Shown one piece after another: positions 1 to 32,000 of a stretch of 32,000 bases of DNA. Every line of letters begins with the position of its first letter. The stretch's first letter is position 1. The position numbers and the translations under genes were made by a program. This DNA comes from Delftia acidovorans NBRC 14950 (GTDB taxonomy: Bacteria > Pseudomonadota > Gammaproteobacteria > Burkholderiales > Burkholderiaceae_C), in the NCBI RefSeq assembly GCF_001598795.1, contig NZ_BCZP01000004.1, forward strand, positions 1-32,000, in the 5' to 3' direction. The notes below the pieces were generated by a model. It saw nothing but the letters and a program-made list of their open reading frames with translations. It was not told the DNA's origin and made no database searches.

Positions 1-243
1 TGCCGGGCCGAGACCCGGCCTCGAAAAACAACCACCCGGCAGGGGCAAAAGATTGCACCTAAGCCAAAAGCAATCGAGGCACAAACAAGGTGGGCGGGAG
101 TCAAGACCATGTGCAAGGCATGCGGACGCCCTCACGGGCAGCCCCATCCCGCTCCAAACCCAAAGACAGCCAGGCCCCCAAAAGCCCCAGCCATCAAACC
201 CCGGTCAAGGATGGCAGCTCCCGCATCACTTCAGCAAATCACT

Positions 244-945
244 TCAGAAAAACAGCACCCTCACCCAAGGCGCCACCACCACATTCAACGCCCCCGCAAT
301 CATCATCACCAACGAAGCAACCACCGCCTGCACATCCCCAAACTGCCGCGCCTTCGCCACCCCGCTGCCATGCGCGGCACCACCCAGAATGGCGCCCGCA
401 GCCAGCTTGCTGCGCACGTGCGGCAGCAGCCGCAGGATGGTCTCGCCCATGAGCATTCCGCTGACGCCCGTGAGCAGCACGAACAGCGCGGCCAGGTCGG
501 TGGGCCCGCCCAGCACGCGCTCGGCCTCGATGGCGAAGGGGGTGGTCACCGAGCGCACGGCCAGGCCCTTTTGCAGGTCCACGGGCAGTCCGAAGGCCTG
601 TGCGAACCAGATGGTGGTGGCAATGGACACGCCACTGGCCACGAGCACGCCGGTGGCGATCGACATCCAGTGCTTGCGCAGCAAGTGGCGGTTTTCGTGC
701 AGGGGCAGCGCAAAGGCCACCGTGGTGGGGCCCAGCAGCCAGACCAGCCAGTGCGTCTGGGCGATGTACTGCGGGTAGCGCACATGGGTCAGCAGCGCCA
801 GCGCGATCAGCACCATGGGCGTGGCGACGATGGGCATGAGCAGCGGATGCGGATGGCGGCGGTACACGCGCTTGTTGGCCGCATAGCAGGCCAGCGTGGC
901 CAGCAGCGACAGCAGACCGATGGCCTGGTCGGACATGGCGTTCAT
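244..945 (-). CDS. lrgB: LrgB/CidB-family integral membrane protein (233 aa)
   Basis: The C-terminal 233 aa of ORF 244..1437, starting MNAMSDQAIGLLSLLATLACY, are multi-span hydrophobic and typical of the LrgB family. The ATG at 943-945 forms an ATGA overlap with the stop of the upstream lrgA-like gene. The N-terminal 164 aa of the listed ORF are Arg/Gly/Ala junk in a different frame from the lrgA-like gene. Confidence 0.85.
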   Translation of the reverse strand: MNAMSDQAIGLLSLLATLACYAANKRVYRRHPHPLLMPIVATPMVLIALALLTHVRYPQYIAQTHWLVWLLGPTTVAFALPLHENRHLLRKHWMSIATGVLVASGVSIATTIWFAQAFGLPVDLQKGLAVRSVTTPFAIEAERVLGGPTDLAALFVLLTGVSGMLMGETILRLLPHVRSKLAAGAILGGAAHGSGVAKARQFGDVQAVVASLVMMIAGALNVVVAPWVRVLFF

Positions 946-1415
946 TCCTGCTCCCTGTGCAGCCCGGCGCGCGTGGAGCGGCGCCGGGCCAGCCACAGCT
1001 CCAGTCGGTAGACGCGGTCCACGGCCAGCGCCGTGGCGGCCATCACGCAGGCCGTGCTGGCCACGATGACGCCCAGGATGCGCAGGCCCTGGTGCTGAAT
1101 CAGGTCGGTGTATTCGGTGACGACCAGCATGGCGGGCACGAAGAACAGCAGCATCTCGGCCAGCAGCCAGTTGGTGCCGCCCTGCAGCCAGCGCGCCTTG
1201 ACCAGCCCGCTGAACAGGCCCGTGGCCAGCAGCGCAAAGCCGATCAGCCCGGCCGGCATGCCCCAGCCGAAATGCGCGCGCACGGCCTCCATGGCCACCC
1301 ACAGCGCACTGAGCAGCCCCACCTGCAGCACGCCGCGCAGCAGCGGCCAGCAGCGGTGCAGCAGACCCTGAAACACCTGCGGCCGCAGGACGGGCATGGC
1401 GGAAATCTTTGACAT
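942..1415 (-). CDS. lrgA: CidA/LrgA-family small membrane protein (157 aa)
   Basis: Four predicted hydrophobic helices (LLSALWVAMEAV, GLIGFALLATGLF, LLAEMLLFFVPAMLVV, ILGVIVASTACVMAATALAV). AGGA lies 7 nt upstream of the ATG at 1415, with an alternative start at Met7. The 4-nt ATGA overlap with lrgB is the classic lrgAB arrangement. Confidence 0.8.
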   Translation of the reverse strand: MSKISAMPVLRPQVFQGLLHRCWPLLRGVLQVGLLSALWVAMEAVRAHFGWGMPAGLIGFALLATGLFSGLVKARWLQGGTNWLLAEMLLFFVPAMLVVTEYTDLIQHQGLRILGVIVASTACVMAATALAVDRVYRLELWLARRRSTRAGLHREQE

Positions 1416-1441
1416 GGGGCAATCCTAGGGTTTGCACTCAG

Positions 1442-1456
1442 ATTCGTAAAATGAAT
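1442..1456. promoter_or_regulatory. Candidate LysR-type T-N11-A box (ATTC-N7-GAAT) in the AT-rich lrgA / LysR divergent intergenic region
   Basis: The interrupted dyad ATTCGTAAAATGAAT was read directly. It lies between the divergently transcribed lrgA-like gene (start 1415) and the LysR gene (start 1492), in the only AT-rich patch of this region. Confidence 0.3.
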
Positions 1457-1491
1457 AATCTCCATTTTTCCCATGCACAAAAGGAATCCTC

Positions 1492-2400
1492 ATGGACCTG
1501 CGCGCGCTGCGCTACTTTGTTGAGGTGGTGCGCTGCAACAGCTTCACGCGTGCGGCCGAGGCGCTGCATGTGACCCAGCCCACCATCAGCAAGATGGTGC
1601 GGGCGCTGGAGGAGGAGCTGGGCGGCCCGCTGCTGCTGCGCGAGGGGCGCGGTGTGCAACTGACCGACGCAGGCCAGGTGGTCCATGCGCGCGGCCTGCA
1701 GGTGCTGGAGCAGTCACGCCAGCTGCTGCAGGAGGTGGCCGAGGTGGATGGCATTGCGCGCGGCAGCCTGAGCGTGGGCATCATGCCCACAGCCGGGCAC
1801 TACATGGCGCCCGTGATCGCGCGCTTTCAGCAACTGCATCCGGGTGTGGAACTGCATGTGCAGGAGCAGGGCGCACGCGCCCAGCGCCAGCTGCTGCTGG
1901 ACGGCAAGCTGGACATGGCGCTGGGCCTGCACGGCGCGGGCGAGGCGGGTGGCGACCTGGCCGGAGAGGGCCTGGAGTACTGCACCATCGCCCACCAGAA
2001 GACACGCGTGGCCTTTGCCGCGCACGAGGTGCCCGACCCGAACGCACCCGTGCACTGGAGCGAGCTGGCCCGGCGGCCCTTTGTGTTCTACACCTCGGAC
2101 TTCGCCCTGCACCAGGCCGTGCTGGAGCATTGCGCGGCGGCAGGCTTCAGCCCACAGGTGCGGCTGCAGACACGCTACTGGGACTTCATCGGCGACCTGG
2201 TGGCAGAAGGCGTGGGCGTGGCCGTGATGTTCGAGCACGTGATCGCGCGGTTCGACCCCCGGCGCGTGTCCAGCCGCCCGCTGGTGGGGCCTGAACTGCA
2301 CTGGGACGTGGTGCAGCTGTGGCGCAGCGGCTATCTGACGCGCGCGGCGAGGGCCTGGCTGGAGTGCGTGCGTGCGGTCTATCCCGACGACAATCGCTGA
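1492..2400 (+). CDS. LysR-family transcriptional regulator (302 aa)
   Basis: N-terminal wHTH signature MDLRALRYFVEVVRCNSFTRAAEALHVTQPTISKMVRALEEELGGPLL. AAGGA lies 6 nt upstream of the ATG. The gene is divergent from lrgAB, a CidR-like arrangement. Confidence 0.9.
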   Translation: MDLRALRYFVEVVRCNSFTRAAEALHVTQPTISKMVRALEEELGGPLLLREGRGVQLTDAGQVVHARGLQVLEQSRQLLQEVAEVDGIARGSLSVGIMPTAGHYMAPVIARFQQLHPGVELHVQEQGARAQRQLLLDGKLDMALGLHGAGEAGGDLAGEGLEYCTIAHQKTRVAFAAHEVPDPNAPVHWSELARRPFVFYTSDFALHQAVLEHCAAAGFSPQVRLQTRYWDFIGDLVAEGVGVAVMFEHVIARFDPRRVSSRPLVGPELHWDVVQLWRSGYLTRAARAWLECVRAVYPDDNR

Positions 2401-2404
2401 GTCC

Positions 2405-3040
2405 ATGCAACCCAGAAAACGCCCACCCTTGCGCCCTTTTGCAGGCCCGGCCCTGCGCGCCCGACCCGCCTTCGCCGACCGGCCCGACACCGGCCCCTCA
2501 CGCCTGCTGTGCTTCAACAAGCCCTACGGCGTACTCAGCCAGTTCACCCCCGAGGGCCGCTGGCGTGGCCTCAAGGAATACATCGACGTGCCGGGCGTGC
2601 ATGCGGCAGGCCGGCTTGACGCCGACAGCGAAGGATTGCTGCTGCTGACCAATGACGGCCCGCTGCAGGCGCGCATCGCCGATCCGCGCTTCAAGATGGA
2701 GAAGACCTACTGGGTACAGGTCGAGGGCCTGCCCGACGAGGCCGCGCTGCAGGCCCTGCGCCAGGGCGTGCAGCTCAACGACGGCATGACGCTGCCCGCG
2801 CAGGCGCGCCGGCTGGAGCCGCCGCCCGTGCTGTGGCAGCGCGACCCGCCCATCCGCGTGCGCCAGAACATTCCCGACTGCTGGATCGAACTGGTCATCC
2901 GCGAAGGCCGCAACCGCCAGGTGCGCCGCATGACGGCGGCCATTGGCCACCCCACGCTGCGGCTGGTGCGCGCAGCCATCGGGCCCTACACGCTGGACGG
3001 CCTGGAGCCCGGCCAGTGGAAGGACGTGGAGCCCGCCTAG
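2405..3040 (+). CDS. rluE: RluE-like 23S rRNA pseudouridine synthase (RsuA/RluE family)
   Basis: Colinear similarity to E. coli RluE: LLCFNKPYGVLSQF, catalytic-Asp motif AAGRLDADSEGLLLLTNDG, YWVQVEG, GRNRQVRRMTAAIGHPTLRLVR. The start is uncertain: ATG 2405 just after the LysR stop, or GTG 2372 overlapping it. Confidence 0.8.
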   Translation: MQPRKRPPLRPFAGPALRARPAFADRPDTGPSRLLCFNKPYGVLSQFTPEGRWRGLKEYIDVPGVHAAGRLDADSEGLLLLTNDGPLQARIADPRFKMEKTYWVQVEGLPDEAALQALRQGVQLNDGMTLPAQARRLEPPPVLWQRDPPIRVRQNIPDCWIELVIREGRNRQVRRMTAAIGHPTLRLVRAAIGPYTLDGLEPGQWKDVEPA

Positions 3041-3046
3041 GGCTCC
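3028..3046. other. 7-bp inverted repeat (GGAGCCC gccta GGGCTCC) centred on the shared CTAG of two convergent stop codons
   Basis: Read directly. The plus-strand TAG is at 3038-3040 (rluE) and the minus-strand TAG is the complement of 3037-3039 (membrane protein gene). The stem is 3028-3034 paired with 3040-3046. Confidence 0.35.
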
Positions 3047-4059
3047 GGATTGTCGGGAAGTGCCACAGCCTGCCAGCGCTGCAGGCCGAGCCACGGATGA
3101 AAGCGCCGCGCCTCGCCCACCTCCACGCGCTCGACGCTGCCGGCCAGCAGCGGCCACAGGCGCTGCAATTGCGCCGAGCGCTGCTGCGTGCAGCGCCGCG
3201 CGCGGGCCAGCAGCTCGCTGCCCTGGCCCAGCAGGCGCGACAGCTCGCGCAGGCGCGGTGGCGGCAGGCATTGGGCGCTGGCCAGCATCAGCCAGGACGG
3301 TGCCTGGCCCGCCTGGGCGGGGCCGCTGGCGGCGAACTGCTCCAGCAAAGCGACATGGGCACTGAGCAGGGGCGCGGGTGGCTTCTCGGCCAGCATGATC
3401 TCCAGCAGCCTGCCATCGATGCGCCAGCGGGCGGGCACCACGGCATGCTCGACCGAGTTGCCGAAGCGCGTGGACTGGCGATGGCGGACGGCACGGCTGC
3501 CCTGCTCCAGCAAGGGCTGCAGCAGCTCGGCCAGGGCCTGCTCGCGCTGCGCCGTGGGCGCTTCGGCCAGCGTGATGCGCAGCGGCACGGCCTCGTAGCC
3601 GCGCAGCTGGTCGCGCCAGGCCATCCAGCCCGCCGTGTCGGGGCCGCCCAGCAGCAGGGCGAGGAAGGCGCCCAGGCCGGCCAGGGCCGATCCGGTCCAC
3701 CAGGACACCTGCACAGGCTGCCGCCCGGCGATCAGCCAGCCCGTCAACCAGACCAGCGCCCCGGCGCAGGTGGCCGCCAGCAGGCCCATGCCGAAGGCGA
3801 GGAAGGGCGCGCCATCGAGCCGGTCGGGCAGCAGCACCAGCATGGCCACGCAGGCCGCGCCGGCGCACAGCGCAACGGCCCACCAGCCCGCCACGGGCAG
3901 GGTGCGCGCGGTGCGTCCCGTGAGACCCGTACGGCCGGCCAGTGCCAGCAGCAGCAGGGCCACCACCGCGCCAGCGGTCAGCGCAATGAACAAGGGCGCA
4001 AACACCCACAGCGCCAGCAGCCCGAGGACCGCCGATACCGCAAGCGACAGCGCCAGCAT
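3037..4059 (-). CDS. Hypothetical membrane protein (340 aa): about 6 N-terminal TM helices plus a ~190-aa soluble Leu/Ala/Gln-rich C-terminal domain
   Basis: Strong GC3 codon bias in this frame. The start ATG at 4057-4059 lies 2 nt after the yjdM stop (TGATCATG). I recognise no family. Confidence 0.65.
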   Translation of the reverse strand: MLALSLAVSAVLGLLALWVFAPLFIALTAGAVVALLLLALAGRTGLTGRTARTLPVAGWWAVALCAGAACVAMLVLLPDRLDGAPFLAFGMGLLAATCAGALVWLTGWLIAGRQPVQVSWWTGSALAGLGAFLALLLGGPDTAGWMAWRDQLRGYEAVPLRITLAEAPTAQREQALAELLQPLLEQGSRAVRHRQSTRFGNSVEHAVVPARWRIDGRLLEIMLAEKPPAPLLSAHVALLEQFAASGPAQAGQAPSWLMLASAQCLPPPRLRELSRLLGQGSELLARARRCTQQRSAQLQRLWPLLAGSVERVEVGEARRFHPWLGLQRWQAVALPDNPEP

Positions 4060-4061
4060 GA

Positions 4062-4418
4062 TCAGGCCTTCTTGAGGAACTCCGACTTGAGCAGCATGGA
4101 GCCCAGTTCGGTCTTGCAGTCCACGTTGTGGCCGTCGGCGCCATCGACCAGGCGGATGCCCTTGATCTTGCTGCCCTTCTTGAGCACGGTGGACGATCCC
4201 TTGACCTTGAGGTCCTTGACCAGGATCACGGCGTCGCCGTCGGCCAGCGCATTGCCGTTGGCGTCGCGCACGATGCCGTCGCCAGCGGCGGCTTCGCCGG
4301 ACTCTTCTTCGGCCTGCATGGGCCATTCGAAGGCGCAGTCGGGGCAGATGTAGCTGGTGGCGTCGGGATAGGTGTTTTCAAGGCCGCACTGGGGGCAGGC
4401 GGGAGTGGTCTGGGGCAT
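4062..4418 (-). CDS. yjdM: YjdM/PhnA zinc-ribbon protein (118 aa)
   Basis: [25 protein letters not shown], then [42 protein letters not shown]...HNVDCK...[11 protein letters not shown]. This is near-colinear with E. coli YjdM. Confidence 0.9.
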
Positions 4419-4556
4419 GGGATGGACAGATTCGGTGAAGACAAAGGGGCGCGGCGGGCGCGCCGTACCTGGCGATTGTCGCCCCTGCCCCCGCAGGCAT
4501 GCCCCGGCAAACCCGAGCGGCCTGCTACGCTGCGCGCCACTCTTTGCTTTTTCCCC

Positions 4557-5450
4557 ATGGATACGCTGACCCCCTTGCGCGCCTTCCGGCGCATCGTAGA
4601 ACTGGGCTCCATCGCCAAGGCGGCCGACGCGCTGGACCTGTCCTCGGCCGCGCTGAGCAAGCAGCTGCGCGCGCTCGAAGCCCATCTGGGCGCCGTGCTG
4701 CTGCAGCGCACCACGCGCCGCATGAGCCTGACCGACACGGGCCAGGCCTACTACGCAGAGTGCTGCAGGCTGCTTGATGAATTCGATGCGCTGGAGCAGT
4801 CGGTGCGCGCACAGTCGCAGCAGGTGGCCGGCCGGCTGCGCGTGAATGCGCCGCTGTCGTTTGCGCTGAGCACGCTGGCACCGCTGCTGGCGCGCTTCAT
4901 GCAGCGCCATCCGCAGCTGCAGATCGACCTGTCCATGGAAGACCGGTTGGTGGATGCGGTGGGCCAGGGCTTCGATGTGTCCATCCGCCTGAGCGCGGAG
5001 CTGGCGGACTCCTCGCTGATCGCGCGGCGCCTGGCCTCGCTGTCGCAGATGCTGTGCGCGGCCCCTTCCTATCTGCAGGCGCATGGCCGCCCGGCCAGTG
5101 CCGCCGCGCTGCGCGGCCATGCGCTGCTGAACTACAGCCTGGCGCATGCGCCCCGCGAAGCGGGCGAGAGTTCCCAGGCGCCGTCCGAGGCGCGCGCCAA
5201 CGTCAACAACAGCCTGATGCTGCGCGACCTGCTGGTGGCGGGCCTGGGCATTGGCGCCCTGCCCTCGTTCCTGGCGCGGCCGGCGATTGCGGCAGGCCAG
5301 CTGGTCGCACTGGACCTTGCGGACCAGGCCGCGCAGGCCCGCCATGTCTACGCGGTCTATCCCACGCAGCGCCACCTGCTGCCCAAGGTGCGCGCCTTCG
5401 TGGACTTTCTGGCCGAGGAGCTGCCTGCCGCCATGGGCGAGGATTGTTGA
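4557..5450 (+). CDS. LysR-family transcriptional regulator (297 aa)
   Basis: [66 protein letters not shown]. The gene is divergent from the yjdM operon. Confidence 0.9.
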
Positions 5451-5529
5451 CGCCGCGTTAAGAGTTCCTCAAGCGCGCGCCCCTTTTTCGCGCCGGGCCT
5501 GCGGCCTACGCTTGCCGTCCATCACAGCC

Positions 5530-6267
5530 ATGAAGGACACAAGCATGACGCAATGCAATGATTTTTCCTGCGCCCTGCCCGCGCAGGATGCGGCGCCCCC
5601 CTCGCCGCAGCAGGCCCTGCAGGCGGCGCCTGCTGCGGCGCCCGCGGTCGCCCCCGCCATCGACTTCTTCCATGACGTGGTCTGCGGCTGGTGCTACGTG
5701 ATGTCGCCACGCCTGCGCCAGGTGGCGCGCGAGCTGGGCCTGCGCGTGCGCCACCGCAGCTTCGTGCTGCAGGCCTCGCGCGCCGAGATGGTGGCGGCCT
5801 TCGGCTCCATGGAGCGCGCCAAGCAGGTCATCCTGGAGCACTGGCAGGCCTGCGCGGAGCATGACGACGAGGACCGCATCGACATCGAGGGCATGCGCCG
5901 CGAGGCCTTCGAGTACCCCAGCGGCATGGCCGGCGCACTGGCCTGCCAGGCGGCCCAGATCCTGGGCGGCGATGACGCGCACTGGGATCTGTTCGACGCC
6001 ATCCAGCACGCCCACATGAGCGAGCACCGCAACATCGGCGACGCCGAAGTGCTGCTGGACATCGCCACGCGCACGGGCTTCGAGCGCAATGCCTTCGCGG
6101 GCTGCATGGAAGGCGCCCAGGCGCTGGAGCAGGTGCGCCAGGACCGCGCGCTGGCGCAGCGCATGGGCCTGCGCTCCATTCCCACGCTGATCGCGCCGCG
6201 CCTGCCGCCGCTGCAGACCCAGTCGCTGGCTGCGCTGCGCGAACGCCTGCACTTCCTGGCGGCCTGA
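5530..6267 (+). CDS. DsbA-family (FrnE/HCCA-isomerase-like) thioredoxin-fold protein with an Ala/Pro-rich N-terminal extension
   Basis: CGWC active-site motif in DFFHDVVCGWCYVMSPRL, and a C-terminal RMGLRSIPTLI motif typical of the DsbA fold. No signal peptide is visible. An alternative start is at 5545. Confidence 0.75.
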   Translation: MKDTSMTQCNDFSCALPAQDAAPPSPQQALQAAPAAAPAVAPAIDFFHDVVCGWCYVMSPRLRQVARELGLRVRHRSFVLQASRAEMVAAFGSMERAKQVILEHWQACAEHDDEDRIDIEGMRREAFEYPSGMAGALACQAAQILGGDDAHWDLFDAIQHAHMSEHRNIGDAEVLLDIATRTGFERNAFAGCMEGAQALEQVRQDRALAQRMGLRSIPTLIAPRLPPLQTQSLAALRERLHFLAA

Positions 6268-6359
6268 GCGCCCCCGTCTTTGCTTTTTTCATCGGCGTTT
6301 TTCCGCCTTCCCTCGCGCGCGGCATGCGCGCCCTTTTTCAGCAGACCAAGGACTTTTCC

Positions 6360-7391
6360 ATGACTCTCCAACGCTTCGCTCGCCGCATGGCGCTGCACTC
6401 TCTCGTGATCGCCCTGGCCGCCGCCTTCGCGGGCACCGCGGCCCAGGCCCATGGCGGCCACGAGCCCCCGGCCGGCGCACGCCAGGACGTGGGCACCAGC
6501 CCCTGGGGGCCTGCCGACGAGATCGGCCGCCTGAACCTGATCACGCCGGCCTCGCGCGCGGCCATCCTGCAGCGCATCACGGGCGGGCAGGTCTATGACC
6601 TGGCCACCGAGTACTACGTGGGCATGCCCAGCTGGCAGGACGCGGGCGATCCGCACTACCAGTTCTGGATGACGCACACGCCGCGCGGCACCGTGGTGGA
6701 CGATCCCATGAACGTGGGCAAGGACATGAACGCCACGCGCAGCTACACGGGCACGGCGTTTTCCATGTACAGCCACACGGGCACGCACATCGATGCGCTC
6801 AACCACTTCGGCATCCGCGGCAGGATCTGGAACGGCTTCAGCGCCGACCAGCATCTGGGCGACCGGGGCTGGCAGCGCACGGGCATAGAGAAATTCCCGC
6901 CGCTGGTGGCGCGCGGCGTGCTGATCGACGTGGCGGCCGCCAAGGGCCTGGAGATGCTGCCCGACCAGTACCGCATCACGCGCCAGGACCTCAAGGATGC
7001 GCTGGCACGCCAGAAGGTGACGCTGCAGGAGGGCGACATCGTGCTGGTGCGCACGGGCCGCATGAAGCTGTACGGCCAGCCCCAGGCCTACATGGCCAAG
7101 CCGCCGGGCCTGGGCCTGGATGCCGCGCGCTTTCTGGTGGAGGAAGGCGGCGCCATGATCGTGGGCGCCGACAACCTGAGCCTGGAGACGTTCCCGTCCG
7201 AGGTGGACGACGACTACGTACCGCTGCACAGCTACCTGCTGGCGCAAAAGGGCGTGCCCATCATGGAACTGGTGGCGCTGGACGATCTGTCGCGCGACAA
7301 GGTCTACGAGTTCGCCTTCATCGGCGGCCCGCTCAAGATCCGCGGCGGCGACGCCGCGCCGCTGCGGCCCATCGCCATTCCTGTGCGCTGA
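6360..7391 (+). CDS. Secreted cyclase-family protein (kynurenine/aryl-formamidase fold)
   Basis: Signal peptide MTLQRFARRMALHSLVIALAAAFAGTAAQAHG. Metal-binding motif HTGTHIDALNHF (HxGTHxDxxxH). AAGGA lies 7 nt upstream of the ATG. Confidence 0.8.
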   Translation: MTLQRFARRMALHSLVIALAAAFAGTAAQAHGGHEPPAGARQDVGTSPWGPADEIGRLNLITPASRAAILQRITGGQVYDLATEYYVGMPSWQDAGDPHYQFWMTHTPRGTVVDDPMNVGKDMNATRSYTGTAFSMYSHTGTHIDALNHFGIRGRIWNGFSADQHLGDRGWQRTGIEKFPPLVARGVLIDVAAAKGLEMLPDQYRITRQDLKDALARQKVTLQEGDIVLVRTGRMKLYGQPQAYMAKPPGLGLDAARFLVEEGGAMIVGADNLSLETFPSEVDDDYVPLHSYLLAQKGVPIMELVALDDLSRDKVYEFAFIGGPLKIRGGDAAPLRPIAIPVR

Positions 7392-7565
7392 GCGGGGCAA
7401 GACGAGATTTCTTGAGCTTGACCTCGAAACTCCCGCGCCCCCAAGGCGAGGGACACCGAGCAAGGGCCTACGCCGGCCGCGCCGCCCCGCAGCAAGGGTG
7501 TCGCCGGCTGCCCGTACGCCCCCCTCCGAAGAGAGGGGGAAGGCGCGAAGCGACTCAGGGGGTGA

Positions 7566-8729
7566 TCACAGACTCGTGCCCATTTTGCTGAGGAAGCGCT
7601 CGCAGGCGTCGAGCTGGGCCAGCTCGACGAACTCGTCGGGCTTGTGCGCCTGCTCGATGGAGCCGGGGCCGCAGACCACGGTGGGAATGCCGGCGTTGTG
7701 GAACAGGCCGGCCTCGGTGCCGTAGGCCACCTTGCGCTTTTCCTGGTCGGCGGTCAGCGCGCGCACCAGCTGGGTGATGGCGGCCTCCTCCGAGGCTTCC
7801 AGCGCGGGCGCGCTGGCGCCGGTCTCGATCTCGATGCGCGCGTCGGCGAACTCGGCGCGCATGCGCGGCAGCAGTTCGTCGCGCACATAGGACTCGACCT
7901 GGGCCTGGATGCCATCCACCGACATGCCGGGCAGGTTGCGGAATTCATAGGCGAATTCGCACAGCTCGGGGATGGTGTTGACCGCGATGCCACCCTGGAT
8001 CTGGTTGGTGGTCATGGTGGTGAAGGGCACGTCGAAGAATTCGTCGTAGGGGCCATGCGCCTTGAAGTGGTCGGCGATGTCCCGGATGCGACAGATCAAC
8101 CGCGCCGCATACTCGATGGCATTGCTGCCGCGCGGCGTGAGCGACGAATGCGCGGCCTTGCCGTGCACGCGGCAGCGGTAGAGGTTGATGCCCTTGTGCG
8201 CCACCACCACCTGCATGCTGGTGGGCTCGCCGACCACGCAGCCGTCGAAGCGCGCGCCCTCGGCCTTGAGCTGGTTGATCATCACGGGCGCGCCCGCGCA
8301 GCCGATTTCCTCGTCGTACGAGAAGGCCAGGTGCACGGGCCTGGCGCGCTGCGTGGCCAGGAATTCGGGCACCAGCGCCAGCGAGGCGGCGATGAAGCCC
8401 TTCATGTCGCAGCTGCCGCGGCCATACAGGCGCCCGCCCTTTTCGGTGAGCGCAAAGGGGTTGGTGCTCCACTGCTGGCCATCGACCGGAACCACGTCGG
8501 TATGGCCGGACAGCACGATGCCACCCTGCGTTTCGCCGTTGTGGGCCGGCAAAGTGGCGAAGAGATTGGCCTTGGCGCCGTCCGGAGAGTGGAACAATCG
8601 GGCACTCACGCCCAGCGTGGCCAACTCATCGCGTACACACTCGATCAGCGCCAGGTTGGAGTTGCGGCTGGTGGTGTCGAATGCGACCAGTGTTTCCAGC
8701 CAGTCGCGGGTGTTTTTCCAGGTAGTCAT
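7566..8729 (-). CDS. argE: M20-family metallopeptidase, acetylornithine deacetylase (ArgE)-like (387 aa)
   Basis: LVAFDTTSRNSNL, SGHTDVVPV, GRGSCDMKGF, FSYDEEIGCAG and GPGSIEQAHKPDEFVE are M20/ArgE hallmarks. The true substrate is uncertain. Confidence 0.8.
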   Translation of the reverse strand: MTTWKNTRDWLETLVAFDTTSRNSNLALIECVRDELATLGVSARLFHSPDGAKANLFATLPAHNGETQGGIVLSGHTDVVPVDGQQWSTNPFALTEKGGRLYGRGSCDMKGFIAASLALVPEFLATQRARPVHLAFSYDEEIGCAGAPVMINQLKAEGARFDGCVVGEPTSMQVVVAHKGINLYRCRVHGKAAHSSLTPRGSNAIEYAARLICRIRDIADHFKAHGPYDEFFDVPFTTMTTNQIQGGIAVNTIPELCEFAYEFRNLPGMSVDGIQAQVESYVRDELLPRMRAEFADARIEIETGASAPALEASEEAAITQLVRALTADQEKRKVAYGTEAGLFHNAGIPTVVCGPGSIEQAHKPDEFVELAQLDACERFLSKMGTSL

Positions 8730-8743
8730 GTAGTTCCATCTGC

Positions 8744-8786
8744 GCCATGGCCTGCGCCGCCCTTCGTGGACGACGCAGGCCATGGC
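8744..8786. promoter_or_regulatory. Perfect 13-bp inverted repeat GCCATGGCCTGCG-N17-CGCAGGCCATGGC in the argE-like / MFS divergent region
   Basis: Read directly. The arms are 8744-8756 and 8774-8786. The repeat ends 14 nt upstream of the argE-like start codon on the minus strand. Confidence 0.4.
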
Positions 8787-8893
8787 ATAGGCATTGCATA
8801 TGGCGAAGCAGTGTACGCCCGGGTTGCGGCCCGGGCAGGCACGCCGACCCATGCCCCGGGCGTGACTGCCGTCTTTTCAATCCCTTTTCGGAA

Positions 8894-10207
8894 ATGGACC
8901 CTGCTTTGACCAAGCAAACCGTCTCGACCCGCAACATCGTGGCTGCCGTCATCGGCAACGCGCTGGAGTGGTATGACTTCCTGGTGTTCGCCTTCATGAC
9001 ACCCATCGTCGCCAAGCTGTTCTTCCCCAGCAATCCCGACAATCCGGACGACAACATCAACCGCATCCTGATGACCACGGCCGTGTTCGGCGTGGGCTTT
9101 TTCATGCGGCCCGTGGGCGGCATCCTGCTGGGCCTGTACGGGGACCGCAAGGGCCGCAAGGCGGCCATGGTGATGGTGACGGGCCTGATGGCCGTGGCGA
9201 TCGCGCTGATCACGCTGGCGCCCACCTATGCGGCGGTGGGCATCCTGGCGCCGCTGTTCATCGTGCTGGCACGGCTGCTGCAGGGCTTTGCGGCCGGCGG
9301 CGAGTTCGGCACGTCCACGGCACTGCTGATCGAGCTGGCACCGCCCGGCAAGCGCGGCTTCTATGGTTCCTGGCAGATGGCCGGCCAGATGCTGGCCCTG
9401 CTGATCGGCGCGGCCACGGGCACGCTGATCACCGAGATCTTCACCGAGGAGGAACTGATGGCCTGGGCCTGGCGCGTGCCCTTCGCCGTGGGCCTGCTGA
9501 TCGTTCCCGTGGCGCTGTACATCCGCCGCCATGTGGAGGAGCCCGAGGTCTTCAAGGAAATGCAGGCCGCTCAGGCCAGCGGCAAGGCGCGCCAGATCGG
9601 CATCATGGAGATGCTGCGCACGCATGCGCGCGAGACGCTGGTGGGCATGGGCCTGGTGGTCACGGCCACGGTGTCCATCTACATCACCTTCACCTATCTG
9701 GTGACCTATGCCACGGTGACGCTGAAGCTGCCCATGCGCGATGCCTTCATGGTGCAGATGGCCGGCGCCGCGCTGATGGTGGTGATCATGCCGTTCTTCG
9801 GCGCCCTGTCGGACCGCGTGGGCCGCCGCATGCTGACCATCGGCTCGCTGATCGGCTACCTGGTGGTGCTCTACCCGCTGTATGCCTGGCTGACCGACGG
9901 CCCCACGGTGCAGAAGCTGCTGATCACCCAGCTGGTGGTCTGCGTGTTCGTGGCCGTGTTCTTCGGCGTGTTCAGCACGGTGATGGCCGAGCTGTTCCCG
10001 CCCCAGGTGCGTTCGGCCGGCATGTCCATGGCCTACAACGTGGCGGTGATGATCTTCGGCGGCTTCGCGCAGTTCATCGTGACCTGGCTGATCCGCTCCA
10101 CGGGCTCGCCCATGGCGCCGGCCTTCTATGTGATGTTCGGCGTGACGCTGGGCCTGTTCGCGGCCTTCTTCATCAAGGACCGCGCGATGGAGCGCAACCT
10201 GCGCTGA
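8894..10207 (+). CDS. MFS transporter, metabolite:H+ symporter (MHS; KgtP/ProP/CitA-like) family (437 aa)
   Basis: IGNALEWYDFLVFAFMTPIVAKLFFP, GGILLGLYGDRKGRKAAMV and 12 hydrophobic segments are typical of the MHS subfamily. Confidence 0.85.
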   Translation: MDPALTKQTVSTRNIVAAVIGNALEWYDFLVFAFMTPIVAKLFFPSNPDNPDDNINRILMTTAVFGVGFFMRPVGGILLGLYGDRKGRKAAMVMVTGLMAVAIALITLAPTYAAVGILAPLFIVLARLLQGFAAGGEFGTSTALLIELAPPGKRGFYGSWQMAGQMLALLIGAATGTLITEIFTEEELMAWAWRVPFAVGLLIVPVALYIRRHVEEPEVFKEMQAAQASGKARQIGIMEMLRTHARETLVGMGLVVTATVSIYITFTYLVTYATVTLKLPMRDAFMVQMAGAALMVVIMPFFGALSDRVGRRMLTIGSLIGYLVVLYPLYAWLTDGPTVQKLLITQLVVCVFVAVFFGVFSTVMAELFPPQVRSAGMSMAYNVAVMIFGGFAQFIVTWLIRSTGSPMAPAFYVMFGVTLGLFAAFFIKDRAMERNLR

Positions 10208-10430
10208 TCCCGGTGCGGTGCGCAAGGCACCGCGCCCGCGCATGCCGCGCATGCCCCGCCACGGGGCCTGCGCCCCGCACGCGCACCCGCCTGCGCACCA
10301 TGCGCGGGCATGACGGCCACCCGCCCTGCACCACGGCGGGGAGGCCCGCCCGCATCGGCGGATTTCATGCAGAAAAAGTCAGGGCTGATGCTCTCTGGAG
10401 TGCCGCAAATCTGCAGGGAATACCCTCTGC

Positions 10431-10446
10431 TGGCACGCGTTTCGCT
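10431..10446 (+). promoter_or_regulatory. Candidate sigma-54 (-24/-12) promoter TGGCACGCGTTTCGCT upstream of dctA
   Basis: The GG and GC dinucleotides have the canonical spacing of TGGCAC-N5-TTGC, with one mismatch (TCGC for TTGC). The site is about 70 nt upstream of the dctA ATG. dctA is sigma-54/DctBD-dependent in several proteobacteria. Confidence 0.4.
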
Positions 10447-10456
10447 TGTCTACATT

Positions 10457-10486
10457 CTTGCATGCAAGTTGTAAATCCACTTGCAT
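10457..10486. promoter_or_regulatory. Candidate operator: 12-bp palindrome CTTGCATGCAAG plus a third CTTGCAT half-site
   Basis: CTTGCATGCAAG is at 10457-10468. GCAAGT-N9-ACTTGC is at 10464-10484. CTTGCAT occurs again at 10480-10486. All lie between the putative promoter and the dctA start. Confidence 0.3.
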
Positions 10487-10516
10487 ACAAGATTCCACAA
10501 CTTGCGAAAGACGACT

Positions 10517-11860
10517 ATGCGCCGCTTTGCCAGATCACTGTTCGGACAGGTGGTGATCGCACTCATCCTGGGTGTGCTCGCCGGAATATTGGCCCCTGAA
10601 TGGGCCGTGAAGCTCAAGCCCCTGGGCGATGGCTTCATCAAGCTCATCAAGATGATCATTCCCGTGCTGGTGTTCTGCGTGGTGGTGCACGGCATCGCGG
10701 GCGCAGGCGACCTCAAGCGCGTGGGCCGGGTCGGCGTCAAGTCGCTGATCTACTTCGAGGTGCTGACCACCATCGCCCTGGTGCTGGGCCTGGTGCTGGC
10801 CTTCGTGTTCCAGCCCGGCGCGGGCATGAACGTGGACCCGAGCAAGCTCGACGCCTCGGCCATGAGCGCCTATGCCAGCAACGCCGACAAGCTGACCAGC
10901 GGCGGCACGGTGGACTTCCTGATGAAGCTCATCCCCACCACCGTGGTGCAGGCCTTTGCCACGGGCGACGTGCTGCAGGTGCTGCTGTTCGCCGTGCTGT
11001 TCGGCTGCGCGCTGACCATGCTGGGCGAGCGCGGCGCGCCCGTGCATGCGCTGATCGACACGCTGTCGAACGTGCTGTTCAAGATCATGGGCATCCTCAT
11101 CAAGCTGGCCCCGCTGGGCGTGCTGGGTGCGATCTCGTTCACCGTGGGCCAGTACGGCATCGGCTCGCTCAAGCAGCTGGGCATGCTGGTGCTGCTGTTC
11201 TACGTGGCCGTGATCTTCTTCGTCTTCGTGGTGCTGGGCCTGGTGATGCGCTTTTCGGGCTTCAGCCTGATCAAGCTGCTGCGCTACCTGCGCGAGGAGC
11301 TGATGGTGGTCTTCGCCACCACCTCCTCGGACAGCGTGCTGCCCCAGATCATGGCCAAGCTGCGCAACATGGGCGTGCGCGACTCCACCGTGGGCCTGGT
11401 GATTCCCACGGGCTACTCGTTCAACCTGGACGCCTTCTCCATCTACATCACGCTGGCGGCCGTGTTCATCGCCCAGGCCACGAACACGCCCATCGGCATG
11501 GCCGACCTGCTGACCATCCTGGCGATTGCGCTGGTGACCTCCAAGGGCGCCCACGGCGTGCCGGGCTCGGCCATCGTGGTGCTGGCGGCCACGCTGCATG
11601 CGATTCCGGCCATCCCCGCCATCGGCCTGGTGCTGGTGCTGTCGGTGGACTGGTTCATGGGCATTGCCCGCGCGCTGGGCAACCTGATCGGCAACTGCGT
11701 GGCCACCGTGGCCATCGCCGCCTGGGAAGGTGACATCGACCGCGAGCGCGCCCATGCCGTGCTCGACGGCCTGGCCGACAATCAGGGGCCCGACGCCGAG
11801 CCCTCCGGCGCCGCCGCCGTCCCCGCAACCGTGACTCCTGCCCACCCTGCAACGCAATGA
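10517..11860 (+). CDS. dctA: C4-dicarboxylate:cation symporter DctA
   Basis: Colinear with E. coli DctA: KPLGDGFIKLIKMIIPVLVFCVVV, GAGMNVDP, VIPTGYSFNLD, AAVFIAQATN, SKGAHGVPGSAIVVLAATL. Confidence 0.92.
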   Translation: MRRFARSLFGQVVIALILGVLAGILAPEWAVKLKPLGDGFIKLIKMIIPVLVFCVVVHGIAGAGDLKRVGRVGVKSLIYFEVLTTIALVLGLVLAFVFQPGAGMNVDPSKLDASAMSAYASNADKLTSGGTVDFLMKLIPTTVVQAFATGDVLQVLLFAVLFGCALTMLGERGAPVHALIDTLSNVLFKIMGILIKLAPLGVLGAISFTVGQYGIGSLKQLGMLVLLFYVAVIFFVFVVLGLVMRFSGFSLIKLLRYLREELMVVFATTSSDSVLPQIMAKLRNMGVRDSTVGLVIPTGYSFNLDAFSIYITLAAVFIAQATNTPIGMADLLTILAIALVTSKGAHGVPGSAIVVLAATLHAIPAIPAIGLVLVLSVDWFMGIARALGNLIGNCVATVAIAAWEGDIDRERAHAVLDGLADNQGPDAEPSGAAAVPATVTPAHPATQ

Positions 11861-12543
11861 CACCTGTAAGCCCCCAGCACATCGCCGAGCGCGTCGTCGA
11901 AGCCATCCTGGCCCAGAAACTGGCGCCCGGCGAACGGCTGGGGGAGCAGGAGCTGGCCGACAACTTCGCGGTCAGCCGCACCATGGTGCGCGAGGCGCTG
12001 ATGCAACTGCAGGCGCGCGGCTTCGTGCAGGTGCAGCCCCGGCGCGGCTGGTACGTGGTCCAGCCCTCGGCCGAGGAGGCGCAGGACGCCTTCGCGGCGC
12101 GCCGCATCATCGAGACCGGCATCCTGGGCGAGGCCGGCCGCCCCCTGCAAAGCGTGATCGGCCAGCTGCGCCGCCACATCGCCCAGGAGCAGGAAGCCAT
12201 TGCCGGCGCCGACGCGGCCACGCGCGCCTTCCTGCTGGCCGACTTCCATGTCTGCCTGGCCGAGCAGATGGGCCACCGCCTGCTGGCGCTCACCCTGCGC
12301 GACCTCACGGCTCGCACCACGCTGGCGGCCACATTGTTCCAGTCCACGCACAGCGCCAGCCAGTCCTGCGCCGAGCACGAACGCATCGTCGAGGCGCTGG
12401 AGCGCGGCGACACCGAGGGCGCCAAGGCCCTGCTGCTGGAGCACATCGGCACGGTGGAACGCTCGCTGGAGATCCGCCCGCCCGAGGCGCCCGACGCCAG
12501 CGACCGCCTGCGCGCCACGCTGGCGCCCCTGTTCGGGGGATAA
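11857..12543 (+). CDS. GntR-family (FadR/FCD subfamily) transcriptional regulator (228 aa)
   Basis: wHTH segment GERLGEQELADNFAVSRTMVREALMQLQARGFVQVQPRRGWYV, followed by a helical FCD-like C-terminal domain. ATGA overlap with the dctA stop. Confidence 0.85.
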   Translation: MTPVSPQHIAERVVEAILAQKLAPGERLGEQELADNFAVSRTMVREALMQLQARGFVQVQPRRGWYVVQPSAEEAQDAFAARRIIETGILGEAGRPLQSVIGQLRRHIAQEQEAIAGADAATRAFLLADFHVCLAEQMGHRLLALTLRDLTARTTLAATLFQSTHSASQSCAEHERIVEALERGDTEGAKALLLEHIGTVERSLEIRPPEAPDASDRLRATLAPLFGG

Positions 12544-12698
12544 CCCTGTGTCGGAGGGTCGGCAAATTTCCACCGACCGTCGCTAAAACGCCAATCTGGG
12601 CCATACGGTACGCACTGTCATGGTGCCGACACGGCTGACTGCATACGCTGCTGAGTTGGCGCATTGCGCGCCGTTCATCAACCCACCACTGCTCGGAT

Positions 12699-14057
12699 AT
12701 GACCCAACGTCCTATGTCCTTTTCCCGCACTCCCCTGCTCGCGTCCCTGTGCGCGGCTGCAGTCCTCACGGCCTGCGGCGGCGACGGCGGCTCGTTCTAC
12801 CTCACGCTCGACGGAAAGCAGCCCCAGGTGATCGCCCACCGCGGCTTCTCGGGCAAGTTCCCGGAGCAGACGCGCATGGCCTACGAGGCCGCCGCCGACG
12901 CGGGCGCGGACATGCTCGAACTCGACATGCACATGACGAAGGACTGCCAGCTGGTCGCCCGCCACAACGCCTGGCTCAGCGACAGCACCAACGTGGCCGA
13001 CGTGGCCAAGACCAATGCCGAAGTGGCACGCCGCCAGCGCACCACGGCCGGCGTGCTGGTCAACGTGAAGTACCCCGCCGTGCCTGCCAACGGCCCCTCG
13101 CAATACCTGAGCGACCAGCTGGACGCCAACGATCCCAAGTCCGTGCTCAAGGCCCTGGTGGTCGATGGCGAGGACCACCGCAACGACTGGTCCATCAGCG
13201 ACTTCACGCTGCAGGAGCTGCGCAGCTGGCTGACCGGCACCATCCTGGACAACCGCAGCGAGCGCCCCACCGAGTGGAACGGCAAGCTGCCCCTGATCAG
13301 CGCCCAGGACGTGCTGGACATCGCCGCCGCCAAGGGCAAGGCCCTGGGCCGCACCATCCCCGTCTACGCCGAGACCAAGAACCCCTACTGGAACAACCAG
13401 CAGGCGATCGCCAACGGCTGCGGCGCACCCGGCTCGCGCCCCTTCGAAGATGCGGTGATCAAGCTGCTGGACCAGAACAAGCTCAACGCCAAGGACTCGG
13501 CCATCTACATCCAGAGCTTCGACCCGGCCAGCCTCAAGTACCTGCGCCAGGCCGGCATGAAGGCCAAGGGCGTGCAGCTGATCGACGGCAACGACTTCAG
13601 CCTGCGCGACGGCTCCATGGTCTACATCACCAACGATGAGTGGACCTTCATCAGCGGCCGCCCCTACAGCTGGACCCTGGCCGGCGACGCCCGCACCTTC
13701 GCCGCCATGCTCACGCCCGCAGGCCTGGCCGACATCAAGACCTATGCCGACGGCATCGGCCCCTGGAAGCCCCAGGTCCTGGCCCACTCCGTCGTGCCCT
13801 ACAAGGACGGCGCCGGCCTCAAGGACGTGAACACCGTCAAGGACACGGGCCTGATCCGCGACGCCCACAAGGCCGGCCTGATCGTGCACAGCTTCACCTT
13901 CCGCAACGAGCCGGGCCGCTTGGCCGGCCTGTACAAGGGCGATCCCGTGCAGGAATACCTGACCTACTACCGCCTGGGCATCGACGGCGTGTTCACCGAC
14001 TTCACGGACACGGCCGTGGCGGCGCGCAAGGCGTACAACAAGGAAATCGGGCTCTGA
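12699..14057 (+). CDS. Glycerophosphodiester phosphodiesterase (GDPD) family lipoprotein (452 aa)
   Basis: Lipobox LTAC in MSFSRTPLLASLCAAAVLTACGG. GDPD catalytic motif VIAHRGFSGKFPEQT...ELDMHMTKDCQLVARHN. The protein is larger than E. coli GlpQ. Confidence 0.85.
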   Translation: MTQRPMSFSRTPLLASLCAAAVLTACGGDGGSFYLTLDGKQPQVIAHRGFSGKFPEQTRMAYEAAADAGADMLELDMHMTKDCQLVARHNAWLSDSTNVADVAKTNAEVARRQRTTAGVLVNVKYPAVPANGPSQYLSDQLDANDPKSVLKALVVDGEDHRNDWSISDFTLQELRSWLTGTILDNRSERPTEWNGKLPLISAQDVLDIAAAKGKALGRTIPVYAETKNPYWNNQQAIANGCGAPGSRPFEDAVIKLLDQNKLNAKDSAIYIQSFDPASLKYLRQAGMKAKGVQLIDGNDFSLRDGSMVYITNDEWTFISGRPYSWTLAGDARTFAAMLTPAGLADIKTYADGIGPWKPQVLAHSVVPYKDGAGLKDVNTVKDTGLIRDAHKAGLIVHSFTFRNEPGRLAGLYKGDPVQEYLTYYRLGIDGVFTDFTDTAVAARKAYNKEIGL

Positions 14058-14091
14058 TCGAGCGCTGAATGCCGCTGCGGCGGCGTCCATG

Positions 14092-14120
14092 AAAAAGCCA
14101 GGGCATGCCCTGGCTTTTTT
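14092..14120. terminator. Bidirectional rho-independent terminator between the GDPD gene (+) and metH (-)
   Basis: AAAAA-GCCAGGGCATGCCCTGGC-TTTTTT: a perfect palindromic stem flanked by an A5 run and a T6 run. Confidence 0.85.
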
Positions 14121-14159
14121 CTTGCAACGCGCGGCACCAGTCCGCGCGGACAAACGTTC

Positions 14160-16916
14160 TCACCCCAGATTCGGCGCCAGCAACCGGCGCAGTTCCTCGA
14201 TGTCCATGCCCCGGCGCGCGGCCATGTCGGCCAGTTGGTCCTCGCCGATCTCGCCGACGTTGAAGTAGACGGCGTCGGGGTGGCCGATGTAGAAGCCGCT
14301 GACGCTGGAGGCCGGGTTCATGGCCAGGCTTTCGGTCAGGCTCATGCCGATCTCGTCGGCCTTGAGCACGGCGAACAGGTCGGTCTTGGCGCTGTGGTCG
14401 GGGCAGGCCGGGTAGCCGGGCGCGGGGCGCACGCCCTTGTACTGTTCCTTGATCAGCGCTTCGTTGCTGAGGTCCTCGTCGGGCGCATAGCCCCACAGGT
14501 CCTTGCGCACGCGCTGGTGCAGGCATTCGGCGAAGGCCTCGGCCAGGCGGTCGGCCAGGGCCTTGAACATGATGCCGGAGTAGTCGTCCAGCGCGTCTTC
14601 GAACTCCTTGTCCTTCTTCTCGGCGCCGATGCCGGCCGTGACGGCGAACAGGCCCGCGTAGTCCTGGATGCCCGATTCCTTGGTGGCCACGAAGTCGGAC
14701 AGGCAGCGGCTGGGGCGCATCACGGGCTGGCCATCCGGGCCTTCCACCATCTGCTTTTCGGTCTGCTGGCGCATGCCGTACCAGGTCATCAGCACCTGGC
14801 TACGGGACTCGTCGGCGTAGAACTCGATGTCATCGCCCACGCGGTTGGCCGGGAACAGGCCGATGGCGCCATTGGCCTGCAGCCAGCGGCCTTCGATGAT
14901 CTTCCTGAGCATGGCCTGGCCGTCGGCCAGCACCTTGCGCGCCTCAACGCCGACGATCTCGTCGTCGAGGATGGCCGGATAGGGGCCGGCCAGGTCCCAG
15001 GTCTGGAAGAACGGGCCCCAGTCGATGTATTCGGCGATCTCGGCCAGGTCGAAGTTGCGGAACACGCGCCGGCCCAGGGCGCGCGGCGCCACGGGGGCCT
15101 GGGAGAAGTCCACGGGCGTGGCGTTGGCGCGGGCCTTTGCCAGAGGCCACAGCGGTGTCTTCTTCTTGTTGGCGTGCTGGGTGCGGACCTTGTCGTAGTC
15201 GGCCTGGATCTCGGCCAGGTAGTTGCCCTTGTTCTCGCCCAGCAGGCTCTGGGCCACGCTGACGCTGCGCGAGGCATCGGGCACGTAGACCACGGGGCCT
15301 TCGTACTTGGGCGCGATCTTGACGGCGGTGTGCACGCGCGAGCAGGTGGCGCCGCCGATCAGCAGCGGAATCTTCTTGATGCGGAAGTAGTCGTCCTTGT
15401 GCATCTCGCCGGCGACGTATTGCATCTCTTCGAGGCTGGGCGTGATCAGGCCCGACAGGCCGATGATGTCCGCGCCCTCGGCCTTGGCCCGGGCCAGGAT
15501 CTCATGGCAGGGCACCATCACGCCCATGTTGATGACCTCGAAGTTGTTGCACTGCAGGACCACGGTGACGATGTTCTTGCCGATGTCGTGCACATCGCCC
15601 TTGACGGTGGCGATGACGATCTTGCCCTTGCTGGACACGTCCAGGCCCGCCGCTTCCTGCTGGCGCTTTTCCTCTTCGATGTAGGGCACGAGGTGGGCCA
15701 CGGCCTGCTTCATCACGCGCGCCGACTTGACCACCTGGGGCAGGAACATCTTGCCGGCGCCGAACAGGTCGCCCACGATGTTCATGCCGTCCATGAGCGG
15801 GCCTTCGATCACGTGCAGCGGGCGGCCGCCGCCCTGCACCACGATCTGCTGGTAGGCCTCTTCGGTGTCGGCGACGATGAAGTCGGTGATGCCGTGCACC
15901 AGGGCGTGCGACAGGCGCTCGCCCACGGTCTTCGGGTTCTCGGGCGTGCCGCGCCATTCGAGCTTCTTGCTGTCGTCCTTGGCGGCGCCCTTGGCGGCGT
16001 CGGCAATCTCCAGCAGGCGTTCCGCAGCGTCAGGGCGGCGGTTGAGCACCACGTCTTCCACGCGCTCGCGCAGCTGGGGCTCCAGGTCGTCATAGACGCC
16101 GACCATGCCGGCGTTGACGATGCCCATGTCCATGCCCGCCGAGATGGCGTGGTACAGGAACACGGTGTGGATGGCCTCGCGCACGGGGTCGTTGCCGCGG
16201 AAGCTGAAGCTCACGTTGGAGACGCCGCCCGAGACCTTGGCGCCGGGCAGATTCTTCTTGATCCAGCGCACGGCCTCGATGAAGTCCACGGCGTAGTTGT
16301 CGTGCTCCTCGATGCCGGTGGCCACGGCGAAGATGTTGGGGTCGAAGACGATGTCCTCGGGCGGGAAGCCCACCTCGTCCACCAGGATGCGGTAGGCGCG
16401 CTCGCAGATCTCGATCTTGCGCTGGTAGGTGTCGGCCTGGCCCTTCTCGTCGAAGGCCATGACCACGGCGGCCGCGCCGTAGCGCCTGATCAGCCGGGCC
16501 TGGCGCTTGAATTCATCCAGGCCTTCCTTCATGGAGATGGAGTTGACGATGCCCTTGCCCTGCAGACAGCGCAGTCCGGCCTCGATGACTTCCCACTTGG
16601 AGCTGTCCACCATGACCGGCACCTTGGCGATGTCGGGCTCGGAGGCGATGAGGTTCAGGAAGCGCACCATGGCGGCCTTGCTGTCCAGCATGGCCTCGTC
16701 CATGTTCACGTCGATCACCTGGGCGCCGTTTTCCACCTGCTGGCGAGCCACGGACAGCGCTTCCTCGTACTGCTCGTTGAGGATCATGCGCGCAAAGGCC
16801 TTGGAGCCCGTGACGTTGGTGCGCTCGCCCACGTTGACGAACAGCGTGCCCTCGCCGATGGAGACAGGCTCCAGGCCCGACAGACGCATGGGAGGGGGAG
16901 TGAAAGAGGACGACAT
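14160..16916 (-). CDS. metH: Cobalamin-dependent methionine synthase lacking the N-terminal homocysteine-binding domain (918 aa: pterin-binding, cap/B12-binding and AdoMet-activation modules)
   Basis: It begins at the equivalent of about E. coli MetH residue 340 ([34 protein letters not shown]). It contains the B12-binding DxHxxG motif ([11 protein letters not shown]) and the C-terminal activation domain ([12 protein letters not shown]...[15 protein letters not shown]). Confidence 0.92.
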
Positions 16917-16920
16917 CAAG

Positions 16921-17069
16921 CTCACCTGCAAAAACGGCATGGCAACAGGTGAGCGTCGTTGGCACCGTGGGCGCGGTCCGGCCGGGAACCTGCACCTGGC
17001 CCAAGCCTGACGCGGCACGCGATCCGGTGTACGGATGGGCGGGTGCCGCGCTGCAACGCTCCTCGGGCC
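16921..17069 (-). promoter_or_regulatory. Probable SAH (S-adenosylhomocysteine) riboswitch plus SD-sequestering hairpin in the metH leader
   Basis: The minus-strand RNA reads GGCCCGAGGAGCGUUGC-AGCGCGGCAC..GUGCCGCGU-CAGGCUUGGGCC...GCCAACGACGCUCACC. This matches my recollection of the conserved SAH-element blocks GAGGAGCGCUGC / CAGGCUCGG / AACGGCGCUCAC. The 3' block overlaps an 8-bp hairpin, CUCACCUG-N17-CAGGUGAG, whose 3' arm carries the AGGUGA Shine-Dalgarno 5 nt before the AUG. Confidence 0.7.
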
Positions 17070-17274
17070 AAAGCCCGGGATTCTACGGCGGCTGGCGGCG
17101 GCCTGCAGTGCGGGTTTTACGCCCGCATTCGGGGCAGGCCTGCACAAAGCCATGCGGCACTGCACCAAAGCGCGGCAGCGCGGGCCGCCGGCGGCGCCTT
17201 CGGGGCGGATTGTCGATACCCCATCGCCCCGGATTCTTTGCAGTGCCTGAGGACAACGCTCCTTTTTTTGCATC

Positions 17275-17290
17275 TGGCACGCAATTCGCT
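17275..17290 (+). promoter_or_regulatory. Candidate sigma-54 (-24/-12) promoter TGGCACGCAATTCGCT upstream of the GntR / amino-acid ABC operon
   Basis: It has the same architecture and the same single deviation (TCGC) as the dctA site. Both share CTGGCACGC..TTCGCT. It is about 58 nt upstream of the ATG at 17348. Confidence 0.4.
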
Positions 17291-17304
17291 ATCTGCTGGG
17301 TACG

Positions 17305-17315
17305 TGGTCTGACCA
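17305..17315. promoter_or_regulatory. Candidate GntR/FadR-type operator TGGT-N3-ACCA
   Basis: TGGTCTGACCA was read directly, embedded in the larger imperfect palindrome GGTCTGACCAGTCAGGCC. It lies between the putative promoter and the GntR start codon. Confidence 0.35.
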
Positions 17316-17347
17316 GTCAGGCCAAAACCCTCCACCCGCGCCAGCCC

Positions 17348-18142
17348 ATGCAAAGCATTCCGATCTCGATGGCCCAGACGCTGCAGCAGCACATCCTGAG
17401 CGGCCACTATCCCGGCGGCAGCCAGCTGCCGCCGCAGCGCGAGCTGGCCCGGCAGCTGGGCATCAGCCGCGCTTCGCTGCGCGAGGCGCTGTCCATGCTG
17501 GAGGCCCTGGGCCTGGTCGAGATCCAGCCGGGCAAGGGCGTGCGCATCAACGGCCCGCACAGCGGCCGTGCACGCATGCACCGCGCCTATGCCACCCCGG
17601 CGCTGGGCACGCTGTCGCCGCGCCAGCTGATCGAGCTGCGCCTGGTGCTGGAGCCGGGCTGGGCCGCGCTGGCGGCCGTGCGCGCCGACGACAGCGGCCT
17701 GCGCCAGCTGCAATGGACCCAGTCCCAGCTGGCCCACGCCCTGGACCGCAGCGACCTGCTGGCCGCCGCCGACGCCGATCTGCAGTTCCACCTGCTGCTG
17801 GCCCAGCTGTCGGGCAACCCGGGCCTGGTGGCCATGGCGCGCCAGCTGGAGCTGGCCATCAGCCACAGCCTGCGCCTGCCCTTTGCCTGGAGCGGCGCCG
17901 ACGACCAGCCCGTGCGCGAGCACGACGCCATCGTGCAGGCCGTCTGCGCAGGCGATGCGCCGGGTGCCGCGGGCGCCATGCGCGCCCACCTGCTGTCGGC
18001 CGCAAGGCGCAGCGGCATCGATCTCGACACACCGGAGCCCGACGCAACGGCGCACGACACAACGGCGCCCGATACACCAGCGCCCGAACCGGACCCGCTT
18101 TCCTTTCGCCTCACCCCACCTTCCGAAGGAGCTTTCGCATGA
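17348..18142 (+). CDS. GntR-family (FadR/FCD subfamily) transcriptional regulator (264 aa) with a Pro/Asp/Thr-rich C-terminal tail
   Basis: QLPPQRELARQLGISRASLREALSMLEALGLVEIQPGKGVRI, followed by an FCD-like helical domain. ATGA overlap with the downstream binding-protein gene. Confidence 0.85.
   Translation: MQSIPISMAQTLQQHILSGHYPGGSQLPPQRELARQLGISRASLREALSMLEALGLVEIQPGKGVRINGPHSGRARMHRAYATPALGTLSPRQLIELRLVLEPGWAALAAVRADDSGLRQLQWTQSQLAHALDRSDLLAAADADLQFHLLLAQLSGNPGLVAMARQLELAISHSLRLPFAWSGADDQPVREHDAIVQAVCAGDAPGAAGAMRAHLLSAARRSGIDLDTPEPDATAHDTTAPDTPAPEPDPLSFRLTPPSEGAFA
18045..18089 (+). repeat. Three imperfect tandem 15-nt repeats (CAACGGCGCACGACA / CAACGGCGCCCGATA / CACCAGCGCCCGAAC)
   Basis: Read directly. 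The repeats encode the pentapeptides ATAHD/TTAPD/TPAPE in the tail of the GntR regulator. Confidence 0.6.
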
Positions 18143-18945
18143 CTTCCCCCCTGACACCCCGCCGCGCATTCATCCGCACCGCCCTGGCGGCCGCCACCCT
18201 GGCCGCTGCCGGCCTGGGCGGCGCAGCCCATGCCGACATGCTGGCCAACATCCAGAAGGCCGGCGTGCTGCGCGTGGCGATTCCGCAGGACTTCCCGCCC
18301 TTCGGCTCGCTGGGCACCGACCTGAAGCTGCAGGGCTATGACATCGACATGGCCGCCCTGGTGGCCCAGGAGCTGGGCGTGAAGGTGGAGCTGGTGCCCG
18401 TGACCAGCACCAACCGCATCCCCTTCCTGACCACGGGCAAGGCCGACATCGTCATCTCCAGCCTGGGCAAGAACGCCGAGCGCGCCAAGGTGATCGACTT
18501 CACCCAGGCCTATGCCCCCTTCCCCAAGAGCGTCTACGGCCCCAAGGACGTGAGCATCAAGGCCCCTGCCGACCTGGCCGGCAAGACCGTGGGCGTGACG
18601 CGCGGCTCCACCGAGGACCTGGCCCTCACGCAGGTGGCGCCGGCCTCGGCCACCATCAAGCGCTACGAGGACAACAACGCCACCGCGCAAAGCTATCTGA
18701 CGGGCCAGGTGCAGCTGGTGACGCTGGGCAACATCGTGGCCAACGCCGTCAACGAGCGCACCAGGCTGCGCCAGCTGGACGTGAAGTTCGCGGTGGAGGA
18801 CACGCCCTGCTACATCGGCGTGGCCAAGGGCGAGCCGGCGCTGCTGCAGAAGGTGGACGCCATCATCACCAAGCTCAAGGCCGACGGCCGCCTGACCGGC
18901 CTGTCCCAGCGCTGGATGAAGATGCCGCTGCCCGCCACCCTGTAA
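18139..18945 (+). CDS. Polar amino-acid ABC transporter, periplasmic substrate-binding protein (268 aa)
   Basis: Signal peptide MTSPLTPRRAFIRTALAAATLAAAGLGGAAHA. Family-3 SBP motifs LRVAIPQDFPPFG, GYDIDMA, GKADIVISSLG. Confidence 0.9.
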   Translation: MTSPLTPRRAFIRTALAAATLAAAGLGGAAHADMLANIQKAGVLRVAIPQDFPPFGSLGTDLKLQGYDIDMAALVAQELGVKVELVPVTSTNRIPFLTTGKADIVISSLGKNAERAKVIDFTQAYAPFPKSVYGPKDVSIKAPADLAGKTVGVTRGSTEDLALTQVAPASATIKRYEDNNATAQSYLTGQVQLVTLGNIVANAVNERTRLRQLDVKFAVEDTPCYIGVAKGEPALLQKVDAIITKLKADGRLTGLSQRWMKMPLPATL

Positions 18946-18976
18946 CCGCTGCGCCCCTGCTCCCGGAAATCCTTCC

Positions 18977-19705
18977 ATGGCCTATCAATTCGACTTCGGC
19001 GCCGTGTTCGACTACAGCGGCCTGCTGGCACAGGGCGCAGGCTTCACGCTGGCGCTGACGGCGGCGGGCGCCGTGCTGGGCGGCGCCATCGGCGTGGCCG
19101 GCGGCGTCAGCCGCGCCTGGCGCATTGCGCCGCTGCACTGGCTGTTCAAGGTGTACGTGGAGGGCATACGCAACACGCCCTTCCTGGTGCAGCTGATGTT
19201 CGTGTTCTTCGGCCTGCCTTCGCTGGGCGTGCAGATCAACGAATGGCAGGCCTGCCTGCTGACCACGGTGATCAACCTGGGCGCCTACATCACCGAGATC
19301 GTGCGCGCCGGCATCCAGGAGACGCCGCGCGGCCAGCTGGAAGCCGCTGGCGCGCTGGGCATGGGCCGCTGGGCGGTCTTCCGCCATGTGGTGCTGCGCC
19401 CTGCGCTGCAGCGGGTCTGGCCCTCGCTGAGCAGCCAGATCGTGATCGTGATGCTGGGCACCTCGGTGGTCTCGCAGATCGCCGCCCAGGACCTGACCTT
19501 CGCCGCCAACTTCATCCAGTCGCGCAACTTCCGCGCGTTCGAGACCTACCTGGTGGTGACGGCGGCGTACTTCGTGCTGGCCCTGGCACTGCGCCAGTTG
19601 CTGGCCTGGATAGGCCAGCGCTTCGTGGTGGGCCGCCGCACGCCGCGTGCAGCCCGGCCCGCTGCACCTGCTGCACCTGCAACCACTGCCGGAGACGCCG
19701 CATGA
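18977..19705 (+). CDS. Amino-acid ABC transporter permease (His/Glu/Gln/Arg/opine family)
   Basis: Hydrophobic, with the EAA-type loop ITEIVRAGIQETPRGQLEAAGALGM. Confidence 0.9.
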   Translation: MAYQFDFGAVFDYSGLLAQGAGFTLALTAAGAVLGGAIGVAGGVSRAWRIAPLHWLFKVYVEGIRNTPFLVQLMFVFFGLPSLGVQINEWQACLLTTVINLGAYITEIVRAGIQETPRGQLEAAGALGMGRWAVFRHVVLRPALQRVWPSLSSQIVIVMLGTSVVSQIAAQDLTFAANFIQSRNFRAFETYLVVTAAYFVLALALRQLLAWIGQRFVVGRRTPRAARPAAPAAPATTAGDAA

Positions 19706-20341
19706 TTGCCGATATTCCCCTGCTGCCCATCCTGGCCAAGCTGGCCGAGGGCCTGCTGGCCACGCTGGCGCTATCGCTGCTGGCCTTCGTGCTGGGCGGC
19801 GCCACCGGATTGCTGGTGCTGTTCGCCCGCGTGGGCCGCAGCCAGAACCTGCGCCGCCTGGCCAAGGCCTATATCCAGGCCTTCCAGAACACGCCGCTGC
19901 TGATGCAGATGTTCATCGTGTTCTTCGGCTCGTCCATGGCCGGTCTGGACATCTCGCCCTGGACGGCGGCCGCCATCGGCCTGACGCTGTATACCAGCGC
20001 CTACCTGGCCGAGGTCTGGCGCGGCTGCGTGGAGTCCATCCCCAGCGGCCAGTGGGAAGCCTCCTCCAGCCTGGCCATGGGCTACCTGCAGCAGATGCGC
20101 CATGTGGTGCTGCCGCAGGCGCTGCGCCTGTCGATAGCGCCCACGGTCGGCTTCTCGGTACAGATCATCAAGGGCACGGCCGTGGCCTCGATCATCGGCT
20201 TCAGCGAGCTGACCAAGCTCGGCTCCATGCTGGCCAACGCCACCTTCCAGCCCTTCCTCATCTACGGCCTGGTCGCCGCAGGCTACTTCCTGCTGTGCTG
20301 GCCCCTGTCCCTCTACGCATCCCATCTGGAGAAGAAACTCT

Positions 20342-20355
<14 letters not shown>
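19702..20355 (+). CDS. Amino-acid ABC transporter permease (second subunit, 217 aa)
   Basis: YLAEVWRGCVESIPSGQWEASSSLAM EAA loop. ATGA overlap with the preceding permease gene. Confidence 0.9.
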
Positions 20356-21088
<733 letters not shown>

Positions 21089-21108
21089 GCGGTACGGCCA
21101 GGCAGGAC

Positions 21109-21134
21109 AAAGGCCCGCATCGCGGGCCTTTTTT
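21109..21134. terminator. Rho-independent terminator after the ABC ATPase gene, possibly bidirectional for fmdB
   Basis: AAA-GGCCCGC-atc-GCGGGCC-TTTTTT. Confidence 0.8.
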
Positions 21135-21160
21135 GCATCGGTGCGGCGCAGGGGCCGCGG

Positions 21161-21520
21161 TCAGTGGCTGATCATCCAGGGCCGCTTGGTCGGGAAGGTC
21201 TTGGCACCGTTGGGCGCCGTGACCGTGGAGCCGCGCTTGCTGGCGCCGCTGCAGCAGCCGCAGCCCGAAGGGTGGCGCATGCGCGCGTAGCTGCCCTCGG
21301 CCACATCGCGTGAGCGCCTGGGCTCGTGCCGGGCGCGCTCGTTGGTGTCGTGGGCGCGGCGCTGCTCGGGGCTGGTGCAGGCCAGGCGCGGGGCGCTGAC
21401 GAAGACGCGGGGCGAGGCCGCCTCGCAGCTGGGGCAGGGCGCGGGCTCGTTGCGCTGCGAGAGGCTGCGCAGCGCGTCGAAGCCGCCGCATGCGGAGCAG
21501 TGGTAGTCATAGGTGGGCAT
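21161..21520 (-). CDS. fmdB: FmdB-family zinc-ribbon putative regulatory protein (119 aa)
   Basis: [13 protein letters not shown]...PCPSC (CxxC-N19-CxxC) plus a C-terminal GCGCC cluster. It lies immediately downstream of the formamidase gene, as in the Methylophilus fmd locus. Confidence 0.8.
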
Positions 21521-21566
21521 GGGCGGCCTCTGGCAGATGGTGGATAGCGGGTGTCGTATGCCGGGT

Positions 21567-22796
21567 TTACTTGTCCTGAGCGATGGGCAGGTCCACCCCG
21601 CCCGTGATGATCTTCTGTGGTCCCTCGGCCGTGGGATTGATGTCGAAGTCGAAGATCTCCGTGGGCAGCCACAGCGTGGCGCAGGCATTGGGCACGTCCA
21701 CCACGCCGCTGATGTGGCCCTGCACGGGCGCCGTGCCCAGCAGCGAGTAGGCCTGGGCGCCGCTGTAGCCGAATTTCTTCAGGTACTCGATGGCGTTCAG
21801 GCAGGCCTGGCGGTAGGCCACGGTCACGTCCAGGTAGTGCTGCTTGCCCTTTTCGTCCACCGAGATGCCTTCGAAGATCAGGTAGTCCTTGTAGTTGGGC
21901 GTCATGGGGCTGGGCTTGAAGATGGGGTTCTTGATGCCGTACTTGGCCATGCCGCCCTTGATCAGCGAGACCTTCATGTGCACCCAGCCCGCCATCTCGA
22001 TGGCGCCGCAGAAGGTGATCTCGCCATCGCCCTGGCTGAAGTGCAGGTCGCCCACGCTCAGGCCCGCGCCGTCCACGTAGACGGGGAAGAACACGCGCGA
22101 GCCGCGCGAGAGGTCCTTGATGTCGCAGTTGCCGCCGTGCTCGCGCGGCGGCACGGTGCGTGCGCCTTCGGCGGCGGCCTTGTCGCGCGCCTCGCCCTGC
22201 ATCTGGCCCATGTGGGCGGTGGTGGCGTTGGGCGGGTTGGCCAGGCCGGGGATGCGGTCGGGGTCGGTGGCGATGAGGCCGGTCTCGCGCTCATTCCAGC
22301 TGGCCAGCATCTTGGGGTCGGGCAGGCAGCCGATCAGCCCCGGGTGGATGAGGCCTGCGAAGTTGACGCCGGGAATGTGGCGGCTCTTGGTGAACATGCC
22401 GTGGAAGTCCCAGATGGACTTCTGGGCCAGCGGGAAATGCTCGTCCAGGAAGCCGCCGCCATTCTGCTTGGAGAAAAAGCCGTTGAAGCCCCAGAGGCTG
22501 TCGTCGCGCGCGCCGATGTCCAGCAGGTCCACCACCAGCAGGTCGCCGGGCTCGGCGCCCTTGACGCCCACGGGGCCGGACAGGAAGTGGACGGTGGACA
22601 GGTCCACGTCGCGCACGTCTTCGGCGCTGTCGTCGTTCTTGATGGCGCCGCCGGTCCAGTCATAGGTCTCCAGCTTGAACTCCGCGCCCGGCTCCACCCA
22701 GACCGCCATGGGGATGTCGGGATGCCAGCGGTTGTGCACCTGCGGGTTGTCGTAGGGGGACTGGTTGAGATCGACCTTGATCAGGGTTTCGGCCAT
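21567..22796 (-). CDS. fmdA: Formamidase (acetamidase/formamidase family, 409 aa)
   Basis: MAETLIKVDLNQSPYDNPQVHNRWHPDIP...GPVGVKGAEPGD...GGNCDIKDL...FSQGDGEITFCGAIEM are typical FmdA-family sequences. Confidence 0.92.
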   Translation of the reverse strand: MAETLIKVDLNQSPYDNPQVHNRWHPDIPMAVWVEPGAEFKLETYDWTGGAIKNDDSAEDVRDVDLSTVHFLSGPVGVKGAEPGDLLVVDLLDIGARDDSLWGFNGFFSKQNGGGFLDEHFPLAQKSIWDFHGMFTKSRHIPGVNFAGLIHPGLIGCLPDPKMLASWNERETGLIATDPDRIPGLANPPNATTAHMGQMQGEARDKAAAEGARTVPPREHGGNCDIKDLSRGSRVFFPVYVDGAGLSVGDLHFSQGDGEITFCGAIEMAGWVHMKVSLIKGGMAKYGIKNPIFKPSPMTPNYKDYLIFEGISVDEKGKQHYLDVTVAYRQACLNAIEYLKKFGYSGAQAYSLLGTAPVQGHISGVVDVPNACATLWLPTEIFDFDINPTAEGPQKIITGGVDLPIAQDK

Positions 22797-22832
22797 GGTG
22801 TGCTCCTTGCGATGGCAGTGGGAAAAAACGGA

Positions 22833-23522
22833 TCAGACGGAGAGGTAGGACTTGATGCGCTGTTCATCCGTATCAGCACGGGCCGTCTCATGGACCAGGC
22901 GGCCGCCCTCGATGACGAACAGCCGGTCAGCCACATCCATGGCGAAGGAAAGCACCTGCTCGCTGACCACGATGGTGATGCGGCGCAGCTTGCGGATCTC
23001 GTTGAGCGCCTTGGCGATGTCCTTGATGATGGAAGGCTGTATGCCCTCGGTGGGCTCGTCCAGCAGCAGCACCTTGGGGTCGGTGACCAGGGCGCGCGCA
23101 ATGGCCAGCTGCTGCTGCTGCCCGCCCGAGAGGTTGCCGCCCTTGCGCCGGCGCATGTCCCAGAGCACGGGGAACAGGGCGTAGATGTCGTCGGGCACCT
23201 GGCGCGTCTTCGCGTTCTCCAGGCCCGTCTGTATGTTCTCCTCCACGGTCAGCGTGGGGAAGATCATGCGGCCCTGGGGCACGTAGGCAATGCCCTTGGC
23301 CACGCGCCGGAAGCTCTCGTCCTTCGTGACGTCCTGGCCGGCCACGGTGATCTGGCCGCTCTTGGCGGGCATGACGCCCATCAGGCTTTTGAACAGCGTG
23401 GTCTTGCCCATGCCGTTGCGGCCCATGATGGCCACGGTTTCGTTCTCGCGGCCCTCGAAGCTGATGCCGTGCAGCGCCTCGCTCTGGCCATAGGCCACGT
23501 ACAGATCCTTGACTTGCAGCAT
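22833..23522 (-). CDS. urtE: Urea/short-chain-amide ABC transporter ATP-binding protein UrtE-like (229 aa)
   Basis: GRNGMGKTT, LSGGQQQQLAIARAL, LLLDEPTEGIQP. This is the last ATPase gene of the urt-type operon. Confidence 0.9.
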   Translation of the reverse strand: MLQVKDLYVAYGQSEALHGISFEGRENETVAIMGRNGMGKTTLFKSLMGVMPAKSGQITVAGQDVTKDESFRRVAKGIAYVPQGRMIFPTLTVEENIQTGLENAKTRQVPDDIYALFPVLWDMRRRKGGNLSGGQQQQLAIARALVTDPKVLLLDEPTEGIQPSIIKDIAKALNEIRKLRRITIVVSEQVLSFAMDVADRLFVIEGGRLVHETARADTDEQRIKSYLSV

Positions 23523-23542
23523 GTGAATTCCTTGTGCGTGCC

Positions 23543-24286
23543 TCAGTGGCCGAGGTAGACGTCGATGACCTTGGGGTCGGCCTGCACCTTGTCCATGGGA
23601 CCCTCGGCGAGGATCTTTCCCTGGTGCATGACGGTGACCTTGTGCGCGATGCGCGCCACGAACTCCATGTCGTGCTCGATGACGATGACGGAGCGGTTCT
23701 TGCAGATGCGCTGCAGCAGCTCGGCCGTCAGTTCGCGTTCGCGGGCGCTCATGCCGGCGATGGGCTCGTCCAGCATCAGCAGCTCGGGCTCCTGCATGAG
23801 CAGCATGCCGATCTCCAGCCACTGCTTCTGGCCATGGCTGAGCAGGCCGGCCTCGGTGTCCAGGCGCTCGTCCAGGCCGATGTCGGCGGCCACGGCCTGC
23901 ACGCGATCGCGCACCGCCTCCGTGCACTTGAAGGCCAGCGCACCGAAGACCGAGCGGCCTTGCGGGTAGGAGACCTCCAGGTTCTGGAAGACCGACAGGT
24001 TCTCGTAGATGGACGGCGTCTGGAACTTGCGCCCAATCCCCAGGCGCACGCGCTTGTGCTCAGCCATGCGCGTGAGTTCCTCGTTCTTGAACTTGATGCT
24101 GCCGGCCGTGGCGCGGGTCTTGCCGCAGATCAGGTCCAGCAGCGTGGTCTTGCCCGCGCCGTTGGGGCCGATGATGACGCGCAGCTCGTTCTTGTCGATG
24201 TACAGGTTCAGCGCGTCGATGGCCTTGAAGCCGTCGAAGGAGACCGTCAGGTCTTCCACGGCCAGCGTGAAGTCGGTATTGCTCAT
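23543..24286 (-). CDS. urtD: Urea/short-chain-amide ABC transporter ATP-binding protein UrtD-like (247 aa)
   Basis: GPNGAGKTT, LSHGQKQWLEIGMLL, LMLDEPIAGM. Confidence 0.9.
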   Translation of the reverse strand: MSNTDFTLAVEDLTVSFDGFKAIDALNLYIDKNELRVIIGPNGAGKTTLLDLICGKTRATAGSIKFKNEELTRMAEHKRVRLGIGRKFQTPSIYENLSVFQNLEVSYPQGRSVFGALAFKCTEAVRDRVQAVAADIGLDERLDTEAGLLSHGQKQWLEIGMLLMQEPELLMLDEPIAGMSARERELTAELLQRICKNRSVIVIEHDMEFVARIAHKVTVMHQGKILAEGPMDKVQADPKVIDVYLGH

Positions 24287-24305
24287 GGTGTGCTCCCGCT
24301 GTGGT

Positions 24306-25508
24306 TCAGGCGCCCTGGCGGCCCATGCCTTCGGACAGGGCGGACGTGGGCTTGGTGGCGGCCGGGGCCGGGGCAGGTGCTGCCTGGGCTCCCTGCGCTG
24401 CGGCAGGCGCTGCGCCAGGTGCCGTGCCCTTGCGGCGGCTGTTCCACCACGGAACGATGCGGCTTTCCCACAGGCCGGCCAGCCCCATCGGGAAGGCCAT
24501 GGTCACGCCGATGAACAGGCCCGCCATGAGGAACAGCCACAGGTCCGGGAAGCTCTCCGAGAAATAGGTCTTGCCCGCGTTGACCAGCAGCGTGCCGTAC
24601 ACGGCGCCCACCAGGCTCATGCGCCCGCCCACGGCGGCGTAGATGACCATTTCGATGGAGGGCACGATGCCCACGAAGCTGGGCGACATGAAGCCCACCT
24701 GCAGCGTGAATAGCGCGCCGCCCACGCCCGACAGCGCAGCGGCCAGGCAGAACACGAAGACCTTGAAGTTGGCCACGTCGTAGCCGGAAAAGCGCACGCG
24801 GTCTTCCTTGTCGCGCATGGCCAGCAGCAGGGTGCCCACCTTGCCGGTCTGAATCCAGCGGCACAGCACGATGGCGCCGATCAGCAGGGCCACGCAGACG
24901 TAGTAGAGGATGTACTTGGCGCTGTCCGTGCGCGTGTCCCAGCCCCACAGGGTCTTGAGGTCGGTCATGCCGTTGACGCCGCCCGTGTAGCCCTGCTGGC
25001 CGATGATGAGCACGGTGACGATCAGCGCCACGGCCTGCGTGATGATGGCGAAGTACACGCCGCCCACGCGGCGCTTGAACATGGCGAAGCTGATGAGCCA
25101 GGCCAGCAGCGTGGGCACGGCGATGACGGCGGCCAGCGAGAACGGCAGGCTCTTGAAGGGCAGCCAGAACGAGGGCAGCTCGGTCAGCTGGTTCCAGTCC
25201 ATGAAGTCGGGGATGCCGGGCGTGGACTGGATCTTGGTGCTGATGGGGTCGGACGCCTCCAGCTTCAGGAACATGGCCATGGCATAGCCGCCCAGGCCGA
25301 AGAACACGCCCTGGCCCAGGCTGAGCACGCCGCCATAGCCCCAGACCATGACCAGGCCGATGGCGACGAAGGCATAGGTCAGGTACTTGCCGACCAGGTT
25401 GAGGCGGAAGATGTCCAGCGCCAGGGGCAGCACCACCGCCAGCAGGACGGTGAGCAGCACCAGGCTGGCGAGCTGGTAGCGCTGTATCCAGGCTTTGAGG
25501 GCTTGCAT
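24306..25508 (-). CDS. urtC: Urea/short-chain-amide ABC transporter permease UrtC-like (400 aa) with an Ala/Pro-rich C-terminal tail
   Basis: Branched-chain-type (LivM-like) permease with about 10 hydrophobic segments, in the conserved position between urtB and urtD. Confidence 0.9.
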   Translation of the reverse strand: MQALKAWIQRYQLASLVLLTVLLAVVLPLALDIFRLNLVGKYLTYAFVAIGLVMVWGYGGVLSLGQGVFFGLGGYAMAMFLKLEASDPISTKIQSTPGIPDFMDWNQLTELPSFWLPFKSLPFSLAAVIAVPTLLAWLISFAMFKRRVGGVYFAIITQAVALIVTVLIIGQQGYTGGVNGMTDLKTLWGWDTRTDSAKYILYYVCVALLIGAIVLCRWIQTGKVGTLLLAMRDKEDRVRFSGYDVANFKVFVFCLAAALSGVGGALFTLQVGFMSPSFVGIVPSIEMVIYAAVGGRMSLVGAVYGTLLVNAGKTYFSESFPDLWLFLMAGLFIGVTMAFPMGLAGLWESRIVPWWNSRRKGTAPGAAPAAAQGAQAAPAPAPAATKPTSALSEGMGRQGA

Positions 25509-25570
25509 GGAATGACTCCGGTGAACTCAGGGGAAATCGGGGGAACTCGTGGACAGGGCCGGCGCCGGGA

Positions 25571-26485
25571 TCAGCGCCGCACCTTGGACGCGAACAGGCC
25601 CTGGGGACGCAGCATCAGGATGAAGACGATCAGCGACAGCGTGATCACCTTGGCCATGGAGCCCGCCAGGAAGAACTCGGTGATGGACTGCGTCTGCGCA
25701 ATTCCGAAGGCCGAGACCACGGTGCCCAGCAGGCTGGCCGCGCCGCCGAAGGTGACCACCAGGAAGGCGTCCACGATGTACAGCGAGCCCGAGGTGGGGC
25801 CGGTGGAGCCGATGGTGGTGAAGGCCGCACCCGCCACGCCTGCGATGCCGCAGCCGATGGCAAAGGTCAGGCGGTCGGTCTTCTTGGTGTCGATGCCGAT
25901 GGCATTGGCCATCACGCGGTTGCTGACCGTGGCACGCACGCGCAGGCCCCAGCGGCTCTTGTGCAGCGCGATCAGCACGCCGGCCGTGACCACCGCGGTC
26001 AGCGCCAGCACGAACAGGCCGTTGATGGGAATGTCCAGCCCCTCGGCCGGCGCCCACGAGCCCATCAGCCAGTCAGGCAGGGTGGGGCTGACTTCCTTGG
26101 GGCCGATGAAGGTGCGAAAGCACTGCTGCAGCGCCAGGCTCACGCCCCAGGTGGCCAGCAGCGTGTCCAGCGGGCGCTTGTAGAGGTGGCGGATCAGCCC
26201 CCACTCCACCAGCCAGCCGGCCGCGAAGGCGAACAGGAAGGCGGCCACGATGGCCAGCGGGAAGTAGTAGGGCATGAACTCGGGCGCGTGCTGCGCCGTG
26301 AGCGTGGAGCCCAGGTAGATGGTGTAGGCGCCAATGGTCATGAACTCGCCATGCGCCATGTTGATCACGCCCATCTGGCCAAAGATGATGGCCAGGCCCA
26401 GGCCCATCAGCAGCAGCACGGCGAACAGGCTCAGCCCCGCGAAGCCCTGCATCAGGCCGATGTTCATCATGTCGGAAAAACTCAT
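25571..26485 (-). CDS. urtB: Urea/short-chain-amide ABC transporter permease UrtB-like (304 aa)
   Basis: LivH-like permease: GLAIIFGQMGVINMAHGEFMTIGAY. Confidence 0.9.
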   Translation of the reverse strand: MSFSDMMNIGLMQGFAGLSLFAVLLLMGLGLAIIFGQMGVINMAHGEFMTIGAYTIYLGSTLTAQHAPEFMPYYFPLAIVAAFLFAFAAGWLVEWGLIRHLYKRPLDTLLATWGVSLALQQCFRTFIGPKEVSPTLPDWLMGSWAPAEGLDIPINGLFVLALTAVVTAGVLIALHKSRWGLRVRATVSNRVMANAIGIDTKKTDRLTFAIGCGIAGVAGAAFTTIGSTGPTSGSLYIVDAFLVVTFGGAASLLGTVVSAFGIAQTQSITEFFLAGSMAKVITLSLIVFILMLRPQGLFASKVRR

Positions 26486-26595
26486 GGTGCTGCTCCTGCG
26501 CGCAAGCCAATCGGGAGAGGGGGAAACGGTTCACGCGGCGGCCCGCCCACCAGGCCGCAGGCCGCCACGCATCACCTGCCTGAACGGATCAGGAC

Positions 26596-27861
26596 TTACT
26601 GGTAACCCTTGGGGAAGGGATCGGGTTTGATGAGTTCAGGCGACTCCGAGACCACCTTGAACGTGCCGTCCGGCTGCCCCACGGCAATGCGCGACTTGCT
26701 CCACAGGTGGTGGTTGGCGTCCACCTTCACGTAGCCTTCGGGCGCGGTCTTGAGTTCCAGCCCCGGCGATGCGGCCACCACCTTGTCCACGTCGAAGCTC
26801 TTGGCCTTTTCCACGGCGGCCTTCCACAGCCAGGGGCCCAGGTAGCCGGCCTGGGTGACGTCGCCGATGACGGCGTTGGGGCCGTACTTGGCCTTGAAGG
26901 CGGCCACGAACTTCTTGTTGTTCTCGTTGTCCAGCGTCTGGAAGTACTTCATCGAGGAGTAAAAACCCGTGAAGTTCTCGCCGCCCACGCCGGTCATCTC
27001 GTCCTCGGTCACCGACAGCGTGACCAGCAATTGCTTGTCACCCGTGATGCCTGCGGCCTTGAGCGCCTTGTAGAAGGCCACGTTGGAGCCGCCCACCACG
27101 GCCACGAAGATGCAGTCCGGCTTTTGCAGCTTGATCTTGTTGACCAGCGAGCCGAAGTTGGTGCTGCCCAGCGGGTAGTACTCCTCGCCGACGACCTTGC
27201 CCTTCTGGAAGTTTTCGATGTGCTTGCGCGCGATCTTCATCGAGGTGCGCGGCCAGATGTAGTCCGAGCCGATCAGGAAGAAGGTCTTGGCCTTCTTCTC
27301 GGCCTTGGCCCAGTCCAGGCTGTACAGGATCTGCTGCGTGGCTTCCTGGCCCGTGTAGATCACGTTCTTGGACTGCTCCAGGCCTTCGTAGAAGGTGGGG
27401 TAGTACAGCAGGCCGTTTTCCTTCTCGAACACGGGCAGCACGGCCTTGCGCGAGGCGCTGGTCCAGCAGCCGAAGACGGCGGCGCAGCGGTCGTTGATGA
27501 GCAGTTTCTTGGACTTCTCGGCGAAGGTGGGCCAGTCGGAGGCGCCGTCTTCCTTGATCACGCGGATCTTGCGGCCCAGGATGCCGCCCATGGCGTTGAT
27601 CTGGTCGATGGCCAGTTGCTCGGCCTGGATGGAGCCGGTCTCGGAGATCGCCATGGTGCCCGTGGCCGAGTGCAGCTGACCCACGACGACTTCGGTGTCG
27701 GTCACGGCCAGCTTGGTGGTGTTGACCTGGGCCGTGGGCTGGGCGAAGGACCAGGCCGGCAGCCCGGCCACCGAGGCGGCGCCAAGCGCCTGCAGGACGC
27801 GGCGGCGGCCCATTTCCGTGCCGGGGGAACCAGGTGTGCGGGGGTCGGAGGGGTGGCTCAT
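26596..27861 (-). CDS. urtA: Urea/short-chain-amide periplasmic binding protein UrtA/FmdD-like (421 aa)
   Basis: Twin-arginine-like leader GRRRVLQALGAASVAGLPAWSFAQ. VGQLHSATGTMAISE, EDGASDWPTFAEK, VFGCWTSASRKAVLPVFE and YYPTFYEGLEQS closely resemble UrtA. AGGAGA lies 6 nt upstream of the ATG. Confidence 0.9.
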   Translation of the reverse strand: MSHPSDPRTPGSPGTEMGRRRVLQALGAASVAGLPAWSFAQPTAQVNTTKLAVTDTEVVVGQLHSATGTMAISETGSIQAEQLAIDQINAMGGILGRKIRVIKEDGASDWPTFAEKSKKLLINDRCAAVFGCWTSASRKAVLPVFEKENGLLYYPTFYEGLEQSKNVIYTGQEATQQILYSLDWAKAEKKAKTFFLIGSDYIWPRTSMKIARKHIENFQKGKVVGEEYYPLGSTNFGSLVNKIKLQKPDCIFVAVVGGSNVAFYKALKAAGITGDKQLLVTLSVTEDEMTGVGGENFTGFYSSMKYFQTLDNENNKKFVAAFKAKYGPNAVIGDVTQAGYLGPWLWKAAVEKAKSFDVDKVVAASPGLELKTAPEGYVKVDANHHLWSKSRIAVGQPDGTFKVVSESPELIKPDPFPKGYQ

Positions 27862-27978
27862 GGTGACTCTCCTGTAAGGATCGGTTGGGTGATCTGCAAG
27901 TGGCTGAAAACTGGCGTTGCGGTTACGGCTTGTTTCCGCGCTGGGTCCAAGATTAGGAAGAACCCTTGAAACCGCCCA

Positions 27979-28010
27979 TACGTCAATTGACGTAGCCATC
28001 TGCGTACGCA
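27979..28010. promoter_or_regulatory. Perfect 16-bp palindrome TACGTCAATTGACGTA followed 6 bp later by the 10-bp palindrome TGCGTACGCA, in the urtA / kinase divergent region
   Basis: Read directly: 27979-27994 and 28001-28010. Both share a TACG/CGTA core and lie in the 214-bp divergent intergenic region. Confidence 0.45.
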
Positions 28011-28075
28011 CCCCACGCACCCTTCTTGAAAGCCGCGCCAGCATTGGCCCCGCACGTTTCTTGCTAGACCTGGGA

Positions 28076-31000
28076 ATGCACTCCGCACCCCCGCCCGACA
28101 GCCCCGCCAGCACCTCGCCCGCGCCGCAGACCATCTTTCGGTTCCGGCGCGAATACAACGCCTGGGTGGCCGACGAGACCATGGAGGACTACGCGCTGCG
28201 CTACACGCCGCGCAGCTTTCGGCGCTGGAGCGAGTTCCGCGTGGCCAACACGGCCTTCGGCTCGCTGTCCTTCCTGGCGCTGGAGGCGATCGGCGGCGCC
28301 ATTGCGCTGAACTACGGCTTTGCCAACGCCATGTGGGCCATCGTCACCGTGGGGCTGGTGATCTTCCTGACGGGGCTGCCCATCGCCGTCTGCGCGGCAC
28401 GCTACGGGCTGGACATGGACCTGCTGACGCGGGGCGCGGGCTTCGGCTACCTGGGCTCGACCATCACCTCGCTGATCTACGCCGTCTTCACCTTCATCTT
28501 CTTCGCGCTGGAGGCGGCCATCATGGCGCTGGCCCTGCAGCTGGTGGTGGACTGGCCGCTGCAGTGGTGCTATGCGCTGTCGGCCCTGGTGGTGCTGCCG
28601 CTGGCCATGCGCGGCATCACGCTGATCTCGCGCCTGCAGGCCTGGACGCAGCCGCTGTGGCTGTTCCTGCTGGTGCTGCCTTTCGTGTGGATGGCGCTGT
28701 CCCAGCCCCAGCTGTACCGCGACTTCGCCAGCCTCACCGGCCTGCGCTCGGGCAGCAGCCAGTTCGATCCGCTGATGTTCGGCGCGGCGGCGGCCGTGAT
28801 CTTCGCGCTGGTGGTGCAGATCGGCGAGCAGGTGGACTTCCTGCGCTTTCTGCCGCCGCGCACCCGGGCCAACCGCCTGCGCTGGTGGGGCGCGGTGCTG
28901 GTGGCCGGACCGGGCTGGGCCGTGATGGGCATGCTCAAGATGGCGGGCGGCGCGTTTCTCGCCTTCGCGGCCATGCAGCTGGAAGGGGTGGACGCCTCGC
29001 GCGCGGCCGAGCCCACGCAGATGTTTCTGGTGGGCTTCCAGCAGGTGCTGCAGGCCCTGGGCCTGCCGGGGCTGGCTGTGGCGGTGACCGTGGTCTTCGT
29101 GGTCATCTCGCAGGTCAAGATCAACGTGACCAATGCCTACGCGGGGTCGCTTGCCTGGTCCAACTTCTTCGCGCGCATCACGCGCAGCCATCCGGGGCGC
29201 GTGGTCTGGATGGTGTTCAACGTGGTCATCGCCACCTTGCTGATGACGCTGGGCGTGTTCGGCGCGCTGGAGAAGGTGCTGACCATCTACAGCAACGTGG
29301 CCATCGCCTGGGTGGGTGCGCTGGTGGCCGACCTGGTCATCAACAAGCCGCTGGGACTGAGTCCGCCGGGCATCGAGTTCCGCCGCGCCCATCTGTACGA
29401 CTTCAATCCCGTGGGTCCGGGCGCCATGCTGCTGGCCGCCGCCGTGGCCTGCTGCGCCTATGCGGGCCTGCTGGGCGAGACGGCGGCCGCGTTCTCGCCC
29501 TTCATCGCGCTGGCGCTGTCCATGCTGCTGTCGCCGCTGCTGGCCTGGCTGACGGGCGGGCGCTACTACCTGGCGCGGCCCGCAGGCAACCTGTGGAAGC
29601 CCGGCGAGACCGTGCGCTGCGCCGTCTGCCAGAAGCATTTCGAATCCGAGGACATGGCGCACTGCCCCGCCTACGGCGCGCCCATCTGCTCGCTTTGCTG
29701 CTCGCTGGAGTCGCGCTGCCATGACCGCTGCAAGACCGGATCGCGCGCGGGCGAGCAGTTGCATGCGCTGGCCTCGGCCCTGCTGCCGCCGCGCTGGGCG
29801 ACCAAGGTGAACTTCCGCGCGGGCCAGTACCTGGTGGTGATGCTGTCGCTGTGCGCGGTGACGGCCTTCATGGTGGGCGTGGTCTACATGCAGGAAAGCC
29901 TGCAGGCAGGCAGCGTCGATGGCGGCGCGCTGCGCATCCCCTTCCTCAAGGTCTTCGCGCTGCTGGCCCTGCTGTGCGCCGTGGCCGCCTGGTGGGTGGT
30001 GCTGAGCACGGACAGCCGGCGCATGGCGCAGGACGAGTCCGAGCGCCAGAACCAGCTGCTGCTGCAGGAGATCGCCGCCCACAAGCGCACCGATGCCGAG
30101 CTGCAGGCCGCCAAGGACCATGCCGAGCAGGCCAGCCAGGCCAAGACCCGCTACGTGGCCGGCATGACGCACGAGCTGCGCTCGCCGCTCAACAGCCTGC
30201 TGGGCTATACGCAGATCCTGCTCAAGAGCCCGCAGGTCGATGGCTGGGTGCGCGAGACCCTGTCCACCATGCAGCACAGCGGCCAGCACCTGCGCGCGCT
30301 GATCGACGAATCGCTGGAGTTGGCCAGCATCGAGGCCGGCCGCCTGCGCCTGGACCTCGCCCCCCTGCCCCTGCCCGCGCTGATCGACGGCATCGAGGCC
30401 ATGATGCGGCCCCAGGCCCAGGCCAGGGGGCTGCAGTTCTCGGTCGAGACGCTGGGCACCATGCCGCGCTGGGTGCGGGCCGACGCCAAGCGGCTGCGCC
30501 AGATCCTGATCAACCTGCTGTCCAACGCCGTGCGCTTCACCCAACGCGGCGAGGTGCGGCTGCGCATGGACTTCAGGCCCCATGTCTCGCGCATCGAGGT
30601 CATCGATACCGGCATCGGGATCGAACCGCAGGACATGGAGCGCATCTTCGTGCCCTTCGAGCGCGGCAGCGCGGGGCGGCGCGTCAGCGAGGCGGGCACG
30701 GGCCTGGGGCTGACCATCACCCATCTGCTGACCGAGCTGATGGGCGGCCAGCTCACCCTGAGCAGCACGCCCGGCGAGGGCAGCTGCTTCACCGTGCGCC
30801 TGTACCTGCCCGAGATGGCGCCCGACGCGTCCTGGGTCCCTCCGGGCGCCGCCGCCACGCTGCACACCGTCATCGGCTATCTGCCGCCCCGGCGCACCCT
30901 GCTGGTGGTGGACGACCAGCCGCTGCAGCGCCAGCTGCTGGCCGGCCTGCTGCTGCCGCTGGGCTTCGAGATCCGCGAGGCCGCCAGTGGCCGCGAGTGC

Positions 31001-31576
31001 CTGGAGATCGTGGAGCAAAGCCCGCCCGACCTGGTGCTGCTGGACATCAGCATGGACGACCTGGACGGCTGGCAGACCGCCGCCCTGCTGCGCGCGCGCT
31101 GGGATGCGCAGCAGCTGCCCGTGGTCTTCGTCTCGGCCAACCTGTTCGACAACGACCCGCCGCGCCTGGCCGATGCGCGCTGCCAGGGCTTTGTCGCCAA
31201 GCCCGTGACCGAGTCCGAGCTGCTGCAGGTGCTCGAGCGCGTGCTGCGGCTGGAGTGGGTGCATGACAACCGCCCGCTGCTGCTGCCGGCGCCACGTGCA
31301 GAGCAGGCAGAGGCCAAGGCAGAGGAGGCGCCGTCAGCCGCCCCCTTCCCGCCCGACCTGCGTGAAGACCTGGCCCGGCTGGCGCGCTCGGGCCAGGCCA
31401 CCGCCCTGCGCGAGCGCCTGCGCCAGGCGCGCCAGCAGGCGCCCGCGCATGCCGCGCTGCTCGATGCGCTGCAGGCCTGCGCGAACCGCTTCGACTTCGA
31501 TGCGCTGGCGCGCATGCTGCCGCGGCCCGAGCAAGAGGATGAAGAAGACGAAGAAAGAGAGGAGACCGATGAATGA
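28076..31576 (+). CDS. Hybrid sensor histidine kinase with an N-terminal NCS1/CodB-like permease domain, a Cys-rich module, 2 extra TM helices, HisKA, HATPase_c and a receiver domain (1166 aa)
   Basis: The permease-like part has about 12 hydrophobic helices, with VDFLRF and KINVTNAYAGSLAWSNF resembling CodB ADFVRF and NIWTTNDNALYASGLGF. H-box MTHELRSPLNS (His codon 30170-30172). N, G1 and G2 boxes LINLLSNAVRF, DTGIGI, GTGLGLTI. Receiver LLVVDDQ...LVLLDISMDDLDGW...AKP (Asp codon 31043-31045). The start ATG 28076 was chosen as the first ATG of the open frame, which opens with TTG at 27917. Confidence 0.88.
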   Translation: MHSAPPPDSPASTSPAPQTIFRFRREYNAWVADETMEDYALRYTPRSFRRWSEFRVANTAFGSLSFLALEAIGGAIALNYGFANAMWAIVTVGLVIFLTGLPIAVCAARYGLDMDLLTRGAGFGYLGSTITSLIYAVFTFIFFALEAAIMALALQLVVDWPLQWCYALSALVVLPLAMRGITLISRLQAWTQPLWLFLLVLPFVWMALSQPQLYRDFASLTGLRSGSSQFDPLMFGAAAAVIFALVVQIGEQVDFLRFLPPRTRANRLRWWGAVLVAGPGWAVMGMLKMAGGAFLAFAAMQLEGVDASRAAEPTQMFLVGFQQVLQALGLPGLAVAVTVVFVVISQVKINVTNAYAGSLAWSNFFARITRSHPGRVVWMVFNVVIATLLMTLGVFGALEKVLTIYSNVAIAWVGALVADLVINKPLGLSPPGIEFRRAHLYDFNPVGPGAMLLAAAVACCAYAGLLGETAAAFSPFIALALSMLLSPLLAWLTGGRYYLARPAGNLWKPGETVRCAVCQKHFESEDMAHCPAYGAPICSLCCSLESRCHDRCKTGSRAGEQLHALASALLPPRWATKVNFRAGQYLVVMLSLCAVTAFMVGVVYMQESLQAGSVDGGALRIPFLKVFALLALLCAVAAWWVVLSTDSRRMAQDESERQNQLLLQEIAAHKRTDAELQAAKDHAEQASQAKTRYVAGMTHELRSPLNSLLGYTQILLKSPQVDGWVRETLSTMQHSGQHLRALIDESLELASIEAGRLRLDLAPLPLPALIDGIEAMMRPQAQARGLQFSVETLGTMPRWVRADAKRLRQILINLLSNAVRFTQRGEVRLRMDFRPHVSRIEVIDTGIGIEPQDMERIFVPFERGSAGRRVSEAGTGLGLTITHLLTELMGGQLTLSSTPGEGSCFTVRLYLPEMAPDASWVPPGAAATLHTVIGYLPPRRTLLVVDDQPLQRQLLAGLLLPLGFEIREAASGRECLEIVEQSPPDLVLLDISMDDLDGWQTAALLRARWDAQQLPVVFVSANLFDNDPPRLADARCQGFVAKPVTESELLQVLERVLRLEWVHDNRPLLLPAPRAEQAEAKAEEAPSAAPFPPDLREDLARLARSGQATALRERLRQARQQAPAHAALLDALQACANRFDFDALARMLPRPEQEDEEDEEREETDE

Positions 31577-32000
31577 GAACCCGCAAAGGCCACAGATGAC
31601 GACCGCCGACAGCAGCAGCCACCCCAGCCACCCCCCTCACAACGCCCACGTCATCCTCGTGGTGGACGACGCGCTGGACAGCCTGCGCATGCTGTGCGAC
31701 GCGCTGGCCGCCGAAGGCTACGTGGTGCTCGCCGCCCGCGACGCCGACGAGGCCCTGCAGCGCTTCGCCCTCACCGTGCCCGACGGCGTGCTGCTGGACG
31801 CCGTCATGCCCGGCATGGACGGCTTCACGCTGTGCCGCACGCTCAAGGCCACGCCGGCCTGGGCCCATGTGCCCGTGGTGTTCATGACCGGCCTGTCGGA
31901 CACGGACCAGATCATCCGCGGCTTTGCCAGCGGTGGCGTGGACTACGTGGTCAAGCCGCTGCGCATCCCCGAGGTGCTGGTGCGCCTGGCCACCCATGTG
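31569..32000 (+). CDS. Response regulator, receiver domain (partial; 3' end beyond the window)
   Basis: My own translation gives MNENPQRPQMTTAD...VILVVDDALDSLRMLCDALAAEGYVVLAARDADEAL...VLLDAVMPGMDGF...VVFMTGLSD...DYVVKPLRIPEVL. The frame is open to the window edge, so it is absent from the ORF track. It overlaps the kinase stop by 8 nt, and GGAG lies 4 nt upstream of the ATG. Confidence 0.85.
   Translation, partial: MNENPQRPQMTTADSSSHPSHPPHNAHVILVVDDALDSLRMLCDALAAEGYVVLAARDADEALQRFALTVPDGVLLDAVMPGMDGFTLCRTLKATPAWAHVPVVFMTGLSDTDQIIRGFASGGVDYVVKPLRIPEVLVRLATHV

Follow-up and report, generated by a model that had tools for sequence, protein, structure and literature searches.

A hybrid sensor histidine kinase gene lies back to back with an amide/urea uptake and formamidase operon in the 32,000-nt stretch of Delftia acidovorans NBRC 14950 DNA analysed here (the window), and this arrangement raises the question of what the kinase senses and which genes it controls. 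The initial annotation had proposed a permease-fused kinase which, together with an overlapping response regulator, may detect a small nitrogenous solute and control the adjacent operon. This interpretation was supported overall, apart from the points indicated below. The 1166-aa reading frame joining a permease-like part to a complete signalling unit was confirmed by its translation, by Pfam and by independent gene calls giving the same product in public contigs with the identical protein. The divergent orientation of the kinase-regulator pair and urtABCDE-fmdAB was equally clear from TIGR03407, NF045496, Pfam domains and gene calls (Table 1).

Table 1. Features of the locus, in window coordinates, with the evidence for each.
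Feature	Position (nt)	Strand	Residues	Evidence or remarks
fmdB, zinc-ribbon protein, 119 aa	21161..21520	-		TIGR02605, NF053663 'RPWMISH', gene call
fmdA, formamidase	21567..22796	-		NF045496 769.9 bits (cutoff 500); PF03069 E 5e-184
urtE, ATPase	22833-23522	-		ABC_tran; gene call and start codon check
urtD, ATPase	23543-24286	-		ABC_tran; gene call
urtC, ABC permease	24306-25508	-		BPD_transp_2; gene call
urtB, ABC permease	25571-26485	-		BPD_transp_2; gene call
urtA-type periplasmic binding protein, first operon gene	26596..27861	-		TIGR03407 509.3 bits (cutoff 492.75); Peripla_BP_5 E 6e-123
Conserved block GATTAGGAAGAACCC	27951..27965	-		Fixed spacing from palindrome; ungapped conservation in Comamonadaceae loci
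Perfect 7-2-7 palindrome, 16 bp, TACGTCAATTGACGTA	27979..27994	.		Upstream of urtA; candidate operator of LuxR-type regulator
Sigma-54-type -24/-12-like element CCGCACGTTTCTTGCT	28050..28065	+		Upstream of kinase; degenerate at -24
Hybrid sensor histidine kinase gene	28076..31576	+	1166 aa	ATG start; ORF translation and Pfam domains
Permease-like 12-helix sensor domain, NCS1-like (LeuT-fold)	28181..29560	+	~36-495	AF2 model, Foldseek, hhalign
Cytoplasmic eight-cysteine (Cys8) module	29588..29740	+	~505-555	
TM13-TM14, two additional membrane helices	29813..29992	+	~580-639	
Helical linker, TM14 to kinase	29993..30139	+	640-688	QDESERQNQLLLQEIAAHKRTDAELQAAKDHAEQ, immediately N-terminal to HisKA
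HisKA dimerisation/phospho-acceptor domain, H699	30140..30340	+	689-755	PF00512, E 2.4e-14
HATPase_c catalytic domain	30482..30808	+	803-911	PF02518, E 1.4e-27
Fused receiver domain (Response_reg), D990	30902..31234	+	943-1053	PF00072, E 9.7e-23
Helical C-terminal tail of kinase, conserved	31235..31573	+		
Response regulator gene, REC with D77	31569..32000, cut by window end	+		PF00072, E 1.7e-22

The part of the kinase following the permease-like domain matched PF00512, PF02518 and PF00072, as anticipated. H699 is located within the H-box THELRSPLN, the N, G1 and G2 motifs of the catalytic domain correspond to NLLSNAV (813), DTGIGI (844) and GTGLGL (874), and D990 forms part of the receiver motif LVLLDISM. 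TM13 and TM14 were delimited by helices 580-611 and 617-639 in the AF2 model and by hydropathy segments 582-608 and 614-648, and a Pfam search of the linker that follows gave no match to PAS, HAMP or STAC. The C-terminal tail was kept in 44 full-length homologues and had no Pfam match. Its reading as a working HPt was rejected, the candidate His being Gln in the window and Tyr or Asp in other members; no HPt domain for the hybrid kinase was found in cis or nearby. The Cys8 module, TM13-14, the palindrome and the sigma-54-type element had been absent from the initial annotation.

No Pfam model matched the N-terminal ~680 aa of the kinase (for residues 1-575 not even at E<=10), and searches of the PDB by sequence or profile gave no match to the N-terminal domain. 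The PF02133 match expected for residues 1-520 did not reach the Pfam threshold, and the NCS1/CodB-like motifs claimed for this region remained below every curated threshold; PF02133 gave a sub-threshold match with a stand-alone relative, and the NCBIfam CodB match was weak (19.3 bits, E 3.9e-4). The claim held, in contrast, for fold and profile. The AlphaFold model of residues 1-640 (pLDDT 77, pTM 0.79) presented 12 long membrane helices ending around residue 493, in agreement with the helix number first proposed, and Foldseek placed only NCS1 transporters, Mhp1 and CodB, among its five best PDB matches (E 9e-9 to 2e-6; TM score 0.64-0.76, normalised to target), with non-NCS1 LeuT-fold families starting at E ~1e-5. 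With hhalign, a 72-sequence profile and a profile of CodB could be aligned colinearly along 354-396 columns, at a probability of 89-93% and E 2e-6 to 6e-8. The domain shares with CodB and Mhp1 (TC 2.A.39 / PF02133) the TM1 glycine (G29/G62), the motif R-x-x-F-G-x-x-G-S, the D-F-x-R-F that follows TM6 and the T-N motif of TM8, and differs from them in falling below the Pfam threshold, in bearing the Cys8 module and in its fusion to signalling domains. All this indicated that the remote NCS1 relationship is real at the level of the predicted fold and of the profile. JGI annotators have labelled homologues 'purine-cytosine permease-like'. The family of permease-like kinases is widespread and lacks a curated domain model.

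Residues binding the substrate in CodB were substituted in the permease-like domain: according to the hhalign mapping, which depends on an alignment of 89% probability, Q105, W108 and F204 correspond to T139, F142 and L245, and N275 and T278 of the Na2 site to K348 and V351. The pair W108/F204 sandwiches the base and is conserved throughout NCS1 (PMC9379551), so that these substitutions disfavour a nucleobase as ligand. The invariant Lys K348 recalls CbrA, where Lys occupies the Na2 site (PMC13488458), and likens the domain to Na+-independent LeuT-fold proteins of that type. T139, Q248, E251, Q252, N350, T352 and N353 were invariant, polar residues at broken-helix positions being expected for a ligand site. 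No pocket residue was specific to either fmd-linked or urea-gene-linked sensors; consequently, ligand specificity is not readable from the sequence.

The Cys8 residues (C515, C518, C530, C538, C541, C542, C548, and C552) were all invariant in the two alignments, A1 and A2, and also in 66 loci. The AF2 model folds the module into four short strands and a helix, and its only matches, of RING/FYVE/PHD/FmdE type, were all non-significant. The sensor module was also found fused to PAS-GAF-GGDEF-EAL (protein P0128), and three independent stand-alone permease+Cys8 genes were located directly 5' of amidase-signature genes, one of them within an island carrying FmdA_AmdA and CN_hydrolase genes. Beside one of the stand-alone forms lies a regulator of the PucR family. 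Since the aromatic pair is lost and the stand-alone relatives are paired with amidases, a small carboxamide is the more likely ligand among the solutes initially listed, and a pyrimidine-like compound the less likely one.

The proposed association with urt and fmd genes was strongly borne out in 80 related loci, which are the best-matching 80 of at least 581 species hits and thus a sample biased towards orthologues. In 54 of these 80, from beta-, gamma-, and alphaproteobacteria, urtA was divergent within 1.6 kb of the kinase; fmdA was also present in 38 of the 39 divergent-urtA loci with enough flank, and 13 further loci had another urt cluster nearby. One kinase paralogue was divergent from ureJ-ureC, and around some others a distance of 10 kb contained neither urt genes nor a gene for an amidase or urease. 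In the cyanobacterium Leptolyngbya, the sensor module (57% identity) is part of a kinase that is not a hybrid and whose regulator is of REC-MarR type; downstream come genes for an aliphatic amidase, fmdA, fmdB, and urtABCDE. Uptake genes for amides/urea, together with formamidase, aliphatic amidase and urease, were the dominant conserved neighbours, and nucleobase genes were not. Unrelated neighbours occurred at a few paralogues, and one cyanobacterial paralogue adjoins two genes, one for an amidohydrolase and the other transthyretin-like (HIU hydrolase-type).

The regulator gene was directly 3' of the kinase in all 67 assessable loci, and the overlap noted initially amounts to 8 nt between its ATG and the kinase stop (31574-31576). 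Contigs with the identical kinase gave a full-length product of 339 aa with REC and a C-terminal GerE/LuxR HTH; this regulator is translationally coupled to the kinase. No ANTAR domain (AmiR-type) was matched among the window proteins scanned. The palindrome is conserved in the urtA-kinase intergenic region: allowing at most 1 mismatch in 12 fixed bases, the 400 bp upstream of the kinase contained 56 matches, spread over 49 of the 80 loci; another 8 lay elsewhere, and shuffles predicted 1.85. It remained with urtA where the urtA and kinase genes are separated and was absent where the regulator bears a MarR-type HTH, although its owner could be a factor other than the LuxR-type regulator. The block GATTAGGAAGAACCC is possibly the -10 region of the urtA promoter; a sigma-70 consensus scan gave no match. 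The sigma-54-type element of the window has two mismatches to TGGCAC-N5-TTGCW and has lost the -24 GG, and its spacing would result in a leaderless mRNA. Among 78 related loci, 38 had a clear GGYAY-N5-TTGC match at this place, as compared to 1.3% of control windows.

The best reading of these data, which we consider probable, is that of a two-component system with a 'transceptor' kinase, whose sensing part derives from a transporter fold, and which responds to a carboxamide (formamide/urea) and activates the adjacent operon. The link to this operon is drawn from the conserved adjacency and its re-creation in Leptolyngbya, the link to amides from the amidase-paired stand-alone forms, and the candidate operator from the conservation of the palindrome. 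A small carboxamide would bind the central pocket, the candidates here being formamide, urea and other short-chain amides, and the resulting rocking-bundle movement would reach the kinase by way of the Cys8 module and the hairpin of TM13-14; the helical linker after TM14 leads directly into the DHp domain. A dimer of the phosphorylated regulator would then bind the palindrome, at roughly position -43, and activate the amide/urea ABC importer and formamidase. The kinase-regulator operon would be read from a sigma-54 promoter in relatives, possibly weakly here, so that nitrogen limitation might bring about its synthesis, and the presence of amide would be needed for it to signal.

The nearly constant vicinity of a Urt-type ABC system with binding protein would also suit a kinase whose permease-like domain reads the importer state or ligand-loaded UrtA and thus reports transport flux, as BceS reads BceAB and LuxQ reads LuxP, and the identical pockets of fmd- and urea-linked sensors fit a common partner, not different ligands. 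We judge this unlikely, because the stand-alone forms accompany amidases without a Urt system, the module is also part of a GGDEF-EAL protein and of kinases without urt genes within 10 kb, and the invariant broken-helix residues are such as a ligand site would be expected to have. A classical NCS1 substrate (nucleobase, hydantoin, allantoin, or another ureide), coupling purine/pyrimidine catabolism to nitrogen scavenging genes, appears quite improbable as ligand: the conserved aromatic pair (PMC9379551) is replaced by Phe and Leu and Q105 by Thr, and the conserved neighbourhood is of another kind, even though the closest structures are hydantoin and cytosine transporters and the transthyretin-like and PucR-family neighbours would accord with it. 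Sensing of product or nitrogen status (ammonium, pH), with the operon repressed or tuned and the substrate not detected, could account for the identical pockets through a common product such as ammonium, and for the nitrogen-control tie of the sigma-54-type promoter in relatives. It is highly improbable, however, given that the fold differs from the Amt modules of the ammonium sensors known so far, that the stand-alone relatives precede amidases in the way substrate importers would, and that the palindrome is in a presumably activator-like position. Fortuitous adjacency of a pair regulating other genes, which the few paralogues with unrelated neighbours might suggest, is already hard to hold and scarcely credible, as three classes of proteobacteria keep the arrangement, a cyanobacterium has it again with other signalling parts, and the palindrome is conserved at urtA.

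The carboxamide transceptor so proposed resembles the SLC5/STAC transporter-fused histidine kinases CbrA, CrbS/MxtR and RpuS of Pseudomonas, Vibrio and Sinorhizobium in its N-terminal LeuT-fold transporter domain and cognate regulator; the regulators of those systems control nutrient-use genes, and a similar role is proposed here. It differs from them in its NCS1-like domain, closest to Mhp1 and CodB and without a match to PF00474 (SLC5), in a connector formed by Cys8 and two extra membrane helices instead of STAC or PAS, in a LuxR-type instead of NtrC-type regulator, and in its amide/urea context. The literature searched yielded neither a characterised NCS1-type kinase, as initially stated, nor an experimental study of this kinase family. 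Ks-Amt5 and Sd-Amt1, described as ammonium-transporter-fold receptors fused to kinase or cyclase, likewise reuse a nitrogen-compound transporter fold as signalling input, and the module studied here is also found on GGDEF-EAL proteins; their fold (Amt) and ligand are unrelated to those proposed here.

AmiC/AmiR of Pseudomonas aeruginosa controls, according to the summary in PMC13209695, short-chain amide catabolism genes and an ABC-type uptake system, the same kinds of genes as those adjoining the kinase. There the sensor, AmiC, is soluble and resembles a binding protein, and AmiR acts on RNA as an antiterminator, whereas in the present system the kinase is membrane-bound and the regulator, of LuxR type, binds DNA. 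The target genes are also of the kind of the Methylophilus methylotrophus fmd genes (formamidase FmdA, FmdB, and the amide/urea binding-protein transporter FmdDEF), for which work of the 1990s reportedly found induction by urea and short-chain amides and repression by ammonium. To our knowledge, no sensor has been identified and no two-component system described for them. If the proposed reading is true, the kinase pair would be the missing sensor for fmd-type genes.

The 1166-aa protein was a HisKA-type hybrid histidine kinase, whose HisKA (residues 689-755), HATPase_c (803-911) and receiver (943-1053) domains matched PF00512, PF02518 and PF00072 far over the Pfam cutoffs. The kinase motifs were intact, including the phospho-acceptor H699, the N, G1 and G2 boxes (NLLSNAV at 813, DTGIGI at 844 and GTGLGL at 874) and D990 of the fused receiver. 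Gene calls on public contigs with an identical kinase protein yielded the same product; an upstream TTG start at 27917 was rejected, since gene callers take the ATG at 28076 and conservation of the product from this ATG sets in near residue 18. The start of the regulator gene overlapped the kinase stop by 8 nt. Beside the identical kinase on public contigs, the full-length regulator had 339 aa, with an N-terminal receiver (Response_reg, 29-138) and a C-terminal GerE helix-turn-helix (275-330, E 3e-19), and thus was of the NarL/FixJ (LuxR) type. The operon on the opposite strand, starting 214 bp upstream of the kinase, encoded a Urt-type urea/amide ABC importer with formamidase (urtABCDE-fmdAB), urtA and fmdA both scoring over their NCBIfam cutoffs; the window carried no aliphatic amidase gene and fmdB was followed by a convergent amino-acid ABC transporter. 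All that the initial annotation had observed, namely the 1166-aa ORF with a complete HisKA/HATPase/receiver unit, the overlapping regulator gene and the divergent urtABCDE-fmdAB operon, was borne out in every element. It had missed a module of eight cysteines (Cys8), two extra membrane helices (TM13-TM14), the kinase tail, a palindrome and a sigma-54-type element.

Features of the kinase-regulator and urt-fmd region, and amidase genes in related loci
Feature	Position	Strand	Basis or remark
Hybrid histidine kinase ORF	28076-31576	+	ATG start; 1166 aa
Helical tail after the fused receiver (residues 1054-1166)	31235-31573	+	Conserved, ~70 aa helical
Response regulator gene	ATG 31569 to window end (cut)	+	Response_reg E 1.7e-22 (Pfam)
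Sigma-54-type element CCGCAC-N5-TTGCT	28050-28065	+	Homologous block; one G of the -24 GG lost
Perfect 7-2-7 palindrome TACGTCAATTGACGTA	27979-27994	.	Candidate operator upstream of urtA
Block GATTAGGRAsAACCC	27951-27965	-	Ungapped, at fixed distance from the palindrome in Comamonadaceae
urtA	26596-27861	-	TIGR03407, 509.3 bits vs cutoff 492.75
urtB, urtC, urtD, urtE	Between urtA and fmdA	-	Two BPD_transp_2 permeases and two ABC ATPases (Pfam)
fmdA (formamidase)	21567-22796	-	NF045496, 769.9 bits vs cutoff 500
fmdB	21161-21520	-	FmdB zinc-ribbon TIGR02605; NF053663 'RPWMISH domain-containing protein', 151.7 bits
Amidase in related loci L001, L006, L008, L010, L016, L019-L022, L031-L035, L044, L049-L051, L060, L067, L069, L073	About 1.3-3.3 kb in most; L021 8847-9866		CN_hydrolase

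No PAS, HAMP or STAC domain was detected by Pfam between TM14 and HisKA; TM13-TM14 brought the chain back to the cytoplasm and a helix entered the DHp directly. The tail behind the fused receiver gave no HPt match in Pfam, and the histidine of its G-H/Y-v-x-G motif was not conserved, the candidate residue being Q in the window and Y or D elsewhere. Judging from these residues, the tail is a pseudo-HPt-like module and not a working HPt. It terminated in an acidic run, EDEEDEEREETDE. No HPt gene was present within 10 kb of the identical kinase on public contigs.

Residues 1-680 of the kinase matched no Pfam model. The match to PF02133 that the initial annotation had expected was not reached by the whole kinase or by residues 1-575, even at E <= 10; the sole Pfam match of residues 1-575 at that level, Prok-RING_1 (E 1.1), was judged meaningless. 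Sequence searches of the PDB, whether by the domain alone or by a profile of 22 sequences, returned no transporter among the matches. The NCBIfam CodB model displayed a weak and long match to the kinase (residues 38-424, E 3.9e-4, 19.3 bits; cutoff 326), P0241, a stand-alone relative, scored 17.9 bits with PF02133, under the cutoff of 23.5, and homologues had been named 'purine-cytosine permease-like' by JGI annotators. An AlphaFold model of residues 1-640, built from 22 homologues (pLDDT 77, pTM 0.79), presented twelve long helices up to about residue 493, a beta-rich module (512-552), two helices (580-611 and 617-639) and a linker into HisKA, and the hydropathy of the N-terminal half was consistent with this layout. 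When the model was compared with the PDB by Foldseek, the five best matches were all NCS1 proteins, precisely the Mhp1 (2jln, 4d1a, 2x79) and CodB (7qoa A and B) proposed at the outset for comparison (E 9e-9 to 2e-6; TM 0.64-0.76 per target; identity 17-21%), and other LeuT-fold families (Nramp, SSS, NSS, APC) ranked after them, from E 1.6e-5. When a sensor profile of 72 sequences was aligned by hhalign with a CodB profile of 15 sequences, the probabilities were 89.2% (local) and 92.7% (global), with E-values of 2e-6 and 6e-8 over 354-396 colinear columns; with a single CodB sequence the probability was just 11%, the comparison being informative only with two richer profiles. According to the model, the sensor domain has a 12-helix LeuT-type fold whose nearest solved structures are NCS1, and we conclude that it is distantly related to NCS1 transporters by fold and profile while falling short of the curated PF02133 threshold.

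Eight invariant cysteines followed helix 12 (C515, C518, C530, C538, C541, C542, C548, and C552). Both termini of the 12-helix NCS1 fold are cytoplasmic, and the Cys8 module is therefore predicted to be cytoplasmic. Modeled alone (AF2, pLDDT 77), it had no significant match in the PDB (best E 0.23), and the non-significant ones were mostly two-zinc RING, FYVE, PHD, and FmdE-type fingers. Because all of these fell short of significance, a zinc-binding cross-brace is a guess based on the model. The module might add a metal or redox input.

Relatives were found in at least 581 species by a one-genome-per-species scan, and flanks were compared in the best 80 loci, a sample biased towards orthologues of the query. 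These came from Comamonadaceae, Burkholderia, Paraburkholderia, Pandoraea, Trinickia, Bordetella, Achromobacter, Oxalobacteraceae, Rhodocyclales, Pseudomonas, Stutzerimonas, Nevskia, Bradyrhizobium, and Xanthobacteraceae. The co-occurrence with urt and fmd genes suggested initially as a check was clear: urtA was divergent within 1.6 kb in 54 of the 80 loci, fmdA was also present in 38 of the 39 among these whose upstream flank reached 7 kb or more, and the regulator came directly after the kinase in all assessable loci (67/67). Thirteen further loci had a different urt cluster, roughly 40% identical, a few kb off, which in Massilia was convergent with the kinase-regulator pair. Another 13 lacked such genes, six of them being contigs of less than 8.4 kb and one longer one being a Polaromonas locus in which a paralogue was divergent from the urease genes ureJ-ureC. 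Unrelated neighbors accompanied two paralogues, a DUF2126 amidoligase/transglutaminase protein in Dechloromonas (L041, 6447-10013, minus strand) and two LRR proteins, one with an F-box, in Actimicrobium (L052, 6209-9930, minus strand).

An aliphatic amidase (CN_hydrolase) occurred near urt-fmd in 23 loci, straight after fmdB in most, and was highly conserved (75-82% identity with the copy in L085, the cyanobacterial Leptolyngbya locus). In Leptolyngbya NIES-3755 the same sensor module (57% identity) was carried by a non-hybrid kinase paired with a REC-MarR regulator, and then came the aliphatic amidase, fmdA, fmdB, and urtABCDE. We regard this arrangement as the strongest single test, sensor module and target genes having been kept together while the signaling parts changed. 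A tRNA-like sequence lay just upstream of the kinase gene in this locus (L085, 9830-9915). A second cyanobacterial sensor-kinase paralogue (L086, 10001-20021), followed by a REC-PAS-kinase protein, adjoined Amidohydro_1 and transthyretin-like (HIU hydrolase-type) genes, which hints at ureide catabolism in that branch. The module was also found on a PAS-GAF-PAS-GGDEF-EAL protein, and therefore behaves as a portable input domain.

The family also held complete stand-alone proteins of 519-561 aa, consisting of permease and Cys8 module. Three independent genes of this kind were located immediately upstream of amidase-signature genes; one such gene overlapped its amidase gene, one had a divergent PucR-type regulator, and one belonged to an island also encoding FmdA_AmdA and CN_hydrolase proteins and another amidase. 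This placement is as expected of a substrate importer for the amidase, and from the position of the stand-alone forms upstream of amidases it can be argued that the fold recognizes amides. We tentatively propose that the N-terminal ~640 residues of the kinase could well be an uncurated, widespread input module (NCS1-derived permease fold, Cys8 metal module, and two-helix hairpin) acting as a bacterial receptor for the carboxamide group of urea and formamide and coupled, depending on the lineage (Burkholderia, Pseudomonas, Bradyrhizobium, Comamonadaceae, and cyanobacteria), to LuxR-, MarR- or c-di-GMP-type outputs. Co-sensing, by which the sensor would read the Urt transporter or loaded UrtA, appears unlikely alongside the stand-alone forms placed with amidases.

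In the CodB structure, Trp108 and Phe204 sandwich cytosine, this pair being described as 'conserved throughout the NCS1 family'; Gln105 makes a hydrogen bond to the base, and Na2 is formed by Gly29, Phe32, Asn275, Thr278, and Thr279 (PMC9379551). In the remote hhalign alignment, Q105, W108, and F204 corresponded to T139, F142, and L245 of the sensor, and in the cation-site region G29, N275, T278, T279, and N280 corresponded to G62, K348, V351, T352, and N353, the sensor-side residues being invariant or almost so throughout the family. The aromatic substrate sandwich looked for through this mapping was not kept, and the base-stacking signature appears lost, because W108 and F204 map to F142 and L245. 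The description of the domain as NCS1/CodB-like held for fold and profile and failed at the Pfam threshold and at the aromatic pair. Polar residues were fixed at the broken-helix positions (Q248, E251, Q252, N350, T352, and N353), and an invariant Lys, K348, mapped to the CodB Na+-binding position. In this the sensor resembles CbrA, which has K196 in its Na2 site (PMC13488458). The presence of K348 and V351 in place of the Na2-site N275 and T278 hints at Na+-independent behavior. These mappings depend on a remote alignment and are leads for mutagenesis, not findings.

Sensors linked to fmd (53 sequences) differed from urea-linked ones (13) at two positions only, both outside the permease core; no residue of the core separated the two groups and no ligand specificity was assignable. 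A shared chemical feature, such as the carboxamide group that urea and formamide have in common, is probably what both groups of sensors detect. The fmd genes of Methylophilus methylotrophus are reportedly induced by amides as well as urea. A classical NCS1 substrate, nucleobase or ureide, would match the nearest solved structures and, with the stacking pair apparently lost, is quite unlikely to be the ligand.

A search of the 80 loci for the palindrome as TACGTC-N4-GACGTA, allowing no more than one mismatch across its 12 fixed bases, gave 56 matches in 49 loci up to 400 bp upstream of the kinase and 8 elsewhere in 1.4 Mb (shuffles expect 1.85), most of the latter also beside urt or fmd genes. 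The distance from the palindrome to the urtA start was constrained (mostly 80-142 bp), that to the kinase start varied from about 0 to 1231 bp, and in loci with an insertion between both genes the palindrome remained with urtA. In Massilia, the canonical urtA was preceded by a related copy at a distance of about 100 bp. Two Pseudomonas loci (L051 at 4636 and L067 at 4721) presented a second copy, TACGTTGGATGACGTA, between urtE and fmdA, a sign that fmdA may have a regulated promoter of its own inside the operon. NarL/GerE-type dimers use 7-2-7 inverted repeats ending in TAC...GTA, and we infer that the regulator binds the palindrome. The palindrome was absent from the cyanobacterial locus, where the regulator has a MarR-type HTH; a different inverted repeat ahead of the amidase gene, ATAGTTAA-GAGA-TTAACTAT (L085, ~14090-14115), may be the site for this regulator. 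CCTAATC, part of the Comamonadaceae block as read on the urtA strand, is a possible -10 region; if so, the palindrome would be centered near -43, an activator position. A scan of the intergenic region for sigma-70 promoter and terminator consensus sequences found nothing.

Of 78 loci, 38 had the motif GGYAY-N5-TTGC in the 160 nt ahead of the kinase, vs. 1.3% of control windows, an indication that sigma-54, and through it nitrogen status, controls the sensor genes. In the window the -12 GC stood 12 nt before the ATG and would yield a leaderless transcript, and it is doubtful that this copy is functional. Sensing of ammonium or of general nitrogen status by the kinase itself would sit easily with such an element and is very unlikely, the fold not being the Amt fold of the known ammonium sensors. 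A fortuitous adjacency of kinase and urt genes is highly improbable beside this synteny and the shared palindrome.

In the mechanism that we propose as probable, a small carboxamide would bind the central pocket of the NCS1-like domain, possibly being transported as well, and the resulting conformational change would reach the DHp helix by way of the Cys8 module and then the TM13-14 hairpin. Phosphoryl transfer from the kinase would then activate the LuxR-type regulator, which would bind the palindrome and activate urtABCDE-fmdAB. As the fused receiver comes without an HPt, two relays can be envisaged: direct transfer from His to the regulator Asp, with the fused receiver as sink or modulator, or a relay completed by an unlinked HPt protein. 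The cyanobacterial non-hybrid version favors direct transfer as the basic design.

The SLC5/STAC kinases CbrA, CrbS, and RpuS, which are transporter-fused kinases, and the Amt-fold receptors Ks-Amt5 and Sd-Amt1 work like the present system. No SSF or STAC domain was detected in the kinase by Pfam, SSS structures ranked under NCS1 in Foldseek, and the Amt domain was absent; having no SLC5, STAC or Amt domain, the system falls outside both groups. GrtK/GrtR of Burkholderia glumae, considered as a possible match, was rejected as an unrelated RegB/PilS-type kinase. A genome paper merely mentions a hybrid kinase and LuxR-type regulator beside a urtABCDE operon near fmdA (PMC13296017). No functional study of the system was found in the open-access full-text literature, older or paywalled descriptions being possible, and within that literature the initial statement that no NCS1-type permease kinase had been characterized stands.

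Among the candidates scored, over 5,400 proteins fell in the family at E <= 1e-3; it counted 1,895 clusters at 50% identity and included Burkholderia, Pseudomonas, Bordetella/Achromobacter, Bradyrhizobium, and cyanobacteria. Bacterial transporter-kinase fusions have been called rare (PMC13488458; PMC11109136). No Pfam or NCBIfam model covers the sensor half of this family. In soil, water, and hosts, urea and short amides rank among the major sources of nitrogen; to our knowledge, their detection by bacteria for the induction of urt, fmd, ami, and ure genes has been poorly characterized outside AmiC/AmiR, UreR, and general NtrC/NtcA control. If the carboxamide-receptor reading is true, the module would be the inducer sensor that has long been missing for urt/fmd/ure genes. 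It would also represent a second LeuT-fold transceptor class in bacteria, independent of the first and with a different connector, which would allow comparison of how transporter motion is converted into kinase output. Sensor, regulator, and the 16-bp predicted operator would also form an engineering part, a potential switch inducible by amides or urea.
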